A stretch of 58,362 bases of DNA, filler included, from Dugesia japonica (Eukaryota): assembly GCA_001938525.1 (NCBI GenBank). It is 4 parts of 4 records of this genome, joined end to end, with 100 filler letters (N's around TTAATTAATTAA, not from the genome) between each part and the next. Parts side by side here need not be neighbours in the genome. Positions count along the whole stretch, not along the records: positions 8,950 to 24,970 come from MQRL01607713.1; 3 more parts are not named here. One strand, written 5' to 3'. The notes under the pieces are model-generated. The model did no database searches. It had not been told where the DNA came from and was given only the letters and a program-made list of their open reading frames with translations. Positions 1-58,362 of this stretch are shown here, piece by piece. The position numbers and the translations under genes are program-made. Every line of letters starts with the position of its first letter. Position 1 is the stretch's first letter.

Positions 1-137
1 GCTGTTGTATTTATTGGATTATTTTTCCTAATTGTTGTATTAAAGTTTGTAATATTATATTAATAATAATTGTAATTTTCTTATGGAATTATTTTAATAA
101 TTAATAAATTATCATTATTTTATCAAAAAGTTAATTC

Positions 138-215
138 CTGAAGAAGATAAAAGTCGAAATCTCCTATTAATTAATGGTTAAGTTCAACAAATATTCTCGC
201 AATAATAATTGCAAT
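138..215 (+). repeat. Dispersed repeat copy with minimal hammerhead-ribozyme-like motif (Penelope pLTR-like)
   Basis: CTGAAGA-A-GATAAAAGTC-GAAA followed by ATGGTTAAGTTCAACAAATATTCTCGCAATAAT, also found at about 49035-49065 and inverted at about 38921-38952 and 40985-41020. Confidence 0.5.
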
Positions 216-433
216 TGTCAAGTTTTAAAACCAGTCATGAAGTTTCACTTGATTTTCGCCATGAATTTCTCCATTTTTTAATATCTTACAGTACAGTTAA
301 TGCTTGCATCGATTTTCACTGATTATTTTTTAGGATATATTTTCAGAGTATATTAAAAAGTAATAAAAACATATCATCTACGGCTTACTTTCGGAAAAAT
401 ACAGTATATTTAGTGAAAAATAAAAATACTAAC

Positions 434-751
434 TCAATCCAATTGGCAAAGATTTATCCATTATGACCAAAATACCGCTTCTGTAAGTAGAACCAAATCG
501 TAATTGCAAATAAATAATTGGAGATGCAAATATTAAAAGAAAAATGAATATAGATATTAATGTCCATCCTAAATATAAAAAAGCAATAAAAGATAAGTTT
601 ATAATTGACAACCTGAGCCAAAATAATGATCAATAGGTAATTTGTAAAGTACTGAAATTGAAATGAAACAGAGAACGGCTAAACCAAATTGATACAAATT
701 CCATATAGGTTGAATTCCACTATCATATATAGCATCATCATCATTAATCAT
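434..751 (-). CDS. Divergent SLC6 (sodium:neurotransmitter symporter)-like membrane protein, first two coding exons (3' partial)
   Basis: Exon 1 is 751-613 (ATG; MINDDDAIYDSGIQPIWNLYQFGLAVLCFISISVLYKLPIDHYFGS), then a 44-nt GT..AG intron 612-569, then exon 2 at 568-434 (GWTLISIFIFLLIFASPIIYLQLRFGSTYRSGILVIMDKSLPIGL) ending at a GTTAGT donor. The phase-1 join is in frame. GSGWTLISIFIFLLIFASPIIYLQLRFGSTYRSG...LP parallels the SLC6 TM2 signature GGAFLIPYxxxLxxxGxPxxxxELxLGQxxRxG...xP. Confidence 0.7.
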
Positions 752-957
752 TATTTAAAACCAAATTCAATTTTTAGTATTATAACACAAAAAAAAATGA
801 TAAATAAATAAACCCTCTCTGTAAGAGGAAAATTTTTATTTGAAAATTGATAACTTTTGTTGATAAAAAAATGAAGTATTAAAACAATAGATTTTTTAAT
901 AGTATATTTCAACAAATAATAACAAAACTAGATTATAAATTTTATTCAGTTAAAACT

Positions 958-1533
958 TTACAAAATCTGTCTATCGAGCAAATAAATTAGATCATCATTT
1001 ATTTCGTCTACATAGTTTTTATAAAGATCATCATTTTGAAATATAGTTTCCAAAAATTTTTTGTCAACTAAAATCGACACACAAAAATCAATTTTACTTT
1101 TAGACTTTTCCTTTAAATGATTTTTTGATAAATTTTCTATTATGATTTGAATTTCATTTAATGTTTGAAAAAGTTTGCTGACATTTTTATTCTTTATTTT
1201 TGGATTGTTCAATTCGATAAAGTATCTCGCAGCTTTTGAAATAACCTCAGTCAAATTTTCAATTTTGGTCTTATCGTTTTCATTGAACACATTGTTTTGT
1301 TGAAGAATATGTAATTTAACACTGATTGTAATAACGTATTTTAAAATTTTATTAGCAGTGTGTTTCGATCCTGTATAATTTCGTAAAATTTTATAGAGAT
1401 TATCCACAATTCTCGATGATAATTTATCAGAAAACATTTTGGCTGTTGATCGGCTCGCAAATTTCGATGCTATTTTTTTCTGCATTTTTACCAACATGGA
1501 TTGTGGATTAGATTCCTCAGAATCAGAAGACAT
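958..1533 (-). CDS. TNFAIP8: TNFAIP8/TIPE family (DUF758) helical lipid-binding protein
   Basis: Uninterrupted 191-aa ORF. QKKIASKFASRSTAKMFSDKLSSRIVDNLYKILRNYTGSKHTANKILKYVITISVKLHILQQNNVFN, HLKEKSKSKID and the C-terminal LLDRQIL match TNFAIP8 family motifs (QKKILGKM.SK..A...ID..SS.VLD.LY, HLT.KS..R, LDEENI). AATAAA on the minus strand at 941-946 and 835-840. Confidence 0.92.
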   Translation of the reverse strand: MSSDSEESNPQSMLVKMQKKIASKFASRSTAKMFSDKLSSRIVDNLYKILRNYTGSKHTANKILKYVITISVKLHILQQNNVFNENDKTKIENLTEVISKAARYFIELNNPKIKNKNVSKLFQTLNEIQIIIENLSKNHLKEKSKSKIDFCVSILVDKKFLETIFQNDDLYKNYVDEINDDLIYLLDRQIL

Positions 1534-4529
1534 TTCTAATAAATTAAATTAGTATATATTTATTTCATATATAATAAATTAACTTCCTAATAATGTAAAC
1601 TTAGAATCTATAAATTGTAACGATAATAACACACTTCAATTAGATTGATTTGTGTGTACATATCGAGTTAATTATTTTACATAGATATCATTTTTTTTNN
1701 AAAATTCATTAACAATACATTTAACTAAAAATACTAACTTACTTTCAAACTAAATTAATTTCTTTTTCAAATCACAACTTTAAATGAAATTTTAAAAGTC
1801 AAAAATTTCCTAACTTATCATTTAAACGCTTTTAAAACTTTTTATCAAAATTTTAAATAAATATCATTAAAGTTATTTTTACTATAAATATTAAAAATGT
1901 AAATTTTGAAAACTAACATTACCAGTTTTAATTTTATGACTTGATTAACATATAATCAAATAAGATACGTCATTTACTGAATCATGCGTCTAAGTAAAAT
2001 TAGTTATTACAGTTGTGAGTTAACATAATAATTACCGAAAACCAGATGTAGTTAGTATAATGTTATAACAGTTTGAAGTTTTAAATAAAAAAAAATGTTT
2101 CCTTTATTTTAAATTAACTTGAAAGAATTCCTGAAGAAGATAAATTCGAAAATTTGGAAAAAATAGAAAACATTTTTTGGAAAAGTTTTTGCTATTTTAA
2201 TAATAAAAATTTTAAAAAGAAATATTTTTTTGAAACTTTTTTGATCTACGCCTTAGTTTATTTTCGCAATTTTGAAAATATTTAAATAACTTGAAACTTT
2301 ATAAATAATTTCAATCAAAATGTTTTATTTTTTAAAAGTATATTTAAATCTACTTTTAACAGTTCTAAGAATTATTGATTTAGTAATTCGATTTGATTCA
2401 TATGAATCATATGTGATTGTGTTTTTAGACAACAAATTAATTTTAAATCGAAAGTCATCAAACTAAAGTTACTAATTGAATCCAATTCATTTTGATTAGT
2501 CAAATCGTAGAGATTGAAAATTTTAAAATGCAATTAAATTATAAAGTATTCAACATTTTGGAATAAATAGAATGGTATTTTAAAAATCCAATGTTTAGAA
2601 AATAATTACAAATTATTTAAAACCTTTTAATTGCTATCCTATAATGTAGGCCAAATGTTTAAAACTGGAATAATTATATAAATGCCCTATATATTAGATA
2701 CAGAATATTGTGCCAATAGTTGGTGTAAAGTAACTCAGATATTCATTCAATATTTATTAGCCGATATTGTTTATTAACTCCGATAAAATAAGATAATTAA
2801 TTAAATACATAAATTATCCATAATAAGATTTTAAAAAAAGTGTACAAATTTTAATGACAAACTTCAATAGGATAAATGCATATTTTAACATTTTAATTTT
2901 ATTTCCGGTTATTATTTTTAATCCCGAATACGATAAAATATCAGAAAGAGCTAATCGAATAAATTTCCGACAGGAGTAATATGCTAATTACAACTGATGG
3001 ATATTACAGGCAATAAGCCTGACTCTAGAAATGAATGAGTAAAAAATGAGTAAAAATGTGTGTGGGAATTTAATAAAATCAATTATTGAAAAGGTTTGAT
3101 GTTAGGTAAATAATGCATGGAATAATATAAGTAGTGAGACGATTAATAGTGATTTGTGCATTTTGTTTAAAATTTTTCTGAAACATTAATCTACAAGCAT
3201 GAACTTTATGGTTATAAATTATAAAAACTTTTGGAAAATACAACAACTTACCCTACCAAATAAACAAAAAAACAATTGAAGAAAACGATTCTCAGTGCGA
3301 AAAATTAGTTACAAAAATAATTTGTGGTTTTTAATTTTAGTAGTAATAATACATTTTTACAATTTATTCCTTTTTACTATATTACTAAGGTCAAGAAATT
3401 GTTTTTCTTCTTCGAATACAAGCTATACTTTTGTTTTGTTTGATTTTTTTGACAGAAAAAATACAAGACTTTTGCGTAATATGAGAAACACCGTAACGCT
3501 TTATTGCAATTACTTTATATGAACCAAATACCTATCTTACAAGTTGTTTGTGGTAATATTATAACCGAAAGTGATAAGTAAATTTTTGTATAGTTGTAAC
3601 GGTTGGATATTATAAAAAAATAAATAATTATCTTATGATAATAAAAAAGTATTATTTATTAAATAATTGTTCGCCATTACTTCTTTTACTTTTTTTGGGA
3701 TTCTAGGCTTTTGATGTTTGATCCAAGTTTCCTTTTCCAGGAATTTTCATTCATATAAGCGTCATTTGTACTATCAGTCTAAGGGTCAACCTAGAATCTA
3801 TAAGGATTTATGAAACCTCTGTGCCATGCCCCTTTTCCTAGATTCAGCGAGACTTTGAGGTATTGCATCTTACTCATTCTGCAGTTCATAAACAACAAAG
3901 CTGATGCTTAGTACATTTAGTTTGAATTTTTTTTCATAACCCACTATGAAAGTACTGGTCACTGACCATACATAGCCGACATATAAATAAGCTCGATTAA
4001 CATCTAAATTTTATTAACACATATCAGACATCCAAATCCACGAAATTGCACTTGTCCCCCAGTTCTGCTTTGGCGGTTTGGAAGAATAATCACAATACTC
4101 TAAGCGTATAGAATAATTCATCCTCCCGCTCCACATTTACTTTTATTAATTCAGCCATTAGTCGATTGGCACACTGGATCGCCACTTCCCTTGTTTTGTA
4201 TTGAAATTTGTTCGCTTCTAATTTACTATGTAGCAGTAGGTAGATAGTGGCGCATCAACACACCCATTATTTTTTGGGCTGAAGATTTTTTTACTTTTTT
4301 TTACGTTTTACTTTTTTAAAAAACTTTTGAAATTTGATTTTTGTAATCACTTTTTGTTTTAATTGTATAAAATTTGGTATTGTTGGAATTGTAACTTGAT
4401 GACGCACTTAATTATTGGATTAAAAATTTTGTGGTACGTCACAGTGAAAGGTTATTTCAAATTTGAATTTTTAAAAACCGATTCAATTATTCGTAAAATT
4501 AACTAGTACCTATACATGACATAAAGGAC

Positions 4530-5160
4530 TACTATAAAAAAATGATTTGTTTCGGAGATAAGAGTTGTAGCTTATCAACCAGCCTCCTTAGTCCTCGAAG
4601 GAAAGGTGGTAAGAAATTTAACTTAAGATATGTAGATGCAGAATTTAATTCGAAGAACTTTTGTCTTCTCCAAATTTTCGGTTTGTGTTTCGGCGGCACA
4701 AATATTCCCTTGAAATTTTTAAAATGATCTAAAATAAATTTTCGTTTCAAAGTTTCCTTCTTTTCAGCACAACCTTCACATTTCCATAAAAATGTTAATG
4801 TCGACTCCAGTCAAATGCTTTATTTTAAAAGTAATCAATTCTGGCGAGCAATATACTAATTCCTTCCGATGGGATGAGTACATTGCCTCAAGTAATTCGA
4901 TAAATAAATCTAAAACTAATTAATATTATTCAAAATAATTAAATAATATCTAGATCGAATACATTTTTAGATGTTACTAAAATTTTGATACCTTTCTTGA
5001 TCAAAATTTCTTTTACAACTATTTCTCCATCTTGTTTAATTTCCTTATTACCCATTTCTGTATCAACAAATTCTAAATCTGTTTCTTCATCTTCTTCGTT
5101 TTGATGACTGTCTTCATTTTGAGGAATTTCTTCATTCTGTTGAACCTCTACCAATTTTTC
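4530..5160 (-). mobile_element. Decayed integrase-like (KRBA2/SCAND3/Ginger-type) transposase remnant
   Basis: An acidic ORF (4939-5154) is followed by broken frames containing H...CEGC.EKK, resembling the integrase zinc-binding CxxC. No intact DDE core is seen. Confidence 0.3.
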
Positions 5161-5607
5161 AAAGTTAATGTTATAAATCGTTTCAAATATTAAAACAATG
5201 AATTTATTTAAATTATTTTACCAATATATGGCTCTTGATAATTAATCAATTTTTAAAATGATGAATTTAATCACTTTATCGCTGAAACAAATGGAATTGT
5301 TAAAACAAGTCGAGAATATAAGTCGTGAAAATCAAGAAATTGAGGGCCAATACATGCAAAAATTGACAGTTTAAAAATTCCAAAAATTCTTTCAACGAAT
5401 AATAAATACTTAACTGTTAATTATGAAGATTATTTGAAAAAGCTACAAAGCACACAAAGTTAACACATTGGAGAGAGTTCGAATAAGTATAGAATTTAAA
5501 GAATTATAAAAACTGGAGGTAAAATATTTTGTTTTATTTCAAATTAAATATATTTATTTTAGATTTCTTTTACCATGGACCAAGTTCTGAAGATCATTGG
5601 GCGCCAT

Positions 5608-8365
5608 CAGGACCGTCTTAAGAAATTCAGCGCCCAAGGGTTACTAAAAATAATGCGCCCATCTTCGTAAGAAAATTCACAGAATTACAAACGGGAGCGG
5701 GGTGTCCTACAAAGTTATACAAAAGTGTCAGAACTAGAAAATGTCAATTTATAACCTATATATACTAAAAAAAACACAAAATTGAATTAAATAAAATTAA
5801 AAAACCTTAAAGAACAAAAACAAACCTTAATGCAAACAAGAAACAAAAGTAACCTATATATTTATTTTCCTAGCTTTTTCTTTGGCAAACTAATCAATAA
5901 TATCACTCATATTTAAGTTATCAAATAANNNNNNNNNNNNNNNNNNNNNNNNNNNNNNNNNNNNNNNNNNNNNNNNNNNNNNNNNNNNNNNNNNNNNNNN
6001 NNTTTTATTGCTGAAAATGATCTTTCGCCACTGCAGTTTGTAGTGGCGATACTTAAAAAGATGCGCAGTGCTGTGGCCACGTTTGGAAATGTAGATTCAA
6101 TTTTCAATTCGATCATTGTCTTTAAACTTAGGTCTGCAGTAGATATATTTTCAGTATTTTCCAATAAACTCATATATTTAAAACGTAGGCATTCTTCAAT
6201 AAAGTTATTTTCTAAATCTCTCTGATACATTTCGCAAAACTTTGCAGCATGCTTTCTAATTATGTCTTCATTTATATTTCTAAATTGACCAGAAACCCAA
6301 ATATTGAATTAAAGGTATCATAAGCACACTTTCTCTTTTGTACTTCTGCTAGAAGTTGATAAATAATAGCATAATATGTGTTTATGTGGAATTCGTCATT
6401 AGCATCAAATTTTAACTCTCCCAACATATTTTCGTCGAACTGTCTTTTTCTTTTTCGTATTTTTTTGTATTCATCACAGCCAGATAGTTTTATACCTTCT
6501 GATTTTGTAAAGGTTAAATGATTCTATATTTCGTTTAGAATTTACAAATTTTTCTAAAGAAGCATATAATATAATAATGCTTTCAATTGTAGTATCAACT
6601 TTTTGAAGTGATATATTAGTTTTATCTATGATTTCTAGTATTTCACTCCAAAAAGCTATCATAATAGTAGTTTCCAGTTAGTTGAACTCATTTATCAACC
6701 TCTGAGCTTCAACTTTTGTTGCAGGCTTTTGAAAATTATCTTCGTCAATTTTATTCAAAGCATCGTTAACATTTTCATAACCGAAAAGCACTGCTTTCAC
6801 CGAATAAGTTCTTGCTAACCAACGAGTGTCACTTAAATTTTTGGGAACTTTATTTTTTGCTGTAAGTGTATTTTTTAAAATTTCCCATCTTTATGTTGAC
6901 GCGGCAAAGAAATGATATAAATTTTGTAGAAATAAAAATAATTTAGTTGCTTGTTCGCAGCATTCCGCTGCCAATTGTTCAACTAAATTTAAAGTGTGTG
7001 CTGCACAGAGCACGTAAATGGCAATATTGTATCTAGATTTAATGCGTGCTTGGAGACCGCTGTATATACCAAACATATTAGAGGCATTATCATAAGATTG
7101 ACCTCTACAAGCTTCCAAACTAATATCTAAATCAGATAATACCTTTAAAATACAATCTTGCATTTCTGCGCTCTTATGGCCACTATTTTCTAGAAATTTT
7201 AAAATCCTTTCAACGGGTGTTCTATTTTTATTGACATATCTTACGACAATGATTAATTGATCCATATCGGACATATTGGGCGTCGAATCTACTATAATGA
7301 AGTAATATTTTTCGTCTTTTAATTCCGTGATAATAAAACTCCTCACATTTCTGCCCAATATTTTACAAACTCATCGCAAATATTTGCAGATACATAATAA
7401 ATATGCCCGGTGTCGTTTTTTGCAAAATTAAATATATGTTGTTGTAAAATTTTGCTAAAAGTTCTAAACCACCTAAATAATTCCCATTGTGTTTATCATT
7501 AATAGTTTGATTTTCTCCTCTAAAAGCCAACCCTCTAGAACTTAAAAATTTGATTACTTNNNNNNNNNNNNNNNNNNNNNNNNNNNNNNNNNNNNNNNNN
7601 NNNNNNNNNNNNNNNNNNNNNNNNNNNNNNNNNNNNCTCATTTAGTTGTAGATCTGTTCACAAGTATACGGGTGTTTTCTTTATACAGGGCCGAATTTTT
7701 ATGGCCCGAAAACTTTTCGATTTGTTTCCAATCTTTGAAACCTGTACTAAATGGATTATTCGCACTACCAAATAATTTGAAAGGGATGCAATAACATTTT
7801 CTTGAAGTATTTGAGTACAAAAGCCAGTTTCTTTTTTGTTGTTTCCCTTTTAGTAAATGACTATAAAATATCATTTTTGTAGCATACCTGCTCTATGATT
7901 TGTAGACCACTTTAGATGCAGTAAAGTCTAGATTTTGAATATCTACATCTAGGTTAGATATTTTCTTAATTATATTTGTACTTTTATGTTCGCTTAATTA
8001 TCCGCATAATGCAAAATAATCATAATTAACATTCAACATATTACTAAGTCCACCTTCATCTAAATATCCTCCTTCCTGATCTTCTAGGCGTGGCTGTTGC
8101 AGTTTTTTTGCACCTGGCCTTCTTGCTGTTGTGTCTGGTTTTCTTCTAATCCCTTCACATTTAATTGTTGGGCATTATTGTCATACTGTTGTTGATTGTT
8201 TTCTTTTCCCTCTTTGTGTTGCTCATTCTGTGTAATTTCAACAGAAAGTGTTTCGCCTTTTTTAAAGAAATTTGTTAATGTAGGCACTTTTCTCCTCACT
8301 TCTCCCTCTTTCTTTAATTTATGATTGGCAGAACAGATAACTTTTTTCGATTATGTTCCATGATT
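5608..8365 (-). mobile_element. hAT DNA transposon (ZMYM1/DUF4371-type transposase), frameshifted
   Basis: Broken ORFs carry the TTF zinc finger (RNWLLYS..CYC..KLF), LAFRG..GNYLG.LELLA, IIVDSTP..DQL.IVVRYV, GQSYDNASNM.G, CAAHTLNL, DTRW and the hATC dimerisation motif FPNVATALRIFLSIATTNCSGERSFS. A CAGGACCGTCTTAAG hAT-like terminus lies at 5608. Confidence 0.9.
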
Positions 8366-8849
8366 AGCCTTCTTACTTAATAAAATAAAACATTGTTTTC
8401 ATAGTTAACGCTCTTATCAGTTATTATACAAATTAAAAATGTAATGGACTATTAAAACATTACACCGAAACTGAGAAATGACAGTTTAATATTATATTTA
8501 AAAATAAAATATGCAATGTATAAAATTTTTTGCTTTCATATCTAGTTTATAGTTTTCAACTTCCAATTCACCTTACTCATTCGATAAATACTAAAATACT
8601 AAAATTATATCAACTTTATTTTTGTCGTTTAATCTTTATTAAGTTACGCATCAGTAACTTGTTCTTATCTTTTACTAAGATTTTTAAAATAATACAAATT
8701 ACGTTTAGATAAAGAAATACACCTAGACGGCGAGTATACATAGGTGGTCTGTTTCAGTAGCGTAGCCAGGAATATATGAAGGGGGGAGTTTTAATTTTTT
8801 GTCAAAATTTTTGTTTTTGCTTACTAACATAAAACAACAAAGACGCCAA

Positions 8850-8949
8850 NNNNNNNNNNNNNNNNNNNNNNNNNNNNNNNNNNNNNNNNNNNNTTAATTA
8901 ATTAANNNNNNNNNNNNNNNNNNNNNNNNNNNNNNNNNNNNNNNNNNNN
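8850..8949. other. Artificial scaffold-joining linker N44-TTAATTAATTAA-N44
   Basis: A six-frame stop 12-mer at 8894-8905 flanked by 44 Ns each side; the identical construct occurs three times. Confidence 0.95.
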
Positions 8950-9191
8950 GACTAAATTAACATTCTGACATTTATCGATAATTTATTTTTATGTTTTATA
9001 TGTGCAGTTGTAATAATTTCTTTAATTCTATTTTTTATATTTTTATACAATTATAATAAATTTTATAATTTTCATTACAAATTAAATTGTATATTATATT
9101 GATTACAATTTCAATATTAACCGTAAACAATTTGTTATCTACTAATGATATTAATGAATCCATGAATTGCTAAAAACTTCTAAATATAAAC

Positions 9192-9665
9192 CAGCGTTTT
9201 CCAAACTATGAGACGGGCCTCCTTAGGGAGGCACGAATATTAGTCACAGTGAGTAATTTTCCAAATGACTGCTAAAGTTTTATCTGTAAGAAATGGAAGA
9301 ATAAATAATAAAATATTTTTATTGACAAGCACATCCATCTCATTAAAAAACAATAATAAAATATCGTTATTATTTAGCTCGTTTAGTTATAGAAAAAGTG
9401 CTACAAGTAGCTATTTCGTCACTAACACCAAGATTTGATAAACTATGTGCTACTAGACATATGTACACATTCATCTCATTAAAAAAACAATAATAAAATA
9501 TCGTTATTATTTTGTTTTGTTTTCCATTATTTTTTATTAATGAATTTTTTAGCAGTAAAAATTTTTGTGTTTGTATTATGTTATGAAATTGAGGAGGGAG
9601 AGGAGGCGCCAAATGATTAAATATTTTGAAGGGAGGCGTAGTAACATCAAGTTTTGAAACCACTG
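9192..9665. mobile_element. hAT-type MITE with 8-bp target-site duplication
   Basis: Imperfect TIRs CAGCGTTTTCCAAACT ... AGTTTTGAAACCACTG. Perfect TSD ATATAAAC at 9184-9191 and 9666-9673. Internal ~45-bp direct duplication (about 9330-9375 and 9466-9512). Confidence 0.85.
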
Positions 9666-10349
9666 ATATAAACAACGGAAACTTTTTATAATTTGAATAT
9701 AAAATTTTTAATTTAGTTGTAGAATTTTATGACAGATAGTGGAAATTTGTATGTATTTTTATTATGCATGCGTTACGATCGCTAGTATAAATAGCAATGT
9801 ATTTTAATTAATTATGAATTGTAGAAAAACTCAATCTTTTATTTTGAACGATCCAGTGTAAAAATATTAATTTATTTTGTAGTCACTATTTGTCTTAGTT
9901 AATAAATTGTTTAAAGTGGTTTTGCTACTATTCATATTGGACTCATTATATAAGATGTTTATAGCGATATTATGCTATCTATATTAAACTTATTAAGGTT
10001 CCATAGGAATATTTATATAACTACAGTATACTAATAAAATTTAATTAAATATATTATTGTTGATCTGTTTCGGAAAATAACACGTAAACCAAAATATGGA
10101 TTATAATAAAATAACATATAAACCCACACACTTGTTGATTTGCTTTAACACTAATCCCTTAAGCATCTCAAAACTACAATAATGTACCATCATTTATCTG
10201 CAATGTTTCGCTACCTTTGTTGAAATCTTTCTACTCCAGGATCAACCCATTCGGTAGTAAGGGTTTACTATAAAGAAATTTATCATCTATTACGACTACG
10301 TTCTCATGAAGCTCCTGTAAAATTCGTCGTGCCCATTCTCCCTATATAT

Positions 10350-10490
10350 TTTTCTGATAGCTGTTTAACGTGTGAGACATCAACCTGGCACAAATATTCT
10401 GCTTGTTCAGATCATATCGAAGAATGCTTTGTTTTGTTAACTAGCTCAATCATGTTTGCAAACAGAAAGAATTGATGGTCATCTAATAAA
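10350..10490 (-). pseudogene. Mariner transposase fragment
   Basis: Minus-strand translation SILRYDLNKQNICARLMSHTLNSYQK resembles the mariner motif IL..DL..RK.CARWVPH.L...QK. Confidence 0.6.
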
Positions 10491-10721
10491 CTATAATAAT
10501 AATATATATGCTACAGCCTAATATAATGAAATTTAAAATTTATGAAAAATAAAAATAAAAAATAAAAGGGAATTAAAATANNNNNNNNNNNNNNNNNNNN
10601 NNNNNNNNNNNNNNNNNNNNNNNNNNNNNNNNNNNNNNNNNNNNNNNNNNNNNNNNNNNNNNNNNNNNNNNNNNNNNNAAATTTTCCATCCAACATGTTA
10701 TGAATATTATATATAATTAAG

Positions 10722-11136
10722 GTATTATGGGATTTTGACAAAATTCAAGAATTGAAATGGTTCACTATTCACAATCTAGAAATTAATTGGGATTTATCTT
10801 TGAGTTTATTAAAAAAAGTAAAAATAATTTAGAATTCTTTTTTTTATTTTGGTTATTAGTCTTTGTTAGATAAAAGTATTTTGGATGCAGAACTGACTGA
10901 TTCTCAAATGGAAGAATTTTATAGAATTTGTCTAGAAATCAATTATCCAATTGTGAAGCATATTTCCATTGAAAACGGTGCAATTTAAACATTTTTACTT
11001 TATTAATTTTAAGTCTATTAAATTTTTTTCTGAAAAATAATCCAGAAAAATTGAACATAATATACAAAGTCAAAGATGAATTGTTGTCGGAGAGAAATTC
11101 ACGAAGTCTTACAATGCTTGATTACATATTTAGGAA
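10722..11136 (+). CDS. Three-exon chain of an unidentified helical protein (possibly gasdermin C-terminal-like; may be a pseudogene)
   Basis: Exons 10722-10817 (VLWDFDKIQELKWFTIHNLEINWDLSLSLLKK), 10860-10977 (SLLDKSILDAELTDSQMEEFYRICLEINYPIVKHISIEN) and 11046-11136 (EKLNIIYKVKDELLSERNSRSLTMLDYIFR) are joined in frame by GT..AG introns of 42 and 68 nt. Confidence 0.5.
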
Positions 11137-11274
11137 GTAAAACCGTATCGCAATTTCATTGGATAATAAAAATTCTTACTTAATTGTTTCTTATATCTCT
11201 ATAGCGAACAAAATCTATTTTGTCATTTCTAGTGTTTCTTATAGACAGGTTTGACTGTATATTAATAAAAAAAA

Positions 11275-11278
11275 TAAA

Positions 11279-11343
<65 letters not shown>

Positions 11344-11475
11344 NNNNNNNNNNNNNNNNNNNNNNNNNNNNNNNNNNNNNNNNNNNNNNNNNNNNNNNNN
11401 NNNNNNNNNNNNNNNNNNNNNNNNNNNNNNNNNNNNNNNNNNNNNNNNNNNNNNNNNNNNNNNNNNNNNNNNNNN

Positions 11476-11545
<70 letters not shown>
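11275..11545. repeat. (AAT)n / (TAT)n-(CAT)n microsatellites flanking a gap
   Basis: Trinucleotide runs are directly visible. Confidence 0.95.
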
Positions 11546-12120
11546 CTATACCTGAAAATGATAGTTAACCTATTGAAAGATCTTTTACCAAAATATATTT
11601 TAAAATAGCGCTTGAAGTCAACTTTTAAATGTAGATCGAAAATGGATAATTGAGATAAAAAAATCAAATAAAAACCTATTTAAAATTTGAAGAATTATTA
11701 CAAAATAACTTTGTAAAATAACAAATTGTGATTTATACCTATTGAAACAATTTTCTCAGTTAAATATTTTCGAAATATTTCGCCAAAATATATTTGTATT
11801 TTTAGATCTTTTCAATTTATCGTGTGACGTTAAAAATATCTGGTTAGTATTTTAATTATTTTATTTTATGCCATCAAAATATATTTATTTAGGTTTTATT
11901 TATAATAATAAAGAAGAGTTAATTATTAAATAAACTTTTTAGCTTAAAATAGCTTAGAGAAAAAATATTTTCTAGAATATAAATAATACTAAAATTAAAT
12001 TTGCATTTTTTCATCTGTCATATTTTTTGTTTAATCAACCATTGATCTGTAATTAAATAATTTGAATATTTTTATGANNNNNNNNNNNNNNNTGAAGATG
12101 CGAAAAAATCTTTTGTTATG

Positions 12121-12210
12121 TTATTCCTAATTTTCGATTGTCTTCTTCAAGGGCGAATAATTAAGTGAAACACTCTTGAAGAAGACAACAGTCGGAAATT
12201 TGGGATAACT
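12121..12210. repeat. Inverted pair of hammerhead-like motifs
   Basis: TTTTCGATTGTCTTCTTCAAG (minus copy) ... CTTGAAGAAGACAACAGTCGGAAATTT (plus copy). Confidence 0.5.
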
Positions 12211-12439
12211 TTAATATAAATAAAATTTGATCCACTCATTAGTTTTCGTATATTTTCATAAAATTATTCAATTTAATATAATTATTTAAAAAATTATTGT
12301 ACATTAAAACAAATATTGCACTACATTAGGTAATAAATAACGACAAACTTAAATACTAATTATCATTTTTTATCTTAGAAATATTTGCTACTGATAATTT
12401 ATGAGAAACAGTCTTTTTAGAATAATTTACAAGGTTTAC

Positions 12440-13110
12440 AGATTAACTTCCAACTTAATCAGACTTGATAAATAGAAATAACAATTAATTATTTTCGCAT
12501 TAGGATATGATTGTGCCATTTGACTATCAAAAATTTTTCACTGTCACCTATGATTTATTCTAATTTAAAATTAATTTCGAATATACTAAAATACTAAAAG
12601 TGAAAAATCAGGATCACAGACCTTGTCAATGTGCCAATATTTTACATTTTCAATTGTATTTAGAATACTTTTATAAGTAAATATCGACATCATACTAGCT
12701 TGATCAACGCAAAATATAACCTTATTGGCATTATCTTTTAAATCTTTCAACTTATTCATAGTATCTTGCATATAAATCAACGGTTTCTCATTTTTATTGT
12801 AAGGCCTGCATTTTTAAATTTATTGTAAAGATGATTTGCTTCAGTAGACAGACCTTTAATTTCAAGAGACTTTTAATTAATCTGGGTATTTTTTACCAGC
12901 ATTATAGGATTCTTTTATAACCTCATCAACTTTTTGAATAATCGTATTTTTCTGAGGACCAGAACATTCATGAGTAATCGAATAATTTCTTTCTTAAGTA
13001 ACATTTCCACTTGAATCTACTATCTTTCTTAATTTTTTTTATACAATTCTTATTCAAAGATTATTATCCAAATACCATGTTCTGCTTGTTATTTTAAAAC
13101 CATGACAAAA
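12440..13110 (-). mobile_element. Mutator (MULE, FLYWCH-type) transposase remnant
   Basis: Broken frames contain KWKC..., YWHID-KVCDPDFSLL (cf. W.xDGTFKVCP..F.QL) and GDSEK...AQSYPNAKIINCYFYLS (cf. DFE.A..NA...FP...I.GC.FH). Confidence 0.7.
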
Positions 13111-13345
13111 AATACTATTTTAAAAATTTTAATTGAAAAGTTTTATTTAAACAATTAGCTGAAAAGGTTACTTATCCAAAATAACGAGACAACTCACATA
13201 ACTAAGTAACAACTTTTAGTTTATGCATGAGTAAAAATTATATTGAAGTATGTTTAAAATATTTTCCAGTTTCAATTTGATCAATCAAGTATGTTGCAGT
13301 GGCACAGCATTTTAGTATATATCTGTTTTTATTTTCAGTCGGAAA

Positions 13346-13507
13346 ATGTCGAATACGAAAAATAATCAACGTATTAACATTAAATTCCTTGTGAAACTTA
13401 AAAGTCAACAGAAGTGACTTGCCAAATGTTATCTGAAGCTTATAGTAAGGAATGCTTATCTCGCATACGTGTCTTTGAATGGCACAAAAGAATTTCAGAA
13501 GGCAGAT
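13346..13507 (+). pseudogene. Mariner transposase N-terminal HTH fragment
   Basis: MSNTKNNQRINIKFLVKLK, then after a frameshift TCQMLSEAYSKECLSRIRVFEWHKRISEGR. Confidence 0.8.
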
Positions 13508-14107
13508 TATCAGAAATTGATGTATATCTTTAAAGTTGAAACTTCTTAGTTTGTCGCTATCTATATAAAAGAAACTGAACTTAAACAGTTTTTATTGTAT
13601 TATAATTATTCTACATGTATTTTTTACATTTTTTAATTTACTGAATGATCTTTCTCCGAAATAATTAGACATTTTCTAAATATTGTTTCCACGTTTGAAA
13701 AGATCGATTCCAATTTATAGTTGTATAGTTAATATCTATATATGAACTGACTTTTTTAAATTACTCTATTTATTTAGTTTTTCATTCAAGTTAAAGAAAT
13801 GAGATCCTTTGCTGTAGCCACTTAAGCTTATTGGTAAAAGTGAGACTGTTTAAAATTACCAATATTTGACCTTAAAATAACCTTAATATACTTTTCATTA
13901 TAATATATCTAAAATAATTTTTGTGCAAAAATATCGTAAATGAAATTTTATTCCTCCAATATTTAAAACACTTTGCAATAAAGTCACTCTAATTAATTTG
14001 AAAACAAAAAATACATGTTTAAAGTTACTTATAAATTTTATAAGTACAACTAATTCTGTTTTTATGCGATTCAAAGATACGCGGTAACTCTGGTAAAAAG
14101 AATTAGG

Positions 14108-14109
14108 TA

Positions 14110-14180
<71 letters not shown>
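14108..14180. repeat. (ATCT)n tetranucleotide microsatellite
   Basis: Directly visible; runs into a gap. Confidence 0.95.
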
Positions 14181-15136
14181 NNNNNNNNNNNNNNNNNNNN
14201 NNNNNNNNNNNNNNNNNNNNNNNNNNNNNNNNNNNNNNNNNNNNNNNNNNNNNNNNNNNNNNNNNNNNNNNNNNNNNNNNNNNNNNNNNNNNNNNNNNNN
14301 NNNNNNNNNNNNNNNNNNNNNNNNNNNNNNNNNNNNNNNNNNNNNNNNNNNNNNNNNNNNNNNNNNNNNNNGTATAAGAGTGTCGTAGATTCTTCGCATC
14401 ACATGATTTAGTGATTATTTCTATAAATGTGTTATAACAAGTACCGACAAAGTTTTTCTCATGAAAATTGTTTTAAATAAAAAATATTTAAACCACGTAA
14501 AAACAAAGTGCAATATTTGTTCTGGAATAATGTAAAACTAAATTAGCGAAAACACAGAATTAAGTGTAATTTCAAACACGTATATTTTAATACCGAAAAA
14601 AACGGGATTGTCTTTATCATTTCCGGTTTCGGTATTTCCGGGATGGGAAACCCTAGGTTTCATTCATTCTAATAAACAAAATTCAAATTACTAACTATTC
14701 ATATCATTCAATTTAAAATAAAATGACATTTGTTGTTTTAATGTAAACTCTACTCATAAATAGTTTTTATTTATTTTGTTTTTGTAAAAAAATTTATTTA
14801 TTTAGTTTCACTAAATTGATGAATTCTATTGACGAAAGTGAAAGCTATTTGAAGGTTATTGGCAAACAATTGAAAATAGAAAAATACATTTATAACTTGC
14901 CTGAAGGTTGTTTTTAGAAATTTATCATTTTTATGCATTAATATAAAGCTATATAACAGGGGTGCATTGACCTTTTTAGGTTTGTTAACTTGATTAAAAT
15001 CCGAATACAAATCCATACATTTATTAATTAAAAATCATATCTAATCCGAAAAACTGAATATTAAAACAACGATATTAAACATTAATTTAAAATAATTTAT
15101 TTTAATTCTGATTTTCAATTTTAAATAATATCTCAT

Positions 15137-17773
15137 ATCCCCCCCGAAAAAATTACTTTAACTTTCCCACATTTCTTTCTATTCGTCTCCCATCATCTCT
15201 CTTCAATAAGTGTCTTCGGTCATGTACTTTTTTACTATCTGGTAAGGGCCCTCAAAACGTTCCTGGTCTTTGTTCCGGTTTTCTAGCACTTCCTCTCCAT
15301 CTTTGAAAGTTCTTTTGGTTGTCGTCTTTGGTGCCGTCTTCTCAGCTACTTGTTGGTTCCAGTTTTTCCTTGCTATTTTTCCCAACATAAATTCTGCTGG
15401 GCAAAATAACAAATTCTATTTCTGGCAGTAATTCAGCCCAATCTGTACTCTTTCTGTCTTCTAATGTTGCATTTGACAAATCCTGTACTGTCCTGAACTA
15501 TCTCTCAATTTGCCCATTCGTATTATGGTGATACGGGCCCGAAAAACATAATTCTACGTTCTATCTATTGGAAAATTCGCCCATTGCCTAAGATTCGAAA
15601 GACCGTCCACAGTTCACGTGAATGCGTATTTGGCAACCAAACTTGAGCAGCCAATTATGCAAAATGACTTTCTGGATTGTGTTCTCATCGTGCTTGCGGA
15701 TTGCTACCAAACCATGTACTTGCTACATTGGTCTATTATTCCGAGGATATACTTCATCTGTCTCGTCGTCTCCTTGAATGGACCACATATGTCTACATAT
15801 ATAATTGTGAAGATCATTGTGGCTCGTACTTTCGCGGTTTCTTCTTTGGCTTTTACAGTCAAGACTTTGTGTTTCTAACACGCCTGGCACGCGCTTATAA
15901 TTTATTTGATCTTTGTCTTCAGATTCTTTATTTTATATCTGTCCCTCATATACTGGAACATCATTTCCGGACCCACGTGTGTAAGTAGTCTATGCGTCTT
16001 CTGAATAGCCTCCTCGGCTTCTTTCCTTGACATTCCTTTTGTCTCGCTATCTAGACCTTTCTCTATTCCATTCAGCCTCCGCGTTCTAGGTTTCTCCAGT
16101 TTAGCTTTTTCGTGTTGGGTTTGGTATTGTACGCAAGTCTCGCATTCTGGTCTTGACACCATGTCCGCATTACTGTGTAGTTCCCCCTTTCGATATTTGA
16201 TACTCATGTCCAGGCTACTAAGGAAATTTAACCAATTTCAAAACTGCGCTTTGATCGGTTTCTTCGTAGATAACATGAACGATAGTGCCTTGTAGTCTGT
16301 GTGTAGCCGAAATTTCCTACCGTATAAATAATAATTAAAATGTTTACGAAAGTAAAATATGGCTAGAAGTTCCTTCCTTGTCACGCAATAGCCTCTTTCA
16401 TGATTGCTCAATCAATGTGACCAGTATGCTATCACCCTTTCTCTGCCGTTGACATTTTTCTGCGATAACACTGCTCCTATTGCGCCAAAACTGGCGTCTG
16501 TATCGAGGATAAAATCTTTTGTAAGGTCCGGGAATCTCAAAATTGAGCTTTTAGTAAGCGCCATTTTTAAATTCTCGAATGCTTCCTCTGCCGTTTGATT
16601 CCAGTCTAGTTTCTTGTCAGTCCTTCCACACATCCTTTCTAAAATTCCTGCTTTCTCCGCGTATTCTTCTATGAATTTGCGGTATTAATTGCAAATCCCT
16701 AAAAAGCTCCTTATGTTTTTGACTCATTTAAGCTTATTATAATTTTTGATAGCATCTATTTTCCCCGGATCCATGTATATTCCTTCCTTNNNNNNNNNNN
16801 NNNNNNNNNNNNNNNNNNNNNNNNNNNNNNNNNNNNNNNNNNTCTATCGTCTCCAGTTTACTATTATTAGCGCATCTCAGTTTTTCCTCACAATTTTTAG
16901 TCTCTATGTCTTTCAACTTCTTTGCTATATTCCAACTCATCACATTTATTGGGGCTCCTGTATCTCAAAGGCACTCCAAAACCTGTCCAGCCATCTTAAC
17001 TGTGACGCTGGGTCTCCCTTTGCATTTTGTCGTAGTGTATTATTGCCCCTGACACGTCTCCAATTACTCCTATCGCATCGTCATCTCTTTTTTTCTCTGT
17101 CCCAAAGCTTTCTCTTTTCAAAAATTTATATACCTTCTCTGCCACTTCCTGATCCAATTCAACTCTCTCGTTCTCTTGGGGTATCATAGTCACAGTACTT
17201 AGTTAATGGCTCCGACTATCTCATTCATTCTTGCCGTTTTAATAAAAACCGCAAGCGTTGTGGTTTTAAAATTTCTCACAATTGNNNNNNNNNNNNNNNN
17301 NNNNNNNNNNNNNNNNNNNNNNNNNNNNNNNNNNCTATCGTCTCCAGTTTACTATTATTAGCGCATCTCAGTTTTTCCTCACAATTTTTAGTCTCTATGT
17401 CTTTCAACCTCTTTGCTATATTCCAACTCATCACATTTATTGGGGCTCCTGTATCTCAAAGGCACTCCAAAACCTGTCTAGTTATCTTAACTGTGACGCT
17501 GGGTCTTCCCTGCATTTTGTCGTAGTGTTTTATCGCCCCTGACACGTCTTCAATTACTCTTATCGCATCGTCATCTCTTTTTTTCTCTGTCCCAAAGCTT
17601 TCTCTTTTCAAAAATTTATATACGTTCTCTGCCACTTCCTGATCCAATTCACCTCTCTCGTTCTCTTGGGGTATCATAGTCACAGTACTTAGTTAATGGC
17701 TCCGACTATCTCATTGATTCTTGCCGTTTTAATAAAAACCGCAAGCGTTGTGGTTTTAAAATTTCTCACAATT
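15137..17773 (-). mobile_element. Ty3/Gypsy LTR retrotransposon, decayed
   Basis: Protease region, RT connection/RNase H (LRFPDLTKDFILDTDASFGAIGAVLSQ...VIAYWS; YRKGELHSNADMVSR), integrase (H.GP..M; GPYHH.TNGQIER; EGPYQIV). Polypurine tract GGGGGG(G)A next to the LTR start at about 15137-15145. Confidence 0.9.
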
Positions 17774-18311
17774 AAACATTGCATTTACGCTGTATAAATT
17801 TTCAAATGAAAAATTTTTATTAAACAGTTTATACTAAACATTTGCATTTAAAAACTTTTTCAATTAAAAATTTTTTAAAATCTCTACAATTAAATTTTAC
17901 ATTTACATTTATAAACTTATGCTAATAAACATTGTTTTTAATTAAAACCTTTACAATTAAAATTTTGAAAAATTTAAAAATTTACGCTTTTTTAAAAATA
18001 TCTAAAAGGTTTATTCAACGATAACAAATATTAATCACGTGAAGGAACACACCGAGTATGAATGTACAAATTGACTCAAATATGAAGTTAATAATATATA
18101 AGCTAATATTTATATATTTTAAAAATCTTTTAAATGTTAATTTTGAATTATTAAGTGATTTATCTGATTTTGTTTCTTTTAATTAGCCCTAAATGAACCA
18201 TCGGTACCAAATATTGTAATTAACAATAAAGGTAATTTTTTTATATACTGTTTTCATTAAATTCATTTATTAGATAATCAAACGAAACTTTCAAATATGA
18301 AATCTAGTCAA

Positions 18312-18327
18312 GTAATAATAATAATAA

Positions 18328-18384
<57 letters not shown>
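18312..18384. repeat. (AAT)n microsatellite
   Basis: Directly visible. Confidence 0.95.
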
Positions 18385-18911
18385 NNNNNNNNNNNNNNNN
18401 NNNNNNNNNNNNNNNNNNNNNNNNNNNNNNNNNNNNNNNNNNNNNNNNNNNNNNNNNNNNNNNNNNNNNNNNNNNNNNNNNNNNNNNNNNNNNNNNNNNN
18501 NNNNNNNNNNNNNNNNNNNNNNNNNNNNNNNNNNNNNNNNNNNNCATATTAAATAAAGGTGGTGGACAATTTTGGTAGAAAATTGGATTATTTTTAAATA
18601 TTAGAAATTCAATCCCAAACCTTCTTTGTTAATGAAAATTAAATGTTGTTATAGAACCAATGAAATTTCGATGTGGCTAAATCATGTTATTGTTGATCTA
18701 AAGAGTATGAAAAATTATCTTAATAACATCTTATTTGATAATCCATTTTATTGGATATCTTTCATGTGTAATTGAGTTGTAGGTGTTTACGAATGAATTA
18801 TAATGTAATAATATAATAATTTAAGTAATAATAAAAAAATGTTTTTTAAATATCTATTTTTATATTTTTTTAGTTAACCTTTGGGAAATTTTTATTTGAA
18901 TTGTTATTTAG

Positions 18912-19097
18912 AATAATGTGATGGCAGAACCATCTGCTGATGTACAGAAAATAGAAATTTCTAACATACTGAAGGAAGAAGAAATTGAATTACAAAAAGT
19001 TTTATTTAGAAACAAGGCTTATGCTATGGTAATAAATGTTATAAGAAAATTGCTGAATGAACTGGACGAAATTTTTATTTCAAATAATAATAAATGA
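18912..19097 (+). CDS. Candidate terminal exon of an unidentified gene (possibly the 10.7-11.1 kb chain)
   Basis: A TTATTTAG acceptor is followed by the open frame NNVMAEPSADVQKIEISNILKEEEIELQKVLFRNKAYAMVINVIRKLLNELDEIFISNNNK-stop. An exon-like segment at about 18605-18704 (KFNPKPSLLMKIKCCYRTNEISMWLNHVIVDLK) does not join it cleanly in phase. Confidence 0.35.
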   Translation, partial: NNVMAEPSADVQKIEISNILKEEEIELQKVLFRNKAYAMVINVIRKLLNELDEIFISNNNK

Positions 19098-21740
19098 TGT
19101 TATTTGATTTACTAATATGTTTACTTTCATGATTTTATTTTTATAAATTTTTCGTTATTTTTAAATTAGACGAACTTTCAATTGGCAAGGAGATACAAAT
19201 TTGATTAATATTGTAAAATAAATAAAAGATTAAGCACAAATGAAACAAAATAAAAAATTTAAAAAATCAAAAAAAATTAATTTACATATAAGTGTAAGAT
19301 TAGATTGATTGCAGATTTAAATTTTTTTTGAAATTTCCTCTTTGATTTATTCAAATTTTAAAAATAAATTTACTCAATATTATTTGAAAATAAATTAAAT
19401 TAAATTGATACAAAAAATTGTTATAAAATATACTTTGGATTTTAAAATACTTTTTTATTTTTATTCATAAAATCAATAGTAAATTAAAAATTTTATTGCA
19501 ATATTTGATTTTAAAATCAGAAATCCTCAATTTTAGTAATTATAGAAATTTNTCCTGAACGCTGATGTTATTTGGTTCTTTTTAATTTGTTGGAGAAAAG
19601 CAAATATAATTCTGTCTCATTTATTAAATTAATAAATTTATGGATATTAAAAATCATTTAAATTCTCAGATTTACTTAAAAATATAAACAGAATTTTTCC
19701 CCAAAAAAGTGCTGTTAAGAATTGGAAAAGTTATAATGATACATGATAAGACCTGGCAAATGGGAAGAATGGAGCAGAATTTCACATCACAGTTTCATAA
19801 ATGTTTATCTTACGATCCTCTTATTAAGTCATTTCACATTATCAAACTAGAATAACATCTTTCATCTAATCAAAAATATATGATTCTTTAACGGTTTCTG
19901 TGATTTAAGTAGTTTAAAGTTAATCAAACTGTAAATTATTCTCCAAACACACACAAACCTTAATTCCATAAATACTGGAGCTTGGATATTTTCGGTGCCT
20001 TAACTTTAAAAATATATTGCTTTTTTACTATTAGTTAACCAATGATATGGGAACTATAAATTCAACAAATTCAAACCATTCAACAACTAACCAATATTTG
20101 AGGACAGTTAATTCGTATTAGTTAAATTATCAATAGCATACGTTTCCATAATAAATTTATTTAATATTGCAAAATTGAGTTGAATTATTTCAAAAGTTAA
20201 AAAGATGAATATTCAAACCAAATAACTAGGTAGATAGTAGCGCATAAGAACATCCCTCAACACAGACAAAGTATTCTAAGAATTCGGTATTTGGAAAATT
20301 CCTGCAATTTGATTAGTATATATTTTTCAGTAGAAATAAATTTTGATTTCGAATTTTATTAGTCAAAAATCGGGATTGGAAGTTTTGAATTTTAGTTCAA
20401 GTATTTCTAGGTTGAAATTAATTGTATAGTTTCGCATTTAGTACCATTCAACTCAAAATAAAAGGTTTTTAAAATATTGTCTAAAGGAGTATTATCACAA
20501 CATATTTCATTCTCACTGAAGAGATGTAGCGCATCGAAACATTTTTAATAATAATAATAGTTATAGTTATAATTATAAAAAATAATAATTATACTTAGTA
20601 CAGTTTGGTACCATTGGAATCAGAATCAAAAACTCTTTATGTATTATTGCCCTTTATGATCTGAAAATAAAGTCAGGGCTCCTTTAAAAATCTAGAATCC
20701 TTTTATCGGCTGTGACATAAAATTTGANNNNNNNNNNNNNNNNNNNNNNNNNNNNNNNNNNNNNNNNNNNNNNNNNNNNNAAAAAATACATATGACAACT
20801 TTTACTTAAAAAACCCTAATTAGAATAGAACCTTGCAGTTTTACTTGCATGATTTATCAGTATTCCAATTTATGATTAATGATTTTACAAAACTATTAAA
20901 ATCATTTTAGTAAATAATTTTAAAAATATATTAAAAAAATAAAATATATAGTGTGATATATTTTAATTTTTTAGAGTTTATAATAAAAAATTCAAGGCTC
21001 CCTTAAAAATTCTTCGTGACCTCCTATTAAGAATCACTTGTCTAAAGGATTACTATCGAAAAACGCTTCTTCTCATAGTCCCTACCCGTCTCGACGGCAA
21101 GAGGTTCTAAGATTTTAATGTTAAGAAAACTCCTGCAATTTGATTGGCTTAAAATTTTCATATGTCAAAATATTTGAAAATAAATTCTTTGAGATTATTA
21201 AAATGAAGATCCTTTGCTCCTAAAGTTCTTTAATTATTCAATAATAATATAATATAACCTATTNNNNNNNNNNNNNNNNNNNNNNNNNNNNNNNNNNNNN
21301 NNNNNTATTTTAACCACCTGTTAATTAGACATTTGATTAAATATTATTTTAATTTTTTGAAATCTAAGTTTCATCATATGAAAAGTATTTCGTTTTTAAT
21401 TATTTTCTTTTTACTTCACCTTTAAAACATTTATTCAAATGAAAAGCTTAACAATATGTAAATCAGAGTTTAAATTTAAAATGTTTGATTACATTGTAAA
21501 TCTGACATGAATTCCTTAAAATTAATAATAAAAGATTAAATAGACATTATTTTTTTGTAGAATAATTTAATAAACGTTTACAAAGAAATGTTTTCAAAAT
21601 AATTAATATCTTAATGGAAATGAATTTTCATATTAGAAAATATTATGAGTTGTTTTAATTAGTTAATTTAAGCAATATTTTAGAATCAGAATTTTGAATT
21701 ATTAATATTTTTTGTCGAAAAAATGAATCAAATTTAATTT

Positions 21741-22413
21741 ATGCTTAAATTAGCAGCAAAACAATACCTCAGTTCTCTCGGAGATCGATATTTTGTTCCT
21801 GTAATTTTTAAATCATTTATTCCGAAATTTATATAGTGACATATTAGAATCCAAACTATGCAGAATGGGCCGATGTTGATTGTTTAGATATTGCCATAAA
21901 ACGGAAATCAGAATATCCTTGGCAAAAAGACATTTATTCATACGATCATTTTTCGTTGAACGATTTATTGGATTCTCCTTTGACAACTGATAAATCTATT
22001 TATTTAAAAAATCCAGAACCATTAACATCAAATTTTGTTTGGACTTCCAAGCATAATATTAAAGGAAAACTAGGTGGAAAACTTGCATCTATAATATCAC
22101 TCGATTTATCTGCAAATGATATTATTTCCATAACTTTTCACATGGAAAATGTTGTCAAACAGTCAATTAACTTTCCAGCTGTTATACAATTGTTGAAAAC
22201 AAAGTTATTCTTTTCAATTTTTTAAGTACAATCAGTTAAGTTAATTAATTAAGGAAAATCGATGTTAATTGTAAATATTTCAAAGGTTTATTGCGTAATA
22301 AAAAAAAGAAACTTTGCTTGGTGACGCAATATATTTATTTGACGAAGCAAACCGAAATAAAAATTGATATTGTTTGGGATCTTAATCAAACCGGATCTAA
22401 ATCACAACTCAAG
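21741..22413 (+). CDS. Gasdermin (GSDME/pejvakin-like) N-terminal pore-forming domain, first three coding exons (3' partial)
   Basis: Exons 21741-21800, 21848-22203 and 22254-22413 are joined in frame by GT..AG introns of 47 and 50 nt, and a donor AAG|GTATAA follows. The 192-aa product is MLKLAAKQYLSSLGDRYFVPNPNYAEWADVDCLDIAIKRKSEYPWQKDIYSYDHFSLNDLL...VVKQSINFPAVIQLLKTKKIDVNCKYFKGLLRNKKKKLCLVTQYIYLTKQTEI.... It is colinear with GSDME/PJVK motifs MFxxATxxFxxxxG, LxLVxKKK..WQ..Y....TL.D.L, KQEVD, I.L...LCV.TQ.I. Confidence 0.85.
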
Positions 22414-22461
22414 GTATAAAAAAAATTATAAAATATTATTTTAATTTTACAGTATAAAAAG

Positions 22462-22500
<39 letters not shown>

Positions 22501-22550
22501 NNNNNNNNNNNNNNNNNNNNNNNNNNNNNNNNNNNNNNNNNNNNNNNNNN

Positions 22551-24970
22551 ATAATAGCGATAATAGCGATGGAAGAATTTGGAGTGTGGTTAAAGTGAAT
22601 GGTAGAGGTGTGGAGATGTTATGGGACACAAGAACATTGATTTCAGTAATGGATATGAATGCTTGGAAAAGATGTGGTTCGTTTCCATTGGAAAATTCAG
22701 AGATAAAATTGAGTGAAGCATTTTTGAAGGAAGCCGTTAAATGCTTAGGCGTCGGAAAAGTGAAAATTGAGTACCATAATATGAACGAAACTGTCAATTT
22801 AGTGGTAGTACAGAGTATAAGCCCAGAATTCATTGGTGGAATAAACCTGTTCAATGTTTTTAATATTCAATTAAAAATGATTGGATTAATCAACTCAGAT
22901 AATGTAATGTGTGATGTTTCTGATGAGGATCGTTTAAGAGTCACTATGGACGGTTTCAAACCAAGAGATGACATCTTGAAAAAATTGTTAACGCGTTTCA
23001 ACTCGATATTCATGGCGCATACGTTTGATCTTGGTAAAACACACCTAGTTAAGCATCCTATCCAAACAACGGGAAATCCTGTCTTACAACAGTTAAGGCC
23101 ACAACCGATGCATCGAGAAGGCAAGATTGATGAGATGATTAAAACACTTGTCAAAAGCGGAATCATAAAAGAATGCAGTAGCCCCTGGAACTCACCTATG
23201 GTGATTTTTAACAAAAAGAATGGAGCTATTCGTATGTGTCAGAATTTCAAATTATTGAATGAAGCAACTGATAAGTTTTCGTTTCTTATGCCAGATCCTC
23301 AAATGTTATTCGATCATCTTAGTGAGTGTACAATATTCTCAACACTAGATATAGGCCAAGCGTATTATCAAGTCGAACTTCTAGTCTTAAAGTAAATCCA
23401 GCCAAATGTAAACTTTATCAAGAAGAGCTCGTGTTTTTTGGATTAAAACCAAATTCGGAGAAAGTCAAGGAGATTNTTAATGCTGGAATTCCAAAATTTA
23501 CTAAACAATTGCGATCTTTTTTTGGAATTGCAAATTATTACAGGAAATTTATAAAGAATTTTTCGCAACTTGCCATACCTTTATATGCTGCTACAGAAGG
23601 TCAAAAGCGAGACGAGTTTCTGGAAAATCAAGAAGCTCTTTTTAATTCTCCAGTATTGGGGTATCCTAATTCAGAAGGTCAATTTATTCTGGAATTGGTG
23701 CTGTACTGAGTCAATCACAAAATGGTATGGAAGTCGTTATACCATATCGATCAAGGTTGTTGAATGCACATGAAAAAGGAAATTGTGTGACCAGGAAAAG
23801 GTTATTGGCTCTTTATGAATTTATTTGACATTTTCGGCATTATCTTTATGGGAAAAGTTTTGTCACAAGAACAGATCACAAAGCTTTAGAGTTTATAAAG
23901 AATTCAAAAAATCGATTACGCCACAGTTTCAGACTTGGATGAACAAATTATCAGAATATGATTTCGTATTGAAGTATAGAAAAGAGGAACATCATTCCAA
24001 CGCTGATGGTATGTCAAGACTGATGTCTAGTTATTGTTCACAATGCCAGATTAAACATGAAAATGCCAAGTCTAAATCGTCTAAGGTAAAATATTTAAAT
24101 GTTATGAACGTTTCCAGAAGTGATTCGCACAATTACATAAAGGAATTTGAAGAAGACGAATTATTTAAGGAAATCAAAATTCATTTGATGGACAAATCTG
24201 TTAAATTATCANAAACGTTAAATCTTCCCAGTATTTTAAATATTTGAATAGGTTTTTAATTAAAGACGATATGCTGCTAATTGAGTCAGATGATGAGCAA
24301 AAGATAGTGGTTCCTAAAAGATGCGTAACTAATTTTGTGAACAAAATTCATNNNNNNNNNNNNNNNNNNNNNNNNNNNNNNNNNNNNNNNNNNNNNNNNN
24401 NNNNNNNNNNNNNNNNNNNNNNNNNNNNNNNNNNNNNNNNNNNNNNNNNNNNNNNNNNNNNNTATACACAGAAAGGTTAGTAATGAGAAAGTTAAGGAAA
24501 AACTTATACCAAAATACGCAGCTAACCCGATGGAACAAATCGTGATAGATGTTGCATATATGGATAACAGTAATTCGAACAAAAAATACATGATAGTCAC
24601 AATTGATCAATTCAGTAAGTTAGTTAGTCTTATTGCAACCACAAATCAAAACGATAACACAATCAAAAGTGTATTGTTAAATAACTGGATTTACAAATAT
24701 GGAAAACCTAAACGTATTGTTTCTGATCGAGGAAGAGTATTTAAAGGAAAGGTTTTACAAGAGTTGGCTTCAAGATTTCATATTTCGTGGATATTTACAT
24801 CTCCCATGAGCATAAGTCAAAAGGTTTAGCAGAGCGCGCAATTAGAACTGTTAGAGATATGATAGTAACATCTTTGAAATCTGGAGGAGAGGAGAAGTAT
24901 TGGGATGAAATCTTTCCAAAAGTTGAGTTTTCATTTAATTGCACGATATCAAAGGCGACAGAATTCTCTC
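22551..24970 (+). mobile_element. Ty3/Gypsy LTR retrotransposon pol, decayed, downstream of the gasdermin exon-3 donor
   Basis: Protease (LWDT), RT (SSPWNSPMV..KKNGAIRMC..F..LN; FSTLDIGQAYYQV), connection (LRSFFGIANYYRKFI), RNase H (HSNADGMSRL), integrase (IDQFSK; IVSDRGR; GLAERAIRTV). Multiple frameshifts. Confidence 0.93.
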
Positions 24971-25070
24971 NNNNNNNNNNNNNNNNNNNNNNNNNNNNNN
25001 NNNNNNNNNNNNNNTTAATTAATTAANNNNNNNNNNNNNNNNNNNNNNNNNNNNNNNNNNNNNNNNNNNN
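24971..25070. other. Artificial scaffold-joining linker
   Basis: N44-TTAATTAATTAA(25015-25026)-N44. Confidence 0.95.
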
Positions 25071-28000
25071 TAACAACATTAATATATATATATATATATA
25101 TATATTTAAAATAAAAAATAAATGTTTAAGCTCGGCTATGAAAGTTTCTAAATTTCATTAAATCTGAATATTTTCTGACAGATTATATTTGAAAATATTA
25201 TTCGAGTCTGTCAAACTCGTTACGATAAAAGGATTACTAAGATTACTTCAAATTAATGAAGTCTTGTCTTCACTACTCAGACAAAGAACATAGTTTTAAT
25301 ATCGTTAATAGAAATAATTAATAATAACAATTTTTTGATAAATCGGTTTGATTTTTTACGAAATCTGATTGTTTTATAGACTTATCTCGGTATAAAATAA
25401 ATTGAGTAAATTTAAATTTCTATCAGTAAATATGTTGGAAAAGATTTATTTGAAACTGACAAAACACTATATATTGTTAGTAGATGGATAGAATAAACAT
25501 GATAATATGCAATTCGGCCAAGAAGTTGATGACCTATACCACAAAACCAGTGTTTAGGAAAACCATTAAGATCTATAAAGATTCAATAGCGTCCAAAAAA
25601 AAAATAAATTGTTTGTCTCAATAAACTGAACTACATAGGAATAATTAGGAATAAGAAAATTAGGAATGTACAAGCTCCAATACATCGAGCTGGAGAAGTA
25701 TAGAAAACAAGAAAATTGTGAGATACGAATAATAGAATTTTTGAAACTTTTTAATAACTTTTATGTAATTTTTTAAATGTTTTCTTGACTTCCATGTAAT
25801 TTATGATAATTTCTCATGACTTCTATATAATTTTAAAAGAATGGATTATAATTTTATGTGATGAAATGTAATTTTGTGTCTTGGTTTAAAGACATTACAT
25901 GTTTAGTGTTTATTTTTGTTTCACGGAATACAATTTTGGAATGATGAATGATAATTTTATTAATTTCTTTGTAATTTTTAAGACTTCAATTAACTTTTAG
26001 TAAATCTTTGAAGGTTTTATTCACTTATATGAAAAGTTTTGATAATTCTGAAAGTTATTGAATACTTCTATGTAATTTATGAAATTTTTTAATGACTTCC
26101 ATGTGATCTTCATGTGTTCAATTTTAATTTTCATGAGTTGAGTAAAAATTTTGTGTGATTATTATAATTTTATGCAATTTATTATACCTTCATGTGTTGA
26201 TTTAGAAATTTTTATGAGTTAAGTTAGACATTTTATGTGATTAAATGCAATTTTAATGTGAGGTATCTTGGTTTTTTATGTATTGGCTTTGAAAAGTATA
26301 TGATTGAATGTAAAGTTTACATTAACCCTTACAGATTATGTATAATTCTATTATAGTGAGTGTCTTTCTACAGTAGGTAGATAGTAGCGCATTGGATCAC
26401 CCCCTCCCCCATAGACAAAGAACTTTTATAACAAAGACAATGAGTCAGAAGTATGAATAATCGATGACTAGAAAAAAGACAATGAGTCATCGATGCCAAA
26501 AAACAAATGCGAGGGCTCATAATGATGACTCATCAATGACTAGAACAAAGACAATGAGTCATCGATTTTCTAGATCACCTCCCTCCCCCCTCCCCCAGTA
26601 GAAAAAAATTCTAGATCATGACTCATCATTTTTCTAGATCATGACTCATCGATTTTTATAAAAAAAATAATTTTTTAAAATTTTTTTCCTTATATATATA
26701 TTCTTAATATTTATGTAATAAGTTTCAAATAATAATGTAAGTAGTTTCCTCAGAATCTTCTATTTGGTTATTTGGTTCCATAAAAATTAACACTTGAGTT
26801 GTAAAAAANNNNNNNNNNNNNNNNNNNNNNNNNNNNNNNNNNNNNNNNNNNNNNNNNNNNNNNNNNNNNNNNNNNNNNNNNNNNNNNNNNNNNNNNNNNN
26901 NNNNNNNNNNNNNNNNNNNNNNNNNNNNNNNNNNNNNNNNNNNNNNNNNNNNNNNNNNNNNNNNNNNNNNNNNNNNNNNNNNNNNNNNNNNNNNNNNNNN
27001 NNNNNNNNNNNNNNNNNNNNNNNNNNNNNNNNNNNNNNNNNNNNNNNNNNNNNNNNNNNTCTGATCTTACTATTATTAATTCTGATATTTATTTAAATTA
27101 TTATTCTTTTATTGATTTGCTACAAAAAAATTCTCCGAATCAACCTGTTTATTTAATTTACTTCACAAATAATAATAATAGCTCATGGTTTATTCTGGTA
27201 ACTAATTATATTGCATTTATTCTACACATAGTCATTTAATATGCTTAATTTGTTTACATTTTTATCAAATTTGGCTTATTTTCCTACAATTTCCCATACT
27301 TTAGTCATTTACAATCATTTGGCTATATTTAGCTATATTTTCTTTATTTTCCACTATTTAGCTATATTTAACCATATTTTCACTATTGTCTATTTGGTTT
27401 TAATTGCATATTTTCATAGACCTCACTTCAATAATCTTTAAAAAAGTGTCACATATTAATAAAAGAAGACAATAAAACTGAGTGAGACCCAGTATGTTAT
27501 GCTTTTTATTTAAAATAATATAACTATGTAGTATATTTTAATCATTTCGTTATCCTTCTGCTTCTTTGTTTGCTATTTGGTTCCCTGCGTGCACCTTGGC
27601 AAACCTGCGTGCACTTTGGTTNNNNNNNNNNNATTTTTATTTAAATACCTTATTATCAGTAAAGTTGTTAGAAAATATGAGTTTAACATAGAAAATACTG
27701 GTCTTATCAATAGAAATATTGATCTCATCATTTAAGATAATTAGTTTCAATAGATGAAGTTATAGTTTAATCATTAAAATTATATAGTTTATCATGAAAA
27801 TACTAGTTTGGTGATGATAAATATAGGGTTTATTATGAAAATAATGATTTTATCATGAAAATATAGGTTTAATGGAAAATACATGTTTATATTTGTATGT
27901 AAATATTGGTATTATTATAAAAATATTGGTTTTGACAAGAAAATATTGAATTTATAATAAAATACTGGTTTCAATCGGAAAGATATAGGTTTTTATAATT

Positions 28001-28269
28001 AAACATAAGACCATTAAACCAGATACATTCAATAAACAAATTGTTGTAATTTACACTACATTATAATTTATCATTATTTAAACCAACATATTGACAAGTA
28101 AGTATTCAATTATTTCTAATCAAAATAAGGTTTTACTTTATTCTTTAATATGTTTCATTGTATTAAGTTAGAAAAATGATAAATAAGAAAAAGAATGTGA
28201 GAAAGCTAATGCCAATGATGACAAGCAAGAGTGAGATAGTATTACCAAATTTACTTGAAGTCAAATAAT

Positions 28270-28610
28270 TTTATATAAAATTTACATGAACTTTTTAATT
28301 ATCGTTGAAAAACGACAGGATTTTTTTTATCATCAGTGAAAATTTCCATAAACTTTTAAAACATTGTTGAAAATTTACACGAACCTTTCTAAAACTGGTT
28401 AAAATTTACTAGAACTTTTATAAAATCAAAAAATCCTATGTAAAAGAGGGGGGGAAATAATTCTGAAATTTACTAGAACTTTTTTAAAATTGATGAAAAT
28501 TTACATAAACTTTTTGAAAACTAGTCGAAATTTCCACAATCTTTTTAATCATCATTGAAAATTTCCACAAGCTTTTCTATAGCTGGTTAAAATTTACATA
28601 ATCTTTTCTG
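28270..28610. repeat. Degenerate ~33-bp minisatellite
   Basis: Recurring AAAATTTACA(T/C)(G/A)AACTTTTT units. Confidence 0.7.
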
Positions 28611-28844
28611 TAATAATTACTCTAATACTGACAAGTGACTTTATACAATCCACCAATTGTTCACTCAATCAATTATACTTTGATTGTACTATACTTCAAT
28701 CTAAATAATTCAGTCAATCATTTACATATGTTCCACTTTAATATAATAAAATCCTTTGAAAGTATAGGTCTATTTCAAATAATGTACATTATTCACCTAT
28801 TAATCATACTTAGTATAATATTCGTTAACATAAGGTTTAAGTCA

Positions 28845-29230
28845 TAGTACACAACTCTCGCTATCATCAAGTTTTAACATATACAATACTTACCATCAAC
28901 AACTATTAACATATACAATACTCGCTATTAACTAGTCTTAACATACAAACAGTACAATATTCACTTTTATCAAGTCTTAATACATAATACTCGCCATCAA
29001 CAACTATTAACATATATATAATACTCGCTATCATCAATGTATTAACATACACAATACTCACTATGAGTAAGTATTAACATACATAATATTCGCTATTAAC
29101 AGCTCTTAACATATACAAATCTCACTATAATCAAGTGTTAATATACACAATACTCGCTATCATCAGCAATTAACATATACAAATCTAACTATCATTAAGT
29201 ATTACCATACATAATTCTCGTTATAATCAT
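28845..29230. repeat. Degenerate ~30-33-bp minisatellite
   Basis: Recurring TTAACATATACAATACTCGCTAT(C/T)A units. Confidence 0.8.
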
Positions 29231-31322
29231 TTACCTATTGATTATTCAGTTAATGGCGTAATCTATTCATCGCTTATTCTTATAGTCAGGTCTATAATTC
29301 ACACTGAATATATACCTTACAACATATAATTTGTTAATTGTTCACATATTTTCAACTAAATATATATAACTCCTTTGTAAACAGACCCTCTTATCAATTA
29401 ATTTACCCATTGAATATTTGCTTGTAAAATTTAAATTTATTCAATCATTAAAATTCTAACCAATTATTCACAAACCTAATATTAACGTTTCAAATTAATT
29501 AATTAAATCCTGAAATAGAAATTTTATTCAATCAAAGATCTCTTATGACCCGTGCACAGCTAGCAGAGTTTTGATGTCTGAGGACTAATGCAAAGACTTC
29601 AGAATATTGATGACTGAGCACTAGTGAACAGAGTTTTGATAACTGAGAAAAGATCAATGAAGAGTAAATTATTATATAAAGGAGTTAAAACCAGTCAAAA
29701 AGTAGACCTGATTAGATATTAAATTTGATTGAGCATCTAATTTTAACATTAAAACTGTTCGGAATCATCCATCATTTAATATTACTAGAAAACAACCTAT
29801 ATGAAGTACTTGCTTTTTAAATTATTTCATTAAAGATAAAGTTTGACAAATATTATACTAATATGAATGAATTTTGTTTGTTTAATCGCATTAAATTAAT
29901 TAAAAATATATGTGTAATCATTTTATATGAACACATTTTATTTCATAATTTTAAAATTCAGATAAACAATAAGTGACTTAATTAATTTTTGAATAGACTT
30001 TTAATTTAAATATTTAGAAAAAATGAAATATTCAACCAAATGTTATGATGAAGATTGAAAATATTTGAATTATGAAAATTAAATCCGGTTAATTTTATTA
30101 AATTTAAAATTTTAATTGATTTTTGTAATGTGTTACTTATGATTTTAATTTGGAATTACAGTTAAATAATATGAATGATGTTTGCATTTAAATTAAAATT
30201 AATAGTTAATTATATTAAAACTTTTAATAAATCTTGTCTAAATTTATTGTTTGCAATAAATGTAAGCTTTTCAAATTTCAAAATTAAATTTGACTTGGTT
30301 TAAAAATTAATAATACAAAAATAGACAAAGTTCTTTAAGTTACTTAGAATTTTAATAAATTTATACAAAAGTTTAATAAATATACTAAGTTCTTTAACCT
30401 TTCTTGGATTTCATTAGATTTTCACCAACCATCCAACTGGACCAATAAATAACATGAATTATTATCCAGATTTTAAGAATTATATGAAACATGTAATGAA
30501 ATCAGTTGGGATTTGTTGATTTTATTAAATTTTCACTAATTATTTTAATTATTATTAAAAATATATACTTTTCACATAATTTAACTTTTTAAATTTGAAT
30601 TTATATGAATTTAATTATGATTTTATTGTTTCCTTTTCGACTAACTTGATGAATATAAATTAATGATGAATTAAATTTTTGATGATTAATTTAATAAATA
30701 CAATTAATTTATTTCAAATTTAATGTTATCAATTTAAATTTCATACTTACAATTTTTTTCAGGGACCAACTAATATAAAGTAATAGCTTTTTCAATTTAT
30801 TTAATTAAGGATAAAGATTGGTGATTTTCAACCATGTTTTTCGTCTTCAACATAAAATTCTCTATCTAATAGATACCACGATGTTCAAATTTGAGTTACA
30901 TTTTATTTTTCGACATTCTCATTAGAGATTACAATTATCCATGATAACAACCCATAATAAGTAATGTTTTTAATTTTATTCCGTTAATGATAAAGTTTGA
31001 CGTCTTTTTTGCGTATTAATACTGATTTTTCAAAAAATTCTTGGTCCATTGGTAAGAACTTCAATTTTCAACTCATTAGTAGTGGGTTCAAATCCAATGA
31101 ATGACCACTTATTTTACACCATATTTTTTCGGATTTTAACAATCTCATATAATGTTTGGTGATTTAGGATGATGATTTTCAGAATCAGTAAAACATTTTC
31201 TATCCAATAGATACTTTGATGTTTAAATTTGAGATACTTTTTATTTTTTCAAAATTTGATGATTCATCATTAGAGACTATAATTATCCATACGTATTAAT
31301 AATCATATTTAAAATTTATTCA

Positions 31323-31396
31323 ATTACTGCACGGTCCAGTGGTAATAGCAGTTCTTTTACAACTCATCAGTGGTGGTTCGATTCCTATGAGTGACT
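31323..31396 (+). pseudogene. tRNA-derived pseudogene / SINE-like head (second copy at about 31036-31107)
   Basis: A-box-like GGTCCAGTGGTAA and B-box GGTTCGATTCC at tRNA spacing. Stems are degenerate. Both copies are embedded in a ~330-bp tandem unit. Confidence 0.5.
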
Positions 31397-32344
31397 ATTT
31401 TTTCACTTTAACTCCCAAAAATGAAGTACATGTTTTTCTATGTAACTTTTTATCTATAAAGATTGGTGATTTTAGGTTTACATATTTGGAATCAGTGAAA
31501 GATTTTCTACCTAATAGATACCTTTTTAGTCAATACAAATGCAATTCCGTTGCCAGTTTAACAAAGCAAGTACATATTGATGATTGGTTGAATTTAATTG
31601 GTTAAGTTGTCTGACAACAAATTTGTATACAAAACAGTTTATTTTACAGTTTACATATAATTTCAAAATGATTTTAAAAAATAAAGAAGAAATATCTGAA
31701 CGAGGTAAAGTTTTATTATTAGTTATTTATTTATTCTTTTTTTCAGATCTTGCAAGAANNNNNNNNNNNNNNNNNNNNNNNNNNNNNNNNNNNNNNNNNN
31801 NNNNNNNNNNNNNNNNNNNNNNNNNNNNNNNNNNNNNNNNNNNNNNNNNNNNNNNNNNNNNNNNNNNNNNNNNNNNNNNNNNNNNNNNNNNNNNNNNNNN
31901 NNNNNNNNNNNNNNNNNNNNNNNNNNNNNNNNNNNNNNNNNNNNNNNNNGACGTTATTTTAGAAAGATTTCCATGAATTTGGTTTGTTTGTTGTATTAAG
32001 TTGTAGTTTGTTATTAAATAAACATTCAATTAAACTAACTGTTATTACAAAAAACAATTATTAGAAAAAAAATTTTTAAAAAAATATTTCAAAACAAAAA
32101 TTAAAAAAAAAATTTTAAAAATAAAAAAATCGATGAGTCATGATCTATAAAATCGATGACTCATTGTCTTGGTTCTATTCATTCATGAGTCATCACCTTT
32201 GTTTTTGGCCTCGATGAGTCATCGCGATGAGTCACTGTCTTTGTTCTAATCATCGATGAATCATACTTATGACTCATTGTCTTTGTTATAAAAGTTCTTT
32301 GTCTAGGGGGTTGATCCAGTGCGCTACTATCTACCTACTTTCCA

Positions 32345-32880
32345 CTCTGCAATGGTCTTTTCTTATAGTTACTAATTTTCTCTCACTTTTCACAATCACT
32401 CACTAACTTTTTTCCATTCCACACTGGCATTCTCTCAGTATTCATAGGTCTTCTCTCACTATCTATTAATCTTATCCTAATAACAATGATATTCTATCAC
32501 TATCTACATGTTTTCTCTCATGTATTCTCTATTAGAATTATTCCTCTCCTAATGGTTTTTTCGCATTATCCACTGGAATTCTCTCAATATCTACTAGTCA
32601 TCTACCACTACCAATGGTATTCTCCCACTATTCACTGGTATTATCTCACTATCTACTGGTATTTTCTAACTCTCTAATAGTATTCTACACTCTCTACTGT
32701 TATTCTTCAACTATGCATTGATATGTTCTTACAATCTACTGGTATTCTTTATTCTCTAATGGTTATTTTACATTTCACACTAGAAATATCTCTCTTCAAT
32801 GAAATGATTCCACACCCAATGTGCTTTCTTTAACTCTCAACTGACTTTATCACGCTGTAACTGACTTTCTCTTACTTTAT
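32345..32880. repeat. Degenerate ~22-bp minisatellite
   Basis: Recurring CTACTGGTATTCTCTCACTAT-like units. Confidence 0.75.
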
Positions 32881-35012
32881 TTAACATCACTTGAGAACAT
32901 CATGATCCAAATATTTTCCAGAAGATATAAACATTAATGACGCATGTTAGATGTTAACATTACAATAATATTACCCAGGAATGTAAACATTAACAATAAT
33001 TTTAATATTGCATAGGGGAACATCTAATATCATATAATAGCCCTATAATTCCTATAAAAACCTTATAAAAAACATTATAATAACATATTAAACCATAAAA
33101 ACCCTATAGAAATCATATAAAACCATATAAAAGTATATAAAAAATATATATTGAACTATGCAAAACCCAATTAACTCTTCGAAATTGCACAAAAGCACTA
33201 TACAAACCTTTATTTTGAGTAGTGAGATATGTCACCTCTAAACCAACCCCACTCCTTTTGAAAAAATATTTTGAAGAATTTTTTTTTGGAAAATTTCTTA
33301 TTAAAGTTTTTAAATCTTTAATATCTTTTTACCTTAAATTTAACTAAGATTAAAACAACATTAGTGTGTTCATCATCTCATTACGCATCCAAAAATATCA
33401 GGTTTGACCAGAAAATGTGATGTAAACTGGACTTTTACTTATAAATTCAATATGTACCTTTACCAGCCATTTTGAATGGGAAGGAGTCATTTTCATGAAT
33501 TTTGTATTGATTTGTTCCTATCTTACTTTTTAATTTTCTGTCTAACAATACATTTTCATTCCTATCGGTCGTCATCAAGGGGAGGTATTTTAGGTCTGAT
33601 ATAATTTTTGTGGCGAATTGAAGCATTTTTTGTCACAAATACTTTAAGTGATCTATAGATAGTTTAAAATTTACGAAGACTAGTTAAAATTTTGAGTCGA
33701 TATCTTTCAAAATAGCGGAAATTTTAAATTTAAATCTTATATATGTTTTAAGTGCCCGTCCGATAACGAATTTCAATGCATAACATTGCGCGGCATTTTA
33801 TTGCGAGTTTATTGATATCAAATTTGTTTTAATGGGATGGAAATTACACACAGGAGAGTTAAAAAACAGTGCATAATTTGAGGTGGTTTAGTACTGACAT
33901 ACCGTTTGTGGTGAATTGAAGCACGTTTTGATACAAGTCCTTTTAGTGATGTATAGGTAGTATTTAATTTTAGGAAGATTAGTAAAGATTTTGAGTTGAT
34001 ATCTTACAAAATAGCGCTAATTTCAAATTTAAATCTTGAATAATCTTTTAAAGGACCCCCCCCCCCNNNAGAAATTTGAATGCAGAACATTGCGCGGCTT
34101 TACTCTGCACATTCAATGATACGACAGTTGTGACTGTCTTATATGAATTGTAGATAATACAAACGAATAAAATTGAAGAACTTTAAAAAATAATGGATGA
34201 CCTTAAAAACACTTTCCCAAAAAAAAACTCCCAAAAAAATATTCTTAAAAAAATATTTAAAAAAATATTTAAAAAAAGTACAATTATTTTAAATTCTATG
34301 ATCTTGAAAAAACTTTGATTACCCTGGAAATTTTTCGATGACCTTGAAAAACAAATTTCCCAAAATATTTTTCTCAACAGGGGGGGGTTGTTTATTATGA
34401 GTGTATTGGTTTTTATATAGTAATTAAATGTTTTTTAAGATATCATAAAGTTTTATAGATTAATTATATGCTTTTATTTGAGCTTATTAATCAATTGTTT
34501 TACAATTGCATAGATTTTATTTAATTAATTCAAAGGATTTACCATAGATCCAGCAATTATTTCTAAAAAGTTACCAGAGATCTGATAATCTTTTTAAAAT
34601 CCCATGTATAACATATGGAAAATAACTCAAAAATTTATTACATGTCACTCAAAATTTTCAAACAGTTACCAGAGATCCGGTAATTATTTCAAAGGTTACG
34701 AGAGGTCAGGTAATTATTTCGAAATATATACTCTATGTTCCTGAAAAACTTAATAGAGTTATGAAAAATCAATGCATTTATTAAATTCATGCAATAAACC
34801 TAATGCACTCAATGAAACAATTAACAGCATATATTCATTAATTACATTAAATAAACGCAAATAATTCAAAGAAATCTATGCATTAAATGTATTCAGTACA
34901 TTCATATACCAATTAATAAGCCTAATCTATACAATATACAATAAAATAGGCACATTTCATTCAGAACTTTGTATATTTACATATAAATTTCATTATTATT
35001 TATATAATACAT

Positions 35013-35115
35013 ACAATAAACCTAATAAAGACATCTAAGGCACACAATAAACCTAATAAAGACATCTAAGGCACACAATAAACCTAATAAAGACATCTAA
35101 GGCATACAATAAACC
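35013..35115. repeat. 31-bp near-perfect tandem repeat, about 3.3 copies
   Basis: ACAATAAACCTAATAAAGACATCTAAGGCAC repeated. Confidence 0.9.
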
Positions 35116-35588
35116 CAGTTTTCTCAAATGACTCAATTAAACTTATTCAATTCACACCATAAACTTCATACTTGCATAATAATATATGCGTAAAAAAACC
35201 GAAATATAGTATATAATACAATAATATACCCTATTTATTCATATAATACACACAATAAACTCAATATAGTCACATAATATACATATAAATATGCCCAATA
35301 AAGTCAGTTAAATACACATAAATAACTGAATATAGCTTAATACAAAGAAAATCAATGATTATTATACACTAAATCCTATAGAGTTATATAATACACATCT
35401 TATACTCAATAGAACCATATGCTTATACACATATGAAACCGATAGATATTATTCAAAGAATACCAATGCGTTTTATACCTACAATAAGCCCAAATAGTTA
35501 ATATACACATTAAACCAATTGGTCTTATACACACTATAAACCTAACGAGTCTTATACATTTAAATAATAATAATAATAATAATAATAA

Positions 35589-35688
35589 NNNNNNNNNNNN
35601 NNNNNNNNNNNNNNNNNNNNNNNNNNNNNNNNTTAATTAATTAANNNNNNNNNNNNNNNNNNNNNNNNNNNNNNNNNNNNNNNNNNNN
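35589..35688. other. Artificial scaffold-joining linker
   Basis: N44-TTAATTAATTAA(35633-35644)-N44. Confidence 0.95.
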
Positions 35689-35956
35689 TATTTTTGTGAA
35701 ATTCATATCAATTGATACAAATTATTAATTTTTATGAAAAATTGAAAATAATTATAAAATTCGTAATTATTATTATTATTATTACTGTTATTACTATTAT
35801 CATTATTACTATTATCTAACTTAAAAATATTTAAAATGTTATAATTTAAATTTAATTTTAATTTATTACCAAATTGTAAAAGTAATTCTTTTACAGTTTA
35901 CCTATAATAATTTAATTTAAATTATTAGATTTTAAACATTAAAATATTTATTTTAG

Positions 35957-38900
35957 GATTGCATCCAATTTTACCAGGTTACAGTCCAGATAATAGCTCT
36001 GAATGCAAATTGATTGTACTAATTCTGGACATCAATGACAATCCACCCATGTTTACTGAGTCAATTATAATTGGTGAAATAATTCAAAATGCACCATCTG
36101 GATCACCAATTGTTGACTTCTCAGTATGATTTCTATTATCAATTTATACTGATTTCAGTTTTTGAGTGCAACAAAAAAATTGTCCTAGATATAATATAGC
36201 TTTGTTATTAAATCCGATAGATTGGTTTGTGTTTTAACTTTGTTTATCAATTTAAATGTAATGAATGTGATGCCATATGCATTGGAGATACTATCCGTTA
36301 TTTCTATACAAGACGTTTAGAGAACAATCGCATCGATAGTGCTAGTAATATTACCGAGCATAAAAATAAATGTAATTCAAATATTGACTTTTAAAATTTT
36401 GTCTAAATATTATTGAAAGATAGTGTAGTATGAGGCATTGATAATAATAATTATCATAATCCTAGCATTAATTTACAGACAACTCTTTCGACTAAATTGA
36501 TAAAAAAAATTTAATTTAAATTCAGGTTTTTTATTAGGGTTGTAATTTTCAAAAGATTTTATTTTTTATTAAAGGTTTTTAAATTTCAATGTAGGTTTTA
36601 ATTTTATTTGAATAATACATACTGAATAATCTCATATTTTTCATTTTGTTTAATGATGATGGTTTTTCCGTCGAAATATATCACAATAAGGTTTTGTTTT
36701 AAATGGCGTTGTTTATTTTTTATAATTAATAATTAACTTTTTATTAAAATAACATTTTGTTGAAAATCAATTTTATTAATAAGTCATTTAATTCCTATTA
36801 TATAAAATAATTAAATCAGTATTATGAAAATGATTGAAGAAATTTGTAAGAATTTTAAAATTTAAAGAAACCTGGCAACCACCAGAAGAGACTTGTAACT
36901 TTGAAAGTATCTAAATTGACAATCTCGAAAAACGAGTAAAAAAATAAAAGCAAAACATATATAATGGAATAAATCAAAGAATTAAAAAGTTGAAGATTAT
37001 TTCTCATGAACCAAGTTTAGAAAATAAAAGAAGAGAAAAAACATCCAAAGAAGCTCGCTATAGGAAAAAAGAAGAAGTCTAAAAATAAAAGATTGAAAAT
37101 AAAAATAAAAANNNNNNNNNNNNNNNNNNNNNNTTTTTTTTGTTAGTAAAATTCATTACTAGAATTATTGTTAATAATTTTTATAAATTGTATAAGTTTT
37201 TAATAACCGTATTTTTGTCAACGAGATAAACACATAATACGCAGCGTAAATGTGTCAACAATGATATTTTTTTATTTGGAGACTCTTTTAGGGCCAAAAA
37301 ATATCCTGTAATGTAAATCAATTATTTAACATATAAATAACAGAAAAACTCTTAAATTACTTATTTAAATNNNNNNNNNNNNNNNNNNNNNNNNNNNNNN
37401 NNNNNNNNNNNNNNNNNNNNNNNNNNNNNNNNNNNNNNNNNNNNNNNNNNNNNNNNNNNNNNNNNNNNNNNNNNNNNNNNNNNNNNNNNNNNNNNNNNNN
37501 NNNNNNNNNNNNNNNNNNNNNNNNNNNNNNNNNNNNNNNNNNNNNNNNNNNNNNNNNNNNNNNNNNNNNNNNNNNNNNNNNNNNNNNNNNNNNNNNNNNN
37601 NNNNNNNNNNNNNNNNNNNNNNNNNNNNNNNNNNNNNNNNNNNNNNNNNNNNNNNNNNNNNNNNNNNNNNNNNNNNNNNNNNNNNNNNNNNNNNNNNNNN
37701 NNNNNNNNNNNNNNNNNNNNNNNNNNNNNNNNNNNNNNNNNNNNNNNNNNNNNNNNNNNNNNNNNNNNNNNNNNNNNNNNNNNNNNNNNNNNNNNNNNNN
37801 NNNNNNNNNNNNNNNNNNNNNNNNNNNNNNNNNNNNNNNNNNNNNNACATACATAATAGTCTATATCAGGGGTCGGCACACTTTTATATGTGAAGATCCA
37901 AATTGTCAAAAAATAAAAATACCAAAAAACCACAAAAAGTTTTTACCCTTGTAAATTTCATCTACATATAATAATACAAGTAGACATTCAACAAATGCAT
38001 AAAATGAAATTTTTATTAAATGTTAAATGGTCCTATGATCTCACATTGCTTTTGAAAGTTTTGATTTATGTTTTAATTTTGGACAAAATTGTAGATTTTC
38101 ATTTGTCATTTTATTTCAAATTTATTTCCTTAATCCACAAATTACATTAACTAAACTTAATTTAAAATTAAAAAATGATAATTAAAGAAAATTAAAAATA
38201 TAATTCACTCTTTCAATATATTCTCTAAAATATTGTTTTTCTTTTAATATTTAGAAAACTATTTCAGTAGAAATAAATTTATTTTCTTATGCAATTATTT
38301 GTTTATTTAGAAATATGCGATTGATAAAGATTTAGTGAGTCAGAAGTCTTTAGTCTATTCTGTTGATAATATTTTTCCAAGCCGAACCGATCTAGCATCG
38401 CTACTTAAGATACAAAATATAAATAATGTTTTTGATTTAAATACGACTTCTGGAATTATGATATCGGCTCAAGGAATGCTTTCTCAGGTAAATTAATTAT
38501 TTAAAAAGATTTTTCTATAATTATCACTATTTTAATATCTACTACATATGAATTTTAAAATTTTTAAATTAACATTTTTTAAAACATATTACTAAGCTTT
38601 TTATAAGAAAACAATTAGGAGGAATTTCAACCAATAGTAATTAAGATAAATTATTTTAATTACTTCTGTTTCTATTTCACTTTGTTTTATTAAATAAATT
38701 GTAAATGTCTCAAATGAATAATTGTGATTTAGAAAATAAGTTAACTAATTCTTTAATAAATTAAATAACTTATTTTTATTTTAATTAATAAACTAAGGAA
38801 TCAATTGGTTTAAAATTTAACTAATTTATTAACTAATTAATTTTAATGATATAGAATTATAAAAAATTTTAATGTAAATTTATTATTGAAAAATGAAAAT

Positions 38901-40484
38901 TGATTTTAAAAATTATTAAAATTGTGAGAATAATTGTTGGACTTATCCATTGATCGTATTTGAGATTTCATGAAATTAAAAACTTTGATCAAATATTGTA
39001 TTTGACTTCATTTTCTGACGAAGACAAAGTCAAAAAATCGAAATACTATCAAGAACTAAAAAGTATAAAAAAAGAAATGCAATATTTTAATCAAAGCCTT
39101 TAATTTAATGAAATATTTTTAAAATAATAACATTTTTACTTTTAACAAAATAATAAATCATTTGTTTTATATTTCTCTCCAAAAAAAATAAATAAATAAA
39201 AATAATAAAAAAATTATAATGAATTATTCATTAAAATATAAGCCGAATTCTTTTTCAATAATTAAAGAAAATCATTGAGTCTTGTATTTATATAAAGATG
39301 TCATCATATGAATCTACCTTCTGATTTTGACCAGTGGATTTTGATCTTGTGTCAGCGAACCAATGAGAGATTCATTGATTCTTAAGAAGTCCGCAAAGAT
39401 TTAGAACTTTTGATTAATTTAATTCTGATTAATAATTCAATTTTAACTCAATGAAAAGCCTTTTTATTGTTCTTTTTTTTGTATTCCTATAAAAAATTTA
39501 AGTAATATAATGATGAAGGCACATACACCTATTTACCTTTGTGTTGNTAATGTTTGGTAGGTAATTTACAGTGGTATGGAATATNCAGTCGANCCTCTTT
39601 ATAACGTTAAANCCCTCTATATCGTCACTTTTTTAAACCCAAAATGAACGTTACAATTTAGATTTACCTCTCTATAACGTCAAACCTCCAAATAACGTCA
39701 CTCAGTTCCAGTCCTGATGGGTAACGTTATAGGGATGTTCGATGTACAATAATTGAGGTTTTGTCATTATAAAAAATGATTTGAGAGATTCGTGATAAAT
39801 GAAATATTAAGAACCGCTGACCTAGACCCTGAATGTTCATTTTCATTGTGAAATTTATACTAATTAATCAATCATAGATGTCCTATTACATAAGTATTAA
39901 TAATAAAAAAAATAGCATATTTAAATTTTTTTAACTTTATAACCACTTTATAACTACTAAATAGGTTATTGGTAAATAAAAATAATGTTTTCAAGTTCTT
40001 TAACAGTAATATAAATTAACTAATAATTCAATCATATTAAGAATTTTTAAGATTTTTCATTTGTTTTATTTTGCCACTTTATTTTATCCCATCAGAACAA
40101 TTTTACAACATGTGAGCTTGTTGCCTTATCTTTTTTAAGTAAAGAGACAAATACGTTAAATAAGATTAGATTTGAGGATATAATCAGAGACTTTGGTATT
40201 TATAAAAATCAGAGAAAACTTTTCAAATATAGAAAAATAAACATTATTTTGCAATACCATAAATTTTAATTAATTTTTGATAAAATTATAATTTATAGTT
40301 TATTATTGGTTATATTTTGATTTAATTATTTTATATTTATTGGTATAATTTTTATGACTTGTAAAAATCTTTTTAATTCTAAATTTATTTTGAAGAAAAT
40401 TTAATTGCACCTTAAGGATCATAATCTGTCGATAGAAATAAAAATTATACATGAAAACCACATTTTAAATCTTCTTAGAACAAC

Positions 40485-40552
<68 letters not shown>

Positions 40553-40602
40553 NNNNNNNNNNNNNNNNNNNNNNNNNNNNNNNNNNNNNNNNNNNNNNNN
40601 NN

Positions 40603-40670
<68 letters not shown>

Positions 40671-43600
40671 AAAGAATATATTTAAAATTGCTAAAATTAA
40701 TTTAAATTAATCAAATGAATTTTTAACTAAATCGAAATTAGTGAAAATAACTTTAAAGTTGATATTTGAAATTTAAAAAAAGTTTTTAAAAATTAAAGTT
40801 GAACCTTAGAATTTTCAGTTTATATAACCTTTTGAAAAAACAAATTTAAATCTTTATATTTTATTTATTTAATAAATATTTCATGAATTCTAAAACTTGT
40901 AAATTCAAAGGTGAACGTCTTAAACTCACTTAACAATATTATCTAATTGTAATTAGACAGTATTGATAGTTTTTATAATTACAATTATTGCGAGAATAAT
41001 TGTTGGACTTAACCATTGATCGTATTCGAGATTTCATTAAATTAAAGTAATAGCTTCGATCAAAATAAATTGTTGTTTAATAGATATTCAAATTTTCGGA
41101 AAATCTATTAAAGTCATCATATTCAAGAAGAAGACAATAGTCGAAAATTTGAATATCTTTGAAACAACAATTTATTTTGATCGAAGTATTGAATGGAACA
41201 CAATTTTCAATGAATTTTAATTACAAAAACACATTAAATTTAATATGTTTGTTTTTTTTAAGGAATACATCAATGGATATATTCAAATGACCGTTACAGT
41301 TTCAGATGGAAAATATAAGAACTCCACCCAGTTTATCATATATTTTATTGGTTACACTCAACAAGTTATCGCGGTTATTCAAAATTATCCCGATAATGTT
41401 GCAAAAATGAAAAATGATTTTGTAAATTATCTATCAAATAATTTGAAAATCAAAATCTTCGCAGATTCTTTGGAATTGTTTAGAGATGTACTTGGAAATG
41501 TTCCAAGTGGTCTGTAAGTTTACTTTTATAAGCAGTTTACTTCAATAAACTTCATAAAAAGTTGATTTAATAAATTTAATTTTAATTTAGATAAATTCTT
41601 TTTTTTTAAATTTACTTTTTTATGGGATGGATTAAGTATATATATATATATATATACGTTTGTGTGTGTGTTAAGTTATGGGTGGCTCTTTTATTAGTTT
41701 TGAAATCTGTTTACTATTAGACAATCCAGGTGTACGTAGTTATAACCAGCCTTGATTTACCCGGCCGTTCTAAGACCGGTTCTGTCGGTACAGCTTATGA
41801 CTACCCGAGGAGTGCAGGCATGCACCAATTTGGTTAAGGTTCATTGAGTATTAGAGCGATAGAAGCTCTAGATCGATCGCAGATACAAAATGAAGTTCAT
41901 GATATTAGGAAATTATTTATCTGGCAACACATTTAATAACACGATCAATTGTTAATCAATCAGTTCTTCGAAGAGAATAAACAACTTTACCAGATTTTGA
42001 GCTGTCTCCCATTTTCATTTTGATTTTTGTCTAGTCGATCTCAATCACAAGCATATTCGTCTACTTTGAAGGTAACGTATTGTTAGTCCATTGCATGAGG
42101 TCACCTTCTCATAAAAAAACTATCTTTTTTCATCTCTTTTCATAACAGTAGCTCGTATTTTCTATTGGAAAATGTACACCCATCACATTAGTTCTCACTT
42201 TCACTAAGAAATATCTATTTGTCAACATTTATTACAATAATACTCATTTCCGTAGTCGACAATAAAATTTCGTCAATTCTTTTAAATAATAATTTTTCAA
42301 TATTATTTGAATCAACAGTAACATCTCGATTTGGAAATAACATTTGAATCAACAGTAACATTTCATTAACATCAATATTAATCTTTCAATCTTTCAATTA
42401 TATTTGATTGTTTGAAAATAATTTTATTACTTTATAAAAAATAAAGTCAACTTATTTTGTATAATACATATACTTTATTAAAGTACATATTTTTCATTTT
42501 GATCCGACACATTTCTCTATCTTTCTGGTAATGTTTTGATTCTACGTTCTTAGAAGTTCTGATCTTACAAAAAACTGATTTAGGTGAATTTTGGAATTCT
42601 CATTGGAACTAAATGTTTTATCATCTAAACAATTTTTCAATGACCAAAACAAGTAATAGTCTGAGGGTTCCAAATCTAGAAAATATGATAGATGCGGCAA
42701 AACATCCCATTTTCGCTGTAATATCTTCCTAAGAGTGACTAAACTTATGTGAAGTCTAGNATTATCATGGTGGAACACCACATCTTTTCTGTTAATCAAT
42801 TCTGGCCTTTTATGTTTGATGGTGTCATTCAATTTGTTCAGTTGACCGCAGTACATTTTCGGATCAGTTTATGAAATTGTCTGTTGGAAGCTTGAAATAA
42901 ATAAGTTCCTTAAAATCCCACAAGACAGAGTGTACCACTTTTTTATGAATATCGGCTTCNCAAGTGCTTTGACCAGGTTCATATTTTCTATAACATGATT
43001 GCGTTTCATATTGTTGTAAAAAATTTATTGTTTGGCCAACAGTTATGTGTCACTTCAAAATTGGTTCATTTACTTGATGTTTCAGAAACAAATCATAAAT
43101 ATCAATTTGACGGAGTGGGTCTCGTAATTTAAGAAGGTGAGTAGTAGTAGTTTATATCGATCTTTGAAACAAAACCTAGTTATGTTACGTGATCATCAAC
43201 TGTTGAATTCGACAAATTTAATCTCATAGCAATATTTCGTGTCGTGATTTGGCGGTTTCTTTCATTCAATGCCTTTAATTATAATATAATTTCCTGAACG
43301 TGATACGTTTTACAAATCGAAATTATTGGAACAAAATTTTTTAAAAACGTTTTAACATTGTTGTTTTGTCAGGGCATATTTTTATAGATATCACACAATT
43401 TCTTTCTCGATGGAATTGGATTTTTACCAGTAATAAAACAATAATAAATGTCTCAANNNNNNNNNNNTCAACATTCATTTCAAATATACCACCTAAAAAA
43501 ATATTTGATATATTAAAGCAATTTTTAAAATAAATCATACTAAAAATATCAATTGTTGAAATGGATATTGATCTATGTTATATAAATGTGGATATTAAAT

Positions 43601-46600
43601 AATAAGATGATTAACAAGTTAAAATTATATTTCTAATAAAATAGCAATATTAAAACAAATTAAATTCATTTTAATATTTTGAATATTTAATTTTATATAT
43701 TCAATAATTTGAATTTCAATATATTTAAATATCACTATAATTTAAATATATCACATTCCTCCCTTTGTTTTACCGATATTTATGATTCGGATTCCTTTTC
43801 ATTCTTCTGATAACGTCTTCTGATATCACTCTCAAATGTTCGATGAGGTTGTACTTGTAAGGCTGTTTTCTGTTTGCTTCTTACTGATAGTTTTGTGCTC
43901 CATGACTTATAGGAAAGTTCGTTCCTTTGTATTCTTTTAATTTCATTGTGATTTCTTTGAATTAAAATGTGTTTCTATTTTCATCAAGCAAAGAGTAATT
44001 CCACTCATTAATTTTCTTTATTACTTTAAATGCTTCAATATATCGCCTTTTAAAACCATTATGTGCATTTTTTTATCGGCACTTTATCATCAATTTTAAT
44101 TTCATATCTCCACCTATATTTGTCATATTTAGCTGATGTAACTTCATTATGCTCTTCTATATGCTTTTCTTACATGGCTTAGAATATTCATAATATTTCT
44201 TTTTAATTGTTCTGAATATTTATCAGAATTCTTTGTGATGTTTCTTTCTCTCCTTCCAGCATTCCACATATCGGTTCTAGGTTTTTGCCCAAATACTTTT
44301 TCATACGAAGAGTACTTAGTCGTTTTTTGTGTTCTTGTTCGTAATTCATATTTTATTATTTGTAGAACCGTACTCCAACCTTGAATTCACTTGTCTTCTA
44401 GTACTGCGCTAATCATAGGTTTTGCGGTTTTAAATAATCTTTTTACTAAACCGTTTGTTGAGAGTAATATGGAGATGAAAATGTTTTCACGATTCCCAAT
44501 TGCTTGCAATATTTCTGAAATGTACCTGAGCTAAATTTACTACCACAATCTTAGTGAATTCGACTAGGTATTCCAAACTTTGATATCCACAACTCCAAGA
44601 ATATATTTATAACCATAACAAAAAGAAAATATTTCTCATTCTTTTATAAATATGGCATTTCACCTCAAATCTGTAGTTCTTTCTTTTTCTCCCAATACAA
44701 TTATATTTTCTTATTTACCTCACGAAATGTTTTCTCGTATCTTTATAGAGCCTGTAGTATTATTCGTACATTTATATCTTTTCTTTGATTGCATTCTTCT
44801 TCCTGGTATATTTTATTTATAACTTATTCTGAGCCTTTGTTCCTTATTTTTGTCTGTCTTTTTGTATATTTTAAGGTTTCTTTTTCTTTTTGGGTCCTTT
44901 TGTTTTATTAAACACTGCTTTAGTAATCGTGAAAGTGCATCAGCATTAATATGTTCACGACCTTTTCTAAATTTCATAATCATATCATAGATTTTCAATT
45001 CAGTTTTCCATATGCAGTATTGCTACGTATTTGAGCTTTCCCAATTAAGCATCCATTTAAATGCTTGGTGATCTGTTCGTACCACAAATTGTGATCCCAT
45101 TAAATAGTGCTTAAATTTTAAGACATATATTGATGCTAATTTAAGTCCGGCTTCTTTTATTCTTCTTAATATTTGATCTTGTCTTTAATTGTGTTCTTCT
45201 ACATTTTACTGATTATTAAAACATTGTCTAAATATATTACGCAATTTTTCCAATTTTCATTTCGCAATACAATATTCATAAGCCGCTGAAATTTCTCTGG
45301 TGCTGAGCATAATCCAAACGGCATTCTGGTCAATTCATATTGTCCAAACTTTGTGCTGAATGCTGTTTTTCCTGATCTTTTTTAGTTAACGGCACTTGAT
45401 GATATCCACTCGAAAGGTCTAGAGTTGAAAATTAATTAGCTCTGGCAATACTGTCAAATATTTTCTATGATGATGGCATTGGAAATATTAGTCGGTTTGT
45501 TTTAGCATTCAGTGCATGTAGTCAGCACTCATACGGTTATCACTGTTTTTTTTGTTTTACCAATACAATAAAAAAGTTTCGTGGAGAAGTACTCGGCTTT
45601 ACAACACCATAATCTAGTAATCCTCTTTTCTGCGGTTGTGCTACAAGCATGGAATAAATTGATAAATTCTTTGACATTTTTTAGGTGTTTTCGAATACTG
45701 ATAATGTAAAAACAGAAAATATTAATAAAATAAGGTTACCGAATGATAGTCAAGAATGTATTTAGTTTGTCGGNCGAGGTGCATTTAAAGATTGTAAAGT
45801 ATGTTGAAAACAACTTTCATATAAAAGACATGAAAGGTTCTATAAACGTATATTGCAAAGCTCAAAGTTTTGCCAAAAATTAAAGTATTAAAAATAATAC
45901 ATAAGAAATTATAAAAAGTTCAAAGAATCTGCAATTTTTTCGAATTATTGTTATTATTATCACTATTCTTATTTAAAATATATGCAGGGTTGGCCAAAAG
46001 TCACTTCCAACCTTTTTTTAAATGTCAAAATGTCCCAAAAAATTAAAAAAATATTACATTTCAGTTACACAATAATCTTTTCGATTACATTTTGAAAATT
46101 ATCTTTTAACCCTAAAATGCATAGCGCTATTAATCTGCATCGTATTTTTAAAACCTCATATCTCTTTATGTAGCAACGTTTTCATAATGTTTTATTTTAA
46201 CTTTACCAAAACTAATTTTCCGTTTTAGAACACAACTAGAATCTTAGACAGTTTATTTCTTTATCTGCGACAATTTTCATTGTTGATGCGCTATCTGTGT
46301 ACAATTTCATTTCGAAGGGTTAGGAAAATACATACATTTAAGAGTCAAATGCTGCCTGTTAGAATGTTCACAAATTTGGACTTTATGTAAGAAGTAAGTA
46401 ACATTTGGTTCTCCCTGTACAAATTGAAAGTGTTTACTTATTAATTTAAAGAATTCGTTTTATTCTATGAAAATTATGTAAAGATTTATTTGATTTATTC
46501 AATTATAATTATTTCATGAAAATAATATTTATTTCAGAACCAATTTTTACATACACGCAGTAAATATGTCTTCAAATACCGTTTTGAATGGATCAGATCT

Positions 46601-49600
46601 TTTAAAGATAATTAATCAAGTTTTCCCTAATATGTCATATTTGATGCAGAAGTATCAAGTTCTGGAATTCAAAATTCCAACTTCCATTAATACATGCGTT
46701 ACTGACAATTATAGAAATATATTAATTGGATTTGCATGTGGAATCATTTTACTTTTGTTAATTGTTTTGATTATCGTACTGATATGTAGAGCAAAATATC
46801 AGAGAAAACTAAAAGCTTATGGTACATCTTCAATTGGTAATTTATTTTATATTTAATTATTTAATTAAATGTTTCTATTTCTTGATTCAGATAACCCAGC
46901 AGCCATCAATAATGAGAAAGTACCCGGAACGAATATTTATGAAAAGTAAATCAATATTTTTATTTATATGTATTTATTAAATCTCTATTTGAAAAAATTT
47001 ATTTATTATAAAATATGAAAATTGAATACATTTACAAAATTTTAAAAGATTTTCTTAAGAAGAAACCTTTCTTTAAATAGATTTTTGATTTACTTGTAGA
47101 ACAAAAACATAGAGGACATAGAGCATTTTTATCGTGGGAGGAATCCAATTTTTGATCTTGAGAAAAAATAAATGTCCAAATTTTAAAAATAAAAAATTAA
47201 AATATTTTTAAGAAAAATTTTATAATTGGCAAGAAATCTTTGTTCTCAAAACAAAGGAAGAATCCTTGAAAAAAATTTTGAAAATGAGTCATAATCGATG
47301 ACTCATCACTTTTATGAGTCATTAGTACAACTCATAATTATGGCTCCTTCAAATATTTCATAAACATATGTTAATTTATTTTGGCTACTTACAATTTGTA
47401 AGTAGCTAATCTGTGACTAATAACTCACTGTGATTTAGTACGTTACTATCTATCTACTGAAATAACTTACTTATTGATTGAAACCGTAACTACTTCTTTT
47501 TATGTTTATTTTATGTTTATTTACAATGACAATGATACAGTTGTTTGCCCATTTGTTCAAGTGTAAATCCAGTGAGAGAATGAGTTCAGTAGTAGAAATG
47601 TATAATTAATGGGAATTTGATTACTTAAAGAGACATATTCATCAAAAAATTCATTTTGATTCAGTTATAAAGTTGCACAACCGAAACAGCTAGGATTTAT
47701 TGCAGCTGCTAAATGAAAGCATTGAAGATTATAATGCGAGACAAGATTTGAAGAAGTGAAAAAAGTCGACATTATATATTGTTAAGATTTTGATTGATAT
47801 AATTATTCTTCCTATTGTTCACTGCAGCAGAATGTTATGCCATGGCATTTCGACTATTGCATGAAGTAATATGGCTGCTTAGACATTTTACTGTATTCAT
47901 GTCTATGCGATACCATAAAGTGTTGATCGACTACTGCACGGAACAAGTAAATATGGTGCAAGTAAATACTTCACTGAATATGTACTGTTTAATAAACTCA
48001 CAAAATTCAGTTTTATTTGGTTTTAACTCTGCCGAATGACGTCTTGAGTGAACGGGCTTCAATTTGTCAATACTTTCAAACATGTAATTTGTCAAAGGTT
48101 TGAAGCATTCCAGTTTGCAAAAATAAAAATTTGTACACTAAAGTTGCAGTATTTTGGCTAAACAGTTTATTTGATTGATGTCGTGAAGAATGTTCACCCC
48201 GCTATTACAAGTGATATTGATACCACTGATATTCTTAATTTAATTGAACAATGTCACATTGTTCACATTGAACTATGTCACAATCTAAACAAAAGATTTT
48301 TGGAAGATTGTGAGCTTTTCATTACTGTGTCTTTGCAAAAGAACTGCATTTAGATTTTGGCTAACATATTGTGAAACACCTCATAACAAAACGTTTACTA
48401 AATTATGATGAGATTATTATTTAAAAATATGTGAACAATATATTAACTTTACATTGTTGATTACGAAAAAGGTTAAAACCATTTCTATTCACTTATTTTT
48501 AAGTAAATTTTAGTTTACATTAAAATATAGATGAGTGCGTATTTCCTATACAGAAGATTGTAATAGATAAATAGGTTTGTGAAATAAAATATTGTAAAGT
48601 ATATGTATTACAAAGACAAAATTATTGGCAGTTATTGCTTTCATTTTCATCAACATTTTAATTTATATTCACAAAATTAAATCGTCTAAAACTAGACTAA
48701 CGTTTACTTATTTATTGACAAGTTTATGAGGTTTATTCGTTCAATAGTACTCCGAGTAAAACTAAATCTTTAAGTTACAATAAATGTTTGGAAATTTCAA
48801 TAGAAAGCTGCATTAAACTGGATTTAGCTTAATATCAGTATATGGATTTATTTGAAATTATTATTAATTTTAAAAATTAAAAGCTACGATCAAAATGTTG
48901 TTTGTTTAATGCTTTTTAAGTTGTTAGTAGTTCAAATTTTCGACTTTTGTCTTCTTTAGGAATTAACTTTTCCTGAAGAAGACAAAAGTCGAAAATTCTA
49001 AGCTTTTAATTTATTGAAATCTAAAACACAATCAATGGTTAAGTCCAACAATTATTTTCGCTATAAGAGTAATTCATTTTTTATGCATATCTGGGAGAAT
49101 TTTTTTATTTAAATAATTTGGTATATATTATAAAGTATTATATTAAAATTAATTCTTAAAATATTTATAAAAATTATTTAGAATAGTTTATATTAAAAAG
49201 TATATTAGAGATTTTTAAAAATAGAAAACATTTTTGTCGAAAATTTTTGAAAATTTAATTTGGTTTAAATAATTGTTATATTAGGTAGTTGCATTAATTC
49301 TCGCTGTTTGTTTTAGTTAACTAACTTATTAAATATTTCAGCGATAATTTAAAGCAATCGGTAAGATTTGTTAAGTATTAATATTTAAATGTTAAAATAA
49401 TGGTATTATTATTTAGTTAAGTTGTACAGCAAACGAAAACCGATCCATTTAATATGACTAGCTTTATTCCAAAAAACGCACATTTGCGGGTGGCGTTGCT
49501 TTTTTGTTTTCATCTCAAAAGAAGTGCTGCAGAAAGTTGTAAGATTCTTTCAGAAGCTTGTGGCAACTACTCTCTGTCTAAAACATGCTGTCGAGAATGG

Positions 49601-51449
49601 TTTTGGCAATTCAAAATGGGTGACTTTGATTTGCAGGATAAACAATGTCCAGGTCAACTAAAGCGCTTTTCAGATGAAGATTTGGAAAAGGTTTTGATCA
49701 AAGATCGATACGAAACAATATCAGAAATCAGTAATGTAAATAAATCTACCATAAGCAGACAATTAAAAGCCATTGGATACAAACAGATAGTCGGTAAATG
49801 GTTGCTACATCAATTGAAAGAAGCAGATATTGCAAAACGATTAGACATTTGTCAGACGCGGTTCAGCAGGCAAAGGAAAAAGTCCTTTTTATATCGCATT
49901 GTTACTTGCGATGAAAAATGGATTTCTTATGAAAATCCAAAACTAAGAAAATCATGGGTGAAGCCTGGTCAACCCGGAAAATCAACACCAAAACGAGACT
50001 TGCGTGGAAGCAAGATGATGTTATCCATTTTTTTGGATCAAAGGGGGAATATTTAATTTTAGCTTCTGAACAAACGTGAAACGGTTGATGGTTGGCATTA
50101 TCATCAACAATTAATAAAATTGAGGCAAGCATTGCACGTAAAACGGCCAGACTATTCCAATAGACATTTGACGATGTTGTTATAACATGATAATGCTCGA
50201 TCCCACACTTCAATTTTAGTGAGGAATACGATAGCAGAATTCGGATAGGAAGTTTTGCCTCAATAATTAATTAAAATTATTACTACTAATATTAGTGGTT
50301 TTAAAAGCTTGAAAATAGAATAAAATAATGTGATTTTTAAAAGTTATTATCTAAATAATATTATAAAATAATTCTATTTTTAGTAATTTTTTCAAACTTA
50401 AATTAATTTTTTGAACTGGTCCCATTTTATCGATGGTCGCCATTTTTCATGCTTCATTATTATTGCATGTGTATTTTGTTGGTTTAGAAAGAAAATCAAT
50501 ATTTTTAAATAAAAATTTAATATTCTCAGATATGGATTATTTGTTTAAATATTATGGATTATTCTTACATATTTTTAACTTTAATAAAACAATTGTGATA
50601 CTGAATAAAACTTATGGATAATTGTGAAGTTCTCAATTTAACTAATACTCGCAATAATTATAATTGTAAAATATATAAAATGTATTTAACTTTAAATATT
50701 TACTTTATTACTCTACAACTAGACAACTTGTGACCCGGTTGAGTTCTGAAAAAAGTTTTTTTTTAATGTTTGTATATATGCCTGATCACTTGTTGCATTG
50801 CTACGACAAGACCATTTATATTTTTATAAGAAACAAAAATCTTAACCTCGCATTGTCGTTCTGACATTGTCCTGATCATCAACGCTCGATCTTGATCGCC
50901 CCACGAGAATAATCTTTGAGTTATTTTTTAAAAAAATGGCAAAAAGATTTTTTATTAATATATATTTGTAAATACCCAATAGTGACCCGAAAAATATTCT
51001 TTATAGTCGCATTTTTTTACTTTGACCCCCAGCTTAAAAAGGTTGCCGACTCCTATCTACAACTTCTTATAATTCTCCATTCTCTCATTTTTTTTCGAAT
51101 AAAAAACAACCTCAAACAATAATTTTCCACTTCTAATAGTTGTAAAAAATACTTCTATTAATCCGTTATTTATTAAAATTTCTTTTAAAAGAATACAATT
51201 TCCATTATTGATTGTTTTTTTTTTGATATTAACTTTATATTTGATTGTTATTTCAGAAATACTAATCCATTATCTAAATCAAATCAAGAAAACCATACGA
51301 ACTTTCCCGGTCTAAAATATGAAAACAAAACTAATAAGAAAATCGGAATTCCAGTTTATGGAAATGAAATATCATTTAAAGATATATTATCAAATATTGA
51401 TCCGAAAATTAACAAAAATATTATTGGAAACACAGAGACAATCTTTTGA
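35957..51449 (+). CDS. CDH23/Cad87A-like non-classical cadherin, last six coding exons (5' partial)
   Basis: Exons are 35957-36123 (…ILDINDNPPMF…), 38311-38487 (KYAIDKD…F.LNTTSG), 41263-41513 (…MTVTVSDG… plus membrane-adjacent domain), 46538-46836 (TM ILIGFACGIILLLLIVLIIVLIC, RKLKA), 46891-46945 (VPGTNIYE) and 51257-51449 (NTNP…ETIF-stop). All joins are GT..AG and phase-consistent (0, 0, 2, 1, 2). AATAAA at 51513-51518. Confidence 0.9.
39586..39744. mobile_element. Tc1/pogo (Tigger-like) MITE in cadherin intron (coordinates approximate)
   Basis: Imperfect TIRs CAGTCGANCCTCTTTATAACG ... CGTTATAGGGATGTTCGATG followed by TA; internal ACCTCT(A/C)TATAACG repeats. Confidence 0.65.
40085..40225 (+). 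pseudogene. hAT transposase C-terminal remnant
   Basis: ...LSKETNTLNKIRFEDIIRDFG resembles the hAT tail LSIE......IDF..II..FA. Confidence 0.45.
40487..40668. repeat. (AAT)n microsatellite spanning a gap
   Basis: Directly visible. Confidence 0.95.
40985..41190. repeat. Palindromic copy of the Penelope-like/hammerhead-like repeat
   Basis: CTTCGATCAAAATAAATTGTTGTTT...GATATTCAAATTTTCG is inverted relative to CGAAAATTTGAATATC...AAACAACAATTTATTTTGATCGAAG; the copy contains GAAGAAGACAATAGTCGAAA. Confidence 0.65.
42540..43475 (-). mobile_element. Mariner transposon remnant in cadherin intron
   Basis: KRPELINRKDVVFHHDNXRLH...WDVLPHLSYFLDLEPSDYYLFWSL (D,D34D region; YSPDLAPSD-like motif). Confidence 0.9.
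43757..45690 (-). mobile_element. Ty3/Gypsy retrotransposon remnant in cadherin intron
   Basis: FSTLDLSSGYHQVPL, AFSTKFGQYELTRMPFGLCSAPEKFQRLM, RTDHQA, GREHINADALSRL, integrase NGLVKR. Polypurine tract AGGGAGGAA followed by TG at about 43755-43764. Confidence 0.88.
45985..46417. mobile_element. Tc1/mariner-type MITE
   Basis: Imperfect TIRs CAGGGTTGGCCAAAAGTCACTT ... AAGTAACATTTGGTTCTCCCTG followed by TA. Confidence 0.55.
47280..47458 (-). repeat. Solo degenerate copy of the AGTAG-terminated TIR
   Basis: TGAGTCA/TGACTCA repeats ending in CGTTACTATCTATCTACT. Confidence 0.6.
48875..49068. repeat. Inverted pair of hammerhead-like motifs (best-preserved copy)
   Basis: TTTTCGACTTTTGTCTTCTTTAGG ... 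CCTGAAGAAGACAAAAGTCGAAAA followed by ATCAATGGTTAAGTCCAACAATTATTTTCGC. Confidence 0.6.
49281..50260 (+). mobile_element. Mariner (Mos1/SETMAR-like) transposon, frameshifted and 3' truncated
   Basis: ORF 49454-50056 has HTH (LLFCFHLKRSAAESC..L.EA.G), WLLHQL and IVTCDEKWISYENP; a later frame has HDNARSH. A TA-TTAGGT TIR-like start lies at about 49281. Confidence 0.92.
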
Positions 51450-51971
51450 AAAATGATTCATATTTCAAATGAACAATTAAAATAATTTCAATACAGAAAC
51501 TTATTTATACAGAATAAATTTTTCTTCGGTATTTTTCTACTTACAATTAATAGTAGATCGATTCTATTACTATTTTCAATAGATATTATTGATTTTAATT
51601 CAGAATTAAATTAAGTTAATATAAAATACTTAAAGTATTTCGAAAGTTTTCCAATAAAAAAATTTAATTAGAATTTCGAATATTGTACAGTTAGTCATTT
51701 TGATTCGTTTATAGTTTACTCAAATGAAATCGCTTTATTAACTCCGATAATTGCAGAATGTAGTTATTTAGTCAAATCATTCTGTATATCGGGGCTAATA
51801 ACTAGGTTTACTGTTTATGTTCAGTTTTCGGTTGATATTTTTTAACTCTAATTACATTACATTTAGCACACTGACCGATTAAGGTAATCAGGTGCCCATT
51901 CCCTTCAGTTTCTGATTTTTTCAAGTAAATATTTGAAGTTAAGTAGCGTATTCCTGGTCAATAATTACGTA

Positions 51972-52410
51972 CAGTGCCGTATCTAGGATATCTAGATATT
52001 TAGCCATATTGTTAAATTTTAAAAATCTACTACGTAGTAACGCAATTTACTACAGTTTATACAAAACTTGCGTTTTATTATGAAAAAAGATAGCTTAAGT
52101 GGATTAGCTATTTTGTCGATCGAATATGATTTGTTTAAAGAGACTAATTTTAATGACATTATCGACGAATATGCAAGTATTAACNCTTTCGCACCGACTT
52201 TCGGCTGATGACAATAAGCTAAATTTATATATTGGAACTTGTTAATATTGTGGCGCTTCTGAATATCCAGAAAGTCCTACACTGAAAATAAACTCTAACA
52301 CCGCAAATTACTTTAAAAATTTCCCAGTAGGATCATGATGAAAGTTTATTGGACATATTGTCTCAATAGGGGTGAAGGGGTTAAAACAAGAAATATTAAA
52401 TTAAATTAGA
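51972..52410 (+). mobile_element. Internally deleted hAT remnant
   Basis: CAGTGCCGTATCTAGG terminus; MKKDSLSGLAILSIEYDLFKETNFNDIIDEYASI(KTRN) hAT tail interrupted by a MITE. Confidence 0.65.
52184..52380. mobile_element. piggyBac-type MITE with TTAA target duplication
   Basis: TTAA|CNCTTTCGCACC ... GGTGAAGGGG|TTAA. Removing it restores the hAT reading ASIKTRN. Confidence 0.7.
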
Positions 52411-53599
52411 AAAATTATTAGATTTGTTAAATTTTAAATAAAATTACAATGATTTTTTAATATCATAATTTGCACTCGGGAGTTTTTTTTATAAAAGTTT
52501 TTGGTAACTCAAAGCATTTTTTAATAATAAAAAACATGTTTACATTAAAATACAAAAATTTATATTAAGTGTAAATATATTCAACACAAAGAGATGTGAC
52601 TTTATTTCTGACTAAATTTATGTCACTGCTACGGCGACACTCGAGGGCAAAAGAATTTGTTTTCAGAAAAAAATTTGATATTTTATGGATTTATTCCATT
52701 TCAGTTGCAACTTCACTGATTTGATAATACCGTTTGTTAGCTATCGCTAAATTATTAGTTGCTTTTTCAATAACCGGATCCATAAAATAATTAAAATAAC
52801 TTCAAGATTTATTTATAACAATAATTGTATTAATCATATTAATTATTCTAATTCAGAATATTAAAGCCAAGTTTTACAAGGCTAAACTATTTTAATGTTG
52901 ACAAACTTACTGGTTATAATAATCAATGTAAAAGTTATGAAATAAGATAAAAGTCTGCTGAAATCAAACGTAAAAAACTTGGACCAGCATCAATCTGAAA
53001 AGAAGGCTCTCCACACACTTTTGCTTACATCTTCTTGTGTAAACCATCTCTTTCATCTCCTTTTGCTAAATCTGAAAATGAGTTCAATTACTGCATATTC
53101 AATGAACCTTGTTCTAATTCTTCTTCTTCGGGCCTTCATTAAATCGCTTGCCTTTGTTTTTTCTTTTCTCAAAGATGATGGTGAAACGTATGTTGGGATT
53201 CAGTCTAGCACAAAACCGACCAAATCACACAATCACACATGCAATTACTCGTACAATCACATACAGTACAAAAGTTGATCAATATCCAAACAACGATACA
53301 AACAATCTAACATTCGATAAACATTCCTTATATTCGACAATTTTATTTACCAACCAACCACTTTATTTTATGTATATAATTCTATTAGACTTGGAAATAG
53401 AGTTAAGTATAAAATGTATTTAAAGCACAAAATGACACTGTAACAAATATATATAGCTTTTGAGGAATTCGTTATGTAATAATTTCTGAGCACTAAAATC
53501 ATACACACATTCAAACAGTCAATCACGCATTCACCTATTATNACATATATATGTCAATTTACTTTTATAAAGGTCAATATTGAAATATTATATTATTCT

Positions 53600-55960
53600 T
53601 AGTCATAACTCACATTTTCTCCTTTTAAAGTATTTCAGCCATTCAATATTTTTTATTATTTTTATACTATTAATAAGTTCTAATTCAAAACTTTTATCAT
53701 GTATTTTTTCTATAATTATTGCTGGTCCTTCACATCTGTTTTTATTTTTATGTGGACTTTCTCTTTTAATTATCATTTCGTCTTCAGTATTAAATTTTCT
53801 AATTGTATTATTCTTTTTTAAATTTTTGGAATATTCATAATTATTTAAATTAATAAATACTCTTTTAATATTCTTTAATTGCCTGATGATGACATTTATT
53901 TCGTCGAAATTGATTGAAACTAATAAATATTTTAAAAAATGATGTTCAATTATTTATTTAAATTGTTTATTATTCTTTTACGCTTTAGATTTCTTTTATT
54001 TACATTTTTTATCATTTCTAACAATCCATTCTTTGTTTAAAATTTTCCCAAAAACTATTTCAGCTGGAGATACATTCGTCGTTCTCTGAATTGTGGTGCT
54101 CATCATAAATTCTTTTTCTTGTAAAATTTCGGTCCAGTCTGTTGAGGTACAGTTGTACACAGTTGTAACACACAAAACACAGCATGCACAACATGCAAAC
54201 ATAACATGACATTAATCCTCAATCAGTTTGTCAAATACAATTAGATCATTCAAATCCTCAATCACTTCATCAAGTACAATTCAATCATCCAGCCTCAAGG
54301 ATGTCAATCCAAATATTAATTATGAACATCCATATTGCAATTTGTTTTTATGACATTATTTAATTTGATTATTTTATTTTCATGAATTATACAGTGTTGA
54401 TTATTTTATAGTGTTTCAATTATTTGTTTTGTACAGTTTTTAATTTTTTGCTGAAATTTATTTGTTATTGAACATTTTTTTTATTATTGAACATTATTTT
54501 TATGCTGAAATTTATTGAGTTTGTTTTAATATGTAAAAATTTTTTATTAATAANNNNNNNNNNNNNNNNNNNNNNNNNNNNNNNNNNNNNNNNNNNNNNN
54601 NNNNNNNNNNNNNNNNNNNNNNNNNNNNNNNNNNNNNNNNNNNNNNNNNNNNNNNNNNNNNNNNNNNNNNNNNNNNNNNNNNNGTATTCTGTCAAATTAA
54701 ACTAAGCTGATAAGTTGTGAATAGATAAGCATATTTCTGTATACATCAAAAATAAAATGGTACTTTTAAAAGTGTTTATTTATTTATTTATATAAGGAAA
54801 TTTACAGTTTATAACTCTATTTACATCATCGAATATTGATTATATAGTATAGTATTGACATATATACACAGGGATAAAATCTATACCCGTAAAAATCACA
54901 AACCAATTATTTATTACTAGCATCAAATACGAACCATAAAATCTTCTGTTGAGTTGAAATACCCAACATTACTATGATGATATGGAATTGAGTATTGAAT
55001 TTCATAATTAAATTCATTAACTAATTGTTGGAATAGATTTGATTTAAATGATTTTCCACGATCTGTATGTATTATTCTCGGTGCACCATATTTCAAAATC
55101 TAATTATTTTTTTAATATTTTAACTGTAGTTTCTTCGTCTTGATGTAAAACTGCATTGAGAGGTATAAATCTACTAAATTTATCAATTATAGGAAAAATA
55201 TTTTGTTTTCTATATAATATTTTCTGTAATGTGCTACAAAAATCAATTTGAATTATTTCAAAGATGTCATCAGCTGGAATAATAATAATTTTTTCTTTTG
55301 TTTATCTGTGTTTTTCTTAAAACATTATTATCTAACCTAGATTTTTTGCTCCAACTGCATCCTCTCTCATCAGAGTTTTGGCATTTCTTGAATTATCTCC
55401 TTGATTTTCTCCATCACTGGGACAAGTATCATCATCATTATCATCATAGGCATTCATTTGAAATCTTCGTGGCTTGTACATTTTTCTTCTTTCTGATCTC
55501 AAATGATTAATTTCATAGCATTGAAATCGGAGATGTCCTAGACTCTTACAATGCAAACATTTAACATTAGGACATTGTAAGCGTATTTAACCTTTTTCTC
55601 TGCATGCCCAACATTTTCTCACTTTGAAATTCTGAACATTGAATTCATAATTTCCTCTCATAAAATTTCCGGTATTTCTTCGATATATTTTGGAATCATA
55701 TTTCTGCTCATAATTTTTACTTTGACTTCAATTTCCATTGAATCTTGGTTTATTAAATCGATTATTTGAATTTGGAATTTCACGCGCTNCGGTTGCATAT
55801 GTAATATTTTTCTTCAACATTGATATTCCATATTCTGGTTCCATTTCCTTTTTCAATCCATCAACTTTAATTATAACTTCTTTCATTTTTCGAACATCTT
55901 CTATATCTCGCAATCTAAAATAAGTATCAGTTTTTAATTATTTCTCCTGGAAATTCGGTG
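53600..55960 (-). mobile_element. Ty3/Gypsy retrotransposon remnant (gag zinc knuckles plus integrase pieces)
   Basis: Tandem CCHC-like knuckles (CWAC..KG.I...CPNVKCLHCKSLGHLRFQC), integrase IIDKFSR, FM.STTIQRTTNVSPAEIVFG and EGPA.II. Confidence 0.8.
53883..53920 (+). ncRNA. Minimal hammerhead-ribozyme-like motif (degenerate)
   Basis: CTGATGA-T-GAC(atttatttc)GTC-GAAA-TTGA-TT with partial stem I pairing. Confidence 0.35.
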
Positions 55961-56034
55961 TCTTAAAACTATTAATGTATCATAGAACAGACTTTGTTTC
56001 AAAGCTTTAAAATTATTTGGAACTAAAAGGAAAT

Positions 56035-56255
56035 AATTAGGAAGAATTTTAACCAAAAGTTATTAAGATAGATTATTTTAAATAATTATTAGTTTCTATT
56101 TCACCTTGTTTTAATAATAAATTTTAATTAATTATTATTATTTTAATTAATTATTAGTTTCTATTTCACCTTGTTTTAATAATAAATTTATAGTTATTAA
56201 CTATGAAATAAATTATGAATATGTCTGAAATGAATAGTTGTATTTAGAAAATAAA
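56035..56255 (+). repeat. Dispersed repeat shared with about 38612-38740, with an internal ~65-bp duplication
   Basis: AATTAGGA.GAATTT.AACCAA.AGT.ATTAAGATA...GTTTCTATTTCAC.TTGTTTTA...AAATGAATA.TTGT.ATTTAGAAAATAA occurs in both places. Confidence 0.7.
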
Positions 56256-58362
56256 TTATCTTTAGAAGAGTTACAAGAGACCAAAACGACGAGATATATG
56301 TCAAGTGTTGGGAAAGCAATTGACCATCTAAATGTACTTATCAAATTTATCTTTGCAATGAACCCTGTAGTAAACGTTGTAGTATTTGTGTAAGATTGTA
56401 TAAGGATTTAACTTTAACATTTACCACGAGTACAAGATGAACTTATACGCTGGCTTACTGAATTCAAACAAAAGGAGGTAAGTATCCATTCTTGAGTGGG
56501 ATATAGTCTCTGGGTTCACTGAGAAAATGGAATTTGTACAGCAAGCAAATTCTTGAAGTTCTTATATGTTCGCTCCTGAAAAGTGGTTGATTTCTTGAAA
56601 CTAATAAAAATCCAATATTTTTTAACTGGATATAAAAATTCTGATCAATTTTAACTGATAATTTGATTTTCATCTGATTGTTATTAAATCACATTAGTTT
56701 TAAGACGTTTATATTTGATATATCATATTAAAAAGATTCTGCAAGTTGGACTGATAATTATTGTAAGTTTTCTTCGAGAACTGAGTGAATGTTACCCAGA
56801 ATAGTAAAAATAAATGAGTATGAAACATACTACTAAATGCTGAATGTAATGTTGAAGACTTTTAACTAACAATTCTAATAAGTTTATGAAAAGTTCTCAA
56901 GATCTAACCTTTAGTGAGTGTAGAAAATATTTTTTTAATGATTTAAATGACTTTTACCAGTGCCAATCACATACGTAAAAGTAAAAGTGCATATATACAC
57001 CTAAAATAGTTTTGTGGAATTTAACTTGGTTATTGTCTAAATTGGTGGTTCTTAGCATTCCTAGTGTCAAGACTTTTAAATGTAGTTGCTCACATTGTGG
57101 TGACCTCAAACAAAAAAATATTTTCTTTGTCACTTTATAACAGTAATTTTGCTACTTTGATGAACCGTTACGTAAATATCTGATATACGGTAAATATTCT
57201 CATTACTTTAAATTGTATATTAGATGAACAAATAATTGTTTTCGGAAATTTTTGATTGGCAACATCATTATGTGTACTCTATTTACATATTAAATGCTCT
57301 ACATGGAAACTAATAGAAATATGTATCTCAATTCTTAAGATCCTCGGAGCTGTGTGTTGTCATATCATCTTAGATGAGGCCCGCAAAAGTGTCATTTGAC
57401 CTCAATGGGGTTACGATTCAAAGGTTGAGAACCACGGGTCTAAATCAATCTATTAGTATGCCAACGATGAGCTATGATCACAAATGGTGAAACTCAAAAT
57501 AAAAAGATGTAGGTATTCAACCTAAGAAATGGATCACCGGCCTTATCTCGAATATCGAAAATGTGAATACTGGATTGAACTTTTATGTGTATTATGAAGT
57601 CATCCCCAGTAATAAGAAGGTAAACAAAACATTAAAGTTATACTTCGTATATTGCGGTAGATACGTACTGGGTTATAGGAGTACTTCCAAATAACACGCA
57701 CCTAGAACTCCGTATAACGCACTGTTTATACAGAATTAACTTATCTAGGCTCTATTTATAATTATTTCTATAATTATTATTATATTATAATTTTTACANC
57801 TTAAGAACCAAATAAAAATAATAATTTATTGGGAATTTATGTGAATAAATACAAATGTATTGATTAATCTAACTCCAAATTTTTGTGTTCACTTAATTAA
57901 CCAAGTCTCAGCGACATATTAATTTTCAATCAATTAATACACAGAATATAAACAGCAATAAATCCATCCCCATTAAATTACAATAATCCCTTTCTCCTTT
58001 GCATCCGAAAGTTGAAAATTGAATTTTCAACTACCGTAATAATTTTTAATAAATAGATTTTAATTAATATACTAGTTCAATTTGATAAAAAAAAATTTAT
58101 TAATTAAGTATGATTATAATCTGATATTGGATTTAAGACTAAATGAATAAATAGTGGTTTCAATTTCTTTCATGAATTCTCCAATATTGTATGATTATAA
58201 CACTTAAATTTGTATGGATGGGAAGTCTTGACAGAACTCCAAAGGGGTTGAAGTGGAAGAAGGCAGCAATGTCTTCAGCCGTTCTTACCCCAGGAATGGG
58301 AAATAAGTCATGAAAGGTCGCAGGCCGTTAAATTCTATTAATTATATTGTTAGGGTGACACA

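What the first reader, a model, noticed from the sequence alone, without database searches (positions are those of the whole stretch)
21741..22413. Hidden, highly divergent gasdermin (pyroptotic pore-former) gene split by tiny introns
Seen in sequence: three exons splice in frame to 192 aa, whereas the ORF track shows only an uninformative 89-aa piece. Established knowledge: the product follows the GSDME/pejvakin N-terminal pattern, with an alpha-1 helix (MLKLAAKQYLSSLG), a basic/aromatic beta1-beta2 lipid-binding loop (IKRKSEYPWQKDIY), FSLNDLL, alternating beta-hairpin segments, KQSIN and KID…LCLVTQYI. Invertebrate gasdermins are known from cnidarians, molluscs and deuterostomes but are reported missing from insects and nematodes. 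Inference: this AT-rich, short-intron animal retains a fast-evolving lytic cell-death effector that may be unannotated in its lineage. As I recall, vertebrate GSDME has introns at equivalent positions (phase 2 before the xIxL strand, phase 0 after the next exon); this needs checking.
Basis: partly seen in the sequence, partly recalled or inferred. Interest (0 to 1): 0.9.

Follow-up and report, generated by a model that had tools for sequence, protein, structure and literature searches.

The report
Divergent gasdermin gene, first three exons
The stretch holds the first three exons (192 codons) of a real, very divergent gasdermin-E/pejvakin-type pore-forming cell-death gene in an AT-rich animal genome. 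The rest of the gene lies beyond a gap and a decayed retrotransposon, so it is a new member of a known family rather than a new kind of thing.

Summary
Exons 21741-21800, 21848-22203 and 22254-22413, separated by 47- and 50-nt GT-AG introns, read in frame for 192 codons.

The gasdermin reading is supported:
- Exon 2 alone finds, among 1.84 billion representatives, a 469-aa protein P0001 (59% identity, E 1.7e-37). P0001 passes Pfam Gasdermin PF04598, and its first 192 residues match the three exons exactly at the proposed junctions.
- Exon 2 also finds gasdermin-E/pejvakin-like proteins of acorn worms, a jellyfish and a coral.
- A local profile of seven Pfam-validated gasdermins scores the X-joined product at 97 bits; the best of 5000 shuffles scores 10.7.
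- The P0001 model matches only gasdermins in the PDB.
- The phase-2 intron after exon 2 sits at the same split codon in four other genomic gasdermin loci.

Limits:
- Only profile positions 1-190 of about 240 are in the piece. The last strands, the linker and any C-terminal domain are missing. Exon 3 ends at a GT donor, followed by a microsatellite, 50 N and a degraded Ty3/gypsy element.
- The organism is coded.

Verdict: new member of a known kind, moderately interesting.

The parts
21741..21800 (+). Coding exon 1: start codon plus 19 codons, the alpha-1 helix (MLKLAAKQYLSSLGDRYFVP). Ends in phase 0.
   Evidence: Translation. A stop lies immediately upstream in frame (stop-free segment starts at 21738). 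tblastn of P0001 residues 1-20 matches at 70% identity. Profile positions 1-21.
21801..21847 (+). Intron 1: 47 nt, GT..AG, 19% GC, phase 0. Absent from the Glandiceps gasdermin-E-like gene.
   Evidence: The relative P0001 reads FFVPNPNF without a break across this junction. P0004 exon 1 runs uninterrupted to codon 135.67.
21848..22203 (+). Coding exon 2: 118 codons plus two bases. Holds the beta1-beta2 basic/aromatic loop (KRKSEYPWQK) and the first extension region with long strands.
   Evidence: phmmer E 1.7e-37 to P0001 residues 21-137. 121 bits to profile positions 21-137. The invariant W, L, G, G, D and K columns are kept.
22204..22253 (+). Intron 2: 50 nt, GT..AG, 18% GC, phase 2. Its position is conserved in other animal gasdermin genes.
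   Evidence: Same alignment column and phase as intron 1 of the Glandiceps gene. An AG|GT or AA|GT donor sits at the same split codon in L003, L004, L005 and L006.
22254..22413 (+). Coding exon 3: one base plus 53 codons (KIDVN...LCLVTQYIYL...SKSQLK). Ends in phase 0.
   Evidence: Translation. tblastn to P0001 residues 138-192. 30.6 bits to profile positions 136-190.
22414..22500 (+). Start of intron 3: GT donor at 22414, 5% GC, running into an (ATA)n microsatellite. Unspliced read-through would stop after two more codons.
   Evidence: The Glandiceps gene has a phase-0 intron two alignment columns away.
22501..22550 (.). Run of 50 N. I did not fill it. What follows exon 3 in the genome is therefore unknown.
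22552..24970 (+). Context, not part of the gene: a degraded Ty3/gypsy-type retroelement pol (protease-like, RT, integrase), broken into several frames and cut by the piece's edge. No gasdermin exon lies inside it.
   Evidence: Pfam RVT_1 and rve hits. ORF fragments in several frames. Best database relatives are 39-42% identical, and P0012 carries RT domains. No profile hit for positions 191-422.

Best explanation
This is the 5' part (three coding exons, 192 codons) of a gasdermin gene of the GSDME/pejvakin ('invertebrate GSDM') type in an AT-rich animal genome with tiny introns.

Shown here:
- The encoded peptide is homologous to the gasdermin pore-forming domain, profile positions 1 to about 190 of 240.
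- It shares an ancient phase-2 intron with other animal gasdermin genes.
- Its closest relative is a full-length 469-aa transcript product whose N-domain is predicted to fold as a gasdermin.

Inferred:
- The gene is alive. Exon 3 is probably spliced to further exons that lie beyond the gap and the decayed retrotransposon, outside this piece.
- The full protein would consist of a pore-forming domain held inactive by a C-terminal part.
- A caspase-type protease would cut the linker. The freed N-domain would bind acidic lipids through the basic alpha-1 helix and the basic/aromatic beta1-beta2 loop, oligomerise, and insert two beta-hairpins to make a lytic pore.
For: Homology:
- Exhaustive phmmer with exon 2 gives P0001 at E 1.7e-37 (59% identity, residues 21-137) and seven further true hits at E 5e-6 to 6e-4.
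- Seven of these eight relatives pass Pfam PF04598 above its cut-off.
- Named hits are gasdermin-E-like from Glandiceps and Rhopilema, pejvakin-like from Saccoglossus, and a Montipora protein.
- A local profile of seven Pfam-validated gasdermins, without P0001, scores the X-joined product at 97.3 bits (E 2.4e-28), collinear through both junctions. The best of 5000 shuffles scores 10.7 bits.
- The six-frame scan finds only the three exons.
- In the PDB, the family profile hits GSDME N-terminal chains at 4e-38 and P0001 alone hits them at 8.8e-11.
- The N-domain of the P0001 model has pLDDT around 80-90. Its top 37 Foldseek hits are all gasdermins.
- Language-model features of exon 2 and of P0001 point to gasdermin clusters.

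Splicing:
- tblastn of P0001 breaks exactly at the proposed junctions.
- The phase-2 donor lies at the same split codon in five loci.

A live gene:
- Exons are intact and splice sites canonical, while the neighbouring retroelement is decayed.
- pN is 0.27 against a saturated pS of 0.79 in comparison with the relative.
- Thirteen runs from seven studies, seven of them guessed by the tool to be RNA and six of unassigned kind, hold 0.47-0.62 of the sampled words. Exon-only words would give 0.57. Runs guessed to be DNA hold 0.70-0.96.

Mechanism:
- P0001 has DxxD motifs at residues 248 and 270 in a low-confidence linker.
- Caspase-cleaved GSDME-type pyroptosis has been shown in Hydra (PMC10361584). 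PMC10948149 cites it for coral and molluscs.
Against: - No exon alone reaches any Pfam family, even at E 10. Exon 2 alone finds no solved gasdermin.
- The exon-2-only model is of low confidence and has no fold match.
- Profile positions 191-422 are absent from the whole piece, so completeness, the linker and the C-terminal domain are unknown for this gene.
- The C-terminal 230 aa of P0001 have no Pfam match, no detectable similarity to other gasdermin C-domains, and pLDDT below 50.
- The beta1-beta2 loop is weaker than the consensus: RWxW has become EYPW.
Confidence: 0.8

Rival explanations
1. It is a stranded 5' fragment. A gasdermin gene was cut after exon 3 by the retrotransposon insertion or a rearrangement. 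The three exons are a young relic, perhaps still transcribed, that can no longer make a complete pore-forming domain.
For: Nothing matching profile positions 191-422 exists anywhere in the 16-kb piece. Exon 3 is followed by a microsatellite, a gap and a retroelement that lacks its own 5' end. Read-through of the donor stops after two codons.
Against: All three exons are open and all four splice signals are intact in DNA where a codon is a stop about 9.5% of the time. The adjacent retroelement, by contrast, is heavily decayed, so an old disruption should have decayed the exons too. The piece ends 2.5 kb after the gap, so downstream exons may simply lie outside it. Thirteen runs hold an exon-sized share of the words.
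Confidence: 0.22
2. It is an intact gasdermin-family gene that is not a lytic effector. It would be a pejvakin-like protein with a non-pyroptotic role, or a decoy or regulator.
For: Language-model features place the N-domain of P0001 nearest a pejvakin cluster, score 0.97. One close hit is named pejvakin-like. The lipid-binding loop is degenerate. The C-terminal part of P0001 is unlike known repressor domains. PMC11508797 notes that pejvakin has shown no pyroptosis-inducing capacity.
Against: Names such as pejvakin-like are automatic. The basic alpha-1 helix, the KRK plus aromatic loop and the invariant G-K-x-G, D and K columns are kept. P0001 carries DxxD motifs in its linker, as caspase-activated GSDME-type proteins do.
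Confidence: 0.2
3. It is a short gasdermin of the Trichoplax or microbial style that ends near here, for example by retention of intron 3 (194 aa), and is regulated without a C-terminal domain.
For: The Trichoplax gasdermin structure is among the best fold matches of the relative, TM 0.71. An in-frame stop lies two codons into intron 3.
Against: The closest relative continues collinearly to 469 aa. The domain would lack its last three core strands, P0001 residues 205-234. The phase-0 intron position here is shared, within two alignment columns, with a gene that continues.
Confidence: 0.04
4. It is a chance set of open frames in AT-rich DNA, or retrotransposon-derived sequence, and not a gasdermin.
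For: No Pfam hit for single exons. Other long stop-free stretches without homology exist in the piece.
Against: E 1.7e-37 to a Pfam-validated gasdermin in a library of 1.8 billion proteins. 97 bits against 10.7 for the best of 5000 shuffles. Conserved intron position.
Confidence: 0.01

Closest known systems
P0001: unnamed 469-aa protein on an intronless 1842-nt contig of JGI sample 3300030569 (Ga0247628_1002603)
   Same: It is collinear with all three window exons at 70%, 59% and 42-49% identity, with the same start. It passes Pfam Gasdermin, and its N-domain folds as a gasdermin.
   Different: It comes from another organism: 55% overall identity, with synonymous sites saturated. It is complete, with 277 more residues that the piece lacks. 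It is the only member of this clade found.
Invertebrate gasdermin-E/pejvakin-like proteins ('GSDMin'): Glandiceps talaboti XP_077997778.1, Saccoglossus kowalevskii XP_006824139.1, Rhopilema esculentum XP_065052299.1, Montipora foliosa XP_068688511.1
   Same: Same domain, with 24-27% identity over exon 2. Invariant W, L, G-K-x-G, D and K columns are shared. The Glandiceps gene has the same phase-2 intron and a phase-0 intron within two alignment columns.
   Different: The window gene is much more divergent: no Pfam hit per exon, and a weakened beta1-beta2 loop. It has an extra phase-0 intron after codon 20 and introns of about 50 nt rather than kilobases.
Human GSDME N-terminal domain and pore (PDB 9h5m, 9vlz, 9pe0)
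   Same: These are the best solved relatives, both by sequence profile (4e-38 for the family profile, 8.8e-11 for P0001) and by fold (1.4e-10).
   Different: Exon 2 alone does not detect them. Cleavage site, C-terminal repressor domain and activity are unknown for the window gene.
HyGSDME of Hydra, and coral and mollusc gasdermins (caspase-3-type cleavage leading to pyroptosis)
   Same: They are the functional precedent for an invertebrate GSDME-type lytic effector (PMC10361584, PMC10948149). The relative P0001 has DxxD motifs in its linker.
   Different: No activity or cleavage data exist for this clade.
Trichoplax adhaerens gasdermin (PDB 8jyv, 8jyw)
   Same: It gives the highest TM-score for the inactive-state fold, 0.71 with rmsd 3.4.
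   Different: It has a pore-forming domain only. Sequence similarity to P0001 is marginal, E 0.03.

Membership tests
Gasdermin pore-forming domain family (Pfam PF04598), GSDME/PJVK type | Significant sequence match to the pore-forming-domain profile | tested here: met
   Single exons get no Pfam hit at E 10, and the joined product could not be sent to Pfam by reference. A local profile of seven proteins that each pass PF04598 scores the X-joined product at 97.3 bits (E 2.4e-28) against 10.7 bits for the best of 5000 shuffles. The six-frame scan gives 121, 30.6 and 8.5 bits for the three exons. The closest relative P0001 scores 55.8 bits on PF04598, whose cut-off is 25.
Gasdermin pore-forming domain family (Pfam PF04598), GSDME/PJVK type | Gasdermin N-domain fold | tested here: inconclusive
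   For the window's own exon 2 the AF2 model has pLDDT 53 and no fold match, although its order of strands and helices mirrors P0001 residues 21-138. For P0001, which is 55% identical, the N-domain model has pLDDT around 80-90 and its top 37 PDB matches are all gasdermins.
Gasdermin pore-forming domain family (Pfam PF04598), GSDME/PJVK type | Basic alpha-1 helix and basic/aromatic beta1-beta2 loop used for lipid binding (established from GSDMA3 and GSDMD structures) | tested here: met
   K3 and K7 lie in MLKLAAKQYL. The loop KRKSEYPWQK aligns to the consensus KKxxRWxWQ and keeps the invariant second Trp. The first Trp is Tyr and the Arg is Glu, so the motif is weakened.
Gasdermin pore-forming domain family (Pfam PF04598), GSDME/PJVK type | Complete domain of about 240 positions, including the second membrane hairpin and the last core strands | tested here: inconclusive
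   The piece holds only profile positions 1-190. Nothing matches positions 191-422 on either strand. Exon 3 ends at a splice donor in front of a gap and the piece's edge, so absence from the genome cannot be concluded.
Gasdermin pore-forming domain family (Pfam PF04598), GSDME/PJVK type | Gene structure shared with animal gasdermin genes | tested here: met
   A phase-2 GT donor lies at the same split codon in the window, L003, L004, L005 and the annotated Glandiceps gene L006. The next intron is phase 0 in both the window and L006, two alignment columns apart. Not tested against vertebrate GSDME.
Two-domain, protease-activated gasdermins (GSDMA-E type) | C-terminal repressor domain and cleavable linker | tested here: inconclusive
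   These are not present in the piece. P0001 has 230 further residues with DxxD motifs at 248 and 270. That region has no Pfam Gasdermin_C hit, no BLASTP similarity to the Glandiceps or Montipora C-parts, and pLDDT below 50.
Two-domain, protease-activated gasdermins (GSDMA-E type) | Pore formation and lytic activity of the released N-domain | not testable with these tools
   This needs expression, liposome leakage and cleavage assays.

The most novel reading that the evidence does not exclude
The gene, together with its single relative P0001, marks a fast-evolving gasdermin clade in an animal lineage where no gasdermin has been reported. That lineage has tiny introns, extreme AT content and no CpG depletion. 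The clade has escaped annotation because no exon is recognisable on its own. If so, gasdermin-type lytic death would be testable in that lineage.
Probability: 0.3. Interest if true: 0.65.

Novelty: new member of a known kind. Interest (0 to 1): 0.5.

Why it matters
Published surveys find gasdermins only patchily among invertebrates. GSDME-type genes are reported in cnidarians, molluscs, annelids, brachiopods, echinoderms and lancelets, and pejvakin in hemichordates. They are reported absent from arthropods, nematodes and several other phyla (PMC11508797), with none in 3030 ecdysozoan genomes (PMC10948149).

This locus shows that a family member can be too divergent for per-exon domain scans, yet still be recoverable through one environmental relative and a conserved intron. 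That suggests some reported 'absences' could be failures of detection.

If the host lineage is one without a known gasdermin, the locus would give an entry point for studying pyroptosis-like death there. If the host is a cnidarian or another phylum already known to have GSDME, it is simply a divergent paralogue or orthologue.

Tried and rejected
- Pfam on each exon separately: nothing, even at E 10.
- Word-indexed protein search with exon 2 and with P0001: no hit besides P0001 itself. Between them these covered lengths 65-206 and 258-820 aa, so a 207-257-aa entry would have been missed.
- The third such search went on the retroelement in the hope of naming the organism. It gave only 39-42% relatives from an unnamed ENA assembly.
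- Exon 2 alone against PDB sequences: only a chance kallikrein match at E 0.1.
- AF2 of exon 2 alone: low confidence with no fold match, so uninformative.
- Exon 3 alone in the protein atlas: nothing.
- P0002 (a repetitive coiled-coil protein with 16 stretches) and P0008 (Ig domains) were rejected as spurious hits.
- The metagenome scan rediscovered only the P0001 contig.
- Rfam and tRNA scans of the upstream part of the piece (8950-20900): nothing.
- The bacterial promoter and terminator scan is irrelevant here.
After that I sent those places to no search tool and masked them in my BLAST and HMM scripts. Two local composition and stop-count scripts did read them.
- Text searches for the peptide and for gasdermin in flatworms found no report.
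- Organism identity: guesses from genome size, intron size and CpG ratio (flatworm-like or Hydra-like) could not be tested and are not relied on.
- The joined product was analysed only with X at both junctions. One script joined the exons internally to count codons and printed lengths only.
- No N run was filled.

Full report
**1. Observation**

- Exon 1 is 21741-21800, ATG plus 19 codons.
- Intron 1 is 21801-21847: 47 nt, GT..AG, phase 0.
- Exon 2 is 21848-22203.
- Intron 2 is 22204-22253: 50 nt, GT..AG, phase 2.
- Exon 3 is 22254-22413, followed by GT at 22414.

Together they make 576 nt = 192 codons with no stop. The mechanical ORF list shows only an 89-aa piece.

Exons have 29-37% GC; introns and the upstream flank have 16-19%. 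With the flank's base composition a codon is a stop 9.5% of the time, so 192 open codons have a chance of about 5e-9. Two other stop-free runs of about 117 codons with no recognisable content exist in the piece. I therefore rest the case on homology, not on openness.

**2. What it is**

No exon on its own matches any Pfam family, even at E 10. The word-indexed protein search found nothing in its length range.

The exhaustive HMMER search of 1.84 billion representatives with exon 2 found ten proteins.
- The best is P0001: 469 aa, 59% identity, E 1.7e-37, with exon 2 aligned to its residues 21-137. That is exactly what a 20-codon first exon predicts.
- Seven of the ten pass Pfam Gasdermin PF04598 above its curated cut-off. 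P0001 scores 55.8 bits over profile positions 4-235 of 240.
- An eighth, P0009, has no Pfam hit but aligns with the seven over the same region.
- The remaining two are spurious, a repetitive coiled-coil protein and an Ig-domain protein.
- Source names identify the hits as gasdermin-E-like (Glandiceps talaboti, Rhopilema esculentum), pejvakin-like (Saccoglossus kowalevskii) and an uncharacterised Montipora protein.

tblastn of P0001 against the piece gives three segments that break exactly at the proposed splice sites. Residues 1-20 map to 21741-21800, residues 21-138 to 21848-22204, and residues 138-192 to 22252-22416.

I built a local profile from seven Pfam-validated gasdermins, leaving P0001 out. 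The window product, joined with X at both junctions, scores 97.3 bits (E 2.4e-28). The alignment is collinear over positions 1-181. The best of 5000 shuffles reaches 10.7 bits.

A six-frame scan of the whole piece with a full-length family profile lacking any window row finds just the three exons. They score 121, 30.6 and 8.5 bits, lie in order on the + strand, and nothing else scores.

Against solved structures:
- The family profile hits GSDME N-terminal chains at 4e-38.
- P0001 alone hits them at 8.8e-11.
- Exon 2 alone hits none.

An AlphaFold model of P0001 has a confident N-domain (pLDDT around 80-90 over residues 1-237). Its first 37 Foldseek matches are all gasdermins: GSDME, Trichoplax GSDM with TM 0.71, GSDMA3, GSDMD, GSDMB, bacterial gasdermins and RCD-1.

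The exon-2-only model is poor and has no fold match. Even so, its order of strands and helices is that of P0001 residues 21-138.

Language-model features agree with the gasdermin assignment. Exon 2 falls next to bacterial and eukaryotic gasdermin clusters. The N-domain of P0001 falls next to pejvakin and GSDME clusters at 0.92-0.97.

**3. Gene structure as independent evidence**

I mapped the annotated Glandiceps gene exactly onto its locus L006. Its first coding exon ends after codon 135 and two bases (phase 2). Its second ends after codon 192 (phase 0).

In a multiple alignment the window's intron 2 falls in the same column with the same phase. The window's intron 3 is phase 0 and two columns away, in a gappy region.

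At that same split codon the genomic loci L003, L004 and L005 also read AG|GT or AA|GT. They had been called as short ORFs that stop just past the homology. A phase-2 intron at this position is thus shared by five loci.

The window's intron 1 has no counterpart in Glandiceps.

**4. What is missing**

Nothing in the piece, on either strand, matches P0001 residues 193-469 or profile positions 191-422.

Beyond the donor at 22414 come, in order:
- about 85 nt of 5% GC sequence ending in (ATA)n;
- 50 N, which I did not fill;
- a Ty3/gypsy-type pol that starts abruptly in its protease region, is broken into many frames, and runs to the piece's edge.

So the 192 aa lack the last core strands (P0001 residues 205-234 in the model), the linker and any C-terminal domain.

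Two readings remain. The remaining exons may lie outside the piece, with the retroelement sitting in or after intron 3. Alternatively, the gene may be a stranded fragment.

- The exons and all splice signals are intact in very stop-prone DNA, while the retroelement next to them is old and decayed.
- pN is 0.27 against a saturated pS of 0.79 in comparison with the relative.
- Thirteen runs from seven studies hold 0.47-0.62 of the sampled 31-mers of 21600-22480. Seven of them are guessed by the tool to be RNA; the other six carry no guess. Purely exonic words would be 0.57.
- Runs guessed to be DNA hold 0.70-0.96 of the same words.

The last two points are indirect.

**5. How it most likely works**

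By homology with GSDME-type proteins, the full product would be kept inactive by its C-terminal part until a protease cuts the linker. The N-domain would then bind acidic lipids through the basic alpha-1 helix and the basic/aromatic beta1-beta2 loop, oligomerise, and refold two regions into membrane hairpins. This is established knowledge from the GSDMA3, GSDMD and GSDME pore structures.

The window keeps K3 and K7, the KRK...YPW loop and the invariant W, L, G-K-x-G, D and K columns. The loop is weaker than the consensus.

The relative P0001 has DxxD motifs at residues 248 and 270 in its low-confidence linker. That fits caspase-3-type activation as shown for Hydra GSDME (PMC10361584) and as cited for coral and molluscs (PMC10948149).

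The C-terminal 230 residues of P0001 are not recognisably a gasdermin repressor domain. A pejvakin-like, non-lytic role therefore cannot be excluded.

**6. Comparison and novelty**

This is a member, by homology, of the animal GSDME/PJVK-type gasdermins. It is unusually divergent, at 24-27% identity to named members over exon 2.

Its only close relative among the collections searched is a single unnamed protein on an intronless contig of JGI sample 3300030569. No near-identical protein is in the databases within the lengths searched.

The organism is coded. What can be said about it:
- The named relatives are hemichordate and cnidarian proteins.
- The introns are about 50 nt.
- Non-coding GC is about 16-24%.
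- The CpG observed/expected ratio is 0.95.

Surveys report GSDME-type genes in several invertebrate phyla, and report none in arthropods or nematodes (PMC11508797) or in 3030 ecdysozoan genomes (PMC10948149). Whether this lineage is new for the family could not be decided.

**Verdict**

This is a new member of a known kind. Interest is about 0.5; it would rise to about 0.65 if the host lineage turns out to be one without a known gasdermin.

Noticed in passing
window 22552-24970 (+): A degraded Ty3/gypsy-type retroelement pol. It has a protease-like start (LWDTRT where D-T/S-G is expected), an RT and an integrase core, split over at least six frames. It has no gag or LTR on its 5' side and is cut by the piece's edge.
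   Followed up: partly
window 15000-17800 (-): A second decayed retroelement with RT_RNaseH_2 and Integrase_H2C2 matches and higher GC (34-37%). It contains a 440-nt direct duplication, 16844-17283 and 17335-17773, at 96.8% identity, flanked by N runs.
   Followed up: partly
window 13241-13591 (-) and 9373-9726 (-): Two stop-free stretches of 117 and 118 codons in roughly 24% GC DNA, longer than chance predicts. Neither matches any Pfam family, and their translations look like AT-rich non-coding sequence.
   Followed up: partly
window 8950-24970: There is no CpG depletion (observed/expected 0.95), including in the retroelements. This suggests a genome with little or no CpG methylation.
   Followed up: no
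window 11220-11555, 18297-18578, 22460-22500: Long (AAT/ATA)n microsatellites border several N runs. The N runs vary in length from 1 to 191 nt.
   Followed up: no
L001 31-1440 (P0001 residues 238-469): The relative's C-terminal 230 residues show no detectable similarity to other gasdermin C-domains and fold with low confidence. Its linker carries DxxD motifs at 248 (DIFD) and 270 (DALD).
   Followed up: partly
L004 about 5030 and L005 about 284: In two other genomic gasdermin loci the exon homologous to window exon 2 seems to begin just before the VVKK strand, behind a CAG acceptor. Their upstream intron therefore lies about 12 codons downstream of the window's intron 1.
   Followed up: no
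I sent them to no search tool afterwards and masked them in my BLAST and HMM scripts.
   Followed up: no
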